From Clostridia bacterium (lineage in GTDB: Bacteria; Bacillota; Clostridia; Oscillospirales; CAG-272): DNA of 64,000 nucleotides. Shown piece after piece: positions 1 to 64,000 of this stretch; positions within the stretch are counted from its first letter, which is position 1; the number at the start of each line of letters is the position of its first letter. The position numbers were made by a program, and so were the translations under genes. The DNA lies in the NCBI GenBank assembly GCA_017504785.1, contig JAFVQL010000010.1, forward strand, positions 25,165-89,164, written 5' to 3'. The notes under the pieces are model-generated. The model did not search any database, was not told the DNA's origin, and saw only the letters and a program-made list of their open reading frames with translations.

Positions 1-668
1 TAAAGGTTCTGGGGCGTATCTACCTGCTGGATGATACCGTCTCTCATAACTACGATACGGGTTGCCATGGTCATAGCCTCGACCTGGTCATGCGTTACGT
101 AGATGAACGTGGTCTCAACCTTCTTATGAAGCTTGGTAAGCTCGGTTCTCATGCTCGCACGAAGCTTTGCGTCCAGGTTGGAAAGCGGCTCGTCAAGCAG
201 GAACACCTTGGGGTTACGAACGATTGCACGGCCCAGAGCAACACGCTGCTTCTGACCACCGGAAAGAGCCTTGGGACGGCGCTCAAGAAGGTGCGAGATG
301 TCAAGGATTCTTGCAGCCTCTTCCACGCGGCGCTTGATCTCTTCCTTTGCTACCTTACGCAGCTTCAGACCGAATGCCATGTTATCAAACACGGTCATGT
401 GAGGATACAGAGCGTAGTTCTGGAACACCATCGCGATGTCTCTGTCCTTGGGAGCGATATCGTTTACGTACTTGTCACCGATATAAAGCTCGCCCTCGGA
501 AATTTCCTCAAGGCCTGCGATCATACGCAGAGTGGTGGACTTACCGCATCCGGAGGGACCTACGAAGATAAGGAACTCCTTATCCTTGATTTCAAGGTTA
601 AAGTCCGATACAGCGGTAACGCCGCCGGGATACTTCTTGTAAATGTGTCTAAGAGAAAGACCTGCCAT
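1..668 (-). CDS. Sugar ABC transporter ATP-binding protein (MsmX/MalK/UgpC family), 3' end cut by window edge
   Basis: Absent from the ORF track because it runs off the window. My minus-strand translation from ATG 668 gives [105 protein letters not shown]...[36 protein letters not shown]. Walker A, Q-loop, ABC signature and Walker B are present, with RBS AAGGAGA upstream. The + ORF 90..716 is its antisense shadow. Confidence 0.93.
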
Positions 669-832
669 TTTTTAAGTTCTCCTTGTTGTTTTTTATTTTT
701 ACATTGTATAGTATAACAAAAACAAAGCATTTTTCCAATTGGCAACATCACGATTTTTAAGATTATTATTTGTAGGTCTTGCACAAAATATTCTGCATCG
801 TTTTGTACGCTTTCACGTCTCTTTATGCCACT

Positions 833-848
833 TTCTAATTTATTAGAA
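833..848. promoter_or_regulatory. 16-bp perfect palindrome TTCTAATTTATTAGAA (TTCTAATAAATTAGAA on the minus strand), identical to 11434..11449
   Basis: The exact 16-mer recurs at the site just downstream of the 11394..11422 promoter. It has 7-bp arms and lies 165 bp upstream of the ABC ATPase start, inside a ~530-bp gene-free gap. Confidence 0.4.
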
Positions 849-1121
849 TTTTAGAGGCGTTTTTTCAAAAGAAGCGGCGCGCGAAAGAAAAGCGGCAAAA
901 ACTTCCTTTATATTATAGGTCATTTGTATTATAACGCATGATGGAAGCCGTCCAATCGCTCACTTTCGGCACAAGGGAAAGAAGCGTATAGCCACCGCCC
1001 GCCCCGATCGCTATTTTTTAAAGCCCCGCTTTATTACCTGATTTCCTTTGATTTCCCGCGTTCTTCAAAGAAAATGAGATAAAAAACGTTTTTCTCCTTT
1101 TCTTTTTCGGACAAGTCTTGC

Positions 1122-1169
1122 CGAAAAAGAGATCCCGCGCGGCTTTTACACAGTGCTTGCCGCGCGGGA
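1122..1169 (-). terminator. Rho-independent terminator downstream of tpiA
   Basis: An 11-bp GC-rich stem TCCCGCGCGGC (1133-1143) / GCCGCGCGGGA (1159-1169) is followed on the minus strand by TCTCTTTTTCGG. It lies 34 nt after the tpiA stop. Confidence 0.8.
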
Positions 1170-1202
1170 CCTTTTTATTTATAGGGAAAATTTCGGTTTG
1201 AA

Positions 1203-1961
1203 TTAAGCGTTCGCTGCCTTTACGATCGCGGTAAACTTATCGGTCTTGAGCGATGCGCCGCCGATCAGACCGCCGTCTACGTTCTTCTTCGCAAGAAGCT
1301 CCGCAGCGTTGCCGTCGTTCATGGAGCCGCCGTACTGAATGGTGATCTCCTCTGCAGCCTCCGCGCCGTAAAGCTCGGCAATGACCGCGCGGATCGCGCC
1401 GCAGGTCTCGTCTGCCTGCTCGGGCGTTGCCGTAAGGCCGGTACCGATCGCCCAAACGGGCTCGTATGCGATGATCACGTTCTTCAACTGTTCTGCGCTG
1501 ATGCCCGCAAGGTCAAGCTTGGTCTGCATAGCAACGATCTCATTGGTGATGCCTGCAAGACGCTCCTCCTTCACCTCACCGAGGCAAAGGATCACCTTAA
1601 GGCCTGCTTCGAGCGCGGCCTTGGTGCGAAGGTTTACGGTCTCGTCGGTCTCACCGAAATACTGTCTTCTCTCGGAGTGACCGATCACAACGTACTCCGT
1701 GCCGATCTCGCAGAGCATTTCCGCGCTGATCTCGCCGGTGTACGCACCGCTCTTGGCAAAGTGCACGTTCTCCGCACCGATGCGGATATTCGTTCCCTTT
1801 GCGGCCTCTACTGCGGTAGCGATATCTACGAAGGGCACGCAAAGAACGATATCGCACTTATCCATTCCCTTTACCATCGGAGCAAGCTCTGCGATGAAAG
1901 CCTTGGTGGCAGAGGGAGTCATATTCATTTTCCAGTTTCCTGCAATTACGGTTCTTCTCAT
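1203..1961 (-). CDS. tpiA: Triose-phosphate isomerase
   Basis: ORF 1203..1988. I moved the start to ATG 1961 (MRRTVIAGNWKMN) because AGGAGA lies 7 nt upstream. Motifs: AGNWKMN, VIGHSERR, AYEPVWAIGTG. Confidence 0.96.
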   Translation of the reverse strand: MRRTVIAGNWKMNMTPSATKAFIAELAPMVKGMDKCDIVLCVPFVDIATAVEAAKGTNIRIGAENVHFAKSGAYTGEISAEMLCEIGTEYVVIGHSERRQYFGETDETVNLRTKAALEAGLKVILCLGEVKEERLAGITNEIVAMQTKLDLAGISAEQLKNVIIAYEPVWAIGTGLTATPEQADETCGAIRAVIAELYGAEAAEEITIQYGGSMNDGNAAELLAKKNVDGGLIGGASLKTDKFTAIVKAANA

Positions 1962-1987
1962 TTTCAAATCTCCTATGCGCGCGGGCA

Positions 1988-3304
1988 TTACTTATCCTGC
2001 AGGCAGGAAACGCCGGGAAGATCCTTACCCTCAAGGAACTCGAGGGATGCGCCGCCGCCGGTGGAGATGTGCGTGATCTTGGAAGCAAAGCCAAGCTGCT
2101 CGCAAGCCGCCGCAGAGTCACCGCCGCCAACGATGGTGGTCGCGCTGCTGTCTGCCAGAGCCTGTGCTACCGCGATCGTACCCTTTGCAAGGGTGGGGTT
2201 CTCAAATACACCCATGGGACCGTTCCAAACAACCGTCTTTGCGGAAAGAACCGCGTCTGCAAACAGCTTTGCGGTCTTGGGACCGATGTCCATACCTTCC
2301 TTATCGGCAGGGATCTCGCTGGTGTTTACGTACTCAATGTCGATGGGTGCATCGATGGGGTTGGGGAAATCAACGGCAACGGCATTATCAATGGGAAGAA
2401 GGAGCTTCACGCCCTTTTGTGCTGCCTTTGCCATCATCTCGCGGCAGTAGTCGATCTTGGTTTCGTCAAGAAGCGACTTACCAACGCAGTATCCCTTTGC
2501 GGCCGCGAAGGTGAATGCCATACCGCCGCCGATGATCAGGGTATCAACCGTGTTCAAAAGGTTTTCGATTACGTTCAGCTTATCCGCAACCTTCGCACCG
2601 CCGAGGATCGCAACGAAGGGACGCTCGGGATTGGAAAGTGCCTTGCCCATAACGGAGATCTCCTTCTGGATCAGGTAGCCGCAAACGGCGGGAATGTAAT
2701 CCGCAACGCCTGCGGTGGATGCGTGTGCTCTGTGAGCCGCGCCGAACGCATCGTTTACAAACAGGTCTGCAAAATCCGCAAGCGCCTTTGCAAGCTCGGG
2801 CTTATTCTTCTCCTCGCCTGCCTCGAAGCGAGTGTTCTCAAGAAGAACTGCCGTTCCGGGCTTCAGCTCTGCGATCTTCGCCTTTGCATCGGGACCGATC
2901 ACGTCCTCTGCGAAAACAACCAGCTCCTTGCCGAGAAGCGCGTTCAGTCTTTCGCAAACGGGCTTCAGCGTGAGCTTCTTCTTATCGTTTTTCAAAGCCT
3001 TTGCAAGGAGCTCCGCCTTTGCCGCTGCCTGCTCTGCCTCGGGAAGTGCTTCCACAGCCTTCTTCTCCTTCTTGGTCAGACCGAAGCCCTCGGTAAAGAT
3101 ATTGTGGGGCTTGCCCATGTGAGAGCAAAGAATCACCTTTGCACCCTTACCGAGCAGATACTTGATGGTAGGGAGTGCCTCAACGATTCTCTTATCGGAG
3201 GTGATCACGCCATCCTTCATAGGAACGTTGAAATCGCAACGAACCAGCACGGTCTTGCCGGCTACTTCAACGTCTTCAATGGTTTTCTTGTTGTAGGTTG
3301 CCAT
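1988..3304 (-). CDS. pgk: Phosphoglycerate kinase (with a ~44-aa Lys/Ala-rich insertion)
   Basis: ORF 1988..3352. I moved the start to ATG 3304 ([14 protein letters not shown]), which has RBS AAGGAGA. Motifs: [29 protein letters not shown]. It lies directly upstream of tpiA. Confidence 0.96.
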
Positions 3305-3342
3305 AAGAAATCTCCTTATTTTCATTTTTTCATACATTAGAT

Positions 3343-3371
3343 ATATTACCATAAATTAAAAAAATAGTCAA
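3343..3371 (-). promoter_or_regulatory. Putative sigma-A promoter of pgk-tpiA
   Basis: Minus strand reads TTGACT (3371..3366), 17-nt spacer, TAATAT (3348..3343), about 40 nt upstream of the pgk ATG. Confidence 0.6.
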
Positions 3372-3449
3372 GACAATCCGTTAAATTTCTGACAATTTTT
3401 CATTTTTTCGGTCTGATGCGCGCGTTTATCGTTTTTTTCAAAATTTTCG

Positions 3450-3478
3450 TTGACTTCTTCCCTTTTCCGTGATACAAT
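3450..3478 (+). promoter_or_regulatory. Strong consensus-like promoter about 300 nt upstream of rsmG
   Basis: TTGACT (3450-3455), 17-nt spacer, extended -10 TGaTACAAT (3470-3478). There is no ORF with an RBS before rsmG at 3779. Confidence 0.55.
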
Positions 3479-3778
3479 AAAGCCAACGCACTCACCCTCG
3501 CACTCGTTTTAAAAAAGCGCGCAAAAGGCGCTTATACGAAGCTCTCTTCCTTTTCGCATCGGCGGCATACGGCCGCGCCCCTTCTCTTTCGTGGAAGAGG
3601 CGCATTTTCCGCCGTTTCCTTTAAGGCGCCGAAGCGCGAAAAAGCAAGGCATTTCGCTCGGCAAAAAAAGAAAGCATTATCACGCCGACCTTCAAGATCC
3701 GTCCAAAAATCGGATCGCCACATAATATTTGTACTCTTTCGTTTACATTTTAACCAAAAAAGCAAAGGAGATATCATC

Positions 3779-4522
3779 TTGAGCATCGCAATGACTGAAA
3801 AGGATTTTTTCGCAGAGATCACGTCGGTTTTTAAGAAAAATTCGCTTTCCTCGCTTCTTTCCAAGGAGAAGGCGGAAAAGTTTTATATGCTGACCGAGCG
3901 ACTGATCACGGAAAACGAAAAATACAATCTGACGGCCATTACCGAGCCGAAAAGGATCATTCTCCAGCATTATGCGGACTGTGCAACGCTTACCTCTCTT
4001 TTGCCGAAGGGCGCGAAGATCTGCGACGTCGGCTGCGGAGCGGGCTTCCCTTCCTTGGTGCTTGCCATTCTGCGCGACGATCTTAAGATCCTCGCCATGG
4101 ACGCCACGGGCAAGCGCGTTGACTACGTGAGAGAGAGCGCCGCCCTTCTCTCGCTCGACGGCGTTTCCACCCTTTGCGCCCGCGCCGAGGACGTGGGCAA
4201 GGATCCCTCCATGCGCGAAAGCTTCGACTTCGTTACCGCGCGTGCCGTGGCGCAGATGCGCGTTCTTGCAGAGCTTTGCCTGCCGCTTCTCAAGGTTGGC
4301 GGCAAGATGATTGCCATGAAGGGAAAAAACGCGCAATACGAGCTCGCGGATGCAAAGAAGGCACTCTCCATTCTCGGCGCGAAGGAAAACAAGGTGATCG
4401 ACGTCGTTCTGAAAAACGACGAGGAGGAGGTATCTCATCCCTTGATCCTTCTCGATAAGGTGACGAAAACGCCTGCTGCATATCCCCGCCCCTACGCGCA
4501 GATCTCCAAAAAGCCGCTGTAA
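3779..4522 (+). CDS. rsmG: 16S rRNA (guanine527-N7)-methyltransferase RsmG (GidB)
   Basis: TTG start with AAAGGAG 8 nt upstream. Motifs: YNLTAI, and DVGCGAGFPSLVLAI (SAM-binding glycine loop). Length is 247 aa. Confidence 0.92.
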   Translation: MSIAMTEKDFFAEITSVFKKNSLSSLLSKEKAEKFYMLTERLITENEKYNLTAITEPKRIILQHYADCATLTSLLPKGAKICDVGCGAGFPSLVLAILRDDLKILAMDATGKRVDYVRESAALLSLDGVSTLCARAEDVGKDPSMRESFDFVTARAVAQMRVLAELCLPLLKVGGKMIAMKGKNAQYELADAKKALSILGAKENKVIDVVLKNDEEEVSHPLILLDKVTKTPAAYPRPYAQISKKPL

Positions 4523-4665
4523 ATAAGCATCAAAAGCATTTTTCCCCTATTCACGCTTCCATCCATGCAAAGGATAAGGCGCGGGAAATATTTCCGTTTT
4601 TTCACAATATGACAAAAAGCCCCCTTTCCTCTATGCTACAATAGAGAAAAAGGAGGCTTTTTTCT

Positions 4666-5115
4666 ATGAATATGTTTGAAGAAGCGCGCGCCCTCTACGG
4701 CACGATCAAGATGTGCGCGCTCACGCAAGGGCAGATCGCGAAGCGGCTCGGCGTGAGCCAAAGCTACGTAGCCAATAAGCTGCGCCTTTTAAATTTTTCT
4801 CCGAGAATGCAGGAAAAAATCACAGAATGCGGACTTTGCGAGCGGCAAGCGCGCGCGCTGCTTCGCATTCGTGACGAAAGGCTCATGGAGCGTGCCATAT
4901 GCGAAATGGCAAAAAAGGACATGACCGTTGCCGAAAGCGAGGCCCTCGTGGACGCCTTTCTTGAAAAAACGGAGATCCGAGTGCCGAAGCACTCGGATCT
5001 CGATCATGCGCTCGCATCCTGCCTATCCCTCTTGCGACTCTACACAAACGTCAGCGAGCACCGCGTGACGGAGGAGGAAAACGAGATCGTTCTCACCGTC
5101 CGTATGGGACGGTGA
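4666..5115 (+). CDS. ParB/Noc-like HTH-only protein (lacks the N-terminal ParB/Srx CTPase domain)
   Basis: LTQGQIAKRLGVSQSYVANKLRLLNFSPRMQEKI...ERQARALL matches the ParB/Spo0J/Noc HTH core (TQEeLAkrlGkSrs.V.N.LRLL.L...v....l..GHARALL). It is only 149 aa, starts directly at the HTH, and sits right after rsmG, where noc sits in Bacillus. Confidence 0.7.
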   Translation: MNMFEEARALYGTIKMCALTQGQIAKRLGVSQSYVANKLRLLNFSPRMQEKITECGLCERQARALLRIRDERLMERAICEMAKKDMTVAESEALVDAFLEKTEIRVPKHSDLDHALASCLSLLRLYTNVSEHRVTEEENEIVLTVRMGR

Positions 5116-5125
5116 GCGGCGAGCG

Positions 5126-7636
5126 TTAGTGTCCTAACGCGCTCAAAGCGTCGTTTGCTTTGGTCATGAAGGTCTTGAACGTCCAGGAGCGCATCGTATT
5201 GGACAAGCCGCCTTCCACGTGGATCAGATTTGCATCCTCGAGCTGTCCCATCGTTACGCTCTTGCCGTTTGCATCGGTGAACATATCCTTGATGGTTTTA
5301 TCCAAATCGACGACCTTCGTATTCGCGGGAACGATCGAAAGAAGTCCCGAACGCGATTCGATCACGTCTTGAAGCTCAAGCTCGTTAAGAAGGCCGTCCA
5401 GCTCGTTGATATTCTTGGAATAGACCTTCTGCAACAATCCGTCGGCCGCAACGCCGTTCTTCTTCCATACGCCGGCGCCGTCCTTTTCGTAACCAATGAA
5501 TTCACCGATCGCAGTTTCTTCCAGCGTTTCCTGAATGTCGGAGATCTGCTTATCCGCAATGACCGCCATGAAGCCCTCGACGGGATCCGTGCCGTTCAAA
5601 TAGCCGTCCGCGGTCTTGGTGTAGCCCATCGCATCAGCGACGGTAACCTTCTTGATCGCAGCGGAAAGTGCTTCGGGATCGGACATTTTTCCTACGGTGA
5701 GATCCGCAAGAGCGGCGTTGATGCCGGTGGCGTCCTCTGTGCCGTCCTTCCACTTGCCGGAAGCCGAATCAAAGGTGAGGCCCGCAACCGTACCGAACTT
5801 CATCGTTTGAATATCGTCGTTCAGATCCCTTACCTCGGAATCCGCAATAGCCTTTACGAGGCCCGTTAACTCTTTATTATCGGGATCACCGACGCCCTCG
5901 TACTTTTCGTACCAAATGCCTTTCACCTTTTCGTAGCCCATGGCATCACCGACGTGCAGATCCTTCACCGCCTTCGAGACCGTGGCTTCGTCATCAAGGT
6001 CCGCTAAGGTGAGATGTGCAAGACCCGCCATCACGCCGGATGCCTTCACGCCGTTCTGCTCCCATACGAAATACAGCGCATCCTCGGCGTAGTTGCCGAT
6101 ATCCTCGGCATCGACCTTACTGTCATCCGCCTTCAAATAGTATACCTTTTCCATATCGGCAATATCGGCGAGGGTGATCTTATCCACCTCCTCGGTCATG
6201 CTGCCGACCTTACTGCCCGCAAGCGTTGCCATGATACCGCTTATTTTTTTGGAATGCGTATCATCGGTATACCAAATGCCTTCCACCTTCACGTAGCCCA
6301 AGGCATCGCCGACCACCGTGTTCTTTACGGCATCGGTGATGGCGGCAGAATCGTTGATATCCTTCACGGCAAGCTCCGCAAAGCTTGCCATAAGCCCTTC
6401 GGCAAGCACGTTATCCGAAGCGCCCTTCTTATAACCCTTTTCGTACCAAGTGATCTCACCCTCGTAATCCGCAAGGTCCTCGATCACGTTACCGTCCGCA
6501 TCCACGGCTACAAGCTCGGCAATATCACCGAACGAAAGACCGTTGATCGTATCGTTCAGATCTCCGACCTTGGAGGATGCAAGCTGTGCCATAATGGAAT
6601 TGACCTTATTTCCTTCGGAATCCAGCCACTCACCCGTTACCGCGTCCTGCTTGTATCCGAGGATCGAAGAGATCTGCACGTTGTTGACTCTGTCATTGAT
6701 CTTATCACCCGTCAACCCATCGATCGACAGATCCGAAAATTCGGAAACGAGGCTTTCCTCCTCGGTCAGCACGATGTGCTCATCCAGAGAGCGGCGGATC
6801 TCGTAGGTATAGTACTTATCCTTGTACTCCACCGTCCCGAAGATCTTGCCAAGAGAAATATCGTCTAACCCCTCGGTCAGCTCGCTCGCGCTCATATCGG
6901 CGATCGCACCTACGACCGAAGCAACCTCATTTCCGTTTTTATCGTACCAAACGGTGATGGGCTCCATATCCTCCACGGGCGTCAGCGTTCCGTTCTTTTC
7001 TTTGATGAACGTGGGAAGACCGGTCTTTGCCTCCAGCTCCATCAGCTCACCGACCGTCAGATCCTCCATGATATCATCCATAGGAACGCCGTTATCCAAG
7101 AATTCGGCGATCGACATATCTGCGAGAACACCGTTGACACCGCCAACGCGCTCACCGGTTTCGGGATCGACCCAGATCAACCGCGGCTCGGCATCGGGAT
7201 CTACGATGCTGTAATTCGGATTTTCCTTCTGCTCGAAGCCGAACAGCTTGCCGAAATACAGCTCGGAAAGGAAATCGTGGATACCGTCCTTGGAAAAGAG
7301 CTTCGTCAGCTCCTTTTCGCGCATATTCTCGGTCAAAAGATTTTCGATCTGCTCGGGCAATATCAATCCGTATCTTTCAACGAGGAAATCCACGGTGATC
7401 TGCGCGCTTTTCAGCGAAGAAAGCTCCGAGATCAGCCCCTGAATGGGCAAAGCGGAAAGATCCACCTCGGCATCGTCTGCCAAAAAGCGATCGGTACTCA
7501 CGCCGAGCTTGTCCAGCGATACCTTCTTATACGCAAAATATCCACCGCCGACCAAAACGCCGACACAGGAAAGAAAACCTAAAGTAAAAGCAAGGATGAA
7601 AACGAATATTCTTGCCAAAATAGAAGCTGCTCTCAT
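5126..7636 (-). CDS. Membrane-anchored repeat protein, function unknown
   Basis: 836 aa with an N-terminal TM helix (IFVFILAFTLGFLSCVGVLVGGGYFAY). It then carries about 60-70-aa degenerate modules with recurring motifs: VGDA[LM]GY.K..G.WY (3 clear copies plus IGEFIGYEKDGAGVW) and G[VI][ML]A.[LI]A......[DE]L. Confidence 0.75.
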   Translation of the reverse strand: MRAASILARIFVFILAFTLGFLSCVGVLVGGGYFAYKKVSLDKLGVSTDRFLADDAEVDLSALPIQGLISELSSLKSAQITVDFLVERYGLILPEQIENLLTENMREKELTKLFSKDGIHDFLSELYFGKLFGFEQKENPNYSIVDPDAEPRLIWVDPETGERVGGVNGVLADMSIAEFLDNGVPMDDIMEDLTVGELMELEAKTGLPTFIKEKNGTLTPVEDMEPITVWYDKNGNEVASVVGAIADMSASELTEGLDDISLGKIFGTVEYKDKYYTYEIRRSLDEHIVLTEEESLVSEFSDLSIDGLTGDKINDRVNNVQISSILGYKQDAVTGEWLDSEGNKVNSIMAQLASSKVGDLNDTINGLSFGDIAELVAVDADGNVIEDLADYEGEITWYEKGYKKGASDNVLAEGLMASFAELAVKDINDSAAITDAVKNTVVGDALGYVKVEGIWYTDDTHSKKISGIMATLAGSKVGSMTEEVDKITLADIADMEKVYYLKADDSKVDAEDIGNYAEDALYFVWEQNGVKASGVMAGLAHLTLADLDDEATVSKAVKDLHVGDAMGYEKVKGIWYEKYEGVGDPDNKELTGLVKAIADSEVRDLNDDIQTMKFGTVAGLTFDSASGKWKDGTEDATGINAALADLTVGKMSDPEALSAAIKKVTVADAMGYTKTADGYLNGTDPVEGFMAVIADKQISDIQETLEETAIGEFIGYEKDGAGVWKKNGVAADGLLQKVYSKNINELDGLLNELELQDVIESRSGLLSIVPANTKVVDLDKTIKDMFTDANGKSVTMGQLEDANLIHVEGGLSNTMRSWTFKTFMTKANDALSALGH

Positions 7637-7690
7637 ACTACCTCCGAGGTTTTAAAACTTTTTCGTAAACTAAAGTTTGCTTTTTTCAAA

Positions 7691-9298
7691 TCAATCCACC
7701 ACAACGCGGCAAATGCCGAGATCGCTGTTTCCAAGCACCTGGATCATATCCACCAAAAGCTGATGCTCCTCTACGGGGAACTGCGTGAAGGAGAGATCCA
7801 CGGTATCCTCCGAGGGGATCGCGGCCTTGACCTTGATAAACACGTGCTCCTTCTTGAAGTAGCGAATGGTGTCCGCCATGAGCTGCTGAATGCGCGTCAT
7901 TACGTTGGGGTCTACGGGGTGGCGGAAGATGAGATGCACCTTTTTCTGCGTATAGGTGTATATCGGATCTACAGGCGAATTCGCTGCCATAGCAGCGCGG
8001 GCTTCCTCTGCCTTGCGAGCCTCTTCTGCGAGGCGGGCTTCTTCTGCGAGGCGGGCTTCTTCTGCGAGGCGAGCCTCTTCTGCGAGGCGGGCTTCTTCTG
8101 CCTTGCGAGCCTCTTCTGCAAGACGGGCTTCTTCTGCCTTGCGAGCCTCTTCTGCAAGGCGGGCTTCCTCTGCGAGGCGAGCCTCTTCTGCAAGGCGGGC
8201 TTCCTCTGCGAGGCGAGCCTCTTCTGCAAGGCGAGCTTCTTCTGCGAGGCGGGCTTCTTCTGCGAGGCGAGCCTCTTCTGCGAGGCGGGCTTCTTCTGCG
8301 AGGCGGGCTTCTTCTGCGAGGCGAGCCTCTTCTGCAAGGCGGGCTTCTTCTGCGAGGCGAGCCTCTTCTTCCTTGCGAAGCTCGATTGCTTCCAACGCCT
8401 GTGCGGCCAAGCGATCTCTTTCCTTCGCTTCCCACTCCAGCCTTGCCTGATTCTGCGCCTGGCGGCGAAGCTCGATCTCGCGCTCGGCGCGGTTCAGCTC
8501 GTGCGCCTTGATCTCTGCATCCAATGCAAGACGCTTGCGCTCCAGCTCATATTCTCTTCGCATAAGCTCCTGCTCTTTTTCAAGCATTTCCGCGCGAAGC
8601 TTTTTCTCCATTTCCGCGCGAAGCGCATCCATGTCTACGGCAGGCGCCACGGGCTCTTCAAGCGCAAAGCCTTCTTGTAAGAGTTCTTCTTCCGTTTCTT
8701 CGGTATCTGCAAGAGAAGCTTCTTCAAATGCTTCTTCCAAGTGTTCTTGTGCAACCATTTCTTCGGATGCGAAATCGAACGCCTCGTTCTCTTCGGGGGC
8801 TGCTTCAGTCACGTCTTGCGAAAAAGGCGCATCTTCCGTTTCTTCCCCGTCAAATATCTCGGCTTGCGCGCAAACTACATCCTCTTCGATCGGCGCATCT
8901 TCCGCTTCGGAAAGCGCCTCGGCCTCTTCCGATGCCTCGGCTTCCTCAAGGGATTGCTCTTCCACCTCGGTCTGCTCGAAGATCTCTTCGTCCTCGCGCG
9001 CCTCTGCGGGCGCGGCCGTATTCTCCTGCACGAAGCTACGCATATAGGCCATTGCCTTTTCATACGCCTCGTCCTTTTCCTCACAAAGCGCAATCTGCGG
9101 TGCTTCGGGCGCGGGCTGTAATTTGCCAAGGATCTCTTCAAGCTTATCCTTGATCTGCCCTGCGTGCTCCGCGACCTTTTCATCGATCGTGATCTTCGTC
9201 AGCGTTCCGCGCTTCACGGCGCGCTTAATGATCTCGCGCCATTCCGTTACATTCTTGCGCCCCATGGCCGCACGGTATTTATCCGCATCGGCCTGCAC
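7691..9298 (-). CDS. Acidic coiled-coil protein with 21 tandem EEAR[LKA]A hexapeptides, function unknown
   Basis: 535 aa from a GTG start at 9298 with a weak RBS. The order is an N-terminal basic segment, a long Glu/Asp-rich region, heptad-like REYELERKRLALDAEIKAHELNRAEREIELRR, the repeat tract, then a ~95-aa globular C-terminus (DPIYTYTQKKVHLIFRHPVDPNVMTRIQQLMADTIRYF...). Confidence 0.75.
   Translation of the reverse strand: MQADADKYRAAMGRKNVTEWREIIKRAVKRGTLTKITIDEKVAEHAGQIKDKLEEILGKLQPAPEAPQIALCEEKDEAYEKAMAYMRSFVQENTAAPAEAREDEEIFEQTEVEEQSLEEAEASEEAEALSEAEDAPIEEDVVCAQAEIFDGEETEDAPFSQDVTEAAPEENEAFDFASEEMVAQEHLEEAFEEASLADTEETEEELLQEGFALEEPVAPAVDMDALRAEMEKKLRAEMLEKEQELMRREYELERKRLALDAEIKAHELNRAEREIELRRQAQNQARLEWEAKERDRLAAQALEAIELRKEEEARLAEEARLAEEARLAEEARLAEEARLAEEARLAEEARLAEEARLAEEARLAEEARLAEEARLAEEARLAEEARKAEEARLAEEARKAEEARLAEEARLAEEARLAEEARLAEEARKAEEARAAMAANSPVDPIYTYTQKKVHLIFRHPVDPNVMTRIQQLMADTIRYFKKEHVFIKVKAAIPSEDTVDLSFTQFPVEEHQLLVDMIQVLGNSDLGICRVVVD
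7991..8368. repeat. Tandem 18-bp repeat x21 (encodes EEARLA x17, EEARKA x3, EEARAA x1 on the minus strand)
   Basis: 378 nt of units such as GCGAGGCGGGCTTCTTCT, GCGAGGCGAGCCTCTTCT and GCAAGGCGGGCTTCCTCT. The units differ mostly at synonymous positions. All six frames are open here, which produces several spurious track ORFs. Confidence 0.95.
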
Positions 9299-9313
9299 GA
9301 GGAATCGGTATTC

Positions 9314-9754
9314 CTACTCGCGCACCTTCTGCGGCACGTCCTCTCCGAGCGTGAAGCGGATCTCGCCCGCCGCCACGTCATCACAGACCGTGAAGTTTCT
9401 TCCCTCTCCCACACGTTGCCAACGGATCCAAAGATCCTTGATCGCGCGTCCGCTCTCCGAGATCAGAAGGCGGCGATAGGTAAACTCCCCCTGCGGATGC
9501 TCCATATAGGTCCCCGGTGCAAATACGAGCTGCAATGCGATATCGCTCTTGGCAAGCCCCGAGATCATCATGCGGCTCTCGATCTCTGCCGTCAGCTGGA
9601 TCGCCATTTCGCTTACAAAGCTTGACGAATAAGTATTTTCAAGATACGCCGCATCGGTTGCCGCGATTTTGAAGGACATCGCGCCCGCTACGGCAAGCTC
9701 TACCTCTGCCATAGCCGCTCCGTCTGCGGTTTTATGTAAAAAATCGGTACGCAT
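9314..9754 (-). CDS. Hypothetical protein (146 aa), first gene of the 9754->5126 operon
   Basis: ATG 9754 has AGGAGA 7 nt upstream, and the next gene starts 15 nt after its stop. I recognised no motif. Confidence 0.65.
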   Translation of the reverse strand: MRTDFLHKTADGAAMAEVELAVAGAMSFKIAATDAAYLENTYSSSFVSEMAIQLTAEIESRMMISGLAKSDIALQLVFAPGTYMEHPQGEFTYRRLLISESGRAIKDLWIRWQRVGEGRNFTVCDDVAAGEIRFTLGEDVPQKVRE

Positions 9755-9934
9755 GAAACGTCTCCTTATATTATTCTTTTAATTATTTTAACATAAATAA
9801 AACGAAAAAGCAACAGTTTTTTGTCATTTTCCGCGCATGCAAAAAAATATTTTTGAAAATATTTCAAAGATTTTCCGCTCGCGATGAAAGGGTTTTGTTT
9901 TTTGATTTCGCGTTCCCGATCTTTGAGAAAAAAG

Positions 9935-10057
9935 AAAACGCGAGAAATTCGCAGAATTTCAACCTTGATCCAAAAAAGCGCATCAAAAAGAGAACGGAGA
10001 TAAAGACTTTTTTTCGTCCTTATCTCCGTTTTTTATTCGGTTATGCCAAAAGGCGTT
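9935..10057 (+). repeat. Extra copy of the 3' module (hairpin P2 + terminator) of the intergenic element
   Basis: About 98% identical to 10152-10276, with a 217-bp offset. It contains hairpin GAAATTC-gca-GAATTTC (9944-9960) and the terminator stem GGAGATAAAGAC/GTCCTTATCTCC (9996-10027) followed by TTTTTT. Confidence 0.9.
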
Positions 10058-10063
10058 AACATT

Positions 10064-10262
10064 GGGGCAATACGGATTTTCGGCAGAAATTTTCGGCTAA
10101 CGACCGAGAGCGGTATTTTCATACCGCGAGGGAGGAAACGAAAATAGAATAAAAACGGGAGAAATTCGCAGAATTTCAACCTTGATCCAAAAAAAAGCGC
10201 ATCAAGAAGAGAACGGAGATAAAGACTTTTTTTCGTCCTTATCTCCGTTTTTTATTCGGTTA
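10064..10262 (+). ncRNA. Candidate structured RNA / modular intergenic element, copy A (unassigned family)
   Basis: Homologous to 52488-52697. Hairpin P1 is GCGGTAT-tttc-ATACCGC (10110-10127). Hairpin P2 is GAAATTC-gca-GAATTTC (10161-10177). A rho-independent terminator sits at 10215-10246 and is followed by a T-tract. Both flanking genes are on the minus strand, so this would be a separate + strand unit. Confidence 0.5.
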
Positions 10263-10291
10263 TGCCAAAAGGCGTTTGCCCCAAAAAAAGA

Positions 10292-11257
10292 TTATTTTTG
10301 GAGAAGGTGAATAGCAAATCCCGCGATCTCGTCCTTAAAGTAAACGAACTTGGGCTTGCCGGTCTTCTCGTCGTAAGTAATGGAGCTTTCGTCAAATTCG
10401 ATGCCCATTCTCTTGAAATATGCCATTGCACGGTCTACGAAATTGGTGCGGATCGCAATGTGACCGCACTTGCCGGGGCCCTTCTGCTTCATGAATTCGA
10501 ATGCATCGCCTGCGAAGATGGACTTGCTTCCATCCTTCAATGCAAGGCCGAACATCATCTCGAAGAGCTTTGCAGCCTTTGCAGCCTCGTCGGCATTCTC
10601 GTTATTGATACCCATGTGAAGGAACTCAAGACCGAGCATGGTCTTCACCGCATTCTTCGTCAGCGCGGTGATCTCATCCCACTTCTTCTCTCTGATCAGG
10701 TCATCCTTTACCATGAAGGAGCCGCCGCAAGCAACGATCTTGTTAAACTTGAGGTACTCAAGAAGGTTATCGGCGCTGATACCGCCGGTGGGCATGAACT
10801 TCAGCTGACCGTAGGGCGCGGCCATAGCCTTCAGCATCTTCAGGCCGCCTGCCGCCTCTGCGGGGAAAAACTTAACCGTGGTCAGACCAAGCTCAAGCGC
10901 CGCCTCAACGTCCGAGGGGTTGGAGCAACCGGGGAGCATGGGAACACCTTTGGAAAGGCAGTACGAGGTAACCTTGGGATTGAGTCCGGGAGAAACGAGG
11001 AACTTGGAGCCTGCCGCGATCGCCGCATCTACCTGCTCCGTGGTCAGCACCGTGCCGGCGCCAACGAGCATTTCGGGATAAGCCTCGGTGATCTTCTTGA
11101 TCGCCTCTGCCGCACAAGCGGTACGGAAGGTGATCTCCGCTGCGGGCAATCCGCCGTCGATCAGCGCCTTTGCAAGGGGAAGCGCATCGTCTGCATTCTC
11201 GATCTTAATCACCGGGATCAGACCGATGGAATAAAGCTGTTCAATCATCTTGTTCAT
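10292..11257 (-). CDS. eda: KDPG/KHG aldolase (Eda) fused to a C-terminal VOC/glyoxalase-like domain
   Basis: ORF 10292..11284. I moved the start to ATG 11257 (MNKMIEQLYSIGLIPVI), which has RBS AAGGAG. Aldolase motifs: GLPAAEITFRT, GAGTVL, KFFPAE, PTGGI. An extra ~110 aa follows (LGLEFLHMGINNEN...GHIAIRTNFVDRAMAYF...FAIHLLQK). Confidence 0.85.
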   Translation of the reverse strand: MNKMIEQLYSIGLIPVIKIENADDALPLAKALIDGGLPAAEITFRTACAAEAIKKITEAYPEMLVGAGTVLTTEQVDAAIAAGSKFLVSPGLNPKVTSYCLSKGVPMLPGCSNPSDVEAALELGLTTVKFFPAEAAGGLKMLKAMAAPYGQLKFMPTGGISADNLLEYLKFNKIVACGGSFMVKDDLIREKKWDEITALTKNAVKTMLGLEFLHMGINNENADEAAKAAKLFEMMFGLALKDGSKSIFAGDAFEFMKQKGPGKCGHIAIRTNFVDRAMAYFKRMGIEFDESSITYDEKTGKPKFVYFKDEIAGFAIHLLQK

Positions 11258-11393
11258 AACAAGTCTCCTTTGTTTTATTATCACTTATCATTATACTATA
11301 ATCCTCCCCCTCTAACAATTGCAAAAATTGACCAAGGCTTTGCAAATATTGCCCTCAAAAAAGAAAGTTTTGGGACCAAGCGGAGAAAAGGCA

Positions 11394-11422
11394 TTGACAA
11401 GCGTTGCGCTTTGCGGTATAAT
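11394..11422 (+). promoter_or_regulatory. Consensus sigma-A promoter of the wHTH-addB operon
   Basis: TTGACA (11394-11399), 17-nt spacer, TATAAT (11417-11422). Confidence 0.75.
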
Positions 11423-11433
11423 AAATCCGAAGT

Positions 11434-11449
11434 TTCTAATAAATTAGAA
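11434..11449. promoter_or_regulatory. 16-bp palindrome TTCTAATAAATTAGAA at about +5..+20 of the promoter (putative operator)
   Basis: A perfect 7-bp-arm palindrome lying between the -10 element and the start codon. The identical 16-mer occurs at 833..848. Confidence 0.45.
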
Positions 11450-11454
11450 TTGAG

Positions 11455-12039
11455 GTGAAGTCGGTGAACGGAGTTTTGAAGATCGTTACCCGCGATGTTT
11501 TTCTCGGACAAAAGCTATACAGAGAGCTTTCCTCGCGCTTTTCGCACGTAGAGATCGCCGAGAATCCGAGCGGTACTGCCGATCTTTGGCTTTTTGACAC
11601 GCGCACGCATAAGCCCGAGGCAGATGCACCGCAGTTCTTTTATCTTGCCGCAGATACGAAAGCGCTCCCCGAGGAGCGCACGCTTCCCCTCCCGCTCCCC
11701 ATCGGACTTGCCGAAAAGATGCTGGGGCAGAAAAAAGCATCGCCGCTGATCCTTTTGGAAAACGAGCGCGCCTTGCGGCTTTACGGAAGGCAAATCAAGC
11801 TGACCGAGGTGGAATACGCCCTGCTTCGCGCCATCGTGGAGGCGGACGGCGCGTTTATCTCGCGCGAGGCGCTAAAGAGCGCCGTATGGGGCGCGGAAAG
11901 CTCCGAGGGAGTTTTGAACGTTTACATTCATTATCTGCGCGAAAAGCTGGAGCGTGATGGCGAAAAGGTGATCCTTTCCTCCCGCAAATCCGGCTACGCG
12001 CTTGCAGAGAAATTCAAAAGGGGGAGTGGCGCATGCTGA
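11455..12039 (+). CDS. OmpR/PhoB-type winged-helix DNA-binding protein with a short degenerate receiver-like N-terminus
   Basis: The C-terminal half, RLYGRQIKLTEVEYALLRAIVEADGAFISREALKSAVWG...VLNVYIHYLREKLERDGEKVILSSRKSGYAL, is a Trans_reg_C-like wHTH. The N-terminal ~90 aa lacks the acidic DD pocket. The start is GTG 11455 or, with better RBS spacing, GTG 11464. The stop overlaps the addB ATG (ATGCTGA). Confidence 0.75.
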   Translation: MKSVNGVLKIVTRDVFLGQKLYRELSSRFSHVEIAENPSGTADLWLFDTRTHKPEADAPQFFYLAADTKALPEERTLPLPLPIGLAEKMLGQKKASPLILLENERALRLYGRQIKLTEVEYALLRAIVEADGAFISREALKSAVWGAESSEGVLNVYIHYLREKLERDGEKVILSSRKSGYALAEKFKRGSGAC

Positions 12040-15000
12040 CGATCATTCAAGGCGGCTTTTACGCCGACACGGCGCGCGAGCTGCGTGCGCGCATTGAGGC
12101 GCGCATCCGCGCAAGTAAGCCCTCTTTGCTTTTGGTTCCCGAGCAACAGACCGTGACGGCGGAAAGCGAATACGCGCGATGCCTTCCCAAAAATGCACCG
12201 CTTTTCTTCGAGGTCATAAATTTCACAAGACTTCCCAACCGCATCTTCCGCGAGATCGGCGGCCTTTCGGACAACTATTCGAGCGAAACCGTCAAAGCAC
12301 TTTTGATGTGGCGCACGCTTACCGAGCTTGCCCCGCTTCTCAGTCCTTCCTATGGAAGGGTGAGCGATGGTACGGTGGAAAAGGCACTTGCCGCAAGCAA
12401 GGAAATGCGCGCGCTCTGCCTCGATGCGCCCACGCTTTCGGAGGCGGCGGAGGCCGCCGCCGCGGAGCATCCGCGCCTCAGCGAAAAGCTCCTCGATCTT
12501 TCAAAGATCCTCGCCATGTTCCATACCTTGCACGATGAAAAATACCGCGACAGCGGCGCGGACGTGCTCGCTATGGTCAAAAAGCTTCGCGAATGCCCCG
12601 CGCTCCTTGCGGGCACGGAGATCTTCATTGACGGCTTTACCTCCTTCACGGAGGAGCAATACCGCGTTTTAGAGGTGCTTTTAAAAGCGACGGACCTGAC
12701 CCTCACGCTCAAGATCCCGAAGAACGCGGAGGACGGCTTTGAATTTACCGAGCCGCGCACCGTGCGCGAAAAGATAACGGCGCTCGCCGCAAAATCCGAC
12801 TGTGAGGTGCATATAAAAAAGGTGGACGGAAGTACAGAGGCACCCTTGCTTTTACAGAGTGTTCTCCCTCTCCTTTGGCGGTCAAACGGAACAATTGACA
12901 ATGATTATTTACAAAAAGACACAAATTCCTTAAAAATATACAAGGCACCGACACCGTACGACATGGCGACCTTCGTGGCACAGGATATACGGCGGCGCGT
13001 GAAGGAGGAAGGCTGCCGCTACCGCGATTTCGCGATCGTTTATTCCAAAGCATCGGCCTGCGAGGGCCTTTTGGAGGTTGCTCTTCGCAAGGCGCACGTG
13101 CCCTCCACCCTGCACACGAAGCGAGAATGTGCATCCTTCGAGGCCATCAAGCTGATCGATGCCGCTTACAGCACGGTGAGCGCGGGATTTCGGCAAAGCG
13201 ACCTGCTTTCGTATGCGAAATGCGGGATTTCGGGCATCGAGCCGGACGCCGTTTGCGAATTCGAGCTTTACTGCGAGCGCTGGCAGCTTGAGGGGCGCGC
13301 TTTCCTTTCGGAGGCGGCGTGGAACATGCATCCCTTCGGCTACGGCGCGCAGGAAACCGAAGAAAGCATAAGCATGCTTCTTTCGGTGAATGAAACCAAG
13401 GAAAAGCTGCTCGGACCTCTGCGAGCCTTTGCAGAGGATACGAAGGCGGCAAGCACCGTTAAGGATCACGCCCATGCGCTCGTACACCTGCTTTCCGAGC
13501 TTTCTCTGGAAAGCAATCTCGCACTTCGCGCCGAGGCGCTCCGCTGCTTCGGAGAGCACGAGGAGGCGGAGGAAAACGAGAGACTTTTCGGGATCATCTT
13601 AAATTCTCTGGATACGCTGGTGGAGACGTTGGGAGACTTCCCCGCGGACGCGCGTGTGTTCCGCTCTTTGCTCGGCATTATTTTCCGCTCCGTGGATATG
13701 GGGCATATCCCCGCACTTTTCGACGCCGTCAGCGCGGGTACGGCAGATCTTTTGCGCCCCGCCGACATCCGACACGTGTATCTGATCGGCGTGAATGCGG
13801 GCGAATTTCCCATGCATCCCTCGGATAGCGGCGCGCTCACGGTTTCCGACAGAGAATGCCTGAAGGCTCTCGGCTTTTCCACCGAGGCATCAAGAGAGGT
13901 GCAAAGCGCAAGAGAGCTGTATAGCTTTTCGCGTGCCTTTGCGATGGGAAAGGAAAGCGTTACGCTTCTCTATACGGAGCGCGACAGCGCTTACACCTTA
14001 ACGCCGCCCGCCGACGCGATCGCAAGGATCGGCGCCATTACGGACGGTGCCGTAATGCCGATCTTTACGGACGCGCTCGATGCACAGCACCGCTTTTATA
14101 CGGCGGAGGCGGCCATGGAGGGCTACGATCGGATGAACGAAAAGGAGCGCGCCGCCGTTACCGAGGCGCTCGTACGCACGGGATACGGCGATGCACTCAC
14201 CGTTCTTTCGCGCCGACTTAAAAACGACTCCCTGCATATTGGCAAGGACACGGCGGCCGCGCTCTACCGCGGCGCGATGGCACTGACACAAAGCCGACTT
14301 GACAGCTACGTGCAATGCCCCTTCAAGCATTTCTGCACCTACACGCTAAAGCTCACGGAGGAGCGCCGCGCAAGGCTCGACAATCTGAATATCGGAACCT
14401 TTCTCCACGCCATTTTGGAAAGATTCCTTTCCGATATAAAAAAGGAAGGAATCGATCACAGCCTGATCACGCCGGAGGAACGCCGCGCGCGCGTGGAAAA
14501 CATTGCAAGAGAGGAAAGCGAGCGGCTGCTTCGCTGCACGGGCACGCGAAAAAAGCGCGAGGCTCTGCAGATCGGGCGACTGACGAAGGCGGCCGAGATC
14601 ATGGCGGAAAGCCTTTGCCGCGAGTTTTCGCACAAGGACGGCTTCAAGCCCGCCTTCTTCGAGCTTCGGATCGGCACAGAGGGGGGCCCGCGCCCGCCCA
14701 AGCTCCAAACGCCGGACGGAGAAGCGGTTTATATTTACGGAACGATCGACCGCGTGGACGCTTTGCGCGCGGGAGATGACGTGTACCTGCGCGTGGTGGA
14801 CTACAAAACAGGAAAGAAGAGCTTTTCCCCGAGCGATCTTGAGAAGGGAGAGAACATGCAGATGTTCCTCTATCTTCGCTCTTTGACCGAGGATCCGACC
14901 AAGGCGCTTAAGGAGACGCTCGGCGTTCCCGAGGGGGGGCGCATTCTGCCCGCGGGCGCGCTCTATATGAACGCATTGACCGAGGACAAAAATCAGCCAA

Positions 15001-15323
15001 CGCCACCGCCCGAGGATCGAAGGATCGAAATGGCGGACAGCCGCAGCGGTATGCTTCTCGACGATCCGATCTCGCTTCAAGGCATGCATCCCGATTTTCT
15101 TCCCATTAAATATAATAAAGACGGAAGCATCTCTGCCACCTCGAAGAAAAATCTATACACGCTGAAGGAGTGGGATACGCTGATGGAAGGTCTTTCCGGC
15201 GTTGTGGAAGACATCGCGGGGCGCATGAAATGCGGCGACATTTCGGCAAGCCCCAAAAAGCAAAAAACGCTATCCCCCTGCGAGCATTGTGCCTATAAAG
15301 CCGTGTGCCGCAGCTCCGTTTAA
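12033..15323 (+). CDS. addB: AddB-type helicase-nuclease subunit (degenerate Walker A, Fe-S nuclease domain)
   Basis: 1096 aa. The C-terminal PD-(D/E)XK motif is VVDYKTGKK. It is flanked by the AddB four-Cys iron staple (YVQCPFKHF upstream; SPCEHCAYKAVC downstream). The N-terminus reads IIQGGFYADT where AddB normally has GxxGxGKT. No addA is adjacent. Confidence 0.8.
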   Translation: MLTIIQGGFYADTARELRARIEARIRASKPSLLLVPEQQTVTAESEYARCLPKNAPLFFEVINFTRLPNRIFREIGGLSDNYSSETVKALLMWRTLTELAPLLSPSYGRVSDGTVEKALAASKEMRALCLDAPTLSEAAEAAAAEHPRLSEKLLDLSKILAMFHTLHDEKYRDSGADVLAMVKKLRECPALLAGTEIFIDGFTSFTEEQYRVLEVLLKATDLTLTLKIPKNAEDGFEFTEPRTVREKITALAAKSDCEVHIKKVDGSTEAPLLLQSVLPLLWRSNGTIDNDYLQKDTNSLKIYKAPTPYDMATFVAQDIRRRVKEEGCRYRDFAIVYSKASACEGLLEVALRKAHVPSTLHTKRECASFEAIKLIDAAYSTVSAGFRQSDLLSYAKCGISGIEPDAVCEFELYCERWQLEGRAFLSEAAWNMHPFGYGAQETEESISMLLSVNETKEKLLGPLRAFAEDTKAASTVKDHAHALVHLLSELSLESNLALRAEALRCFGEHEEAEENERLFGIILNSLDTLVETLGDFPADARVFRSLLGIIFRSVDMGHIPALFDAVSAGTADLLRPADIRHVYLIGVNAGEFPMHPSDSGALTVSDRECLKALGFSTEASREVQSARELYSFSRAFAMGKESVTLLYTERDSAYTLTPPADAIARIGAITDGAVMPIFTDALDAQHRFYTAEAAMEGYDRMNEKERAAVTEALVRTGYGDALTVLSRRLKNDSLHIGKDTAAALYRGAMALTQSRLDSYVQCPFKHFCTYTLKLTEERRARLDNLNIGTFLHAILERFLSDIKKEGIDHSLITPEERRARVENIAREESERLLRCTGTRKKREALQIGRLTKAAEIMAESLCREFSHKDGFKPAFFELRIGTEGGPRPPKLQTPDGEAVYIYGTIDRVDALRAGDDVYLRVVDYKTGKKSFSPSDLEKGENMQMFLYLRSLTEDPTKALKETLGVPEGGRILPAGALYMNALTEDKNQPTPPPEDRRIEMADSRSGMLLDDPISLQGMHPDFLPIKYNKDGSISATSKKNLYTLKEWDTLMEGLSGVVEDIAGRMKCGDISASPKKQKTLSPCEHCAYKAVCRSSV

Positions 15324-15340
15324 CTAAAAAGCATTAAAAA

Positions 15341-15379
15341 AAGAACGCGGTCGCACCGAGAAAGGGCAACCGCGTTCTT
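15341..15379. terminator. Bidirectional terminator between convergent addB and the feo operon
   Basis: The 11-bp stem AAGAACGCGGT / ACCGCGTTCTT has an A-run upstream and a T-rich stretch downstream, so it reads as hairpin plus U-tract on both strands. Confidence 0.75.
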
Positions 15380-15381
15380 TA

Positions 15382-15573
15382 TCATTTTTGTAAAGAATTG
15401 TTTTCTTTTTCCGGATCGGAAGGGCAAGCACCATTGCATGCGCCGGGACAACTTTTACCGTACGGGCATCCGATACATTTCGTTCCTTTTTTCTTCTGGC
15501 GCACAAGATAGAATACCGCGCCGCCGATGATAAGAACGGTCAGGGCGATCGGCAAGATCTCAAGAAAGGTCAT
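15382..15573 (-). CDS. FeoB-associated Cys-rich membrane protein
   Basis: 63 aa with an N-terminal TM helix followed by CIGCPYGKSCPGACNGAC. It overlaps the feoB stop by 4 nt. Confidence 0.85.
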   Translation of the reverse strand: MTFLEILPIALTVLIIGGAVFYLVRQKKKGTKCIGCPYGKSCPGACNGACPSDPEKENNSLQK

Positions 15574-17576
15574 ACTACCGCCTCCTTTTTCTTCTCCTTA
15601 AGCGCTATATCCGCGTTCTTGCGTTTGAGCACCAAGACGGTAACGAAAGCGATCATAAGAAGAACGATGCTCCATCCGAGCAAGGGCATCCACGCCGCGG
15701 CGAAGCCGTTGCCCGAAAAAAGCGTTCCGAAGAAATAGACGAAAAACGCCAGCGTATATCCAACGCCGATCTGCATACCGACGCCGGCAAACAGCCATTT
15801 TTTGCTTTTCAGCTCTGCATTCATCGCGCCGATCGCGGCAAAGCAGGGCGGCGAGAAAAGATTGAACATCAAAAATGCAAGGGCGGCAACGCGCGTGATC
15901 CCGAAGGTGGCAGCCACCGTATCGGCACTTCCCGCGTTCATCGCAAGCTCGTCAAGACTGAAAAGATTGGAGATGCCGAAGCACACCGCAAGCGTTGCGA
16001 CTACGTTTTCCTTTGCGATAAAGCCCGTCACGCAGGCGGCGGCAAACTGCCATGCCACGACACCGACGATCGGTGCCACGATATACGCGATCGGCGTTGC
16101 GACCGTGGCAAGGATCGAAGCGCCCGCGTTTTCCTCCGTCACGGTCTCAAGCTGCCAAGTGAAGCTTTGCATCAGATGAACGACGAAATTGCAAAGCAGA
16201 ATGATCGTGCCCGCCTTGACGATATACGACCAGCCGCGCTGCAGCATGGAAACACCCGCCTTGGAAACGCTGGGTGCCTTGTATTCGGGAAGCTCCATGA
16301 TAAAATACGACCTTCCCTTATATCCCGTGACCGCGCGAATAAGAAGCGCGCACAGGAAGATGAGGGCAATACCGATAAAGTACATGAGTGCACCAAGCCA
16401 GGGCGAATCCGTAAAGAACGCACCCGCAAACAGCGAGATGACGGGCAACTTTGCGCCGCAGGGCATAAAGGGAGCGAGCAGGGCCGTGGCACGGCGCTCG
16501 CGCTCGTCACGAATGGTGCGGCTCGCCATCACGCCGGGAACGGCACATCCCGTGCCGACGATGAAGGGGATCACGGATTTACCCGAAAGGCCGACCCTTT
16601 TGAAGATCGGATCGAGCACGATGGTCGCTCTCGCCATATATCCGCAGTCCTCGAGCAGGGCGATCAGAAAATACATCACCATGACAAGCGGCAAAAATCC
16701 GACGATGGCAATAAAGCCGCCGACGATGCCCTCCACGAAAAGCGAGGCGAAAATCCCCTCTCCGAGTGCCTCGGCGAGTGCATTCTTTAAAAGCTCCAGC
16801 CAGCCCGTCATCAGATCCGCAAACCAAACGGTGGGCCCCGACTGGGAGAGGAAGAACACCGCGTACATCACCAGCGCGAAGATCGGAAGACCGAACCACT
16901 GATTCGTCAGCACGTCATCCACCTTATCGCCAAGGTTTCTTTCCCTCGTGTACACCTTGCGCGTTTCCACACTCTTTACGATCGCATCCACGAAGGCATA
17001 CCGCTTTTTATCCTCTTCAAGGAGCGCCGCGGCGTCCTTTTCATCAAAGGAAGCGGGCACGTACGGTGCCGCCTGCTCCTTTCCGATCACGGTCTTTACC
17101 GCCGCGATCAGATGGCGCATTCCCCTTTTCGAGACGGAAACCGTTTCCACCACCGGACAACCGAGCTTCTCGGACAGAAGCGCCGAATCGATGACGGTCT
17201 CGCGCCTTTCGTTGATATCCGTTTTATTGAGAGCTACCACAACGGGAATGCCAAGCTCCAAAAGCTGCGTCGTGAAAAAAAGACTGCGCGAAAGATTGGT
17301 GGCATCCACGATGTTAATGATCGCATCGGGCTTTTCGTTTTTCACATATTCACTCGTCACGCTTTCCTCGGAGGTAAATGCAGACATGGAGTACGCGCCG
17401 GGAAGATCTACGGCGATCATCGCGCCGCCGTCTCCCAAAAAGCTTTTGCGTATCGGGTGCTCTTTTTTATCCACGGTGACGCCCGCCCAGTTGCCGACCT
17501 TTTCGCTTCGGCCCGTCAAGACGTTGAACATCGTGGTTTTTCCGCTGTTCGGATTGCCTGCTAAAGCAATTCTCAT
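15570..17576 (-). CDS. feoB: Ferrous iron transporter FeoB
   Basis: 668 aa. The N-terminal G-domain contains GNPNSGKTT, DLPG and NKTD, and a polytopic membrane domain follows. Confidence 0.96.
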   Translation of the reverse strand: MRIALAGNPNSGKTTMFNVLTGRSEKVGNWAGVTVDKKEHPIRKSFLGDGGAMIAVDLPGAYSMSAFTSEESVTSEYVKNEKPDAIINIVDATNLSRSLFFTTQLLELGIPVVVALNKTDINERRETVIDSALLSEKLGCPVVETVSVSKRGMRHLIAAVKTVIGKEQAAPYVPASFDEKDAAALLEEDKKRYAFVDAIVKSVETRKVYTRERNLGDKVDDVLTNQWFGLPIFALVMYAVFFLSQSGPTVWFADLMTGWLELLKNALAEALGEGIFASLFVEGIVGGFIAIVGFLPLVMVMYFLIALLEDCGYMARATIVLDPIFKRVGLSGKSVIPFIVGTGCAVPGVMASRTIRDERERRATALLAPFMPCGAKLPVISLFAGAFFTDSPWLGALMYFIGIALIFLCALLIRAVTGYKGRSYFIMELPEYKAPSVSKAGVSMLQRGWSYIVKAGTIILLCNFVVHLMQSFTWQLETVTEENAGASILATVATPIAYIVAPIVGVVAWQFAAACVTGFIAKENVVATLAVCFGISNLFSLDELAMNAGSADTVAATFGITRVAALAFLMFNLFSPPCFAAIGAMNAELKSKKWLFAGVGMQIGVGYTLAFFVYFFGTLFSGNGFAAAWMPLLGWSIVLLMIAFVTVLVLKRKNADIALKEKKKEAVV

Positions 17577-17600
17577 AAAGCACCTCCCTTACGTTTTTTT

Positions 17601-17617
17601 GGTTAGCATACGCTAAC
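17601..17617. promoter_or_regulatory. Palindromic operator-like site GGTTAGCATACGCTAAC between feoA and feoB
   Basis: One mismatch from the palindrome at 17891-17908. It sits about 15 nt upstream of the feoB RBS AAGGGAGGTG. Confidence 0.5.
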
Positions 17618-17651
17618 TCTTGTGCGAAAGAAATGCGGGGCGACCCCCGTT

Positions 17652-17867
17652 TCATTTTAAAAAGATGGTTTCGGCAAGACGGCGATCCATGCTGTAACGC
17701 CCGTCCTTGATCGAGGCGACCAGCGTTTTCTTGCGCCTTGTGATCACCGTGATCGGCGCGCCGCTGAAGCAACCGAGAGAAAAAAGAAAGCTCTCCATTT
17801 CCCCGTCACGGCATTCGATACGATCCACGGTATATTCCGTTCCCTCTTCGGCTAACCAAAGATTCAT
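17652..17867 (-). CDS. feoA: Ferrous iron transport protein FeoA
   Basis: 71 aa, an SH3-like FeoA (GTEYTVDRI...GCFSGAPITVI), located upstream of feoB. Confidence 0.9.
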   Translation of the reverse strand: MNLWLAEEGTEYTVDRIECRDGEMESFLFSLGCFSGAPITVITRRKKTLVASIKDGRYSMDRRLAETIFLK

Positions 17868-17890
17868 TGTATATCTCCGTTTTTGGTTTC

Positions 17891-17943
17891 GGTTAGCATA
17901 TGCTAACCATAAAAATTATACATTTTTTGGGCTGTTTTGTCAA
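17891..17943 (-). promoter_or_regulatory. feoA promoter with an overlapping perfect 18-bp palindromic operator
   Basis: Minus strand reads TTGACA (17943..17938), 17-nt spacer, TATAAT (17920..17915). Six nt later comes GGTTAGCATATGCTAACC (17908..17891), which covers the expected TSS. The half-site GGTTAGC resembles DtxR/IdeR-type boxes, but the spacing differs. Confidence 0.6.
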
Positions 17944-18112
17944 GGATTTTTTTCAAAAAAATGGGAGTTTATAATTTTTTGGCGAAATAACGGATTTGCT
18001 TTTTTTGCCATTTATTTTCTTGTGCATTTTCACGAGGTGCTTATTCTTTCGCGCACGCCGCGGCGCACTCGACTGCATATAGGTCTAAAAGAAAGTTTTT
18101 TTTGAATTTTCC

Positions 18113-18141
18113 TTGCAAAACGCAAGGGTTTGTGCTAAACT
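18113..18141 (+). promoter_or_regulatory. Putative promoter of the metF-metH operon
   Basis: TTGCAA (18113-18118), 17-nt spacer, TAAACT (18136-18141). A 10-bp all-GC hairpin follows (CGCACGCGCG-ctc-CGCGCGTGCG, 18165-18187), ending 4 nt before the RBS. Confidence 0.45.
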
Positions 18142-18205
18142 ATCTTCATAAAAGTATTTTTGCGCGCACGCGCGCTCCGCGCGTGCGGAAAGGGGCAATA
18201 CGGAT

Positions 18206-19066
18206 ATGAAGATCACGGACATCATAAGCAGCGAAAGGCCGAGCCTTTCCTTCGAGGTTTTCCCTCCCAAGACGGGGGATAAATTTGAGAGCGTTCTTGC
18301 AGCGGCGAGCGAGATCGCCAAGCTCTCCCCCTCTTATATGAGCGTTACCTACGGTGCGGGGGGCGGCACCTCACAGTATACGGCCGAGATCTGCCGCGCG
18401 CTCGGCGCGCAGGGCGTGACACCCGTGGCGCATCTGACCTGCCTTTCCTCTACGAAGGAAAGGATCGGAGAGGAGCTTTTGGCACTCAAGGCACGCGGCG
18501 TTGAGAACATTTTAGCGTTGCGCGGCGATGCGCCCGAGGGCTTTGATCGCAGTACCGCGCACTACAAGCACGCAAGCGAGCTGGCAGAAGAGATCCGGCG
18601 CTTCGGCGGCTTTTGCATCGGCGGCGCATGCTATCCCGAGGGGCACCCCGAAAGCGAAAATCTCGCCAAAGACATCGAAGGATTGCGCGCCAAGGTGGAG
18701 GCGGGATGCGAATTTTTAACCACGCAGATGTTTTTCGACAACAACATTCTCTATAATTTCCTTTATAGACTTTATCGCGCGGGCGTGCAGGTACCCGTGA
18801 CGGCGGGCATCATGCCCGTGACGAACGCCGCGCAGATCAAGCGCATTATTTCGATCTCGGGAAATGCGCTCCCCCAGAGATTTTTGCGTATCGTGGATCG
18901 CTACGGCGATAAACCCGAGGCCATGAAGCAGGCGGGCATCGCGTTTGCGACCGAGCAGATCGTGGATCTTTACGCCAACGGCATCCATGCGGTGCACGTG
19001 TACTCGATGAACCGCCCCGACGTTGCCGCCGCGATCCATAAAAATCTTTCCGAGATCATCAAGTGA
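18206..19066 (+). CDS. metF: 5,10-methylenetetrahydrofolate reductase
   Basis: 286 aa. The sequence SFEVFPPKT...YMSVTYGAGG...HLTC...ALRGD...GACYPEGH fits the MTHFR family. Confidence 0.93.
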   Translation: MKITDIISSERPSLSFEVFPPKTGDKFESVLAAASEIAKLSPSYMSVTYGAGGGTSQYTAEICRALGAQGVTPVAHLTCLSSTKERIGEELLALKARGVENILALRGDAPEGFDRSTAHYKHASELAEEIRRFGGFCIGGACYPEGHPESENLAKDIEGLRAKVEAGCEFLTTQMFFDNNILYNFLYRLYRAGVQVPVTAGIMPVTNAAQIKRIISISGNALPQRFLRIVDRYGDKPEAMKQAGIAFATEQIVDLYANGIHAVHVYSMNRPDVAAAIHKNLSEIIK

Positions 19067-19674
19067 TGGCGGGCGCACTGTATCTGCCTCTTGTGAAAGA
19101 GGATATGCATCCGACCGAGGCGGAGCTTGCCGCAAGACTGCACGTGCCGCTCGGCTACCGCGATGCGGCGATGGAAGAGACCGAGCGCGCGCTTCTTTGC
19201 GAGATCCGCCCCGCGATGACGGCGGTGCGCGTTAAAATTTCGCGCCCCGAGGGGGGCGGGCTTTTGCTCGGCGATCTACCTGTGTGCAGCAAGGGGCTCG
19301 AAAAAAATCTCGAGGGCTGCGGTGAGGCGTTTTTATTCGCGGTCACGCTGGGGCTTTGCTGCGAGCGGTGGCTTAAAAAGGTGTCCCTGTTGTCCCCCGC
19401 GAAGCATTTTCTTGCCGATGGCCTCGCATCTGCCTATGCGGAAGCGGCGGCAGATCTTGCCGATGCGATCCTATCGAAGGATCTTGACACCGCGCCACGC
19501 TTCAGCCCCGGATACGGCGATCTGCCGCTTTCCATTCAAAAAGATCTCATTAGGGTGACGGAAGCAAATAAATATTTACATATCGAGTTAAAAGACAACC
19601 TTCTTATGGTTCCGCAAAAATCCGTTACCGCAATTTTGGGAATCCGCACCTCTGCCGAAGGGAGAGAAAAATGA
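19063..19674 (+). CDS. Stand-alone methionine synthase activation (reactivation) domain protein
   Basis: 203 aa ending ...RFSPGYGDLPLSIQKDL...LTEANKYLHIELKDNLLMVPQKSVTAILG, typical of the B12-dependent Met synthase activation domain. It overlaps both the metF stop and the metH start by 4 nt. Confidence 0.8.
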   Translation: MMAGALYLPLVKEDMHPTEAELAARLHVPLGYRDAAMEETERALLCEIRPAMTAVRVKISRPEGGGLLLGDLPVCSKGLEKNLEGCGEAFLFAVTLGLCCERWLKKVSLLSPAKHFLADGLASAYAEAAADLADAILSKDLDTAPRFSPGYGDLPLSIQKDLIRVTEANKYLHIELKDNLLMVPQKSVTAILGIRTSAEGREK

Positions 19675-22043
19675 AAAAGAGCCTAAAACAAAGAATCCGC
19701 ACCGAACGCCTGTATTTTGACGGCGGCTTCGGTACGATGGTGCAGAGCCGCGGTCTGCCGCCCGGCACGCCGCCCGAGCTTTGGAATATCGAGCGCCCCG
19801 AGGTGATCGAAGAGATCCACCGCGCGTACGCCGCGGCGGGAAGCCATATCATCACCGCCAATACCTTTGGCGTGAACTGCGAAAAATACGAAAATTACGA
19901 GGCACTGATCCACGCGGCGATTGCGAATGCGCGCCGTGCCGCCGCGCCCTTCGGCGCATACGTTGCGCTCGATATCGGCCCGACGGGAAAGCTTCTCAAG
20001 CCCTACGGCACACTTGACTTTGAGGATGCCGTAGAGATCTTTGCAAGATCCGTGCACGCAGGCTACGCGGCAGGCGCAGATCTCGTTATCATCGAAACGA
20101 TGAACGATTCTCTTGAAACCAAGGCCGCCGTGCTCGCCGCAAAGGAATGCTGCGATCTTCCCTTGATCGTCACCAACGTATACGACGAGAGCGGCAAGCT
20201 GATGACGGGTGCGGATCCGCTCGCCATGGTTGCCCTGCTCGAGGGTCTCGGGGTGGATGCGATCGGTATGAACTGTGCCTTTGGCCCTGACAAGATGGCA
20301 CCGATCCTTCGCGAGCTTTTGAAGCACACCTCTCTGCCCGTTGCCGTTCAGCCCAACGCGGGACTCCCTTTCCTAAAGGACGGAAAGACCTGCTTCCCGC
20401 TCGACGCAGAGGAATTTGCGAAGGAGACCGCAAGGCTTTGCGAAATGGGCGCCATGCTTCTCGGCGGATGCTGCGGTACAACCCCCGAGTGCATCCGTGC
20501 CCTTGCCCTTGCCACGAAGGATATGCCCTACCGCGCGCCAAAGAAGAAAAACGAAACGGTCGTTTCCTCGTACACGCACGGCGTGATCATCGATAAAAAG
20601 CCGATTCTCATCGGCGAGCGCATCAACCCCACGGGCAAAAAGCGCGTGAAGGAGGCTCTGCAGAGTCGCAATCTTTCTTATATTTTAGAAGAAGCCACCG
20701 CCCAGGCAGAGGACGGCGCGCATATCCTCGACGTCAACGTCGGCGTTCCCGGACTCCCCGAAAAGGAGCTTCTCCCCCTCGTTGCCGACGCCGTGGCGCA
20801 GGTGACGGACGCGCCGCTTCAGCTTGACAGCTCCGATCCCGAAGCACTTGCCGCCGCGCTCCGCGCATACAACGGCAAGGCGCTCATCAACTCGGTCTCG
20901 GGCAAGCAGGAAAGTATGGATAAGGTTTTCCCGCTCGTGAAAAAATACGGCGGCGTTCTCGTCGCGCTGACGATGGATGAGGGTGGCATCCCCACCACCG
21001 CCGAAGCGCGCGTTGCGATCGCAAAGCGCATTCTTGCCGAGGGCAAAAAATACGGACTTTCCAAAAAGGACTTCCTTTTCGATCCACTTTGTATGACGGT
21101 CTCCGCCGATAAGGAGAGCGCAAATATCACCTTAAAAGCGGTTGAAATGCTAACAAAGCTTGGCTTAAAGACGGTTCTTGGCGTTTCTAACGTTTCCTTC
21201 GGACTTCCCGAGAGAGAAAGGATCAACGCCGCGTTTTACACCGCCGCCTTGGATCGCGGACTCTGTGCCGCCATTCTCAATCCGCATAGCGCACCGATGC
21301 AAAACGCTTATTATACGCACTGCCTCTTGCACGGGCTTGACGAGGGCGCAGAGGGCTATATAGCCTTCGTTTCCGAGCATTCAACCGCCGTGCCGGCGGT
21401 GGCAACGCCCGCGTGCGGCTCTGCATTAACGCTTAAGGCCGCCATCGAAAAGGGCATGAAGGACGAAGCGGAGCAGCTTGCCAAAACGCTCTTAAAGACC
21501 GAAGCCCCCACCGAGGTGATCAACGGGCACATCGTTCCCGCTCTCTCCGCCGTTGGCGAGCGATTTGAGAAAAAAACGCTCTTCCTCCCCGGCCTTCTGA
21601 TGAGTGCCGAGGCCGCCACACGTGCCTTCGCCGCCGTCAAGGAAGCGATGCCGAAAAAGGAAGCGGCAAAAACGCCACCGATCCTTCTCGCCACCGTGAA
21701 GGGAGATATCCATGACATCGGCAAAAACATCGTCAAGGTCCTGCTCGAAAGCTACGGCTTCCCCGTTCTGGATCTCGGGCGCGACGTTGCTCCCGAAGCA
21801 GTGCTTTCCGAGGCACTCGCAAGCGGCGCACCGCTCGTTGGTCTCTCCGCGCTGATGACCACCACCGTGCCCGCAATGGAAGAAACCATCAAGCTCCTAA
21901 AGAAAAACGCCCCCCACGTGAAGATCATGGTGGGCGGCGCGGTGCTGACTGCGGACTTCGCCGCCCGCATCGGCGCAGACTTCTACTGTGCGGACGGCAT
22001 GGCCGCCGTGCACACGGTAAAGAAGTTTTTCGAAGGCAAATAA
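19671..22043 (+). CDS. metH: Cobalamin-dependent methionine synthase (Hcy-binding, pterin-binding and B12-binding modules; no fused activation domain)
   Basis: 790 aa. It has the S-methyltransferase motif GGCCGTTP, a pterin-binding region, and the B12 motif GDIHDIGKNIV (DxHxxG). Confidence 0.95.
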   Translation: MKKSLKQRIRTERLYFDGGFGTMVQSRGLPPGTPPELWNIERPEVIEEIHRAYAAAGSHIITANTFGVNCEKYENYEALIHAAIANARRAAAPFGAYVALDIGPTGKLLKPYGTLDFEDAVEIFARSVHAGYAAGADLVIIETMNDSLETKAAVLAAKECCDLPLIVTNVYDESGKLMTGADPLAMVALLEGLGVDAIGMNCAFGPDKMAPILRELLKHTSLPVAVQPNAGLPFLKDGKTCFPLDAEEFAKETARLCEMGAMLLGGCCGTTPECIRALALATKDMPYRAPKKKNETVVSSYTHGVIIDKKPILIGERINPTGKKRVKEALQSRNLSYILEEATAQAEDGAHILDVNVGVPGLPEKELLPLVADAVAQVTDAPLQLDSSDPEALAAALRAYNGKALINSVSGKQESMDKVFPLVKKYGGVLVALTMDEGGIPTTAEARVAIAKRILAEGKKYGLSKKDFLFDPLCMTVSADKESANITLKAVEMLTKLGLKTVLGVSNVSFGLPERERINAAFYTAALDRGLCAAILNPHSAPMQNAYYTHCLLHGLDEGAEGYIAFVSEHSTAVPAVATPACGSALTLKAAIEKGMKDEAEQLAKTLLKTEAPTEVINGHIVPALSAVGERFEKKTLFLPGLLMSAEAATRAFAAVKEAMPKKEAAKTPPILLATVKGDIHDIGKNIVKVLLESYGFPVLDLGRDVAPEAVLSEALASGAPLVGLSALMTTTVPAMEETIKLLKKNAPHVKIMVGGAVLTADFAARIGADFYCADGMAAVHTVKKFFEGK

Positions 22044-22050
22044 TTCAAAG

Positions 22051-22092
22051 AAAATGCGCCCCTGCAATTTGCAAGGAGCGCATTTTGTATTT
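22051..22092 (+). terminator. Rho-independent terminator after metH
   Basis: Stem AAAATGCGC(c)CCT / AGG(a)GCGCATTTT followed by GTATTT. Confidence 0.75.
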
Positions 22093-22212
22093 CAGACAAA
22101 AAGCGAAGGCGCGACGAGATTTTGAGTAGAAATGGAAGCGCGCGTCCCGACGGTGTAGAAACCTACTCCGAGAGGACGCGCACGATCATTTATACCAAAA
22201 TATCTAAGCGAC

Positions 22213-23859
<1,647 letters not shown>

Positions 23860-23867
23860 CTAAAATC

Positions 23868-24155
23868 TTACTCTTCGATTACGGCAAGAATATCCGACTG
23901 GCTGACAACCATGTACTCCACACCGTCCAGCTTTACCTCGGTGCCGCTATATTTACCGACGATCACGCGATCGCCTACCGAAAGCGTCATAACCACTTCC
24001 TTGCCATCCACAAGTCCGCCGGGGCCTACTGCCACGACCTCGGACATCTGGGGCTTTTCCTGCGCGGAGCCGGGCAGAAGAATGCCCGCCTTCGTGGTTT
24101 CCTGCGCCTCTACACGCTTTACTACAACCTTATCAAATAAAGGCTTAATTTTCAT
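23868..24155 (-). CDS. groS: Co-chaperonin GroES
   Basis: ORF 23868..24188. I moved the start to ATG 24155 (MKIKPLFDKVVVKRVEAQETTKAGILLP), giving 95 aa. Confidence 0.96.
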   Translation of the reverse strand: MKIKPLFDKVVVKRVEAQETTKAGILLPGSAQEKPQMSEVVAVGPGGLVDGKEVVMTLSVGDRVIVGKYSGTEVKLDGVEYMVVSQSDILAVIEE

Positions 24156-24181
24156 TATCATACCCTCCTGCATTTTTGCTT

Positions 24182-24251
24182 TTAGCACTCAAAACCCAAG
24201 AGTGCTAAACCGTACATTCTATATTTTATACTAATATAGAAGAAAAATCAA
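24182..24251 (-). promoter_or_regulatory. groESL promoter plus a perfect CIRCE (HrcA operator)
   Basis: CIRCE is TTAGCACTC-N9-GAGTGCTAA at 24182-24208, an exact match to the consensus. Upstream on the minus strand are TTGATT (24251..24246), a 17-nt spacer and TAAAAT (24228..24223). Confidence 0.9.
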
Positions 24252-24308
24252 TAGTTTTCCGATAGTTTCACATATTGTTAACATTTCCCACGAAGGAAAA
24301 TCTTTCCC

Positions 24309-25046
24309 TTACACCAAAGCGGCGCGAAGCCTCTCGAGGATCTTTTTTTCCTCGCGCGACACCTTCACCTGCGTGATCCCGAGGATCTCTGCCGTGCGCT
24401 GCTGCGAATAATCCCTGAAGTAGCGAAGAAGGATCAGCCGCCTTTGCTCCTCCGCCAGCTGCTCCATTGCCATTCGCAGAGAGAGCTTATCGAAAAAGCG
24501 CGCTTCCGCCTCCTCATCATAGACGGTGCTTTCAAGCGAAAGCTCCTCCTCGCCGCCGATCGGCTCGGAAAGCGAGCGCACTGCGCCGCACGAGGAAAGT
24601 GCCGCGGCGGCATCGGACGCCGAGATCCCCACGGAGGCGGCAAGCTCCTCGACCGTGGGACGAAGGCCCATGGCAAGCATTTTTTCCCGCTTTGCGGTGA
24701 GAAGCGCACAAAGGCGTTTCTCCTCTCTTGAGACCTTGATCGGACCGTCATCGCGCAGAAAACGGCGGATCTCACCCATGATCAAGGGCACGGCATAGGT
24801 GGAAAACGCGCATTCCCTTGAAAAATCAAAGGTGTTGATCGCTTTGACAAGCCCGATACTGCCGACCTCGACCAGCTCCTCCGCATCGTTATACCGCCCG
24901 CAAAAGCGAGCGACGATACGATAGATCAAGGGGCGGTTCAGCTCCACCAAGCGTTCCCCTGCCGCTCTGTCCCCCTCACGGTAGGCCTTTAGGAGCGCGA
25001 TATTTTTGTCGTACACGCGCTCTTTTTTCTGTACTGTTTCGCTCAT
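24309..25046 (-). CDS. sigF: Sporulation sigma factor SigF
   Basis: ORF 24309..25235. I moved the start to ATG 25046 (MSETVQKKERVYDKNIALL). Sigma-70 region 2 is VEVGSIGLVKAINTFD and region 4 is RTAEILGITQVKVSREEKKILERL. It is the third gene of a spoIIAA-spoIIAB operon. Confidence 0.9.
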   Translation of the reverse strand: MSETVQKKERVYDKNIALLKAYREGDRAAGERLVELNRPLIYRIVARFCGRYNDAEELVEVGSIGLVKAINTFDFSRECAFSTYAVPLIMGEIRRFLRDDGPIKVSREEKRLCALLTAKREKMLAMGLRPTVEELAASVGISASDAAAALSSCGAVRSLSEPIGGEEELSLESTVYDEEAEARFFDKLSLRMAMEQLAEEQRRLILLRYFRDYSQQRTAEILGITQVKVSREEKKILERLRAALV

Positions 25047-25060
25047 GGCTATACCCACGG

Positions 25061-25495
25061 TTACGGGGTTAATTTTTTCCTCATTCGCACAGCAGTGCCG
25101 CGACCGACCTTCGATCGCACGGACAAGGAGTCCATGAAGCTCTGCATCACGAGGAAGCCCATACCGCATCGTTCTTCGCCGTTTCCCGTTGTGTAAAAGG
25201 GCTCCTTTGCTTTCTCGACGTCTTCGATCCCGCATCCCTTATCCGTGATCTCTACCGAGATCTCGCGTCCCGAAAATAGGCGAACCGATATGTATACAAG
25301 CCCCTCACCGCTGCCCCCATAGGCATGAACGATCGCATTCGTGACCGCCTCGCTCACCGCAAGACGGATATCTCCAAGCTCCTCCACCGTTGGATTCAAG
25401 ACCGCAACGAATGCGCTGACGGCACTTCTTGCAACGCTTTCATTCTCGCTTTTCGCGGGAAGCCACAGCTTCATTTCATTTTCTGCTCTTTTCAT
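25061..25495 (-). CDS. spoIIAB: Anti-sigma F factor / serine kinase SpoIIAB
   Basis: 144 aa with HATPase motifs EAVTNAIVHAY, DKGCGI and GMGF. Its start forms an ATGA overlap with the spoIIAA stop. Confidence 0.93.
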   Translation of the reverse strand: MKRAENEMKLWLPAKSENESVARSAVSAFVAVLNPTVEELGDIRLAVSEAVTNAIVHAYGGSGEGLVYISVRLFSGREISVEITDKGCGIEDVEKAKEPFYTTGNGEERCGMGFLVMQSFMDSLSVRSKVGRGTAVRMRKKLTP

Positions 25496-25848
25496 TTTCT
25501 CTTCCTCTCTTCATTGCTTGCGGATGCGCCCGTGCAAACGGTGATATTCTTTCGCCCATCGATCCCGGAGAGGCGCAAAAGCTTCTCTGCCATGGGTGCA
25601 AGCCCCGAAAGCACAACGCAGAAGCCCAGATCCTCCCCCAGCGCCGATCGGCCGAGGATCAACGCAACGCCCGAGCTATCCATGAATCGGACGGACGAAA
25701 AATCCAGCCGCAAGACCCGCGGCCGATACGTAAACACCGCGCGGTCGATCGCCTCGCGCAAGGGCTTGGCCTTGTGGTGATCCACCTCGCAAAGCAGAGA
25801 TGCGTACAGCACGTCCCCTTCATAGGTCAAAGAGAGATTTTCATTCAT
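25492..25848 (-). CDS. spoIIAA: Anti-anti-sigma factor SpoIIAA (STAS domain)
   Basis: ORF 25492..26004. I moved the start to ATG 25848 (MNENLSLTYEG), which has GAAGGA upstream. The phosphorylatable motif is FMDSSGVALILG. Confidence 0.88.
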   Translation of the reverse strand: MNENLSLTYEGDVLYASLLCEVDHHKAKPLREAIDRAVFTYRPRVLRLDFSSVRFMDSSGVALILGRSALGEDLGFCVVLSGLAPMAEKLLRLSGIDGRKNITVCTGASASNEERKRK

Positions 25849-25990
25849 AGCACTATCCTTCATTTTGCGCCGCAACGAAGGCGGCTTCCTTCCTAACAAA
25901 AAATACAAAGCGAAAGCGCGTTTTGCGTTTCTTTCTCCTGTATTATAGCAAAGGTAAAATGAAAAAATTGTCATATGACGGAAAAGAAAA

Positions 25991-26380
25991 TTATTTTTCA
26001 ACATCCTCCTTATTTTTCTTTATCGAAGCCCCGCGTTGGGCTTCCAGAAGATAAAGCCTGCGAAGAATGTTCAGCATCACCTCGCGCTTTTTCACCTTAT
26101 ACGTTTTTTCGCTCACGGTGAAGCGGCTTTTGGCATACCCGCGCTTTGCGCCGATCTCCTCGATGTATCCGAGCGCATCCTCTTCCCCATCGCAAAGCTC
26201 GCGCGCCGCCGTGAAGATCCTGCGATTGAGATACTCATACTCCATACGCACGCGCAAGGGCGCATCCCCCTCTTTGATCGCGCTTTCGCGGCGAAAATAA
26301 TCCGCGCAAAGCGCCGTTGCCAGCCGATCGGCACTTTCGGGTATGCAAGCGCCGTCAAGACTTTCTTCCTTATTATACAT
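25991..26380 (-). CDS. Small protein resembling phage late-gene activators (RinA/ArpU-like, tentative)
   Basis: 129 aa with a strong RBS GGAGGAGG and an 8-nt overlap with the upstream ORF. The N-terminal LCADYFRR and the C-terminal SRFTVSEKTYKVKKREVMLNILRRLYLL resemble, by eye, the ELCDYPNY ... ISDRTAHRIKRKIISRLAEEL pattern of RinA-type regulators. No search was run. Confidence 0.4.
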   Translation of the reverse strand: MYNKEESLDGACIPESADRLATALCADYFRRESAIKEGDAPLRVRMEYEYLNRRIFTAARELCDGEEDALGYIEEIGAKRGYAKSRFTVSEKTYKVKKREVMLNILRRLYLLEAQRGASIKKNKEDVEK

Positions 26381-26678
26381 TTAAAACACCTCCTCCGACG
26401 GTACAGGACAGCTCCGTCGCAAGCAGTATCAGCTTCTCCTCAAGCAGGGCAAGATCCCTTCGTGCGGCCGCCACCTGTCGCGTCATGCGCGAAAGCGAGC
26501 GCTCCGTGATCGGCGCCTCCCCCAAAAACAGCATGGGAGCAACGAGCTCCCGAACGTTGAGCCGCACGTTCGCACTGCGGCTGTGATGCACCACGGTATG
26601 AATCTCCTTCTCAAGAGGAAAAAGCGAACCGAAAAATTCGCCGTCTTCATACGCAACCCATTCCGTAGGCAATGACAA
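26373..26678 (-). CDS. Hypothetical protein (101 aa), first gene of the repressor-divergent operon
   Basis: TTG start next to AAAGGAGAGA. It is transcribed from the operator-bearing minus-strand promoter. I recognised no motif. Confidence 0.55.
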   Translation of the reverse strand: MSLPTEWVAYEDGEFFGSLFPLEKEIHTVVHHSRSANVRLNVRELVAPMLFLGEAPITERSLSRMTRQVAAARRDLALLEEKLILLATELSCTVGGGVLNV

Positions 26679-26730
26679 TCTCTCCTTTCGTCACGTTTTT
26701 ATGTAACATTTGGCAAAGCAGTAACCTGTT

Positions 26731-26838
26731 ACGTGACTATAATAACATAGAATAAAGTCACTTGTCAAGCGAATTTTGTCGTTTTTCTCATTTTTTTCAA
26801 AAAAATCTATTGCATATTAAGTGACTTTATGGTAATAT
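26731..26838. promoter_or_regulatory. Divergent promoter pair with repeated operator AAGTGACTTTAT (CI/Cro-type switch region)
   Basis: Plus strand: TTGCAT (26810-26815), 17-nt spacer, TAATAT (26833-26838), with AAGTGACTTTAT at 26819-26830 inside the spacer. Minus strand: TTGACA (26768..26763) is followed immediately by AGTGACTTTAT (operator 26763..26752), then TATTAT (26744..26739). A third, 9/12 copy ACGTGACTATAA sits at 26731-26742 over the minus -10. The core AAGT-N-ACTT is itself palindromic. Confidence 0.65.
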
Positions 26839-26900
26839 AATGATATAGAAAAAAAGGCATCACAATATGCGATGCCCGAAAAAGAAAAGAGCGTGACAAA

Positions 26901-27512
26901 ATGATTTCGACAGAACTAAAGGCAAGGCGCAAGGCACTCGGGCTTACGCTGGAGGAGCTTGCGGAGCGCATCGGCACGAGCAAGCAAACCATTCACAGAT
27001 ACGAAAACGGACAGATCTCCAACATCCCCCCGGAGAAGGTGGAGGCGCTTGCGACTGCGCTTGAAACCACCCCCGCCGCACTCATGGGATGGGAGGGCGA
27101 AGCGGAGAATTTTAGGGAGATCCCTTCAAAGCGGCTTCCCCTCCTTGGGCGCATCGCGTGCGGACAGCCGATCTATGCCGCCAGCGAATACGGGAGCTTT
27201 TGCACGCCGGGGGGAGATATCGATGCGGATTTCTGCCTCGCCGCCAGCGGAGATTCCATGATCGGTGCGCGCATTTTTGACGGCGACATCGTTTTTATCC
27301 GCGCGCAGGACATGGTGGAAAACGGAGAGATCGCCGCCGTCGTGATCGAGGATGAGGCGACCTTAAAGCGCGTGTATTTCTACCCTGAAAAAAGCAAGCT
27401 GATCCTCTCGCCCGAGAATCCCAAATACGAGCCTTTGGTGTTCATCGGAGAAGAGCTGAATGCAGTTAAAATTCTTGGAAAAGCGGTGGCATATCAAAGT
27501 CGCCTGCTTTAA
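26901..27512 (+). CDS. XRE-family HTH repressor with a C-terminal S24 (LexA/CI/UmuD-type) autopeptidase domain
   Basis: 203 aa. The HTH is LTLEELAERIGTSKQTIHRYENG. The cleavage-site region is LLGRIACGQP, Cys-Gly as in UmuD. The catalytic Ser lies in ASGDSM and the catalytic Lys in EATLKRV. Confidence 0.88.
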   Translation: MISTELKARRKALGLTLEELAERIGTSKQTIHRYENGQISNIPPEKVEALATALETTPAALMGWEGEAENFREIPSKRLPLLGRIACGQPIYAASEYGSFCTPGGDIDADFCLAASGDSMIGARIFDGDIVFIRAQDMVENGEIAAVVIEDEATLKRVYFYPEKSKLILSPENPKYEPLVFIGEELNAVKILGKAVAYQSRLL

Positions 27513-28572
27513 ATGCCAATAATACGTTGCAAATCATTTCGCTGGGAGAGCCGTGACGGCTCTCCTTTGCTTTTTTCTTCGGATGCAAAAGAAGCTCCGA
27601 TGCGAGCGCAAGAATGCGCGAAGGCTCCGTGCCCCCAAGCAGAATATCGCCCGCGAGAAGCTCGCTTTCCCGCTCCGTATTATCACGCAGAACCAGCGTA
27701 GGGATCCCGAGGATCGCCGCCTCCTCCTGCACACCGCCCGAATCCGTCAGCACCAAGGGTGCGGCGGCAAGCGCGCCGTAAAATTCCTTTACTCCCATAG
27801 GCGGCACGAGAGAGATGCTCTGCGCGCCCGCAAGCGCAAACGCCGCGATCCGCTGCACGCGCGGGCTTGGATGCACGGGATACAAGATCGAATACGTTGG
27901 AAAACGCTCCGAAAGCATCCGCACCGCCGAATAGATTTCACGCATCTTCACCTCGCTATGCTCGCGGCGATGGAGCGTAAAAAGAATTGTCTTCCCCGCT
28001 TTTGGCTTTTTTTCAAGTAGCATGTGCACCGCATCCTCCACCGTGTTTCCCAAAAGGAAGATCCTTTTTCGAGGGACACCCTCGGAGAGAAGATGCTCCA
28101 TGGCAGCGGGTGTTGGCGCGATATGGAAAAGCGCCATAGATGCGATGCTCCTTCGAAAGCTTTCCTCGGGAAACGGAGAAAACGCATCTTTCGAGCGGAG
28201 CCCCGCCTCAACGTGCAAGATCGGGATACGAAGCAAAAAAGCGGAAAGCGCGGCGGCATAGGCCGTTGCCGTATCGCCTTGCACGATCACTGTCTCGGGG
28301 CGGACTTCTCTAAACACGCCGCCGAATATAGAAAGCAAATGCGAAAGCATTGCGGGCAGATCCTCTCCGAAATGCATGGGAGGAAGCGCAATATCCGCCC
28401 GTTCCCCGAATGCATCCAACACACCGGAAAGCAGATCTGCATGCTGCCCCGAAAGAATGACAAATGGGGAAAGAGCGCGCCCTCGCATCGCCTTGACAAG
28501 CGGCAAAAGCTTGATCCCCTCCGGTCTCGTGCCGATCACCACGGCGATCTTTTCGCATTGCTTTTTTTGCAT
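27466..28572 (-). CDS. wecB: UDP-N-acetylglucosamine 2-epimerase (non-hydrolysing)
   Basis: 368 aa. Motifs: VVIGTRPEGIKLLPL, VQGDTATA, LTDSGGVQEEA. Its 3' end overlaps the convergent repressor gene by 47 bp. Confidence 0.92.
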   Translation of the reverse strand: MQKKQCEKIAVVIGTRPEGIKLLPLVKAMRGRALSPFVILSGQHADLLSGVLDAFGERADIALPPMHFGEDLPAMLSHLLSIFGGVFREVRPETVIVQGDTATAYAAALSAFLLRIPILHVEAGLRSKDAFSPFPEESFRRSIASMALFHIAPTPAAMEHLLSEGVPRKRIFLLGNTVEDAVHMLLEKKPKAGKTILFTLHRREHSEVKMREIYSAVRMLSERFPTYSILYPVHPSPRVQRIAAFALAGAQSISLVPPMGVKEFYGALAAAPLVLTDSGGVQEEAAILGIPTLVLRDNTERESELLAGDILLGGTEPSRILALASELLLHPKKKAKESRHGSPSEMICNVLLAFKAGDFDMPPLFQEF

Positions 28573-28633
28573 CCGATTCTCCCCCGCTTTTTACTTTATA
28601 GAGTATATAATTTATACAGTATATAATATGAAG

Positions 28634-28677
28634 AGAATATATAAAAATCACCTGTTGCCCGAAAGCAACAGGTGATT
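28634..28677 (-). terminator. Terminator after the 1007-aa secreted-protein gene
   Basis: The 13-bp stem AATCACCTGTTGC / GCAACAGGTGATT (28646-28677) is followed on the minus strand by TTTTTATATATT. Confidence 0.8.
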
Positions 28678-28695
28678 TGTTTTTTAATGAAGGAA

Positions 28696-31600
28696 TTATT
28701 CAGCCACAGCATCGTAACGAGCGATGATGTCACACTCAATACCGTAGACCTTTGCCGTCTCTTCGACTGCAGTCCAAGCATAGCCCGCTGCTGCTGCGAA
28801 GAGCTCTGCATTTGCCGCAATGCCGCTGATCTCAACGGTTGCACCTGCCTCTGCCTTGTAGAAGTCACCCTCTACAACGAACACACCGCCGGCAATCTTG
28901 AATGCGGAAGCGGAATCCAAAGTTGCAAGCATCTTGCCGTAGTAACCGAGGTTTTCACCGTCGATCTCAAGCGTTGCGCCGTTCTTCAGCGTGAATGCCT
29001 GTGCAAGATCAGAGCCGAAGGCCGCGCCTTCTCTCGAGGAATAGATCTTCAGCGATCCGCCGTTAATCTCATTGATGCCGAGGATAGGAATCGCATAACC
29101 GTTCAGATCCAATACATAGTCTGCCTTAAGAACAAGGTTTTCAATGCTGAATACATTCTTCTTACCGATTGCGAACGTAGTTCCGTCCTCATACTCGCCG
29201 GACAGCATCAAAGCCGTCAGATCCGCAGGATCGGTGTAAGGATCGCAAGAGCCATCGGGCTTCACAGCCACAAGATAGAAGCTCATAGAATCGTAGAAGG
29301 GAGTCACTTCAATGGTCAAGCCTACCCACGCCGCATCGACCACGTTGCCCTTCTTATCCACGCCCTCTGCCGCAAACGCATAGGTTCTGTTGGTGGAGTG
29401 ACGATAGAAGAGCTTTGCATCGTAATAATCGGCGTAATCATAGTATACAGTCTCGCCCGCAGCAACGTACTCCTTTACGTCCTCTGCCCATACGAGCAGT
29501 ACAACGTCAAGTGCATCGGCTACAAGGTAATTCGCATCAGCGGAAGCATCGCCTACCGCTACCGTCTGCTTTTTAGCAGCAATCACGAGAGCCGCATCTG
29601 CCAAGGAAACACCCTCGGGAAGAGTCGCGCCCGCGAAGGAATTCGAATAGGTCAATGCAAGACCCTTGGAAAGAACCACGGTGGATTTTTCGGAAGCGGG
29701 AATCTTCACGCCGAGGATCGCACCGCCAAGAGTTACTTCATAAGTACGAGCCGCATCCGCAAGGAGCGCATCCTTTGCGATCACGGTTGCATCGATATCG
29801 GCATTGATGCTTGCGCCTGCGCCGAGATCAAGAACGTAATTACCGGAAAGAACGAACGAACCGCCGTTGATCACAACGTCACTGATACTTGCGTTAACCT
29901 TGACAAGGGAAGCTGCCTTTGCAAGAACGTTTGCGCCGTCAAGGGTGAAGCCGCAAGCAGCCTCGAATACGGAGGTGCTGCCCGTGATAACGGCACCCTC
30001 CTTGGAAGAGGTGATCACCGCGCCCTGTGCATCTGCGGAGAGCAGGAACGCGCTTGCGCCCTTAACCGTCAGATCAAAGCCTGCAAGATCCAGCGTGATC
30101 GGTGCGTTGATCGCAAGAGGAGCACTAAGGGATACATCGCCAAGGAGCGTCACTACGGAGCCCGACGTTGCCCCTGCGATAAGAGACGCAACGTCTTCCT
30201 TTTTCGTAACGAACTCAACCACTCCCTCAGCATCCTCGATCATCGCATATACGGGTGATTCGGTCTTGAATTCGGGGAACAGCACGTAGTAAGAGTTGAT
30301 CGCAGAAGTGGGAACCGAGGTAAGCACGGCGCCTTCCACGCTGTACAGATGCCAATTGCCGGTAAAGGTATAAAGAATACCGTCAAGGTAATACTGCCGT
30401 TTGAACTCTTCGCCATCATATACAATGGGAGAATCTACCAAAAGAGGCGTATATCCTCTGGAATCAAACACCTCACCGGTATGATCCACAGCCCATTTAT
30501 AGAAAGCATACTTTGTCTTTTTAATGAAGTTGAGCTCCGTCGAAGCCACACCCGTCAAGGGGTTCACACGAACGACCTCTTCCGTTCGGAGACTGGGACT
30601 CAACGTATAATCAAAGGCATAACCGCCAACCTCAACACGCAGAGGCTCCTGGATGGATGCATCCTCGATGGGTGCAAGAAGAACAACCTTTGATCCGGAA
30701 CGGGTAGCCGCATATTTCACAGCCTTATCGAAACGGTCGTAAGCCACTTCGTTACCGCTCATTTCAACTACCTTGCACTTGGGTTCTCCGGGAGGATAGG
30801 GATAATCTGCATTATATTTAATGAAGGGATATTCTACCGCGTGCAGATCGGGGAATGCACCGCCGTTCTGGGTTCTGTATCTAAAGAATTCGCGAAGCTC
30901 GCGGCTCTCCTCGTACTGCGCGATATAAATATTATCCACGTTCAGATGCTGAGGGCCCGAAAAACTGGAGCCGGAAACACGGAACGCTCTGAAGTAAGTC
31001 GAGTTCGCGCTCCAGAAAACGCTCAGGTTGCTACCGGTGATAACCGTGTCACCGATCAAGAACTTTGCAAACAGCTGACCGTCAATGTAAGCGTATCCCT
31101 CGGTTCCGTCCGCTAACTGGTTGGTCGACAAAGCATCGGAGACCATGTTTTTTGTTGGGCCGCCAACCTTCACGACGATAGTCATGTGATACCATCTATT
31201 GTTCTCGGGGATAAACTCGTAGCTACCCTTTATACCAAGGATAGAGTCATTGGCAACAAAGCGCGCTTCGGAATCCACCAATTCTTTGCCGTTCATCTCC
31301 TTACGAAGCGTGAACCACATATCTCTGTTGGCCAAGTTTTGGTGGTTTCCGACGTCCCAACCCATACCGATGGATGAAATCGAGGCCCAGTCGTCTGCCA
31401 TGAAGTCGTAGTCGGTGACAAGGTAATCACCCTTACCGAGGAAGCCATACTTACTTGCACCGAAGTCGATGTAAGTGGTTTCTTTGTTGAGATCTCCGGT
31501 ATTTCCGGGGAAATCCATCGAGTAGTACTTATTACCGTACTTCTCTTCCACGTTGGCGCTGGCGCCGCCCGCTTCCTTATCCGCCTTCTTGCTACCGTCA

Positions 31601-31719
31601 TAATCAGCGAGAACCTTCACAGGCTCTGCCGCAGCCGCAGCGGAGGAAACGATTGCTCCTATGCCCACGAGCATAGAGACCAGCACGCTCATGATTAAAA
31701 ATTTTTGCAGTTTTTTCAT
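28696..31719 (-). CDS. Large secreted protein: signal peptide, LamG/concanavalin-like N-terminal region, beta-helix-like repeats; function unknown
   Basis: 1007 aa with RBS TAGGAGA. The signal peptide is MKKLQKFLIMSVLVSMLVGIGAIVSSAAAAA. NRWYHMTIVVKVGG...AYIDGQLF is lectin/LamG-like. Gly/Ala/Val-rich ITLDLAGFDLTVKGA-type repeats follow. There is no LPXTG, SLH or choline-binding anchor. Confidence 0.8.
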   Translation of the reverse strand: MKKLQKFLIMSVLVSMLVGIGAIVSSAAAAAEPVKVLADYDGSKKADKEAGGASANVEEKYGNKYYSMDFPGNTGDLNKETTYIDFGASKYGFLGKGDYLVTDYDFMADDWASISSIGMGWDVGNHQNLANRDMWFTLRKEMNGKELVDSEARFVANDSILGIKGSYEFIPENNRWYHMTIVVKVGGPTKNMVSDALSTNQLADGTEGYAYIDGQLFAKFLIGDTVITGSNLSVFWSANSTYFRAFRVSGSSFSGPQHLNVDNIYIAQYEESRELREFFRYRTQNGGAFPDLHAVEYPFIKYNADYPYPPGEPKCKVVEMSGNEVAYDRFDKAVKYAATRSGSKVVLLAPIEDASIQEPLRVEVGGYAFDYTLSPSLRTEEVVRVNPLTGVASTELNFIKKTKYAFYKWAVDHTGEVFDSRGYTPLLVDSPIVYDGEEFKRQYYLDGILYTFTGNWHLYSVEGAVLTSVPTSAINSYYVLFPEFKTESPVYAMIEDAEGVVEFVTKKEDVASLIAGATSGSVVTLLGDVSLSAPLAINAPITLDLAGFDLTVKGASAFLLSADAQGAVITSSKEGAVITGSTSVFEAACGFTLDGANVLAKAASLVKVNASISDVVINGGSFVLSGNYVLDLGAGASINADIDATVIAKDALLADAARTYEVTLGGAILGVKIPASEKSTVVLSKGLALTYSNSFAGATLPEGVSLADAALVIAAKKQTVAVGDASADANYLVADALDVVLLVWAEDVKEYVAAGETVYYDYADYYDAKLFYRHSTNRTYAFAAEGVDKKGNVVDAAWVGLTIEVTPFYDSMSFYLVAVKPDGSCDPYTDPADLTALMLSGEYEDGTTFAIGKKNVFSIENLVLKADYVLDLNGYAIPILGINEINGGSLKIYSSREGAAFGSDLAQAFTLKNGATLEIDGENLGYYGKMLATLDSASAFKIAGGVFVVEGDFYKAEAGATVEISGIAANAELFAAAAGYAWTAVEETAKVYGIECDIIARYDAVAE

Positions 31720-31883
31720 ACAATTCTCCTATGTATATAAAACTTTTATGAAAAACGAGGGAAATAAAAAATGGGTATACTGACTGCATGATATATTTTA
31801 CATATATATTATAGCACACGCATCTTTATTTTTCCATAGGCAAAAAAGACGATTTTATAAAAAGAATTATATGCAACATACAC

Positions 31884-31922
31884 AAAATGACCCGCCGCCG
31901 AAAAACGGCAGCAGGTCATTTT
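31884..31922 (-). terminator. Probable terminator after the capD-like gene
   Basis: A 17-bp stem. Its two imperfect positions are G-U wobbles on the minus-strand RNA but C-A mismatches on the plus strand, which argues for function on the minus strand. The downstream U-tract is weak. Confidence 0.5.
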
Positions 31923-31940
31923 CTTTGGGCAGTCGCAAAA

Positions 31941-33872
31941 TCAATTCTCCGAATGCACCATCTGCATTTCGGCGGCCTTGGCGGCAACCTTATTCACGGT
32001 TTCCGGCGCATGGAAGGTGGGAACCACCTGCTTCATCGCCTCGGTTACCGCGATGGCACCGATCTCGCCCTGATGCGCGTCCACAGCGGCACGAAGAATA
32101 TCGAGCTTTTCGTCCACCTCTTTTCGGGTATAGGGCGTATCCTTTTCGATGAAGATCATGTTGTTTTCCGTTTTATCCAGCGTTTCGGTCTTGATCAGAA
32201 GCTCCTCATACAGCTTCTCACCCGGACGGAGTCCGGTCTCAACGATATCAATATCGCGGTACGGCACGAGGCCCGAGAGACGGACCATGTTTTCCGCAAG
32301 ATCCAGAATGCGAACGGGCTTGCCCATATCCAAAACGAAGAGCTCACCGCGCTTCGCCATCGCGCCCGCCTGCATAACGAGACCCGATGCCTCGGGAATG
32401 GTCATAAAGTAACGGATGACGCGCTTGTCCGTGATCGTGATCGGGCCGCCCGACTCGATCTGGCGGCGGAAGAGCGGAATGACCGATCCGTTCGAGCCGA
32501 GAACGTTACCAAAGCGAACCGCGGCAAACGCAGTTTCGCTATCCTGCCTGCACTGCACGATCATCTCACACACGCGCTTGGACGCGCCCATGACATTGGT
32601 GGGATTCACCGCCTTGTCCGTGGACACGAGAATAAACTTCTTAACACCGTATTTTTCCGCCATATCGGCCGTATTGTAGGTGCCGAGGCAGTTGTTTTTG
32701 ATCGCTTCCTGATTGCTATGCTCCATCAGCGGCACGTGCTTATGCGCCGCGGCGTGGAACACGATGTCGGGACGGTAGTGTGCAAACACCGCCTCAAGGC
32801 GCGCACGCTCACGCACAGAGCCGATCTCTACCGAAAGATTCAGCTTATCGCCGTGGCGGCGGATAAGCTCCTGCTGAATGTCGTAAGCGTTGTTTTCGTA
32901 GATATCAAATATGATAAGGCGTGCAGGCAAAAGCCTTGCGATCTGACGGCAAAGCTCGCTTCCGATCGAGCCGCCGCCGCCCGTAACGAGTACGGTCTTG
33001 CCCGCATAAAAGGCCTTGGTCGCTTCGTCGTTTACCTTCAAAGAATCACGGAACAAAAGATCCTCGATACGCATCTGGCGCAGAACGCGGCGATCGCTCT
33101 CGGTATCCAGTCCGTGCGCGGACGCTTCCTTGATCGGGAAATCGTAGAGCTTGACCTTACAGCCCGTGCGACTGTAAAACTCGTGTATCTCACGTGCCAT
33201 CTCACTCGTCAAAGAAGGGACGGCAATAAAGATCTCTGCCACGGGCAGCGTTCGGATCAGCTCGATCGTTTGCTCGCTCTCGGGATATACCTTGATGCCG
33301 GCAACGCGATTGCCGATCTTATCCGCGCTGCGATCGATAAAGCAAATGGGATAATAGTGCGAGCGCGCGTTGCAAACGAGCTCCTCCGCAAGGAGCGCAC
33401 CTACGGTGCCCGCACCGACGATGGCAACGCAGATCTTATTGCGAAGCGGACCGCCTCGGTGAAAATAACGGTAACCCTGCTGATATACAAGGCGCGAAAG
33501 GATCGTCACGATCGCCGTACCGGTAATGATGCCGGTGCTCGCCTGCATACCGAGATCCGTAGCCGCAAAGGGCGCCGTGATCGTCACAGCCAAAAGGCCG
33601 CCGAAAAAGTCCGCCAAGATCACCATAAGGAACGAATGCGTATTCGCATAGCGCCACACGTTGAAATACACCATGAAAAGCAGGCGCGAGGCGAACATAC
33701 ATGCATAGAAAAGCAGACCGCAGAGCACGTAGCCGATCGGCTCCAAGGCAGTCTCCGTCCCCGCGATCGAATGAAAGAGCGCGGAAAGCACGTAAACTCC
33801 CGCAAAGATAATGCTGTCGATGATATAGAGGATGACCTTTCTGCGTTTTTTGAAGAAATCAAAAAAATCCAT
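31941..33872 (-). CDS. Membrane-bound polysaccharide biosynthesis NDP-sugar 4,6-dehydratase/epimerase (CapD/WbpM/PglF family)
   Basis: ORF 31941..33896. The likely start is ATG 33872 (MDFFDFFKKRRK), which has GAGAGG upstream. Four N-terminal TM helices precede LVTGGGGSIGSEL, VFHAAAHKHVP and STDKAVNPTNVMGASKR. Confidence 0.92.
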   Translation of the reverse strand: MDFFDFFKKRRKVILYIIDSIIFAGVYVLSALFHSIAGTETALEPIGYVLCGLLFYACMFASRLLFMVYFNVWRYANTHSFLMVILADFFGGLLAVTITAPFAATDLGMQASTGIITGTAIVTILSRLVYQQGYRYFHRGGPLRNKICVAIVGAGTVGALLAEELVCNARSHYYPICFIDRSADKIGNRVAGIKVYPESEQTIELIRTLPVAEIFIAVPSLTSEMAREIHEFYSRTGCKVKLYDFPIKEASAHGLDTESDRRVLRQMRIEDLLFRDSLKVNDEATKAFYAGKTVLVTGGGGSIGSELCRQIARLLPARLIIFDIYENNAYDIQQELIRRHGDKLNLSVEIGSVRERARLEAVFAHYRPDIVFHAAAHKHVPLMEHSNQEAIKNNCLGTYNTADMAEKYGVKKFILVSTDKAVNPTNVMGASKRVCEMIVQCRQDSETAFAAVRFGNVLGSNGSVIPLFRRQIESGGPITITDKRVIRYFMTIPEASGLVMQAGAMAKRGELFVLDMGKPVRILDLAENMVRLSGLVPYRDIDIVETGLRPGEKLYEELLIKTETLDKTENNMIFIEKDTPYTRKEVDEKLDILRAAVDAHQGEIGAIAVTEAMKQVVPTFHAPETVNKVAAKAAEMQMVHSEN

Positions 33873-34048
33873 ATAGCCTCTCAAAAATTCGCGCAAAGGA
33901 ACTTGCGCGTGATAAAATGCTCAAAAATGTACGAGCACAATTGTCATTATACCATACATCCTTTAAGATGTCAAGTTTTTTCGTTTCCAATCGCCGAGAA
34001 GCAAAAAAAAGGCCCGCATCTTTCGCTTCTGCGATAGAATACGGACCG

Positions 34049-35347
34049 TTAATTCTGTTTTTTGCCATCGGACGGCGCAAAGCCGTCGCGAAGATAAGAG
34101 GAGAGCACGGCGGCATCCAGCTTCTTTTTGTTTCCCTTCACGGTCAGCGAAAGATTTTCTATGGAAAACACCTCTTTCGCCACCTCGCGAATGCGCTCTC
34201 CCGTGACGGCACGGTACGCCTCCACACGATCCGAAAGGCATCGGTACGGAAGCCCCAAAATGTGGGCATCGTAGGAAAATGTAAAGTTCAGTTCCCGCGC
34301 ATCATCGTAGAGAAGGAATGCGTTATCCACGTACGGTGCTTTGATCAAATCCTCTTCTTTGCAAACATTTGTTTTCAAATCATTCAAAATTTCAAGAACG
34401 ACCGCAATAGATTCCTTCACATCTTTTTCTTTTATCTCGAAGGAAAAATAAAAAAGTCCCGCGTTTTTATAACGGTCGATACCGCCGCTGATATCGTAAA
34501 ACAGACCGCGCTTTTCGCTCATTTCGACAAAGAAGCGAGCACCGTAGCCCGACAAGAGAAGATCATAAAGCAGATCAAGCTCCGCTGATTTTACGCGCGA
34601 CATATCCACGTCGAAATTAAAGCGAAGCATCGTAAAATCCGCGCCTTTCAAAAAGACCGCGCCGCCGCGCCGCCCGAAGCTTTGCGGAAGAAGGGGCAGA
34701 GATTCTCTTTTTTCTCCGCGCGGCAATGCATATTTTTCGACCGTTTGCAAAAGAGAGGAGATCTCTCCTTCTCCCACGGCACCCGTCGCGTAGAAAAAGA
34801 GATTTTCCGTCTCGAAGATGCTTTTCCTGTACGCCTCCAGCTTGCGTCCCGTGATGGAAGACACCGAACGAAGCGTTCCCACGATCGGATTTTTCAAAGG
34901 ACTGTCGGGATACAAGGAGCAAAGCGTGAATGTCGCAAGAGAGTTTTTTTCATCTCCCTCGCGGATCTCAGCCTTGATGCGGAGTCTCTCGAGATCGATC
35001 TCGGATCTCGGAAGAGATATCTCCGAAAAAACGCGGCAAAGGATCTCGGCGCCCTTGGCAAAATGCTCCCTTGCGCCGCTGACGTAAAAATGCACCATCT
35101 CGTTAAACGTAGCGGCATTGAATTCCAGACCGAAGCGATCCAGCTCGGCATAAAGCCTCTCGCCCATCCGATGATGGATATTGCGGATCGCGATATGCTC
35201 AAGAAAATGCGTGATGCCGCTCTCGCTCTCCTTTTCGTAGATGCTGCCCGCGCGCACGAACAGTGAGAGATAGAAGCCGTGCTGTGCGAGATTTTCAAAT
35301 GCATAGATCCTTACTCCGTTTTTGGCGACATATTCCTTTTCCCGCAT
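34049..35347 (-). CDS. M16 (pitrilysin/insulinase) family zinc peptidase
   Basis: 432 aa with the inverted zinc motif HFLEH (GITHFLEHIAI) and RBS AGGAG. Confidence 0.88.
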   Translation of the reverse strand: MREKEYVAKNGVRIYAFENLAQHGFYLSLFVRAGSIYEKESESGITHFLEHIAIRNIHHRMGERLYAELDRFGLEFNAATFNEMVHFYVSGAREHFAKGAEILCRVFSEISLPRSEIDLERLRIKAEIREGDEKNSLATFTLCSLYPDSPLKNPIVGTLRSVSSITGRKLEAYRKSIFETENLFFYATGAVGEGEISSLLQTVEKYALPRGEKRESLPLLPQSFGRRGGAVFLKGADFTMLRFNFDVDMSRVKSAELDLLYDLLLSGYGARFFVEMSEKRGLFYDISGGIDRYKNAGLFYFSFEIKEKDVKESIAVVLEILNDLKTNVCKEEDLIKAPYVDNAFLLYDDARELNFTFSYDAHILGLPYRCLSDRVEAYRAVTGERIREVAKEVFSIENLSLTVKGNKKKLDAAVLSSYLRDGFAPSDGKKQN

Positions 35348-35428
35348 CGCATGCTCCTTTCTTTGCTGTTCCGGAGGGCGGCAAAAGCCAAAAGTCCTGC
35401 CACCCTCGATTCTTATATTACAATAAAT

Positions 35429-37177
35429 TTAGTCGATGGACTTGTCGATCGCAAAGCGCGTGATCTTGCGCGAGGTATTCTTCGGGAACTCCTCGGCACG
35501 CAGCTTCACCTTGCCGACGTGCTTATAAGATACGTTCTTCTTATTGATCTCCTTAACGGCATCCTCGAAATAGGTCTGCGCGTCGATGATATTATGCATA
35601 GCAAGTGCCTCGCTGTCGGGATAGATCTCCGCAACGATGATCTCTTTCGAGGGATCGGACTTGCTTTCGCCCGCGTAAACAACGACCTCACCGACACCGT
35701 ATACACCCTGGATATCGGTTTCGATCTCCTCGGGATATACGTTCTTACCGTTGGAGAAGATGATAAGGTTCTTCAGACGGCCGGTGATATAGATCCACTG
35801 ATCCTCGTGACCGCTGATGGGATTCTTCTCGACAACGACCTTTCCGTAGTCACCCGTTCTGAAATAGCCCTCCTCGTCGAATGCGGCCGCAGTTGCCTCC
35901 TCGTTCTTGAAATATCCGATCATGCGGTTGGGGCCCTGATAGCAGATCTCGCCCTCGCCGTTTTCATCAGGATCGGCAATCTTTACGTGACCGCCGATGA
36001 TGGGCATACCGACCGAGCCCTTCTTGCGATACTCGTTACGGTTGCAGGAGATGAGGGGCGCGCACTCGGTGATGCCGTAGCCGTTCAGGATAACGACGCC
36101 GATGCTCTCGAAGAAATCGATAATATCCTGATTCAGCGCCGCACCGCCGCAGATGATCATTTCCAGCTCGCCGCCGAAATTCTTTAAGATCGTGCCGAAC
36201 AGCTTTTTGCGAAGGTCGATGCCGACGCGGCGAAGCGCGTTCGAGATCTTGATCATGGTCTTGACGAGCTTCAGCTTGCCCTGCTTCTCAATTCCGGTCA
36301 TGATGCGCTTGTAGAAGGTCTCCACGAACAAAGGCACGAGCACAAGATGCGTGGGTCTAAAGGTTGCAAGCTCGTTCATGATGTAACGGATGCCTGCGGA
36401 AATATAGATCTCACAGCCCTGCGCGTAGTGGCCGACGAAATTGACCGTGGAGCCGAAGGTGTGGTGCGGAGGCAGCACGCACATGGTGCGCTCCGTGATC
36501 TGGAAGTTATACATACCCTGCTCCATATCCGAGCAGATGTTCTTCGAGGTGAGCATAACGCCCTTGCCCTTGCCCGTGGTGCCCGAGGTGAACACGATGG
36601 ATGCGAGCACATCGTTATCGATCTCATATTCGTAATAAGAGCGGTCACCCGCAAGGTACTTCTCATTACCTGCCGCACGAACGCTTTCCAGAGAGATCGC
36701 ACCCTCGCTGATCTTATCACCGATCTCGACCATGGTTGCAAGAAGCGGAAGCGAAGCCTTCGCCTCCCACACCTTCTTTGCGGCAACCGTGGAATATACG
36801 GCCGCGGCGCACTCTGCCGTTGCGAGAATGGATGCCATATCGGGAGCGGGCAGCTCCTTATCGATCGGCACGGTGATCGCGCCCATGCTCATCAGAGCAA
36901 AGTAAGAAAACGCCCATTCGGGAGATGCCTCACCGATGATCGCAACGGTCTTACCCGTCAGTCCCATGGAGAGGAACTCGGTTGCAAGCGCACGCACGTA
37001 AGCACGGCCTTCCTCGTAAGTATAATGAAGGATCTCCTTATCGGTGGGATTCTTCTTATAAGAAAACGCAATTTTATCGGGATAGCGATCCGCTACGTTC
37101 TCGGTCATTTCTCGAAGGTTCGAAAATTTCGTGGTTTCATATAAGGGGTAGTTCTTTTTCCTGTTTTTGAATGCCAT
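35429..37177 (-). CDS. AMP-dependent acyl-CoA synthetase/ligase (long-chain fatty acid-CoA ligase-like)
   Basis: 582 aa. The AMP-binding motif is IVFTSGTTGKGKGV; also GYGITE and YRTGD-like FRTGDYG. Confidence 0.9.
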   Translation of the reverse strand: MAFKNRKKNYPLYETTKFSNLREMTENVADRYPDKIAFSYKKNPTDKEILHYTYEEGRAYVRALATEFLSMGLTGKTVAIIGEASPEWAFSYFALMSMGAITVPIDKELPAPDMASILATAECAAAVYSTVAAKKVWEAKASLPLLATMVEIGDKISEGAISLESVRAAGNEKYLAGDRSYYEYEIDNDVLASIVFTSGTTGKGKGVMLTSKNICSDMEQGMYNFQITERTMCVLPPHHTFGSTVNFVGHYAQGCEIYISAGIRYIMNELATFRPTHLVLVPLFVETFYKRIMTGIEKQGKLKLVKTMIKISNALRRVGIDLRKKLFGTILKNFGGELEMIICGGAALNQDIIDFFESIGVVILNGYGITECAPLISCNRNEYRKKGSVGMPIIGGHVKIADPDENGEGEICYQGPNRMIGYFKNEEATAAAFDEEGYFRTGDYGKVVVEKNPISGHEDQWIYITGRLKNLIIFSNGKNVYPEEIETDIQGVYGVGEVVVYAGESKSDPSKEIIVAEIYPDSEALAMHNIIDAQTYFEDAVKEINKKNVSYKHVGKVKLRAEEFPKNTSRKITRFAIDKSID

Positions 37178-37378
37178 ATTCTTTTTCCTTTCCTTATGCC
37201 GCGACGCGGCTCTGAACGTTATTTTAGCATTTTTCTCTTATTTTGTCAAGTAAAACAGGCGCGCGAGGGCTTCTACGAAGCAGAGAACGCCCCTCTCTCG
37301 AAAAGAGAGAGCACTCTCCGCCAAGGAGAAATGGGCTTTTTTTGCCGAGGCTTAAAGAAAAAAACGAGGCTTGCACCC

Positions 37379-37408
37379 TTGACAAAGCACGCCCGCCAAT
37401 GCTATACT
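37379..37408 (+). promoter_or_regulatory. Promoter about 290 nt upstream of the rRNA methyltransferase gene
   Basis: TTGACA (37379-37384), 18-nt spacer, TATACT (37403-37408). Confidence 0.6.
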
Positions 37409-37418
37409 TACTTGATGA

Positions 37419-37465
37419 CTTACTGAATGGAAAAACCGTGATGCGCTTACTGAATGGAAAAACCG
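37419..37465 (+). repeat. Exact 20-bp direct repeat CTTACTGAATGGAAAAACCG x2 (27-bp period) at the start of the leader
   Basis: Copies at 37419-37438 and 37446-37465, immediately downstream of the promoter. Confidence 0.9.
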
Positions 37466-37671
37466 AGGTGAGCGCGGCTTTTGCACAGCCTTCGGTCGAG
37501 CTGCTTTCAAAAAAGCGCACAAAGGGATCCCGCAAGCAAGATCCGAAAAGAGCGCCGAGCACACGCGGCGAGGCGCCCTATGCGGGCCGGCGGCAAGAGG
37601 CAGCTTCGTCGGCAAAACGCGAGGCTGCCCCTCAAAAAAAGACAAAAGACACAACGAAAGGAGAGAGGCGT

Positions 37672-39024
37672 ATGCTTCCCGAGGCCTTTATACAGCGAAT
37701 GCAGACTCTGCTGGGAGACGAAGCGGAGTGCTTTTTCCGTGCCATGGAAAAAGAGCCCGTGCGCGCTTTACGCATCAACCGCATCAAGGCGGAAGGCCAA
37801 AAGGCGAGTGAGCTTTGCCCCTTTCCGATCTCGCCGCTCCCCTACGACGCGGACGGATATATTTTTGACGAGGAGCGCATCGGTCATTCACCCCTGCACC
37901 ACGGCGGCGGCATTTACGTGCAGGACCCCGGCGCCATGAGCGCGATCGCCGCTCTTCCTCTGAAAAAGGGGATGCGCGTTGCCGACCTCTGTGCCGCCCC
38001 GGGCGGAAAAAGCGCACAGCTTGCCGCCGCCATCGGCGAGGAGGGGATGCTCTATTCCAACGAATTCGTTTCCTCACGCGCCAAGATCCTCGTCGGAAAC
38101 CTTGAGCGCCTCGGCGTTACAGGTGCGATCGTCACCTCGACGGATACGAGGGATTATAAAAAATGGTTTTCCGCTTATTTCGATGCCGTCGTCGTTGACG
38201 CGCCCTGCTCCGGCGAGGGAATGTTCCGAAAAAACGATGCCGCCGCGGATGAATGGAGCGAGGAAGCCGTAAAAAAATGCGCCGAGCGGCAGAGCATGAT
38301 CCTCGAAAACGCCTCTACCATTGTTAAAAACGGCGGTTATCTTCTCTATTCCACCTGCACCTTCTCGGTCGAGGAAAACGAAAGAACCGTATTGGAGTTT
38401 CTTCGCTCGCACCCCGACTACGAGCTGATCGAGGTGAACGCCGCCGTTCGCGATCACACGGCAGACGGCATCGCCTTGCCGGATGCAGGGGGTGTTCCTT
38501 TGCATTTTTGCAGAAGATTTTATCCGCACATTGCTCCGGGAGAAGGCCAATTTATTGCTCTTATGCAAAGAAAAACAGACGATTTGCCAACTTTACTTTA
38601 CAAAGATGCTTCTGTTTCGCCGCAAAAGGAAGAAAAGCGCATTGCAGAGGAATTTATAAAGGCCACATTAGAGCTGCCGAAGGATATGCGCCTTTGCCGC
38701 GTCGGCGATACGCTTTCGCTGATCAAGGAGAGCCAAGCCGTGCCGCCGCACGCCGTGTTTTTAAGCGGCGTCTGCCTCGGTCGTGTGGAAAAAGGAAGGC
38801 TCGTGCCGCACCATCAGCTTTTTTCCGCGCTTGGGAAGTATTTTAGAGAAAGGGTTTTCCTTTCCGAAGCGAACGCCCTGCGCTATCTGCGCGGCGAGGA
38901 GCTGGAAGGCGGGAGGGGCAGCGGTTACGTCGCCGTTTGCTACGGGGCGCTGACGCTTGGCGGCGCAAAGCTTGCGGCAGGACGGCTGAAAAACCATTAC
39001 CCCAAAGGGCTTCGAAACCCCTAA
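37672..39024 (+). CDS. NOL1/NOP2/Sun-family rRNA cytosine-C5 methyltransferase (RsmF/RsmB-like)
   Basis: ORF 37243..39024. My preferred start is ATG 37672 (MLPEAFIQRMQTLLG), which has GAAAGGAGAGAGG upstream. The SAM motif is DLCAAPGGKS, and the catalytic Cys motifs are DAPCSG and YSTCT. Confidence 0.88.
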   Translation: MLPEAFIQRMQTLLGDEAECFFRAMEKEPVRALRINRIKAEGQKASELCPFPISPLPYDADGYIFDEERIGHSPLHHGGGIYVQDPGAMSAIAALPLKKGMRVADLCAAPGGKSAQLAAAIGEEGMLYSNEFVSSRAKILVGNLERLGVTGAIVTSTDTRDYKKWFSAYFDAVVVDAPCSGEGMFRKNDAAADEWSEEAVKKCAERQSMILENASTIVKNGGYLLYSTCTFSVEENERTVLEFLRSHPDYELIEVNAAVRDHTADGIALPDAGGVPLHFCRRFYPHIAPGEGQFIALMQRKTDDLPTLLYKDASVSPQKEEKRIAEEFIKATLELPKDMRLCRVGDTLSLIKESQAVPPHAVFLSGVCLGRVEKGRLVPHHQLFSALGKYFRERVFLSEANALRYLRGEELEGGRGSGYVAVCYGALTLGGAKLAAGRLKNHYPKGLRNP

Positions 39025-39069
39025 TCAACCAAAAAAATAAAACAATTATTTACATATAGGAGTAAAACC

Positions 39070-39819
39070 ATGGAAAACAAAATTTTAGCAACCGTAGGCG
39101 GCTTTGCCATCACCGATGCCGACGTTACCGAGTTTCTTCGCGGCATGGGCAAGAACGGACAGGCTTACGACAATCCCGAGGGCAGAAAGGCAGTCCTTTC
39201 CGAGCTTGTATCGCAGAAGCTTTTGCTCCTCGATGCACAGAAGAACCTTCTCGAGGCAGAGCCTGCCTTCAAGGCGCAGCTAAAGAAAGCAAAGGAAGGT
39301 CTGCTTGCAAGCTATGCGCTCGAAAAGGCACTCTCTGCCGTTCGCGTGACCGACAAGGAAGTGGAGGACTACTATAACGAAAATAAGGAAAAATTCGTTT
39401 CTCCCGCAACCGTGAACGCAAGCCACATTCTCGTGGATACCGCAGAGACCGCAAAGGAGATCCTCGCAAAGATCGAGAGCGGCGCGCTCTCCTTCGAGGA
39501 TGCCGCAAAGGAATACTCCTCCTGCCCCTCCAAGGAAAACGGCGGCTCGCTCGGCGATTTCAGCCGCGGCCAGATGGTGCCCGAATTTGACAGCGCCGTA
39601 TTCGCAATGGAGATTGGCGAGATCACGAAGGAGCCCGTGCAGACGCAGTTTGGCTTCCATCTGATCCGTCTCAATTCCAAAAACGAGGGCGAGACCGTGC
39701 AGCTTGAGAAGATCAAGGATAAGCTTTCCCAGCAGCTCCTGATGCAGAAGCAGCAGAGGGCATACGAGAGCAAGATCAATCAGCTGAAGATCCTCTTCCC
39801 CGTGGATATGGCTCTGTAA
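39070..39819 (+). CDS. Parvulin-type peptidyl-prolyl isomerase (PpiC/SurA-like, no signal peptide seen)
   Basis: 249 aa. ASHILV...SSCPSKENGGSLGDFSRGQMVPEFD...TQFGFHLI fits a rotamase domain. Confidence 0.88.
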   Translation: MENKILATVGGFAITDADVTEFLRGMGKNGQAYDNPEGRKAVLSELVSQKLLLLDAQKNLLEAEPAFKAQLKKAKEGLLASYALEKALSAVRVTDKEVEDYYNENKEKFVSPATVNASHILVDTAETAKEILAKIESGALSFEDAAKEYSSCPSKENGGSLGDFSRGQMVPEFDSAVFAMEIGEITKEPVQTQFGFHLIRLNSKNEGETVQLEKIKDKLSQQLLMQKQQRAYESKINQLKILFPVDMAL

Positions 39820-40574
39820 TGAACGAAGAATCACTCCTTGAGGGCAGACTTACCGAGCTTTGCAGAAAGAGCTATGAAAGAGATATCTTCACCTTTTCCG
39901 ACTTTTTGGGACTTGCGGAGCAAACGGTTCTGAAAAAAGCGATCAAGGGCTATGGCGCATCTCACGTCACGCTCTTCGGCGGCGCGCAAGGGTGCGAGCG
40001 CGTGATGGCGCGCTTCGGCGATCCCGCGTGCATCGGTTGGGAAGAGCCCTTCCCCATCGCTTGCCTCAAGATCGCGCCCAAGTCTCAAAAATTCGCCGAC
40101 ACGCTCACACACAGAGATTTTCTCGGCGCACTCATGCATCTCGGCTTCAAGCGCGAGATGATCGGTGATATTCCCATCTTCGAAAACGAGGGCTACCTTT
40201 TCTGCGAGGAAAAAATGGCAGAGCATATCCTCTCCTCTCTGACCGAGGTGAGGCGCACCGCCGTGACCGTATCGCGCGTGGAGGAAATCCCCGAAGGGGA
40301 ACTCTTCCGAACGCAAACGCTTACCGTGCAAGTGCAGAGCGAGCGGCTCGATGCCATCATCGCAAAGGTCTTCTCACTTTCCAGAGAGGATGCACAGGGG
40401 TATTTCGCAAAGTCCTTGGTGTTCGTCAACGGTACAGCCGTCGAAAGCACGTCCTTTTCACCCAAGGCGGGGGACAAGATCAGCGTTCGCACGAAGGGCC
40501 GCTTTATTTACGGTGGCCCCGCCTCCCTTTCCAAAAAGGGGAAGCTGAACGTGAAAATCGAAAAATACGTATGA
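39819..40574 (+). CDS. ylmH: YlmH-like S4-domain RNA-binding protein
   Basis: 251 aa. It shows the TFSDFLGLAEQ...HRDFLGALMHLG...LDAIIAKVFSLSREDAQGYFAKSLVFVNG pattern and a TAATG overlap with the upstream gene. Confidence 0.82.
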   Translation: MNEESLLEGRLTELCRKSYERDIFTFSDFLGLAEQTVLKKAIKGYGASHVTLFGGAQGCERVMARFGDPACIGWEEPFPIACLKIAPKSQKFADTLTHRDFLGALMHLGFKREMIGDIPIFENEGYLFCEEKMAEHILSSLTEVRRTAVTVSRVEEIPEGELFRTQTLTVQVQSERLDAIIAKVFSLSREDAQGYFAKSLVFVNGTAVESTSFSPKAGDKISVRTKGRFIYGGPASLSKKGKLNVKIEKYV

Positions 40575-40603
40575 TCCCAAAAATATTTTCTAAAATCTAA
40601 AAA

Positions 40604-40647
40604 AAGAAGCGATCCGCTCATTATCGACGGACCGCTTCTTTTTTTAG
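40604..40647. terminator. Bidirectional terminator between ylmH and the HAD hydrolase gene
   Basis: Stem AAGAAGCG(a)TCCG / CGGA(c)CGCTTCTT, with an A-run upstream and TTTTTTT downstream. Confidence 0.8.
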
Positions 40648-40705
40648 TTTTCGCTTCCTTTAAGGAACAAAATCTTTGTTTTGTTATATTTTCCGAGAAT
40701 AAAAA

Positions 40706-41362
40706 TCAAAAATTCAGCGCTTTCAATATATCCGCAGGTTTTTCTGCAAGCAGGTCTGCGCCGCAAGAAAGAAGCTCCTCGCGGTCACGGAAGCCCCAAA
40801 GAACACCGATCGCAAGCCCCGCACCGTAATTTTTTGCGGTTTTCATATCCACGCCGCTATCGCCGATAAACGCGGTTTCCGAGGGAGAAAGCCCGAGCGC
40901 AAGAAGGACGGGCGCGACCGCCGCAGGATCCGGCTTCAAGGCGATTCCCGTTTTTCCGCCTGCAACGATCTCGATCGCATCACCGAAAAATCGCTCCACC
41001 AATGGGCGCACCGCACCCTCGGGCTTATTGGAAAGCACGGCAAGGCGCATACCGCTCTTACGCAATGCTTCGATCAGCGCGATGACCCCCTCGTACGGCT
41101 CGGTTAGATATTCGGGGGCGGCGTTATACTCTGCATCGTATGCGGCAAAAAACGCTTCAAAATCCGCCACCTCTCGCCCAACCAATGCGAGCGAGCGCTC
41201 TAAAAGATTTCTAGCACCCTTGCCGACCATCACGCGGCACTCCTCTTCACTGATGGCCCTTGCCCCCTCGCGGGAAAGCGCTTCGTTTACGTAATACGTG
41301 ATCGTGGTCAGCGTATTGAGAAGCGTGCCGTCCAGATCGAATATGCAAGCCTTGATTCCCAT
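40706..41362 (-). CDS. HAD-superfamily hydrolase (phosphoglycolate phosphatase-like)
   Basis: 218 aa. Motif I is FDLDGTL; also SNKP and GDSGVD. Confidence 0.88.
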   Translation of the reverse strand: MGIKACIFDLDGTLLNTLTTITYYVNEALSREGARAISEEECRVMVGKGARNLLERSLALVGREVADFEAFFAAYDAEYNAAPEYLTEPYEGVIALIEALRKSGMRLAVLSNKPEGAVRPLVERFFGDAIEIVAGGKTGIALKPDPAAVAPVLLALGLSPSETAFIGDSGVDMKTAKNYGAGLAIGVLWGFRDREELLSCGADLLAEKPADILKALNF

Positions 41363-41385
41363 ACTATTCCCTTTTCTTTATTTTC

Positions 41386-43821
41386 TTATATTTTTTGAAG
41401 CTTTGCGAAGGTCGCCATCAGCTTTTTCTCAAGGCCGTTATCAAACCTTACCTGATACAGAACGTCACCGCCCATATCCTTGGCGAACACGATCGTTCCC
41501 TCTCCGAAGGCCGTATGGCGCACGCGCGTTCCCACGGCAAGCTTCTCCACACCGAAGCTTTTCGGTCCGGCTTTTGCCTGCGATGCTCCGCCGAAGGCTT
41601 TGCGATTCATTTCCGAGAAGGCACTCTTGCCGAAAAACGGCGAGGGGGCTTTATTCTTCGGCGCGTAGCCGGCCGAGGGAATGCCGCGCGGCGGTATCAC
41701 ACGGGGCTTTTGCCGCACCGTGAGATCTTCGGGCACTTCGTCGCGGATAAAGCAGGAAAGGTTTCCGTAAGCGGTCCTTCCGTACATCATGCGGTTTTTC
41801 GCGTAGGTAATAAAAAGCTCGTCCTTCGCTCTCGTGATCGCCACGTAGCAAAGTCTGCGCTCCTCACTCATCTCGGCGGGATCGCTCATATTCGACTGCG
41901 ACGGAAAAAGCCCGTCCTCCATGCCTGCAAGGAATACCACGGGGAACTCCAGTCCCTTGGCAGAATGCACCGTCATCATCACGACGGCATCGGCATCCTC
42001 GTCGTACTTATCCACGTCACTGACGAGCGCGATCTCCTCGAGGAAGCCCGCAAGCGAGATCTCCTCTCCGTTTTCGTTCTGCCGCTTCTCATATTCCTTT
42101 GCGGCGGCAACAAATTCCTCTACGTTCTGGATCCTTCCCTCGCCCTCAAAGCCCTCGGCCGCGAGCATCTGCTTATATCCCGTCTCCTCAAAGAGCGCCG
42201 TGAGAAGCTCGGAGGGGAGCGTTTTCCCTTCCTTGATGCGATCGATCGTTTTCACAAAATCCGTAAGCTTTGCCGCGGAGCGCAAAAGCGCCGTGAAGCT
42301 CTCGGCGCGCGCCATGACCTCGTACATCGAAAGGCCGTTTTCTTTTCCGATCTGCTCCACCGCCTCGACCGTGGCGGCACCGATGCCGCGCTTCGGCTCG
42401 TTGATGATACGCTTTAAGCGCATATCGTCCCTGGGTGTGCAGGCAACCGTCAGATACGCGAGCATATCGCGGATCTCCTTGCGATCGTAGAAGCGCTGGC
42501 CGCCGAGAATGCGGTACGGAATACCGCTCTTGGTAAAGGTTGTCTCCAAGGAGCGCGCCAGCTCGTTCACGCGGTAAAGGATCGCGTAATCGCCGTACTT
42601 TCTTCCGTGTTCCACGCGATGCTTATTGATGGTTTCAATGATGTAACGCCCCTCGTCGATCTGATCGGAGGCCTCCTTGATCACGATGCGCTCGCCCGCG
42701 CCCTTTTCGGACCAAAGCTTTTTATCGTGGCGATCCTCGTTATGGCTGATGATCGCATTTGCCGCATTCAGAATGTTCTCGGTGGAACGGTAATTCTGCT
42801 CGAGCTTTACGACGTGCGCCTCGGGATAGGTCTTATCAAAATTCAAAATATTTTCGATCGTTGCACCGCGGAATTTATAGATGCTCTGATCGTCGTCACC
42901 CACGACCATGATATTGCGCTCTCTGTCCGAGAGAAGCTTCGTCAAAACGAACTGTGCATAGTTCGTGTCCTGATATTCATCCACCAAAACGTAGCGGAAT
43001 TTTCTTTGATAATACGATCTCGGCTCTTCAAAGCTTTCAAGCAGATGCACCGTTTGCATAATGATATCGTCAAAGTCCATCGCGTTGTATTCGCGCAGCT
43101 TTTTCTGATACAGCTTATAGATCTCGCGGATCTCCTTGGTGCGCGGATCACGCTCGATCTCAAACTTATCGGGCGTTTCAAGCCTGTCCTTTGCGCGGCT
43201 GATCGCACCTGCCACCGCCTTGGGAGCAAGTCTTTTTTCATCGATCGAAAGCTCCTTCATGCAGACCGAGATCAAACGCTTGCTATCATCGGTATCGTAG
43301 ATCGAGAAGCCGGGCGCATATCCGAGAAGCTCGCCGTACTTACGCAGAATGCGAAGGCAGATGGAGTGGAAGGTTCCCGTCCATACCGAGGCGGACACCT
43401 CGGGATCGGGAAACACGCGCTCAAGCCTTTCCTTGATCTCCTTGGCAGCCTTATTCGTAAAGGTAAACGCCAAAAGTGCCCACGGCGGGCAGGGATCCGA
43501 AATAAATTCGGGAAGGATCTCGGCGATCTCCTCGGGCGTGCTCTCCAGCGCCGCATCCAAGGCATCCGTCATATCCAGACTTACCGATTCGGGGATCTCT
43601 TCCGAATGATATGCGTTTCCGTATTTAATAAGGTAAGAAATGCGGTTAACAAGCACCGTGGTTTTTCCGCTTCCCGCGCCCGCAAGAACCAACAGCGGCC
43701 CCTTGGCACAAAAAACGGCTTCTCTTTGGCGCGCATTGAGCCGCGCGCCGTACACCTTGTCGAAAAGGCGGCGCTTGGCGGCTAAAAACCGCGCTTTTTT
43801 GTCTTCTGTCCTCATTTGCAT
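41386..43821 (-). CDS. pcrA: ATP-dependent DNA helicase PcrA (UvrD family)
   Basis: 811 aa. Motifs: AGAGSGKTTVL, VDEYQDTN, TVHSAKGLEFPVVFL. The C-terminal Tudor-like tail is GTRVRHTAFGEGTIV. Confidence 0.93.
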   Translation of the reverse strand: MQMRTEDKKARFLAAKRRLFDKVYGARLNARQREAVFCAKGPLLVLAGAGSGKTTVLVNRISYLIKYGNAYHSEEIPESVSLDMTDALDAALESTPEEIAEILPEFISDPCPPWALLAFTFTNKAAKEIKERLERVFPDPEVSASVWTGTFHSICLRILRKYGELLGYAPGFSIYDTDDSKRLISVCMKELSIDEKRLAPKAVAGAISRAKDRLETPDKFEIERDPRTKEIREIYKLYQKKLREYNAMDFDDIIMQTVHLLESFEEPRSYYQRKFRYVLVDEYQDTNYAQFVLTKLLSDRERNIMVVGDDDQSIYKFRGATIENILNFDKTYPEAHVVKLEQNYRSTENILNAANAIISHNEDRHDKKLWSEKGAGERIVIKEASDQIDEGRYIIETINKHRVEHGRKYGDYAILYRVNELARSLETTFTKSGIPYRILGGQRFYDRKEIRDMLAYLTVACTPRDDMRLKRIINEPKRGIGAATVEAVEQIGKENGLSMYEVMARAESFTALLRSAAKLTDFVKTIDRIKEGKTLPSELLTALFEETGYKQMLAAEGFEGEGRIQNVEEFVAAAKEYEKRQNENGEEISLAGFLEEIALVSDVDKYDEDADAVVMMTVHSAKGLEFPVVFLAGMEDGLFPSQSNMSDPAEMSEERRLCYVAITRAKDELFITYAKNRMMYGRTAYGNLSCFIRDEVPEDLTVRQKPRVIPPRGIPSAGYAPKNKAPSPFFGKSAFSEMNRKAFGGASQAKAGPKSFGVEKLAVGTRVRHTAFGEGTIVFAKDMGGDVLYQVRFDNGLEKKLMATFAKLQKI

Positions 43822-43918
43822 TCTATATTCTTCCGTTCTTTTTTGTTAATCGTATTTTCTGCGAAGTGTTTTTGCAGAATATGCGCGGCGGCACGTTTCA
43901 GCCACGCATAAAAAGCGG

Positions 43919-44110
43919 TTTTCCACAAAGCGAAAACTGCATTTTTCCCGAATGTCAATAGGGTTTTTAAAAAAAATCAAAATTTCGAGTTTTCCACAGC
44001 GTTTTCTGTGGAAAATGTGGAAAATACCGCGGACAAACCTATGAAACTCGGGGTTTTTGGAAAAAAATTCCTGTGTTTTCCACATTCGCGATTGTGGACA
44101 ATGTGGAAAA
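43919..44110. promoter_or_regulatory. DnaA-box cluster (7 boxes, each one mismatch from TTATCCACA)
   Basis: TTTTCCACA at 43919, 43990 and 44076. TGTGGAAAA at 44007, 44016 and 44102. TGTGGACAA at 44093. Two identical 35-bp modules are present (forward box, 8-nt gap, two abutting reverse boxes). Confidence 0.8.
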
Positions 44111-44276
44111 CTCGGTCTATCTTTTTCCGCACTTTTTATGCGAAAACGGCGTTTTTCACAAAAAATTCCTTTTTTCGCCTTTCCGCATACTGCCTTGATT
44201 TTTCGGGCTTTCGGACGGAGTATTTTCTACGAACATCTTTCTGTTTTCGCTTTTCGGCGGTTTGCAAAAAGCTTTT

Positions 44277-46379
44277 TCAGCGGCCGCCTTGTTTTTTGTG
44301 CACCGTGTGCATGGAGGCACCCGCGCGCCCCTTATTTTTGTTGCCTTTTGCAACACTGCCACGTCCCATTCGGTCTGCCTCGCGCAAGATCCGCGCGGCA
44401 TCCTCGCCGAATACGCGCGAAAGCTTCGTTTGCTTGCGCTTCACCTCCGCGGCGGTAACGGGCTTCGATCTTGCGCCCTGTCTTGCGTTCTGCGCTGCAG
44501 ACTTTGACCTTGCGTTCTGCGGCGAGGCGCGATGCGATTGCGATTTCTGATAGGGCATATTCTTGCCGCCCTTTCCGAAGGCGGGGCGCACCAGACAATC
44601 CGGCCCCGTGCCGATCAGATCCTCTCTGCCCGCAAGGCGTAGCGCTTCTCTTACGAGATTTGCGTTCTCGGGGCGGCTGAACTGCAGAAGCGCTCTCTGC
44701 AGCTGCTTTTCATGATAATCCGTGGTGACGGGCACGGGCTTCCCCGTCATGGGATGAATGCCCGTATAATACATTACGGTAGAGATCGTTCCCGGCGTGG
44801 GATAAAAATCCTGCACCTGCTCGGGCGAATAGCCCCATTTTTTGAGCCAGACCGCCATTTCCACCGCATCCTTCATTGTGGCACCCGGGTGCGACGACAT
44901 GAGATACGACACGAGATATTGCTCAAGGCCCGCCGCCTTGCATAGCGAAAAATACGTGCCCTTGAACTTTTCAAATACGGAAACGGGCGGCTTGCCCATC
45001 ATGGAAAGCGCACCGTCCGAGCAATGCTCGGGCGCTACCTTCAGCTGTCCCGAAACGTGCCGCTCGACGAGCTGCTTAAAGAAAGAGGTGTCCTTATCGT
45101 AGACAAGGTAATCAAACCTTATGCCCGAGCGCACGAATACCTTTTTCACTCCGGGAACGGCCTCGACCTCACGGAGAAGGCGCGCATATTCGGTGTGATC
45201 CACGACGAGGTTTTTACACGGCGTGGGCGCAAGGCACTTGCGGCGCTCGCACATACCGTTCTTTTGCTGCTGCTCGCAGGAGGGGTAACGAAAATTCGCC
45301 GTCGGACCGCCGACGTCGTTGATATATCCCTTAAAATCATGCATCGCCGCAATGCGATGCGCCTCGGCAACCACGCTCTCCACACTGCGGGAGCGCACCT
45401 CGCGCCCCTGATGAAAGGCGATGGCACAGAAATTGCACGCGCCGAAGCAACCGCGGTTATGCGTGATGGAATGCTTCACCTCGGTGATGGCGGGAACGCC
45501 GCCGAGGGCTTCGTAATCGGGGTGGTACTCGCGCGTAAAGGGCAAGGCGTACACGCGATCCAGCTCCTCGCGCGAAAGCGGGGGCATCGGGGGATTTTGC
45601 ACGAGCATTTTATCTGCGTAATACTCGATCACGGCCTTGCCGCGCACGGAATCCGTGTTGCGGTACTGCGTGGCGAAGGCAGCGGCATACGCCGCTTTAT
45701 CGGTTTTCAGCTCGTCGTAATCCCCGATCGAAACGCTCTCAAAGAAAACGGGATCGCCCTTTTTGGCAAGATACACGCATCCGCGCACGTCACGGATCTT
45801 TCGGATCGGAACACCCTTATCAAGCAGCGCGGCAATGCGAAGGAGAATGTTTTCCCCCATACCGTAGGTCAGAAGATCCGCCCTCGAATCCACGAGGATA
45901 CTGCGGCGCACCCTGTCATCCCAATAATCGTAATGGGCAAAGCGGCGAAGCGATGCCTCGAGGCCGCCGAGAATGATCGGCACGTCGCCGTACGCCTCTC
46001 GGATGCGGTTGGAATAGACGATAACGGCGCGGTCCGGGCGCGCGCCCATCTTACCGCCCGCGCTGTAATAATCGTACGAGCGCCTTTTCTTGGAAACGGT
46101 GTAATGCGCCACCATGGAGTCGATATTGCCCGCCGTTACCAAAAAGCCGAGGCGCGGACGGCCGAAGCGGCGAAAATCCTCACAGCTCTTATAGTCCGGC
46201 TGGGAAAGGATCGCAACCGAAAAGCCCGCCGCCTCTAAAACGCGGCTAATGATCGCAACGCCAAAGGACGGATGATCCACGTACGCATCACCCGTAACAT
46301 ATACAAAATCCACCGTGCCGAGACCTCTTTCTCGCACGTCCGCCATGCTGACGGGGAGAAAATCCTTGCGATCTGCCAT
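44277..46379 (-). CDS. ygiQ: YgiQ-family (UPF0313) radical SAM protein
   Basis: ORF 44277..46388. The likely start is ATG 46379 (MADRKDFLPVSMADV), with AGGAG 8 nt upstream. The radical SAM motif is CFGACNFC. A basic, low-complexity C-terminal tail is present. Confidence 0.9.
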   Translation of the reverse strand: MADRKDFLPVSMADVRERGLGTVDFVYVTGDAYVDHPSFGVAIISRVLEAAGFSVAILSQPDYKSCEDFRRFGRPRLGFLVTAGNIDSMVAHYTVSKKRRSYDYYSAGGKMGARPDRAVIVYSNRIREAYGDVPIILGGLEASLRRFAHYDYWDDRVRRSILVDSRADLLTYGMGENILLRIAALLDKGVPIRKIRDVRGCVYLAKKGDPVFFESVSIGDYDELKTDKAAYAAAFATQYRNTDSVRGKAVIEYYADKMLVQNPPMPPLSREELDRVYALPFTREYHPDYEALGGVPAITEVKHSITHNRGCFGACNFCAIAFHQGREVRSRSVESVVAEAHRIAAMHDFKGYINDVGGPTANFRYPSCEQQQKNGMCERRKCLAPTPCKNLVVDHTEYARLLREVEAVPGVKKVFVRSGIRFDYLVYDKDTSFFKQLVERHVSGQLKVAPEHCSDGALSMMGKPPVSVFEKFKGTYFSLCKAAGLEQYLVSYLMSSHPGATMKDAVEMAVWLKKWGYSPEQVQDFYPTPGTISTVMYYTGIHPMTGKPVPVTTDYHEKQLQRALLQFSRPENANLVREALRLAGREDLIGTGPDCLVRPAFGKGGKNMPYQKSQSHRASPQNARSKSAAQNARQGARSKPVTAAEVKRKQTKLSRVFGEDAARILREADRMGRGSVAKGNKNKGRAGASMHTVHKKQGGR

Positions 46380-46491
46380 AGCCGCCACTCCTTTTTAACA
46401 AAAAAATGGAATATGTTTTTAAGGACAGAAACCGTCCGAGAGGTATCTCACGGGCGGCTTCTATTCAATATTTGCAAACAATTGTTTTCAT

Positions 46492-47736
46492 TTAGATGGA
46501 AAACGAAGCAAGCTCGACCTCGCTCTGCGTACCATCTTTCATATTGCGGAGCTGTGCCTTCCCGCACTCGATCTCGCTATCGCCGAGAATCAGAGTGTAC
46601 GCCGCGCCGATCTTATTGGCATATTTCATCTGTGCCTTCAGGCTTCTGCCAACGACGTCGCACTCACAGAAAACACCGCTTCTGCGAAGTCTTTCCGTGA
46701 TGGCCTGCGCCTCGATGGAGGCCGCATCGCCGAGCGCCGCAATGTAAAGACGGGGTGCATTTTCCTTAATTTCCTTATCGAGCCCCTGCTCCTTCATCGC
46801 AAGCAGAACGCGGGTGATACCCATGCCGAAGCCGATGCCGGGAAGCGCAGGACCGCCGATGGACTCCACGAGTCCGTTATAACGGCCGCCGCCGCAAACC
46901 GTGGACTGCGCGCCGATGCCCTCGGCAATAAACTCAAACACCGTGCCGGTGTAATAATCGAGACCTCTCACGATGCCGGAATCGATCTCGTACGGCACGT
47001 CCATTTTGTCGAGCGCGGCCGTCAGCGTCTTAAACTTTTTCTCGCAATCCTCGCAAAGGTGGTCCACCGTTTTGGGCGCGTTTTTCGCAAGCGCGGCGCA
47101 GGGAGGATTCTTGCAGTCGAGAAGTCTTAAGGGATTCTTATCAAGGCGCTCCTTGCAGGTATCGCAGATCTCTCCCTTATGCGCGGTATAATAATCCACG
47201 AGTGCCGCACGGTAGCCGGGGCGGCAGGTGGGGCAACCGATCGAATTGATATGCAGCTTCACGTTCTTAAGCCCGAGGCGGCGAAGCACCGAGGAGGCAA
47301 GCGCAATGACCGTAGCGTCTGCGGCAGGACTGTCCGAGCCGAACATCTCGGTTCCGAACTGGAAGAACTCGCGGCTTCTGCCTGCCTGCGGCTTTTCGTG
47401 GCGGAAGCAGGAAATGATATAGTAATACTTTAAGGGCATGGTCTCGCTGTAACGGCCGTTTTCGATCAGCGCACGCGCGACCGAAGCCGTTCCCTCGGGG
47501 CGAAGGGAGATCGAGCGGTTCTCATCTCTGTCCGCAAAGGTATACATTTCCTTCTGCACCACGTCCGTCGTATCACCGACGCCGCGGACGAAAAGCTCGG
47601 TATTTTCAAAGGTGGGCGTTCGGATCTCTCCGAAGCCGTAGCGCGCGGCCTCCTCGCGCATGATACCCTCCATATAGCGAAAAAGCACGGTATCCTCGGG
47701 GAAGAGGTCCATCGTTCCTTTAATTTTCTGAATCAT
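46492..47736 (-). CDS. hisS: Histidine--tRNA ligase
   Basis: 414 aa. Motifs: IKGTMD, FRHEKPQAGRSREF, CGGGRYNGL. Confidence 0.96.
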   Translation of the reverse strand: MIQKIKGTMDLFPEDTVLFRYMEGIMREEAARYGFGEIRTPTFENTELFVRGVGDTTDVVQKEMYTFADRDENRSISLRPEGTASVARALIENGRYSETMPLKYYYIISCFRHEKPQAGRSREFFQFGTEMFGSDSPAADATVIALASSVLRRLGLKNVKLHINSIGCPTCRPGYRAALVDYYTAHKGEICDTCKERLDKNPLRLLDCKNPPCAALAKNAPKTVDHLCEDCEKKFKTLTAALDKMDVPYEIDSGIVRGLDYYTGTVFEFIAEGIGAQSTVCGGGRYNGLVESIGGPALPGIGFGMGITRVLLAMKEQGLDKEIKENAPRLYIAALGDAASIEAQAITERLRRSGVFCECDVVGRSLKAQMKYANKIGAAYTLILGDSEIECGKAQLRNMKDGTQSEVELASFSI

Positions 47737-48130
47737 TTATGTTTTCCTCCTTGTGCGCTTCCTTCATCAAGCAAAGAAGCCTTTCTTCATCCTTCAGATA
47801 ATAGAGCATACCGATCAGCGCCTCAAACCCCGTGGCGTACCGATAATCCGTCGCCGTTGCTCCTTTGGGGCGGTGGGGATGCGAAGCATTGGCCGCACGG
47901 CGAAAAACGCCTGCCTCATCCTCCGTGAGATACGGGAGCAGGCGGCGCATACGCTCGGCCTGCTTCTTTGCCGTGACGAAGGAAAGAGCCGCTTCGTTCA
48001 GCTGACCGGGCTTTTCGATGCCCGCATCGATCAAAAGGCGGCGCACGTAAAGAGAATACCACGCATCCCCGAGATAGGCAAGCACTGCCCCCGAGGGTAG
48101 ATTCGCCCCCACGATCCTCTGCTCTTGCAT
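47720..48130 (-). CDS. mrnC: Mini-ribonuclease 3 (Mini-III)
   Basis: 136 aa. Motifs: LAYLGDAWYSLYVR and ATGFEALIG. It overlaps the hisS start by 17 nt. Confidence 0.88.
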   Translation of the reverse strand: MQEQRIVGANLPSGAVLAYLGDAWYSLYVRRLLIDAGIEKPGQLNEAALSFVTAKKQAERMRRLLPYLTEDEAGVFRRAANASHPHRPKGATATDYRYATGFEALIGMLYYLKDEERLLCLMKEAHKEENINDSEN

Positions 48131-48171
48131 CCGAAAATCTCCCTTTTTTCCAAAGTTTTTTTACTCTTCGT

Positions 48172-48200
48172 ATTATAGCATATTTTTCATACAAAATCAA
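48172..48200 (-). promoter_or_regulatory. Promoter of mrnC-hisS
   Basis: Minus strand reads TTGATT (48200..48195), 17-nt spacer, TGcTATAAT (-10 at 48177..48172). It shares the 13-mer AATATGCTATAAT with the divergent yggS promoter. Confidence 0.6.
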
Positions 48201-48258
48201 GGTCTTACGGGGAGATTTATTTTTTTATTCCCTATTAAAAAATATTTTAGAATAGGTA

Positions 48259-48288
48259 TTGCTTTTGTCGGCGAGAATATGCTATAAT
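48259..48288 (+). promoter_or_regulatory. Promoter of yggS-sepF-yggT
   Basis: TTGCTT (48259-48264), 18-nt spacer, TGcTATAAT (-10 at 48283-48288). Confidence 0.6.
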
Positions 48289-48322
48289 TATATGTAAACA
48301 TATCAGAGTGCAAGAGGACGCT

Positions 48323-49027
48323 ATGCAAAGCTTTGAAAATTTCTCATACATCAAGAAAAACTACGAAGAGCTGAAGGGCGAGATCGATGCGCTGGCAAAA
48401 AAACTCGGCCGCCCGCCCGTGACGCTGGTCTGCGTGACCAAAAGCGGAACGGATGAAGAGCTTTTGGCGCTCGCGCATTTCGGCGCGACGGATATGGGAG
48501 AAAACCGCCCTCAGGAAGCATCCAGAAGAAAAGAGCTTCTTTCGGAAAACGGCTTTTCTACCGTGATGCACGAGATCGGAAACCTGCAGACCAACAAGGT
48601 AAAGCTGATCGCAGACAAGTGCGCTCTGATCCATTCGCTCGACTCGCTTTCGCTCGCCAAGGAGATCGATAAGCAGGCAAAAAAGCTGGGGAGAAAGATC
48701 CCCGTTCTGATCGAGATCAACAGCGGCCGCGAGGAAAACAAGGGCGGCATTCTCCCCGAGGATGCGCTCGCCTTCTGCGAGAGCATCAGAGAATTCGAGG
48801 GACTCGCGCTTTACGGCGTGATGACCATGGGGCCAAACCTCGAAGCAAGCGAGGAATACCGCCCCTACTTTAAGGAAACCAAAAAAATTTTTGACACGAT
48901 CGGCACGCGCTACGGTTACGCTACCGAGTCCCCCGTTCTCTCTATGGGAATGAGCGACAGCTACGTGACTGCCATCGAAGAGGGCGCAACGCTCGTGCGC
49001 GTCGGTCGGCGACTTTTTAAAAAGTAA
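48323..49027 (+). CDS. yggS: YggS/YlmE-family pyridoxal-phosphate homeostasis protein
   Basis: ORF 48308..49027. I prefer ATG 48323, which has AGAGGA upstream. Motifs: VCVTKSG (PLP lysine), HEIGNLQTNKV, SMGMSDSY. Confidence 0.9.
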   Translation: MQSFENFSYIKKNYEELKGEIDALAKKLGRPPVTLVCVTKSGTDEELLALAHFGATDMGENRPQEASRRKELLSENGFSTVMHEIGNLQTNKVKLIADKCALIHSLDSLSLAKEIDKQAKKLGRKIPVLIEINSGREENKGGILPEDALAFCESIREFEGLALYGVMTMGPNLEASEEYRPYFKETKKIFDTIGTRYGYATESPVLSMGMSDSYVTAIEEGATLVRVGRRLFKK

Positions 49028-49039
49028 AGGAGAAGAGAA

Positions 49040-49432
49040 ATGTTTGAAAAATGGGCTGACAAATTAAAGGAAAAGACCAGAGAGCAGGAGGAGATCTCCT
49101 TCAAGAGCTTTGACGAGACCACGGCCGCACCCAAGGCGATCCCCGAAGAACCGAAGGCGATCAAGACCACCTCGACCGGCAAGGACAGCAACATTGAGCT
49201 GAAGGTCGTGCACCCCGAATCCTTCGCGGAGGTGAGCGACATTGCGGACTATCTTCTGGACGGCTGCACCGTCATTTTGAATCTTGAGCTTTTCGATCCC
49301 GCAAGCACCCTTCGCATGCTCGACTTCCTCAACGGCGTTACCTATTCCACCGGAGGCGACATCAAGCAGGTGGCACAGGGAACGTACATCATCACCCCCC
49401 ACAACGTGGACGTCACGGGTGAGGATGCCTAA
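49040..49432 (+). CDS. sepF: Cell division protein SepF
   Basis: 130 aa. The core ELKVVHPESFAEVSDIADYLLDGCTVILNLE...DFLNGVTYSTGGDIKQV is SepF-like, and the gene lies in yggS-sepF-yggT synteny. Confidence 0.9.
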   Translation: MFEKWADKLKEKTREQEEISFKSFDETTAAPKAIPEEPKAIKTTSTGKDSNIELKVVHPESFAEVSDIADYLLDGCTVILNLELFDPASTLRMLDFLNGVTYSTGGDIKQVAQGTYIITPHNVDVTGEDA

Positions 49433-49468
49433 ATCCCGAATTCCTACAACCCATAAAAGAGGTGCACC

Positions 49469-49744
49469 TTGTTAAGCATACTGATCGTTTTTTCAAAATG
49501 CATTTCCCTGCTTTTATCGGCCGTTTCTCTTTGCATGCTGGTGCGAATGATCCTTTCGTTCTTCCCCTCCATGCAGGACAGCCGCGTGGGTGTTTTTACA
49601 ACAGTGGTGACCGAGCCGTTCGTTATCCCCGTGCGCGCCCTGCTGTATAAATTCAACGTGGGGCAAGACTCGCCGATCGATTGGGCATTTTCGCTGACTT
49701 ATATCCTTATCTACATCGTGCAACTGTTTTTACCCGTGGTGTAA
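49469..49744 (+). CDS. yggT: YggT-family membrane protein
   Basis: 91 aa from a TTG start with AGAGGTG upstream. It has two TM helices and the typical ...EPFVIPVR... motif. Confidence 0.82.
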   Translation: MLSILIVFSKCISLLLSAVSLCMLVRMILSFFPSMQDSRVGVFTTVVTEPFVIPVRALLYKFNVGQDSPIDWAFSLTYILIYIVQLFLPVV

Positions 49745-49845
49745 CGGCGCGAAATAAAAACAAAAACGGTCAGGAGCTTATGCGTCCCGACCGTTCTTTA
49801 ACGATTGTATATTATCTCGAAAAGAGTGTCTTACAGAGGAAGATC

Positions 49846-50340
49846 ATGAAAATCAAAAAGCTTTCTACCTTTGAATACCTGCTTTATATCGGCATTGTCG
49901 CCGTCGGCATCCTGCTTGACCAGCTAACCAAACGGCTCGCGGTGAAATTCCTTCTCCCGATCGACACCGTGCCGATCATCCGCGATGCTTTGCATCTGAC
50001 GTACGCGGAGAACCGCGGCGCGGCCTTCGGCATACTGGCGAACAGCCGCTGGGTATTCCTCATCATCTCCACCGCGGCGATCCTTGCCATGGCCTTCTAT
50101 CTTTTCTCCGGGCTTTCCGAGGGAAGGCTTGCGGGCATCGCGCTCTCCATGCTGATCGCGGGCGGCATCGGCAATATGATCGACCGCATCGCACTCGGCT
50201 ACGTAGTGGATTTCATTGACTTTCGCCTGATCAACTTCGCGATCTTCAACGGCGCGGATTCCTTCGTTTGCATAGGTGCAGGGCTTTTGATCCTTGCGCT
50301 CTTGCGCGACGTTATCCGAGAAGGAAAGGAAAAGGGCTGA
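49846..50340 (+). CDS. lspA: Lipoprotein signal peptidase (signal peptidase II)
   Basis: ORF 49681..50340. I moved the start to ATG 49846 (MKIKKLSTFEYLLYIGIV). Motifs: YAENRGAAFG, GGIGNMIDR, VVDFIDF. Confidence 0.92.
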   Translation: MKIKKLSTFEYLLYIGIVAVGILLDQLTKRLAVKFLLPIDTVPIIRDALHLTYAENRGAAFGILANSRWVFLIISTAAILAMAFYLFSGLSEGRLAGIALSMLIAGGIGNMIDRIALGYVVDFIDFRLINFAIFNGADSFVCIGAGLLILALLRDVIREGKEKG

Positions 50341-50341
50341 T

Positions 50342-51277
50342 ATGGAACTGACCGTGAAGGACAGCGGCGCGCGCCTCGATTCTTTCATCGCGGCAAGCAC
50401 CGAGCTTTCCCGCAGTGCGGCCGCAAGGCTTTGCGAGGAGGGTGCCGTCACCGTCAACGGCAAGGTACAGAACAAAAAATACGCCGTTCGCGAGGGTGAC
50501 GCAATCGAAATTCAGATCCCCGAGGCCGTGCCGACCGAGGCAAAGCCCGAAAACATACCGCTCGACGTCGTTTACGAGGATGAGGACATTATCGTTATCA
50601 ACAAGCCCTCGGGTATGGTGGTGCATCCCGCGCCCGGAAACTATGAGGGAACGCTCGTGAACGCACTTCTCTACCACTGTGAGGGCGCGCTTTCCGGCAT
50701 CGGCGGCGAGATCCGCCCCGGCATCGTGCATAGAATCGATAAGGATACGAGCGGCCTTTTGGTGGTTGCGAAGAACGACCGCGCACACCGCGCGCTCGCA
50801 GAGCAGCTGGAGGGGCATCGCATCGTCAGAGAATATCACGCGCTCGTCACGGGCGGCTTTCGCGAGGACAGCGGCACAGTCAGCAAATGGATCGGTCGGC
50901 ATCCCGTGGATCGCAAGAAAATGGCCGTTCTGCCGGAGGGGGCAAGCGGCGCAAAGGATGCCGTGACGCATTACGAGGTACTCGCGCGCTTCGGCGAGGT
51001 GTCGTATATAAAGCTGCATCTCGAAACCGGCCGCACGCACCAGATCCGCGTGCACATGGCGTCTCTCGGGCATCCTCTGCTGGGTGACGAGGTATACGGC
51101 GGCGGGAAAACGCGCTTCGAAAAGGCACATAAAAATCTCTTTGACGGCCAGGCACTGCACGCAAAAAGACTCTCCTTTTTGCATCCGACAAGAGGTGTGC
51201 GCGTTTCTTACGAATGCCCCTTGCCCGAAAATTTTGAAAAAGCGCTCTCGCTTTTAAAAAAAGAAGCGGAAAAATGA
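50342..51277 (+). CDS. rluD: 23S rRNA pseudouridine synthase, RluD subfamily
   Basis: ORF 50294..51277. I moved the start to ATG 50342 (MELTVKDSGARLD). It has an S4 domain and the catalytic motif HRIDKDTSGLLVVAK. Confidence 0.92.
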   Translation: MELTVKDSGARLDSFIAASTELSRSAAARLCEEGAVTVNGKVQNKKYAVREGDAIEIQIPEAVPTEAKPENIPLDVVYEDEDIIVINKPSGMVVHPAPGNYEGTLVNALLYHCEGALSGIGGEIRPGIVHRIDKDTSGLLVVAKNDRAHRALAEQLEGHRIVREYHALVTGGFREDSGTVSKWIGRHPVDRKKMAVLPEGASGAKDAVTHYEVLARFGEVSYIKLHLETGRTHQIRVHMASLGHPLLGDEVYGGGKTRFEKAHKNLFDGQALHAKRLSFLHPTRGVRVSYECPLPENFEKALSLLKKEAEK

Positions 51278-51303
51278 GCGTTTTTGAATATAATTGTTTA
51301 CAA

Positions 51304-51340
51304 AAACAGCCGTCCAAAAAGCGAACGGCTGTTTTTCTTT
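51304..51340 (+). terminator. Terminator after rluD
   Basis: Stem AAACAGCCGT / ACGGCTGTTT followed by TTCTTTC. Confidence 0.8.
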
Positions 51341-51458
51341 CTACCTTGTCGAAAAAAGCACGCGAGGGATCTTCGCGCATACCGCGCCCCAAAAAAGCAG
51401 GATCTATATTCTTAAGGTCTATTTTGAGCGCAATTTTCTCTTATCTTTACGCATCGTA

Positions 51459-51487
51459 TTGACAAGCAAAGAAGCTTGTAGTACAAT
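51459..51487 (+). promoter_or_regulatory. Promoter of the second RluA-family gene
   Basis: TTGACA (51459-51464), 17-nt spacer, TACAAT (51482-51487). Confidence 0.7.
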
Positions 51488-51573
51488 GAGAATAAACACG
51501 CTTCGTTTATTTTAAGAGCTTCAAGAACGTTTCGCACCGATCGGCGGCTGCGAAGGAAAGGGGACACAGAGCG

Positions 51574-52455
51574 ATGCAAAAGAGCACGGAGCTTTTCACT
51601 TTTTCCGAGGATGGATCGCGCATGCTTCACACGGTGCAGGGGCTTTCTCTTCCGATACGGATCTCGGAATATCTGGGAGCGCACCTTTCACTTTCGGTCA
51701 CGCTCATCAAGCGCATCAAATACGGCGGCGTTTTTCTTAATGGCGAGAACGTGCACATGCGCGCCGAGGTGAAAAACGGCGACGAAATTGAGATCCTCTT
51801 CCCCGAAGAAAAAAGCGAGGGCATCCCGCCGATCGATCTGCCGCTTGCGGTGCTATACGAGGACGCGCATCTTTTGGCAGTCTGCAAGCCGAAGAATATG
51901 CCAACGCACCCCTCGAAGGGCAATTCCCTGCCGACGCTTGCAAACGCCGTGATGCACTACTACGGAAAGAATTTCGTTTTTCGCGCGGTCACAAGGCTTG
52001 ACAGAGATACCTCGGGCATCGTGCTGATCGCGAAAACGCAGTATGCCGCGGCAAAGCTTTCCGAGGATATGAAGGCGGGGCGCTTCGGCAAGATCTATAC
52101 CGCTGTGGTGAAGGGCGTACCCGATCCAAAGGGCGGGCACATCGATGCCCCCATACGGCGCGAGGCAGAGGGCTCGATGAAGCGCATCGTGGCACCCGAC
52201 GGAAAAAGCGCTTTGACGGAATATCGCACGCTCTGCGTGCGCGAGGACGGCAATGCCGTTCTCTCCGTTCGCCTTTATACGGGGCGCACGCATCAGATCC
52301 GCGTGCATCTTTCGCATATCGGGCATCCGCTTCTCGGAGATTTTCTATACGGAGAAAAGAATGAGGAAGGGTATCTTCTGCACTGCACAAAAATGGAGCT
52401 TCCGCATCCGATCACGGGAGAAATGCTAATTATAGTTAGCGATCCGCCGTTTTGA
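51574..52455 (+). CDS. RluA-family pseudouridine synthase (second paralogue)
   Basis: 293 aa with an S4-like N-terminus, the catalytic motif TRLDRDTSGIVLIAK, and GRTHQIRVHL. Confidence 0.9.
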   Translation: MQKSTELFTFSEDGSRMLHTVQGLSLPIRISEYLGAHLSLSVTLIKRIKYGGVFLNGENVHMRAEVKNGDEIEILFPEEKSEGIPPIDLPLAVLYEDAHLLAVCKPKNMPTHPSKGNSLPTLANAVMHYYGKNFVFRAVTRLDRDTSGIVLIAKTQYAAAKLSEDMKAGRFGKIYTAVVKGVPDPKGGHIDAPIRREAEGSMKRIVAPDGKSALTEYRTLCVREDGNAVLSVRLYTGRTHQIRVHLSHIGHPLLGDFLYGEKNEEGYLLHCTKMELPHPITGEMLIIVSDPPF

Positions 52456-52487
52456 GCGAGGCTCAAAAAGCAAAACAACAAAACCAA

Positions 52488-52697
52488 GGGGCGAACGGAT
52501 TTAGAGCAGAAATTTTCGGCTGACGAGCGATAATTGTACAAGAGTACAATGAGCGAGGAAACGGAAATAGAATAAAAAACTTTTGATTAAATGGAGAAAA
52601 CCGCAGGTTTTCAACCTTAATACTTTTAAATTTGCATAAAGCAACGGCAGAAACACTGTTTTTCAACAATGCTTCTGCCGTTTTTTATTCGGTTATA
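52488..52697 (+). ncRNA. Candidate structured RNA / modular intergenic element, copy B
   Basis: Homologous to 10064-10262. P1 is ATTGTAC-aaga-GTACAAT (52533-52550). P2 is GAAAACC-gca-GGTTTTC (52596-52612). The terminator stem is GGCAGAA.../...TTCTGCC (52646-52679), followed by the same GTTTTTTATTCGGTTAT tail. It starts 33 nt after the RluA-family stop codon. Confidence 0.5.
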
Positions 52698-52843
52698 ATC
52701 AAGCGAAGCATATCTGCAAGCTTGCTTGCAAGTATGCGAGCGCAGATTGCTCGCGAGAGTATTCGCTTCCAGCGAATGTAGCACGCAGTGCCCGCCTTGG
52801 CGGTTCTCTCGCGATATGAGTATGCCTAAATACGACAGCCCCA

Positions 52844-53704
52844 TTAGAGCACCTTGGAAAGGAAATCCTTGAGCCTTGCATCCTTGGGGTTTCCAAAGAG
52901 CTCTGCGGGAGATCCTTCTTCCTTGATCTTGCCCTCGTCCATAAACAGAACGCGGTCTGCCACCTCGCGGGCAAAGCCCATCTCGTGGGTGACGATCACC
53001 ATCGTCATACCCTCCTTTGCGAGCTGCTTCATAAGATCCAATACCTCGCCGACCATCTCGGGGTCCAAAGCGGAGGTAGGCTCGTCAAAGAGGATCACCT
53101 CGGGATTCATTGCAAGAGCGCGCACAATCGCAATTCTCTGCTTCTGACCGCCCGAAAGCGTGGAGGGATATACGTTTGCTTTTTCTTCAAGGCCGATGCG
53201 GCGAAGAAGCGACATTGCATTCTCCTCGGCCTTGGCCTTGATCTCGGCCTCGGTCGTTTCGAGCGGAAGGAGCGCCTTTTTCTCTTTCTTAAAAAGGTTT
53301 GCAAGCCTGATAAAGAAATTCTTTCTCTTCTTTGCTCTCAAGTCTCTTACGCCGACGTAAACCGGTGCGAGCATAATGTTTTCTTTTACGGTTTTGTTAT
53401 TAAACAGATTGAACTGCTGGAACACCATGCCGATGTGCTCGCGATGCTTGTTGATATTGACGCTCATGTCGGCAATATCCACACCGTCGAAGATGATCGA
53501 GCCGCCCGAGGGGTCCTCCATGCAGTTGATGCAACGAAGGAAGGTGGATTTACCGCATCCCGAAGGGCCGATGATGGCAATCTGCTCACCGTCGCGGATA
53601 TCAAGGTCAACGCCGCGAAGAACCTCGAGATTGCCGAATTTTTTTGTTAAGCCTCTGACAGACAAAACCGTTTTATTTAAAGCCATTTCTTTTTCCATGA
53701 TCAT
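52844..53704 (-). CDS. Amino-acid ABC transporter ATP-binding protein (GlnQ-like) with a ~34-aa basic insertion
   Basis: 286 aa. It has [24 protein letters not shown] and [11 protein letters not shown], and forms an ATGA overlap with the permease stop. The insertion [34 protein letters not shown] lies between the Q-loop region and the signature motif. Confidence 0.92.
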
Positions 53705-54408
53705 CTCTCACTCTTCTTCAGTTTCTTCTCCAGCGCTCTGACACCCGCAGAGATCAGAAGCACCATGATGAGATACGTCAATGCAAGCATCAGATAAGGC
53801 ACGGTGTAATCGTACGTGGGGTCACCGAGCTGCTTGAAGGACTTATAAAGGTCGGTAACGGCAATGAAGCTGACGATCGAGGTTTCCTTGATCAAAACGA
53901 TAAACTCATTACCCAGCGTGGGAAGAATGTTCTTCACCGCCTGCGGAACGACGATCTTCAGCATAGAGGTTGAATAAGGAAGACCGACGGCTCTGCCCGC
54001 CTCCATCTGACCGGGATCGACGGAATTGATACCGCCGCGCATGATCTCGCTGACGTACGCACCGCTATTGAGACCGAACATGATAATGGCTACGGGCACA
54101 CCCGAATTTACCTGAATATCCAGCGCGGGAAGCAATACCCAATAACCGATCAAAAGCTGAACCACCATGGGCGTACCGCGGAAAAGCTCTACGTATCCGC
54201 CGCAGATCTTATCGAGCACACGAGGCAGCGTTTTATATTTGGGCATGACGCGAACGACCGCGATGAGCGTACCGATCAAAATACCGATCAAAAGGCCGAG
54301 CACCGCGATCTCCACGGTAATGCCAAGGCCCTTTAAAACGTTTTCATAACCCTTTCTGGTTATGAATTGCTTGACAAATTCTTGCCACATTTCGGAAAAA
54401 CTGTTCAT
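53701..54408 (-). CDS. Amino-acid ABC transporter permease (HisM/GlnP family)
   Basis: 235 aa and polytopic. The EAA-loop is [24 protein letters not shown]. Confidence 0.92.
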
Positions 54409-54477
54409 TTCTATAAACCAAACGAAAGGCTTAGCTCAAAGAACTAAGCCTTTAGTACCTTTTTTAAGTATTTTAAA

Positions 54478-55314
54478 TTATTCCTCTTCGGATGCTACGC
54501 AAAGAACGGTGAGAAGGTCTACAACGGTTCCGCAGGAAGCAAGAGAAGTATCAGCCGCCTTGTGAACGATCACGATAGACTCGGTGTAGTAAGGAGTGGA
54601 GAAGTTCACAACGTCAGCACGCTCTGCGGTGATGGTGATACCGGACATTGCGATATCAATACCCTGCTTACCAACGGAGCCAACAACGTTATCAAAATCC
54701 ATATCCTCGATTACGAGCTCCATACCAAGCTCCTCAGCAAGAAGAGCGGCGATCTCCATATCGATACCAAAGTACTGGTTGCCCTCCTTATATTCCCAAG
54801 GAGCGAACTCGGCGTTGGTTGCAACAACGAGCTGCTGATCCGCCTTTGCCGTATCCTTTGCCACGGGGGTAACGCCAACGAAGGAAGCCTCTTCGTTGTT
54901 CATATACTTATCCTTGATCGCCTGGATCTCAGCATCCTTTTCTGCAAGGATCGCATCAATCTGGGTCTTCAGGTTTGCCTGCGCCTTGTCAATTGCAATA
55001 CCGTAGTTCTCGCTGGAAAGTGCGATGGGGTTGATCTTGAGATCGGAGATCTCTCTGCAAAGTGCCTCACCGGTGGTCTTATCCACGATCACGTAATCCA
55101 CGTTACCGTTCTTCATATCCTTTGCCGCAAGAGCGAAGGTATCGTAGGAAACGACCTCGATGCCCTTCAGGATATCCGCATACATCTTACTGGTGGTACC
55201 CTTCTGAGCACCGATCTTGGATACAACGGTATCCTTGCCGCCGCAGGATGCGAGGGTGAATGCACAGCCGCAAAGAAGTGCCAATGCCAAAACTAAAGAA
55301 ATAATCTTTTTCAT
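54478..55314 (-). CDS. Amino-acid-binding lipoprotein (SBP_bac_3-like) with circularly permuted segment order
   Basis: ORF 54478..55365. I moved the start to ATG 55314 (MKKIISLVLALALLCGCAFTLASCGG; lipobox LASC). Residues ~161-253 match the N-terminal third of GlnH-type binding proteins. Residues ~31-138 match the central and C-terminal parts. Confidence 0.85.
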   Translation of the reverse strand: MKKIISLVLALALLCGCAFTLASCGGKDTVVSKIGAQKGTTSKMYADILKGIEVVSYDTFALAAKDMKNGNVDYVIVDKTTGEALCREISDLKINPIALSSENYGIAIDKAQANLKTQIDAILAEKDAEIQAIKDKYMNNEEASFVGVTPVAKDTAKADQQLVVATNAEFAPWEYKEGNQYFGIDMEIAALLAEELGMELVIEDMDFDNVVGSVGKQGIDIAMSGITITAERADVVNFSTPYYTESIVIVHKAADTSLASCGTVVDLLTVLCVASEEE

Positions 55315-55688
55315 TTTTTTCCTCTTTCTTCCGAAATTTTCCGGAGCTTTTTTTGTGATGTACACATTATACGCTTATTTATTCAAAAAGTCAAGTGGTT
55401 TTTGCAAAAAAATTCATCTTTGGCAAAAGTGCCACATATCCACAAAACATTTCTCGATTTTTGTGCAAAATGTTGTATTTTCAAGGTATTTCAAGCATGC
55501 CGAAGCGTTTTGAAGAAAAAAAGCGCGATTTTTCGCCGCTTTGATATGCATAAATGTTTTGCATATGCAGCATAATTAAATGAATATTTATGCATTTTTG
55601 TGTTTTTGCGTATTTTTCCTGCGCGGGAATTGATTTTCGCGCGAATATATGATAAAATAGGAAGAGAATTTTTTAGCGAGGAGAAACT

Positions 55689-57605
55689 ATGATCGCTATT
55701 TCCGCATCCTCCCTCTCCCTCTCCTTTGGAGATACGGTGATACTGAAGGACATTACCTTCGCCGCGCAGGACGGCGAGCATATCGGCATCGTTGGCACGA
55801 ACGGCGCGGGCAAGACCTCGCTCTTTCGCTTGCTTTCGGGCGAATACACGCCGGATAGCGGCACCGTTAGCCTCCAAAAGGGGCACACGCTCGGCGTTCT
55901 GGAGCAAAACGCGGATCTGACCGCGCTTCCCGGCAATATGACGATGGAGCAATATATGATCACCGCCTTTCCCGCGCTTCTCGCATTAGAGGAGCAGATC
56001 GACGCGGTGACGCACGCACTGACCGTGGCAAGCACCGAGGAGATCGAAGCACTTTCCGCAAGGCTTTCCTCGCTGAACCAGCGCTTTGCCGACGAGGGCG
56101 GCCTTGAATTCCGCTCCCGCGCACGCGGTATGCTTTTGCGCCTCGGCTTTACCGAGGCACAGCTCTCGCAAACGATCTCCACCCTCTCGGGCGGACAGTA
56201 CACACGCCTCTCCCTTGCGCGCCTGCTTGCGACCGAGCCGGACGTGCTGATGCTCGACGAGCCGACCAACCATTTGGATCTGGACGCGCTCGCATGGCTG
56301 GAAGGCTTCCTTTCCAATTATAAAAAGACCGTGCTGATCATCTCGCACGACCGATATTTTCTTGACCGCACCACCGAAAAGACCCTGCAGATCCAAGACG
56401 GCGCGGCAAAGCTCTTTCACGGCAATTATTCCAAGGCAAAGCTGCAAATGGAAGCCGAGCGCGCCGCGCTCGAAAAGCGCTACAAGGAGCAGCAAAAGGA
56501 GATCGAGCGCATCCGAAAAAATATAGAATTCCAGCGCAGATGCAACCGCGAGCACAATTTCGTGACCATCCGCTCCAAGGAAAAGCAGCTGGCGCGTATG
56601 GAGAAGATCGAAAAGCCGAAGGGACCCGAAAAGGAGATCCGCGTACGCTTCCTTTCCGAGAGCGAAAGCGCGGGGCACGTGATCGAAGCAAGATCGCTTT
56701 CCTTCTCCTACGGCGCAAAGCCCCTGATAAAGAATCTTTCCTTTTTAATAGAAAGAGGCGAGCGCGTTCTCTTCCTCGGTCCGAACGGCTCGGGAAAATC
56801 CACCTTGATGAAGCTGATCAACGGCCTCATCACGCCGCAGGGCGGCGCGGTGGAATGCGGCTACAATATCAAGATCGGCTACTACGATCAGGAAAACCGC
56901 GGGCTTTCCGAGCATAACACCGTTTTTTCCGAAATGCGGGAAAGCTACCCCTTAATGACCGATCTTGAGCTTCGCTCCGCCTTGGCACTCTTTCTTTTCG
57001 GCGCGGAGGATATGGAGAAAAGCGTCAAGGTCCTCTCGGGCGGCGAGCGCGCAAGGCTCACGCTTGCAAAGCTGATCTTAAAGAAGGTGAACCTTCTCAT
57101 TATGGACGAGCCGACCAACCATCTTGACATCGGCTCTGCCGAGGCGCTGGAAAATGCGCTTCTCGCCTTTGACGGCACGATCGTCGCCGTTTCGCACGAC
57201 CGCTATTTCATCAATCGGATCGCCACGCGCATCGTGGAGCTGGATCCAAGCACCGAGCGCGGTATGCTTGACTACCGTCTGGAGGAATACGACGATGCGT
57301 ATACGGAATACTTAAAGCTAAAGGAAAAGCGCGAGAGCCGCGAGGCCGAGCTTCGCCCCGCCGAGATCAGCTCCGGCAAGGAAGAATACGAGCAAAAGAA
57401 AAAGGAAGCCGCCAAAAAGCGCGGCGAGCAAAAGAAGCTCGAGCGCGCCAAGGAGCGCGTGGAAGCACTCGAAAAGGAGCTTGAGGCTCTGGACGAGGAG
57501 CTTTTCGGCGAGGCCGCAAGCAACTACGTGCGCGCCGCAGAGATCGACCGCCGCAAGGGAGAGATCGAGGAGGAGCTGCTTTCACTTTACGAGCTTCTCA
57601 TGTAA
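55689..57605 (+). CDS. ABC-F family ATPase (tandem ABC domains, C-terminal coiled coil)
   Basis: 638 aa. It has GTNGAGKTS / LSGGQYTRLSLARLL and GPNGSGKST / LSGGERARLTLAKL, no TM domain, and a Lys/Glu-rich tail. Confidence 0.93.
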   Translation: MIAISASSLSLSFGDTVILKDITFAAQDGEHIGIVGTNGAGKTSLFRLLSGEYTPDSGTVSLQKGHTLGVLEQNADLTALPGNMTMEQYMITAFPALLALEEQIDAVTHALTVASTEEIEALSARLSSLNQRFADEGGLEFRSRARGMLLRLGFTEAQLSQTISTLSGGQYTRLSLARLLATEPDVLMLDEPTNHLDLDALAWLEGFLSNYKKTVLIISHDRYFLDRTTEKTLQIQDGAAKLFHGNYSKAKLQMEAERAALEKRYKEQQKEIERIRKNIEFQRRCNREHNFVTIRSKEKQLARMEKIEKPKGPEKEIRVRFLSESESAGHVIEARSLSFSYGAKPLIKNLSFLIERGERVLFLGPNGSGKSTLMKLINGLITPQGGAVECGYNIKIGYYDQENRGLSEHNTVFSEMRESYPLMTDLELRSALALFLFGAEDMEKSVKVLSGGERARLTLAKLILKKVNLLIMDEPTNHLDIGSAEALENALLAFDGTIVAVSHDRYFINRIATRIVELDPSTERGMLDYRLEEYDDAYTEYLKLKEKRESREAELRPAEISSGKEEYEQKKKEAAKKRGEQKKLERAKERVEALEKELEALDEELFGEAASNYVRAAEIDRRKGEIEEELLSLYELLM

Positions 57606-57633
57606 AAAAAATTATACGGATTACCCCTGTTTT

Positions 57634-57666
57634 GCCCACCGAGCACTCCTCGGTGGGCTTTTTTTG
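57634..57666 (+). terminator. Terminator after the ABC-F gene (left boundary of the phage-like region)
   Basis: Stem GCCCACCGAG / CTCGGTGGGC followed by TTTTTTT. Confidence 0.88.
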
Positions 57667-57800
57667 TTCGCCTTGCACAAGGAAAAAGTCACCTCGCGGG
57701 TGATCTTTGGAGGGCAGGTATACTTACGGGCGAAAAAAACTTTGCTATACTAATGGCACGAGAGCGAAGGACTCTCGAATACGAAAGAAAGGAGAACTCC

Positions 57801-58136
57801 GTGAAAGCAAGAAAAAAGAGCTACGCGAAGGATCTGCCGCGCAGACTCTACACCTTCTTTATTGGCTATGACGACGAAAGGAGCGCCCCCAGCCTTCAAA
57901 AATTCGCCAGAGCCAACGGCTTTACGACCGAGGAGCTGCTCACCTTCCGAAGGCACGGCGACTTTGAGCGCGCACTCCGCGAATGCAATGAAATTCGCAG
58001 GGATTACCTGATAGACAGAGGATTGACCAAGCGGTTTGACGCATCCTTCGTCAAATACCTTCTGGACGGCGAGGCTTCCGAGCAGCAGAGCGAGGAGGAC
58101 TCCTCTCTTTCGGTGACGCTCGAGGTGCTCCCATGA
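57801..58136 (+). CDS. Terminase small subunit (putative)
   Basis: ORF 57753..58136. I prefer GTG 57801 (VKARKKSYAKDL), which has AAAGGAGAA 6 nt upstream. The HTH-like stretch is SLQKFARANGFTTEELLTF. It overlaps the terL start by 4 nt. Confidence 0.65.
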   Translation: MKARKKSYAKDLPRRLYTFFIGYDDERSAPSLQKFARANGFTTEELLTFRRHGDFERALRECNEIRRDYLIDRGLTKRFDASFVKYLLDGEASEQQSEEDSSLSVTLEVLP

Positions 58137-59497
58137 AGCTGCATCTCACGGTCACGAAAAAGCAAAAGGCCTTCATGGATGCCGATGCCACCGAGGTTCT
58201 CTTCGGCGGCGCGGCGGGCGGCGGAAAATCCTACGGCCAGCTGGTGGACGCGCTGATCGTCGCACTTCGCTATCCCGGCTCCAAGCAGCTGATCCTACGG
58301 CGCAGCTTTGCGGAGCTTGAAAAATCTCTGATCCGAACGTCACTTGCACTCTTTCCGAGAAAGATCTACCGCTTCAATCAGTCCACCCACGTCGGGCGAT
58401 TTCACAACGGCTCCTGCCTTGACTTCGGGTACTGTGCGGCGGAAAACGACGTATACCAGTATCAGAGCGCGGAATATGACGTCGTTCGCTTCGACGAGCT
58501 GACCCATTTCACCGAGGCACAGTATCTGTATCTCATCTCCCGCGTGCGCGGCGCAAACGCCTTTCCCAAGCAGATCAAATCCTCCACCAACCCGGGCGGC
58601 GTTGGGCACGGATGGGTCAAGGCGCGGTTCGTCGATCCCGCACCGCCGAGCACTCCCTTCACGGGCAGGGACGGAATGAAACGCATCTTTCTTCCCTCTC
58701 TGCTCTCGGACAACCGCTTTTTAAGCGAGGGCGATCCAAGCTACAAAGAGCGCCTGCTCGCTCTCCCCGAGCGGGAGAGAAAAGCGCTTCTGCACGGTGA
58801 CTGGAATATCTTTGACGGGCAGTATTTTTCGGAATTTTCCACGGCAAAGCACACCTGTTCCCCCTTCGAGATTCCAAATTCATGGAGAAAATGGCGCACG
58901 GTGGACTACGGACTTGACCGCCTCGCCTGCCTCTGGATCGCCGTTGACCCCGAGGGGCGCGCCTACGTTTACCGCGAATTCTGTGCTTCGGATCTGCCGA
59001 TCAAGGAGGCGGCAGACGCCATTCTTTCCCACACGCCGAAAAACGAAGAGATCTACGCTACCTTGGCGCCGCCCGATCTTTTCAGCCGCAGTCAGGAAAG
59101 CGGAAAAAGCAAGGCAAGCCTTTTCGCCTCCTACGGCGTGCCGTTCACGAAATGCTCCAACAACCGAGAGGCGGGCTGGCTCTCGGTGAAGGACCTTCTG
59201 CGCGAAAGGAACGGCAAGCCCTCTCTTTCCTTTTTCTCGCATTGCACGGAGCTGATCCGATGCCTGCCCGCCTTGCAGGTCGATAAGCGCCGCCCCAGCG
59301 ACTGCGCGACCGAGCCGCACGATATCACCCACGCCCCCGATGCCCTGCGCGGCTTCGCCGTTTCCTTTGCAAGGCCCGCGCCCATAAAGAGCACCGCGAG
59401 CGGCCGCGTGTGGAGCGCGGATATGTGGGAGGATTATTTTGCCGCGGACGAGGAAGGAAAGCAATACCTAAAACGCAAATACGGAGAACCCCTATGA
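58133..59497 (+). CDS. Terminase large subunit
   Basis: 454 aa. Walker A-like FGGAAGGGKSYG, Walker B VVRFDELTHF, and a C-terminal RNaseH-like nuclease region (VDYGL...DAL). Confidence 0.88.
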   Translation: MKLHLTVTKKQKAFMDADATEVLFGGAAGGGKSYGQLVDALIVALRYPGSKQLILRRSFAELEKSLIRTSLALFPRKIYRFNQSTHVGRFHNGSCLDFGYCAAENDVYQYQSAEYDVVRFDELTHFTEAQYLYLISRVRGANAFPKQIKSSTNPGGVGHGWVKARFVDPAPPSTPFTGRDGMKRIFLPSLLSDNRFLSEGDPSYKERLLALPERERKALLHGDWNIFDGQYFSEFSTAKHTCSPFEIPNSWRKWRTVDYGLDRLACLWIAVDPEGRAYVYREFCASDLPIKEAADAILSHTPKNEEIYATLAPPDLFSRSQESGKSKASLFASYGVPFTKCSNNREAGWLSVKDLLRERNGKPSLSFFSHCTELIRCLPALQVDKRRPSDCATEPHDITHAPDALRGFAVSFARPAPIKSTASGRVWSADMWEDYFAADEEGKQYLKRKYGEPL

Positions 59498-61263
59498 CAC
59501 AAAACGAAAACGCATCTCAGCGGCTTTCCTACTTTACATCTCTTTATGAAAAAAGCAAGAACGCCGCGCAAAGCGCGCTTGCGCTTTACGATCGGCACAT
59601 GCGCCAGTACCGCGGCAGTGCCGAGATCGACGGATCGACCGAGAAGGCCGTCACCGTCCGCAACATCACCTACGAAATGATCGAAGGCCAGGTATCCTCG
59701 CACATTCCGCCGCCCAAGGTGGACCCCACGGCTTACAGTGAAGAAAAGGTCCGCCTCGCGCAATCGGTGGAAAGACTGCTCGTCGCCGTGCGCGAAAAGC
59801 TCCCCTACGAGCAGATGAACGATCTCGACGAGCGCTTTTGCTATATCTACGGCGGAAGCGTTTGGTTCGCGGAATGGGACAGCCGCGCGGGCGTCGGCAA
59901 CAAGATCGGCGGCGTGACGCTGCATTGCCTATCCCCCAAGGACTTCATTCCCCAGCCCGGCGCACGCTCCGTGGAGGATATGGATTACTGCTTTCTTCGC
60001 TTCGACACCACGAAGGCAGAGCTGATACGCAAGTACGGCGTTAGCGAAGAATCCCTTTCTCTTGCCGAGCGAGAATACGACAGCGACGCCTACGAGGGGG
60101 ATGCCGACGAGGGCGCGACGGTGATCCTCTGCTTCTATCGCGACGAGAATGGAAGGATCGGCGAATACGCCTTTTCAGGCGAGCTTACGCTGACCGACAT
60201 TCCCGATTACTACGCGCGAAAAAGACGGATCTGCACCGCTTGCGGAGGCGAGGAGCAAAATTGCCTTTGCGAGCATCCGCGCTTCACGCTTGAAAATCAG
60301 AACGAGGAGGGCCTGCATCTGCACACTCTCCCCGACGGCAAGCAGGTATTCGCGCCCGCACGCGATGCAAAGAGCCATCTTTATATCCCCTATTACACGC
60401 CTAAGCGTTTCCCCATCGTCATCCGAAAAAACACCTCTCTTGAGGGAAGCCTTTTCGGTGCATCCGACTGCGAGGTGATCCGACCGCAGCAGCAGGCGAT
60501 CAACAAGATCGAATCCCGCATTCTGCAAAAGCTTCTGCGCGCCGGCGTTACCCCCGTCGTGCCCGAGGATGCGACCATTACGCTCAACAACTCGGTCTTC
60601 GGCCAGCTGATCAAGATGAAGCCCGGAGAAAGCGCGGCACAGTACGGCAAGGTGGATACCACGCCCGACATATCCCAGGATATTGCCGAGGCATCCCGTC
60701 TTTACGACCATGCCAAGCGCATTCTCGGTATTTCCGACGCGCTCGTCGGCATCGACAACGCAAAAAACGAATCGGGCTATGCAAGAAAGCTGCAGATCTC
60801 GCAGGCAACGGGACGGCTCGAATCCAAGCGAAAGATGAAGTATACCGCCTATGCGGAGCTGGATCGCCTGATCTTTGAGTATCACCTCGCCTTCGCGGAC
60901 GAGCCGCGAAGGATCTCTTACAGAGACGCCTACGGCCGCCTTCACAACGCGACCTTCAACCGCTACGATTTTATCGCCCCGGACGAAACGGACGGCTCGT
61001 TTTATTATGACGACGATTACCTTTTCTCCGTGGATCTGAACGGCGGCGCGGAGGCACAGCGCGAGCTTCTTTGGGAAAAGAACCTTGAAAACCTCAAAAG
61101 CGGCGCACTGGGCGATCCGACACTCGCCGTTACGCTGCTGCGCTATTGGCAATGCCAGGAGCGCGCGCATTACCCGTATGCACGAGAAAACGTGGAATAC
61201 TTCCAGAGCGCAATCAACGAGCAAACGGAGGCGAAGGCTAAAGCAGAGGAGGTGATCGTGTGA
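59494..61263 (+). CDS. Portal protein (putative)
   Basis: ORF 59410..61263. I moved the start to ATG 59494 (MTQNENASQRLSYF), which forms an ATGA overlap with the terL stop. Its size (589 aa) and position fit a portal. It contains a CxxC...CxC insertion. Confidence 0.7.
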   Translation: MTQNENASQRLSYFTSLYEKSKNAAQSALALYDRHMRQYRGSAEIDGSTEKAVTVRNITYEMIEGQVSSHIPPPKVDPTAYSEEKVRLAQSVERLLVAVREKLPYEQMNDLDERFCYIYGGSVWFAEWDSRAGVGNKIGGVTLHCLSPKDFIPQPGARSVEDMDYCFLRFDTTKAELIRKYGVSEESLSLAEREYDSDAYEGDADEGATVILCFYRDENGRIGEYAFSGELTLTDIPDYYARKRRICTACGGEEQNCLCEHPRFTLENQNEEGLHLHTLPDGKQVFAPARDAKSHLYIPYYTPKRFPIVIRKNTSLEGSLFGASDCEVIRPQQQAINKIESRILQKLLRAGVTPVVPEDATITLNNSVFGQLIKMKPGESAAQYGKVDTTPDISQDIAEASRLYDHAKRILGISDALVGIDNAKNESGYARKLQISQATGRLESKRKMKYTAYAELDRLIFEYHLAFADEPRRISYRDAYGRLHNATFNRYDFIAPDETDGSFYYDDDYLFSVDLNGGAEAQRELLWEKNLENLKSGALGDPTLAVTLLRYWQCQERAHYPYARENVEYFQSAINEQTEAKAKAEEVIV

Positions 61264-61913
61264 CAGAGGATCTCACACGCCTGAAAAAGCAGAACGCCCC
61301 CGACAGCTTCAGCGTTTGGCTTCGCAAGCAAGGCGCGGCGGCAAGTACCGCCGGCGCGGACAGCGCGGCAAGGGCTTTCGCAGCAAACACGCTCACGCAC
61401 GGCACGGGCGCGGAACGCCTTTTTGACAAGGGTTTGGAGGAAAGCGGCTACGCGCGCTACCTTTCCGATCAGGCAAAAAAGAGCTTTGAAGAGCAAAAAA
61501 AGGCTCTTGCCACCGAAAACGCCGCAAGAAAGGAAAAGGATCTTTCGGGCTACGCGAGGTATCTTACCTCGCACGAGGAAAGCCAAAAGAGCCTTACCCG
61601 CAGAGTGACCGAAAGCATCGGCAAGGGCAAGAGCTTTGATCTTGAAAACGCCTACCGCGTGGCACTCGCCGCGGGACTGACCGAGGAAAACGCGAGAGCC
61701 GCCGCCGAGATCGGCATCGGTGCGGCGAAAAAGCAGGCGACCGCACAGCTGCTTGAAATGATCCTTGAGAAAAGATTGCAGGCAAACCGCGTGAAGAAAT
61801 ATGCGCTCGAGATAGGATTTTCCGAGCAAGAGGCAGAAACCTTCGGTGCTTACGCCAAGGACATCAACGCCGTCAGCATCCCCTCTAAAATCCCCGAAAA
61901 ACTCTTCGAATAA
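61260..61913 (+). CDS. Phage head-module protein, unknown function
   Basis: 217 aa from a GTG start that overlaps the portal stop. It has an internal duplication (SGYARYLSDQ / SGYARYLTSH). Confidence 0.6.
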   Translation: MTEDLTRLKKQNAPDSFSVWLRKQGAAASTAGADSAARAFAANTLTHGTGAERLFDKGLEESGYARYLSDQAKKSFEEQKKALATENAARKEKDLSGYARYLTSHEESQKSLTRRVTESIGKGKSFDLENAYRVALAAGLTEENARAAAEIGIGAAKKQATAQLLEMILEKRLQANRVKKYALEIGFSEQEAETFGAYAKDINAVSIPSKIPEKLFE

Positions 61914-61937
61914 ATTTAAAACACGAAAGGAAATTTT

Positions 61938-62075
61938 ATGAAAAAGGAAAATTTTTCTCCCTACGCTACCAATAAGGGCGGCAAGATCGCAGCCCCCAAA
62001 AGCACCGCCAAGGACGAGCCTCGCGCCACCAAAACCACGGGTGACGACCTGCGCGTAAAAAGAAAGAAGGGCTGA
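61938..62075 (+). CDS. Small basic ORF (45 aa) in the head module
   Basis: Below the ORF-track length cut-off. ATG 61938 has GAAAGGA 7 nt upstream. The translation is MKKENFSPYATNKGGKIAAPKSTAKDEPRATKTTGDDLRVKRKKG. It ends 2 nt before the next gene. Confidence 0.4.
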   Translation: MKKENFSPYATNKGGKIAAPKSTAKDEPRATKTTGDDLRVKRKKG

Positions 62076-62077
62076 TC

Positions 62078-62536
62078 ATGGAAGATACGGTTCTTGAAGG
62101 CGCGGCGATGGAAGCGCCGCCCGCCGCCGCAGAAGCCGCGCTCGAAGAGAGCGATGCACCCGCGCTTATCCCCGAAAAGGACGCCGAGGAGAGTGAAAAG
62201 GCAGATTACGAAGCCATCGCGCGAGCGGATCTTGCGGATCTCAAGGAGCAGTTTCCCGCGCTCGGCGCGCTTGCTTCTCTGACGGAGCTTCCCGACCCCC
62301 TACGCTATGCCGAGCTGCGCGAGCTTGGACTTTCGCCCCGCGAGGCCTATCTTGCCACGGGCGGCATCCCGAGAAAAAGGAGCGACAACCGCGCCCATCT
62401 TTTCAGCTCCGTTCCGCGCACGAGCGCACGCGGCAGAGATCTTCCATCCACCGAGCAGATGGCCGAGGCGCGCCGCTTATTCTCGGATCTTAACGATACG
62501 GAAATCTACCGTTTATATAAAAAAGTCAGCAATTAA
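62078..62536 (+). CDS. Scaffolding protein (putative)
   Basis: 152 aa with an acidic, Ala/Glu-rich, helix-prone N-terminal half. It lies immediately upstream of the capsid gene. Confidence 0.55.
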   Translation: MEDTVLEGAAMEAPPAAAEAALEESDAPALIPEKDAEESEKADYEAIARADLADLKEQFPALGALASLTELPDPLRYAELRELGLSPREAYLATGGIPRKRSDNRAHLFSSVPRTSARGRDLPSTEQMAEARRLFSDLNDTEIYRLYKKVSN

Positions 62537-62555
62537 GAAAGGAAAACAAAGTTAA

Positions 62556-63611
62556 ATGTCAACTATTATTTACTCCAAGTCGGCAGGAACCAACAATGCC
62601 GCAATCGGAAAGCTGGAAACGCCCATCAAGATGGTGATCGAGCATGAAAGCGATATTTTGACCAAGAAGGGCGGCATCCGCGACTGGCTTTTCAACGTGG
62701 AAAGCAGCATGCGCTTCGGCGAGACCATCGTCGGCCAAAATGAATTCAACGTCTTTGCCGCAACGCCCGAGGGCGACGCCGCACCGCGCGATACGCTGAC
62801 CGAGACCTACCGCAAGTTCATCGAGCACATCCAGTTCATGAAGGAGTTTGTGATCACGGCAGAGATGATGGAGGATGCAAGCTACGGCGTTGCCGCCGAT
62901 GCGAAAAGACGCGCGGAGAACTTCACCCGCGCTTATTACAAGACCATGCACAAGATCTGCGAATACGCCCTTTCGATGGGCACGGCGGCAAGCGGCACCT
63001 TCGCCGGCGCGACGCTGGATCTGACCGCGCCCGACAATCTCCCCCTCTTCTCCTCGGCGCATAAGTACGGAACGGACACCGCCACCCAGTCCAACTTCTT
63101 CTACGGCGATATTTTCGCATCCGGAAGCACCACGCGCACGCCCTCGACGGCGGCCTTTGAGGCGGCACTCTCCGAGCTTTCGGTGAAGCTTCGCAACATG
63201 AAGGACGAAAACGGCGAGGCACTCGGCTATACCGCCGACACCCTCATTCTGCCCGGCAACCGTCCCGCGGCGGAAATGATCGCAAAGAAGGTATGCGGCT
63301 CGGAGGGCGCACTTGGCAACGGCTACAACGATATCAACCTTCAGTTCGGCAACTGGAACATCGTGATCCTGCCCGGCTGGCAGACCGCGGACGACCGCGT
63401 GATGATCATGTCCTCGGAGGCGAATAAGAACCTCTCGGGCAATATGTTCTTTAACCGCGTGCCCCTCTCGGTTTCCAACTGGGTGGACCACCACACCGGC
63501 AACTATCTTTGGGCAGGCCGCTGCCGCTTCGGCGTAGGCTTTGGCAGCTACAAGCACATTCTGATGGCCGTAGACTCTGCAAGCGCCGTGGAGAACGCGA
63601 CCGCGCTCTGA
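62556..63611 (+). CDS. Major capsid protein (putative)
   Basis: 351 aa. The call rests on position after the scaffold gene, on size, and on RBS GAAAGGAAAA. It is based on synteny rather than a recognised motif. Confidence 0.65.
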   Translation: MSTIIYSKSAGTNNAAIGKLETPIKMVIEHESDILTKKGGIRDWLFNVESSMRFGETIVGQNEFNVFAATPEGDAAPRDTLTETYRKFIEHIQFMKEFVITAEMMEDASYGVAADAKRRAENFTRAYYKTMHKICEYALSMGTAASGTFAGATLDLTAPDNLPLFSSAHKYGTDTATQSNFFYGDIFASGSTTRTPSTAAFEAALSELSVKLRNMKDENGEALGYTADTLILPGNRPAAEMIAKKVCGSEGALGNGYNDINLQFGNWNIVILPGWQTADDRVMIMSSEANKNLSGNMFFNRVPLSVSNWVDHHTGNYLWAGRCRFGVGFGSYKHILMAVDSASAVENATAL

Positions 63612-63617
63612 TAAAGA

Positions 63618-64000
63618 ATGACCTATAAGCAGCTATACGCCGAGGTGGCGGCACTTGGCTTTGAGGGCGAGATCGAGAATCAGCCTGCCCTGCTCTTCTC
63701 TGCCAACAGAGCCTTGAAAAGCCTTGCCGCCCTCATGCCCGCCTACGGGACCGTCACGCTGATACAGCGCGCGTTTACCCCGCTTTCGCACATTCCCGAG
63801 CTGAATTATGTCCCCGGAAAGGAGATCACGGTGCCGCTTCGCGGCGCCGTATTCAGCTTCAAGTTCTCGGGCGCGGGAACGGTGACGCTAAAGGAGCGGC
63901 ACAGAGTCTCTCCGTTCTTCATGGACAGCCCCTATACGGAATTTCGCAAATACCTGCTCGACGGCGAGGGCGAGCTGGTCCTTTCGGGCAACATTGCCTT
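63618..64000 (+). CDS. Phage structural-module ORF, 3' end cut by window edge
   Basis: ATG 63618 lies 7 nt after the capsid stop and the frame stays open to the window end (MTYKQLYAEVAALGFEGEIENQPALLF...). Confidence 0.5.
   Translation, partial: MTYKQLYAEVAALGFEGEIENQPALLFSANRALKSLAALMPAYGTVTLIQRAFTPLSHIPELNYVPGKEITVPLRGAVFSFKFSGAGTVTLKERHRVSPFFMDSPYTEFRKYLLDGEGELVLSGNIA

Follow-up and report, generated by a model that had tools for sequence, protein, structure and literature searches.

A modular, strongly structured interspersed repeat, probably a replacement terminator, at gene ends of rumen and gut Clostridia

The intergenic segment that follows an RluA-family gene in the 64-kb stretch of clostridial DNA analysed here (the window) is, on balance, best read as one copy of a dispersed, modular and strongly structured intergenic repeat that replaces terminators in rumen and gut Clostridia and probably serves as a bidirectional terminator. 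The family to which this copy (locus B) belongs is previously undescribed and falls among the small structured interspersed repeats; it totals about 60 copies from about nine Clostridia metagenome-assembled genomes (MAGs) and from metagenomes, 2.5 of them in the window. Its case illustrates that convincing multi-helix covariation can arise from an interspersed repeat and not only from a dedicated RNA gene, and it gives a repeat of poorly studied rumen and gut Clostridia a fold that 35 covarying pairs support well.

Extent, parts and family of the element

Locus B was first noted as positions 52488–52697, which alignment and a repeat finder place as homologous to 10064–10262 (locus A). The two loci are 76% identical over the first 84 nt (D4) and 100% identical over 19 nt (D17), and they have in common the blocks AGAAATTTTCGGCT[A/G]ACGA, AGGAAACG[A/G]AAATAGAATAAAAA, TTTCAACCTT and CCGTTTTTTATTCGGTTAT, of which the last two are identical; every sequence statement of the first-pass annotation was confirmed. 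Similarity among the copies runs past what that annotation called a post-terminator tail into GCCTAAATRCGACAGCCCC, the inverted complement of the 5' end GGGGCGAACGGATTTAG, so that the full unit at locus B spans 52488–52842, a length of 355 nt that includes an optional insert, the typical family unit being ~220–240 nt. Upstream lies an ORF (51574–52455) for an RluA-family pseudouridine synthase (Pfam PF00849), whose stop precedes the element start by 33 nt, as had been described, and on the 3' side a convergent ABC ATPase gene (52844–53704, minus strand) has its stop 1 nt past the element end. The parts of the unit and of its counterparts at locus A are as follows.

52456–52487, plus strand: A-rich 5' flank GCGAGGCTCAAAAAGCAAAACAACAAAACCAA; read on the minus strand, a U-rich run after the closing helix
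52488–52507, plus strand: closing helix, 5' strand GGGGCGAACGGATTTAGAGC, partner 52824–52842 (RNAalifold on 17 and 39 copies, single-sequence minimum free energy fold)
52512–52568, plus strand: 5' domain, made up of P0, the GA-rich non-canonical segment, P1a and P1
52512–52518 with 52562–52568, plus strand: P0, covarying (AUUUUCG/CGGAAAU against AUCGUCG/CGGCGAU, AUCCUCG/CGAGGAU and others)
52521–52530 and 52551–52560, plus strand: GA-rich non-canonical segment within the 5' domain
G52527–C52554 and C52528–G52553, plus strand: P1a, 2 bp (RNAalifold)
52533–52550, plus strand: P1 hairpin, five of seven pairs covarying, with a U-A and an A-U pair near the tip invariant
52570–52580, plus strand: P3, 5' strand, the A-rich linker GAATAAAAAAC, partner 52680–52690 (helix 7, double-sided changes at 8 of 10 pairs, 99% of cells paired)
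52593–52616, plus strand: P2 hairpin GAAAACC-GCA-GGTTTTC with a GG/CC extension, then the conserved TTTCAACCTT (helix 8, four of five pairs covarying)
52645–52680, plus strand: P4, a long variable hairpin CGGCAGAA...TTCTGCCG, annotated earlier as the terminator stem; pairing is kept while the sequence differs in nearly every subfamily
52680–52696, plus strand: P3, 3' strand GTTTTTTATTC, and GGTTAT, serving also as the U-tract after P4 (RNAalifold, covariation)
52697–52823, plus strand: optional insert module, 127 nt, folding into two extra hairpin domains
52824–52842, plus strand: closing helix, 3' strand GCCTAAATACGACAGCCCC, ending 1 nt short of the ABC ATPase stop (RNAalifold, single-sequence fold)
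10064–10282, plus strand: locus A, a full copy without the insert, ending 9 nt before the stop of a KDPG aldolase gene (10292–11284, minus strand)
9934–10057, plus strand: 3'-half tandem copy (P2, P4 and tail), 99% identical to 10191–10276, profile match at E~1e-14 to 2e-14

The three helices recognised from the sequence at the outset are all present and differ between the loci as reported. P1 is fully resequenced yet remains a 7-bp stem with a 4-nt loop (ATTGTAC-aaga-GTACAAT at B, GCGGTAT-tttc-ATACCGC at A), P2 carries two compensatory swaps around a common GCA loop (GAAAACC/GGTTTTC at B, GAAATTC/GAATTTC at A), and the base of the big hairpin, GGCAGAA/TTCTGCC at B, differs from that at A with pairing kept. 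That inventory was nevertheless incomplete, as were its coordinates, since the closing helix, P0, P1a and P3 also exist. The half copy next to locus A belongs to a 219-bp tandem duplication, and a degenerate 5' domain can be discerned by eye upstream of it, from ~9868. A small ORF within P2 (MEKTAGFQP) is not conserved in locus A and was discarded as a coding candidate.

Further copies were sought by pattern and by profile. A scan of the genome collection with the two conserved blocks TTCGGCTNACGA...GAGGAAACGNAAA, in which part of P0 was fixed, gave 20 pattern matches in about nine MAGs (uncultured Clostridia, Eubacteriales and Ruminococcus) with at most six strict-pattern copies per MAG, a count that includes one chance match (L021); a second scan, of metagenome contigs and with P0 left free, gave 27 true copies. 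Left out as chance matches were L021, which falls within an ORF resembling gyrA/parC by eye, and two stretches of GC-rich coding sequence (L042, L043). The window copies match the family profile at E=1e-58 and 7e-45, scores that are partly circular because the 17 copies in the profile include both of them; the same search also yields further full, half and tandem copies, and matches outside the profile constitute independent evidence. No match to Rfam 15 was obtained in the window at the gathering threshold, and in E-value mode (up to 10; loci A and B and a copy with the upstream module described below) only sub-threshold hairpin noise appeared. Plasmid and phage BLAST searches and a pattern scan of viral contigs found no match to the element, nor did the literature, searched with sequence strings and by keyword, yield any account of it.

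The family is modular. At the locus B site of another sample (L005), in which the RluA protein is identical, the 127-nt insert is missing, and the insert module recurs in L011 and L023 at the identical junction GGTTAT^GCC, the only junction to which it is confined. By inspection of the alignment, in which pairs were not counted, differences between insert copies at some predicted pairs preserve pairing. The insert at locus B is bounded by TAT...TAT, which may be a 3-bp duplication or microhomology for a deletion. Other genomes carry an upstream hairpin module of 100 nt, whose 20 occurrences each stand directly 5' of a core; a promoter within this module was considered and rejected, the TATAAT seen in JAZQTA copies being on the minus (opposite) strand and not conserved in CAZTWE copies. 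Partial copies and tandem arrangements are common (locus A of the window, L010, L015, L017, L019, L034, L036 and L037). In one MAG the 5' domain recurs alone, in tandem arrays that the closing helix shuts directly and behind which a U-run follows (L016, L020, L039). Many copies lie at contig ends, as is usual for repeats in short-read assemblies. In practical terms the family breaks contigs and fragments metagenome assemblies, and it is a potential strain marker.

Covariation and the selected fold

RNAalifold, applied to 17 and then to 39 distinct copies, returned a closing helix between the ends of the unit, P0 (AUUUUCG/CGRAAAU), P1a, P1, P3, P2 and P4, and single-sequence folds of the extended units give the same architecture. 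On the plus strand the unit folds into a closed multi-branch structure, in which the closing helix (GGGGC.../...GCCCC) embraces the 5' domain and a P3 that encloses P2 and P4. P3 is a long-range helix between the A-rich linker GAAUAAAAAAC and the U-tract of the supposed terminator, GUUUUUUAUUC. Fold z-scores are −5.8 for the extended unit at locus B (52488–52842) and −5.3 at locus A, compared with −3.0 (B, 52488–52697) and −3.6 (A) over the segments initially delimited.

Covariation was assessed in 39 distinct copies (alignment A4), in which 51 pairs in nine helices are 95.5% paired and 35 pairs show double-sided changes. None of 500 shuffled alignments matched the real one on any of five measures, and when partners were slid, pairing reached at most 49%, with at most 16 double-sided pairs. 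Helices 1–3 of this alignment, cited here for the closing helix, have double-sided changes at nine of 14 pairs, and P0 adopts further compensated forms in metagenome copies (AUCGUCG/CGGCGAU, AUUGUCG/CGGCAAU, AUCCUCG/CGAGGAU, ACCGUCG/CGGCGGU); P4 corresponds to helix 9, which is poorly aligned in this set. Conservation of the “tail” results from base pairing in P3, with its eight covarying pairs. The original description of a simple terminal terminator with an unexplained tail must accordingly be given up, the U-run and tail being a strand of P3 and of the closing helix in which compensatory changes are numerous. Its more general proposal, that selection acts on secondary structure alongside conserved unpaired or non-canonical stretches, is upheld by the 35 covarying pairs and the shuffles, and the element indeed exceeds a generic terminator.

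The strand on which pairing is selected can be read from wobble pairs. With P4 excluded, G.U cells outnumber A.C cells by 64 to 16, and G.U is recurrent (in three copies or more) at five pairs whereas A.C is recurrent at none; this excess of G.U over A.C identifies the plus strand as that of the selected pairing. Folding energy does not differ by strand, the plus strand being the more stable in 20 of the 39 copies. At the level of DNA the ends form terminal inverted repeats, GGGGCGAACGGATTTAG... with ...CTAAATACGACAGCCCC, which covary, and a closing helix in RNA explains this pairing equally well.

Compared with the kink-turn or tandem G.A motif, in which sheared G.A/A.G pairs adjoin a Watson-Crick stem with a 3-nt bulge, the GA segment within the 5' domain is drawable, with UGACGAGCGA opposite GAGCGAGGAA, as three tandem G.A pairs separated by C-G/G-C pairs. 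In the 39-copy alignment C39–G72 is invariant and G42–C69 becomes C-G in locus A. The 5' domain may be modelled as one continuous helix containing three tandem G.A pairs, non-canonical pairs of this kind lying beyond the reach of covariation. The search patterns account in part for the invariance of the segment across the family; they have no bearing on its conservation between the window copies or among the copies found by profile. In some genomes this GA-rich domain stands alone in tandem. As a protein-recognition site it is the leading candidate, and such a conserved GA-rich hairpin would represent a candidate new recognition module between RNA or single-stranded DNA and protein.

Placement after stop codons and orthologous sites without the element

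Genes around the copies were called with a codon model for which database gene calls served as training data, and known genes were reproduced. Copies are always placed after stop codons; the neighbour on the 3' side runs convergently, on the opposite strand, in 32 of 35 instances (p=4e-7), with its stop mostly 1–27 nt from the GCCCC end (1 nt at B, 9 nt at A), and the neighbour on the 5' side shares the orientation of the element in 22 of 34. Among copies with two known neighbours, ten sit between convergent genes, 11 between co-directional genes and none between divergent ones, against a placement baseline of 17% convergent (Fisher p=0.002) and 16% divergent. In nine of the 11 co-directional cases the plus strand is antisense to gene flow, and simple co-transcription in a 3' UTR therefore fails to explain all copies. 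The neighbours are unrelated housekeeping genes (IleRS, PFK, GalT, GidB, a ParB-like gene, nitroreductase); among genes adjoining the copies there is neither a transposase nor another candidate partner, and none with matching ends.

Across the family, the 15 nt on the 5' side are 45% A and the 15 nt on the 3' side 44% T, on a background of ~25%. A-rich 5' and T-rich 3' flanks are the signature of a bidirectional terminator, here with the whole element in the place of the hairpin. These runs are the only common feature of the flanks, no conserved tetranucleotide or target motif being found at the boundaries. Locus B itself combines the features of an intrinsic terminator, namely a GC-rich hairpin CGGCAGAA...TTCTGCCG followed by the U-run TTTTTTATT after a stop codon, although a simple terminator scanner did not flag it because of inner mismatches and a loop limit. 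Neither window locus has retained any other terminator.

Orthologous sites lack the element. All five RluA orthologues examined (73–83% identity, on long contigs) keep the order of RluA and a convergent ABC transporter gene, and their spacers of 36–56 nt hold only a compact bidirectional intrinsic terminator (e.g. AAAAAAGAGAAGATCAAAAGATCTTCTCTTTTTT), as against 388 nt in the window. JAZQTA, a MAG with at least six copies at other sites, contributes one of the five empty sites. Likewise, three of three aldolase orthologues of locus A (89–94% identity) are without the element and show a plain terminator past the stop; the closest of them aligns with the window over the promoter region of the following gene, the window having ~430 nt of tandem element in place of the terminator. 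No target-site duplication was found in the filled-versus-empty comparison at either locus A or locus B. The element is thus polymorphic for presence and absence at orthologous positions, with eight empty sites, and the insert module is polymorphic between samples as well.

These comparisons bear on what had been supposed of locus B. The idea of a conserved RNA gene or of a 3' UTR proper to the RluA locus does not survive the empty sites at five RluA and three aldolase orthologues, each occupied by a short intrinsic terminator. The first-pass annotation had counted it as refuting if only two copies existed and related intergenic regions lacked the hairpins; related sites do lack the element, which is half of that condition, but the ~60 copies recovered leave no room for a family limited to two. 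The view of the loci as sibling small RNAs gives way to the behaviour of an interspersed, probably mobile repeat, manifest in the copy number, the tandem arrays, the optional modules, the copies at contig ends and the constant position after stops. If terminators have truly been replaced, a selfish or semi-domesticated sequence would have taken over a housekeeping signal, as proposed, not demonstrated, for pneumococcal SPRITE.

Mechanistic readings and comparison with known repeats

In the reading we favour, copies would have been inserted or recombined in just past stop codons, displacing the ordinary intrinsic terminator, and would probably provide the genes on either side with their terminator and 3'-end structure. 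P4, with its GC-rich base, followed by U6–7 and the U-rich strand of P3, could bring about termination in the plus direction. In the minus direction termination could fall to the mirrored hairpins P4' and P2', each of which is followed by U-rich sequence in locus A, or, alternatively or additionally, to the closing helix, behind which the A-rich 5' flank reads as a U-rich run, as at locus B. Spread by a structure-recognising enzyme acting on single-stranded nucleic acid would fit the missing duplication, the paired ends and the conserved hairpin tips. Several observations sit uneasily with this reading. An elaborate and conserved 5' domain is more than a plain terminator needs; pairing of the post-P4 U-tract with the linker is unusual for an intrinsic terminator; the two filled-versus-empty comparisons yielded no target-site duplication, and no copy has a transposase or candidate partner beside it; and the plus strand runs antisense to gene flow in most co-directional contexts. 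A bolder version, which the sequences allow us to entertain only tentatively, would make the family a new class of large, multi-domain structured RNA, a self-propagating terminator cassette whose GA-rich domain is a putative binding site; the bound protein would either mediate spread (RNA- or ssDNA-based, aimed at terminators and leaving no target duplication) or act in a regulated 3' end or insulator between convergent genes.

The same covariation could be taken to reflect a functional sRNA family, of sibling or 3'-UTR-derived RNAs of ~190 nt that would run from the 5' domain to P4 and bind a protein or target through the GA domain and the flank of P2. To its credit are the conserved non-helical nucleotides common to the window copies, which do not depend on the search patterns, the G.U bias towards the plus strand, the resemblance of P4 and its U-run to a canonical terminator, the exact retention of the 5' domain by the minimal variants L016, L020 and L039, and the invariant U-A and A-U pairs near the tip of P1, which suggest sequence-specific recognition. 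We nonetheless consider it unlikely, for the element is absent at all eight orthologous sites examined, and the covarying pairs of P3 and of the closing helix reach across the supposed terminator, so that the selected fold extends past the proposed 3' end and needs the sequence beyond it. In addition, no conserved promoter-like block was found in the copy alignments and no sigma-70-like site upstream of locus B, Rfam has no matching family, and the tandem partial copies and contig-end positions are those of a repeat. Alternatively, the fold could be selected as a single-stranded DNA structure, mobilised by a hairpin-recognising enzyme in the style of REPIN/RAYT or of IS200/IS605 derivatives, any effect in RNA being incidental. 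The missing target-site duplications agree with this, as do ends that pair together, hairpins that vary in sequence with conserved tips, tolerance of G.T in pairing on one strand only, tandem and mosaic arrays, and the computed result that both strands fold equally well. It is set back by the lack of a Y1/HUH transposase or other candidate near the copies, by boundaries without a conserved tetranucleotide or target motif, by a size and branching far beyond those of REP/REPIN or IS200-type ends, and by absence from the viral, plasmid and phage collections, and we judge it unlikely.

A cis-regulatory RNA (riboswitch or leader) or a self-cleaving ribozyme is highly improbable. The conserved purine-rich internal segment between covarying helices, CUGACGAG...GAGGAAAC, recalls the hammerhead core and by eye resembles CUGANGA...GAAA, but three extra nucleotides lie between helix II and GAAA, and no ribozyme or riboswitch model of Rfam matches at E up to 10. 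Moreover, the strands that flank the core pair with each other in the covarying P0, which makes a two-way and not a three-way junction, and the hammerhead was rejected. A riboswitch or leader was likewise rejected, the downstream gene being on the same strand in only three of 35 cases; with convergent 3'-side genes in the other 32 there is nothing to regulate in cis. CRISPR/tracrRNA, omega-RNA and bridge-RNA were also dismissed, as there are no arrays and no cas, tnpB, iscB or IS110 genes beside the copies; guide-bearing loops would call for the opposite of the pattern seen, in which stems vary and loops are conserved.

For the terminator-replacing repeat that we prefer, the closest precedents are the small interspersed repeats SPRITE and BOX of pneumococci, together with ERIC and bcr1. 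SPRITE folds into what resembles an oversized terminator with A-run and T-run ends, is strongly enriched near the 3' ends of convergent genes without demonstrable target-site duplication, and its co-option as a terminator has been proposed (PMC3049150). The element is alike in its terminator-like fold, its A/T-run ends, its location at convergent 3' ends and the lack of an established target-site duplication. SPRITE, on the other hand, is ~105 bp long, AT-rich and built on a single 18-bp duplex, whereas the element extends over 220–470 nt, combines a conserved GA-rich domain and optional modules with nine covarying helices, has no sequence similarity to it and resides in another host clade. 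BOX of S. pneumoniae is modular, with independently folding internal modules that are optional or repeated and terminal repeats that form a duplex; it is co-transcribed with its neighbours and over-represented between convergent genes (PMC3049150). Modularity, paired ends, convergent bias and, presumably, co-transcription are features that the element has in common with BOX, but boxA, boxB and boxC are unrelated to it in sequence, BOX is not specifically terminator-like, and BOX makes target-site duplications where none were found for the element.

ERIC occurs in size variants produced by internal insertions at fixed sites. ERIC/IRU, bcr1 and Correia-type repeats are imperfect palindromes of ~100–170 bp in transcribed intergenic regions or at 3' ends, which influence mRNA stability or termination, and in bcr1 compensatory changes preserve the RNA structure (PMC3184786). 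The element resembles them in its 3'-end location and probable co-transcription, and bcr1 in its compensatory changes. They differ in having terminal inverted repeats with direct repeats (TA, 5 bp), some of them also having known transposase relatives, and in being simple rod-like hairpins, while the element is multi-branched with long-range helices. REP/BIME and REPIN sequences are extragenic, lie at 3' ends or between convergent genes, form mosaic and tandem arrays of modules and are under selection for hairpins, and in placement, array organisation and hairpin selection the element is akin to them. REP, however, is ~35 nt long, has a RAYT partner as well as a GTAG-type motif, both of them not seen with the element, and is mostly found in Proteobacteria. 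In comparison with all these repeats, the element is larger and branched, carries a conserved purine-rich domain, inhabits another host clade and is unrelated in sequence.

Modules within and upstream of the element

The copy at locus B of the window carries, inside the element, an insert module that is bordered by TAT...TAT and folds into two hairpin domains, and that is found in the window and in contigs from four other samples. The same locus is present without the insert in sample ERZ28594384 (contig L005), and the insert copies of contigs L011 and L023 show differences that appear, by eye, to be compensatory. An additional module, an upstream hairpin of the sequence GGGGCTGTCTCATTAAGAATTC...GAATTCTTAATGAGAACAGCACC, is always positioned immediately 5' of a core copy (the basic unit of the element) and shows covariation between MAGs in its stem; it is missing from both copies in the window. 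Coordinates are listed below, L-numbers denoting loci matched in the pattern scans.

Window 52697-52823: insert module, 127 nt, inside the element
L005 1156-1383: insert-less locus
L008 4276-4373 and L011 5044-5141: upstream hairpin module, ~100 nt
L022, L023, L024, L028-L031, L033, L035, L040, L048, L049, L051: further carriers of the upstream hairpin module

Arrays, other combinations and a truncated copy

Tandem arrays of the 5' domain only were observed in one MAG (JAZNZE) and one metagenome contig, with units of about 85-115 nt each comprising the closing helix, P0, the GA segment and P1; P2, P3 and P4 are absent, and a U-run lies 3' of the arrays. In the arrays of MAG JAZORO, a diverged paralogous domain (GGGCGAAGGGAGTTTAGGCGAAAATGTTTCATCACGACTCGAAGCAATACAAGGGTATTGCGAGTGGGAGTGAGGGGAGATTTGCGCC) occurs in 2-3 repeats between core copies.

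L020 1180-1461; L016 2832-2909 and 3236-3287; L039 213-348: tandem 5'-domain-only arrays
L015 3741-3984; L017 2202-2521: diverged paralogous domain, MAG JAZORO

Another combination of modules is the element copy at L054 107-248, where the 5' domain leads into another, simple terminator hairpin, beyond which an apparent tRNA gene (identified by eye only) lies on the opposite strand. The copy at L009 6857-6974 breaks off within P2 and runs into apparent coding sequence in which no gene was called; this may reflect either a rearrangement that truncated the copy or a join made during assembly.

Genomic surroundings in the window

Two adjoining pseudouridine synthase genes occupy 50294-51277 and 51574-52455; one is RluD-like and has an S4 domain, the other belongs to the RluA family, and there is 74% DNA identity between them across 74 nt of the catalytic region. 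In relatives, the RluA gene is preceded instead by glycoside hydrolase and MFS genes, so the neighbourhood has been rearranged on that side. A stretch of phage-like genes, made up of a large terminase gene, a portal gene and small unannotated ORFs, begins ~5 kb downstream of locus B, at about 57800-62000 (L001 16228-20882), suggesting a prophage or phage-derived island. Elsewhere, 18-nt units repeated in tandem about 21 or more times (7920-8473) lie within an ORF whose sole Pfam match, weak and sub-threshold, is a family of Plasmodium histidine-rich repeat proteins. The normal terminators of this genome are exemplified by a compact bidirectional hairpin, AAAAAAAGAACGCGGT...ACCGCGTTCTTTATCATTTTT.

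Window 7691-9298, minus strand: ORF holding the 18-nt tandem repeat, 535 aa
Window 15326-15385: compact bidirectional terminator, after a 1096-aa ORF
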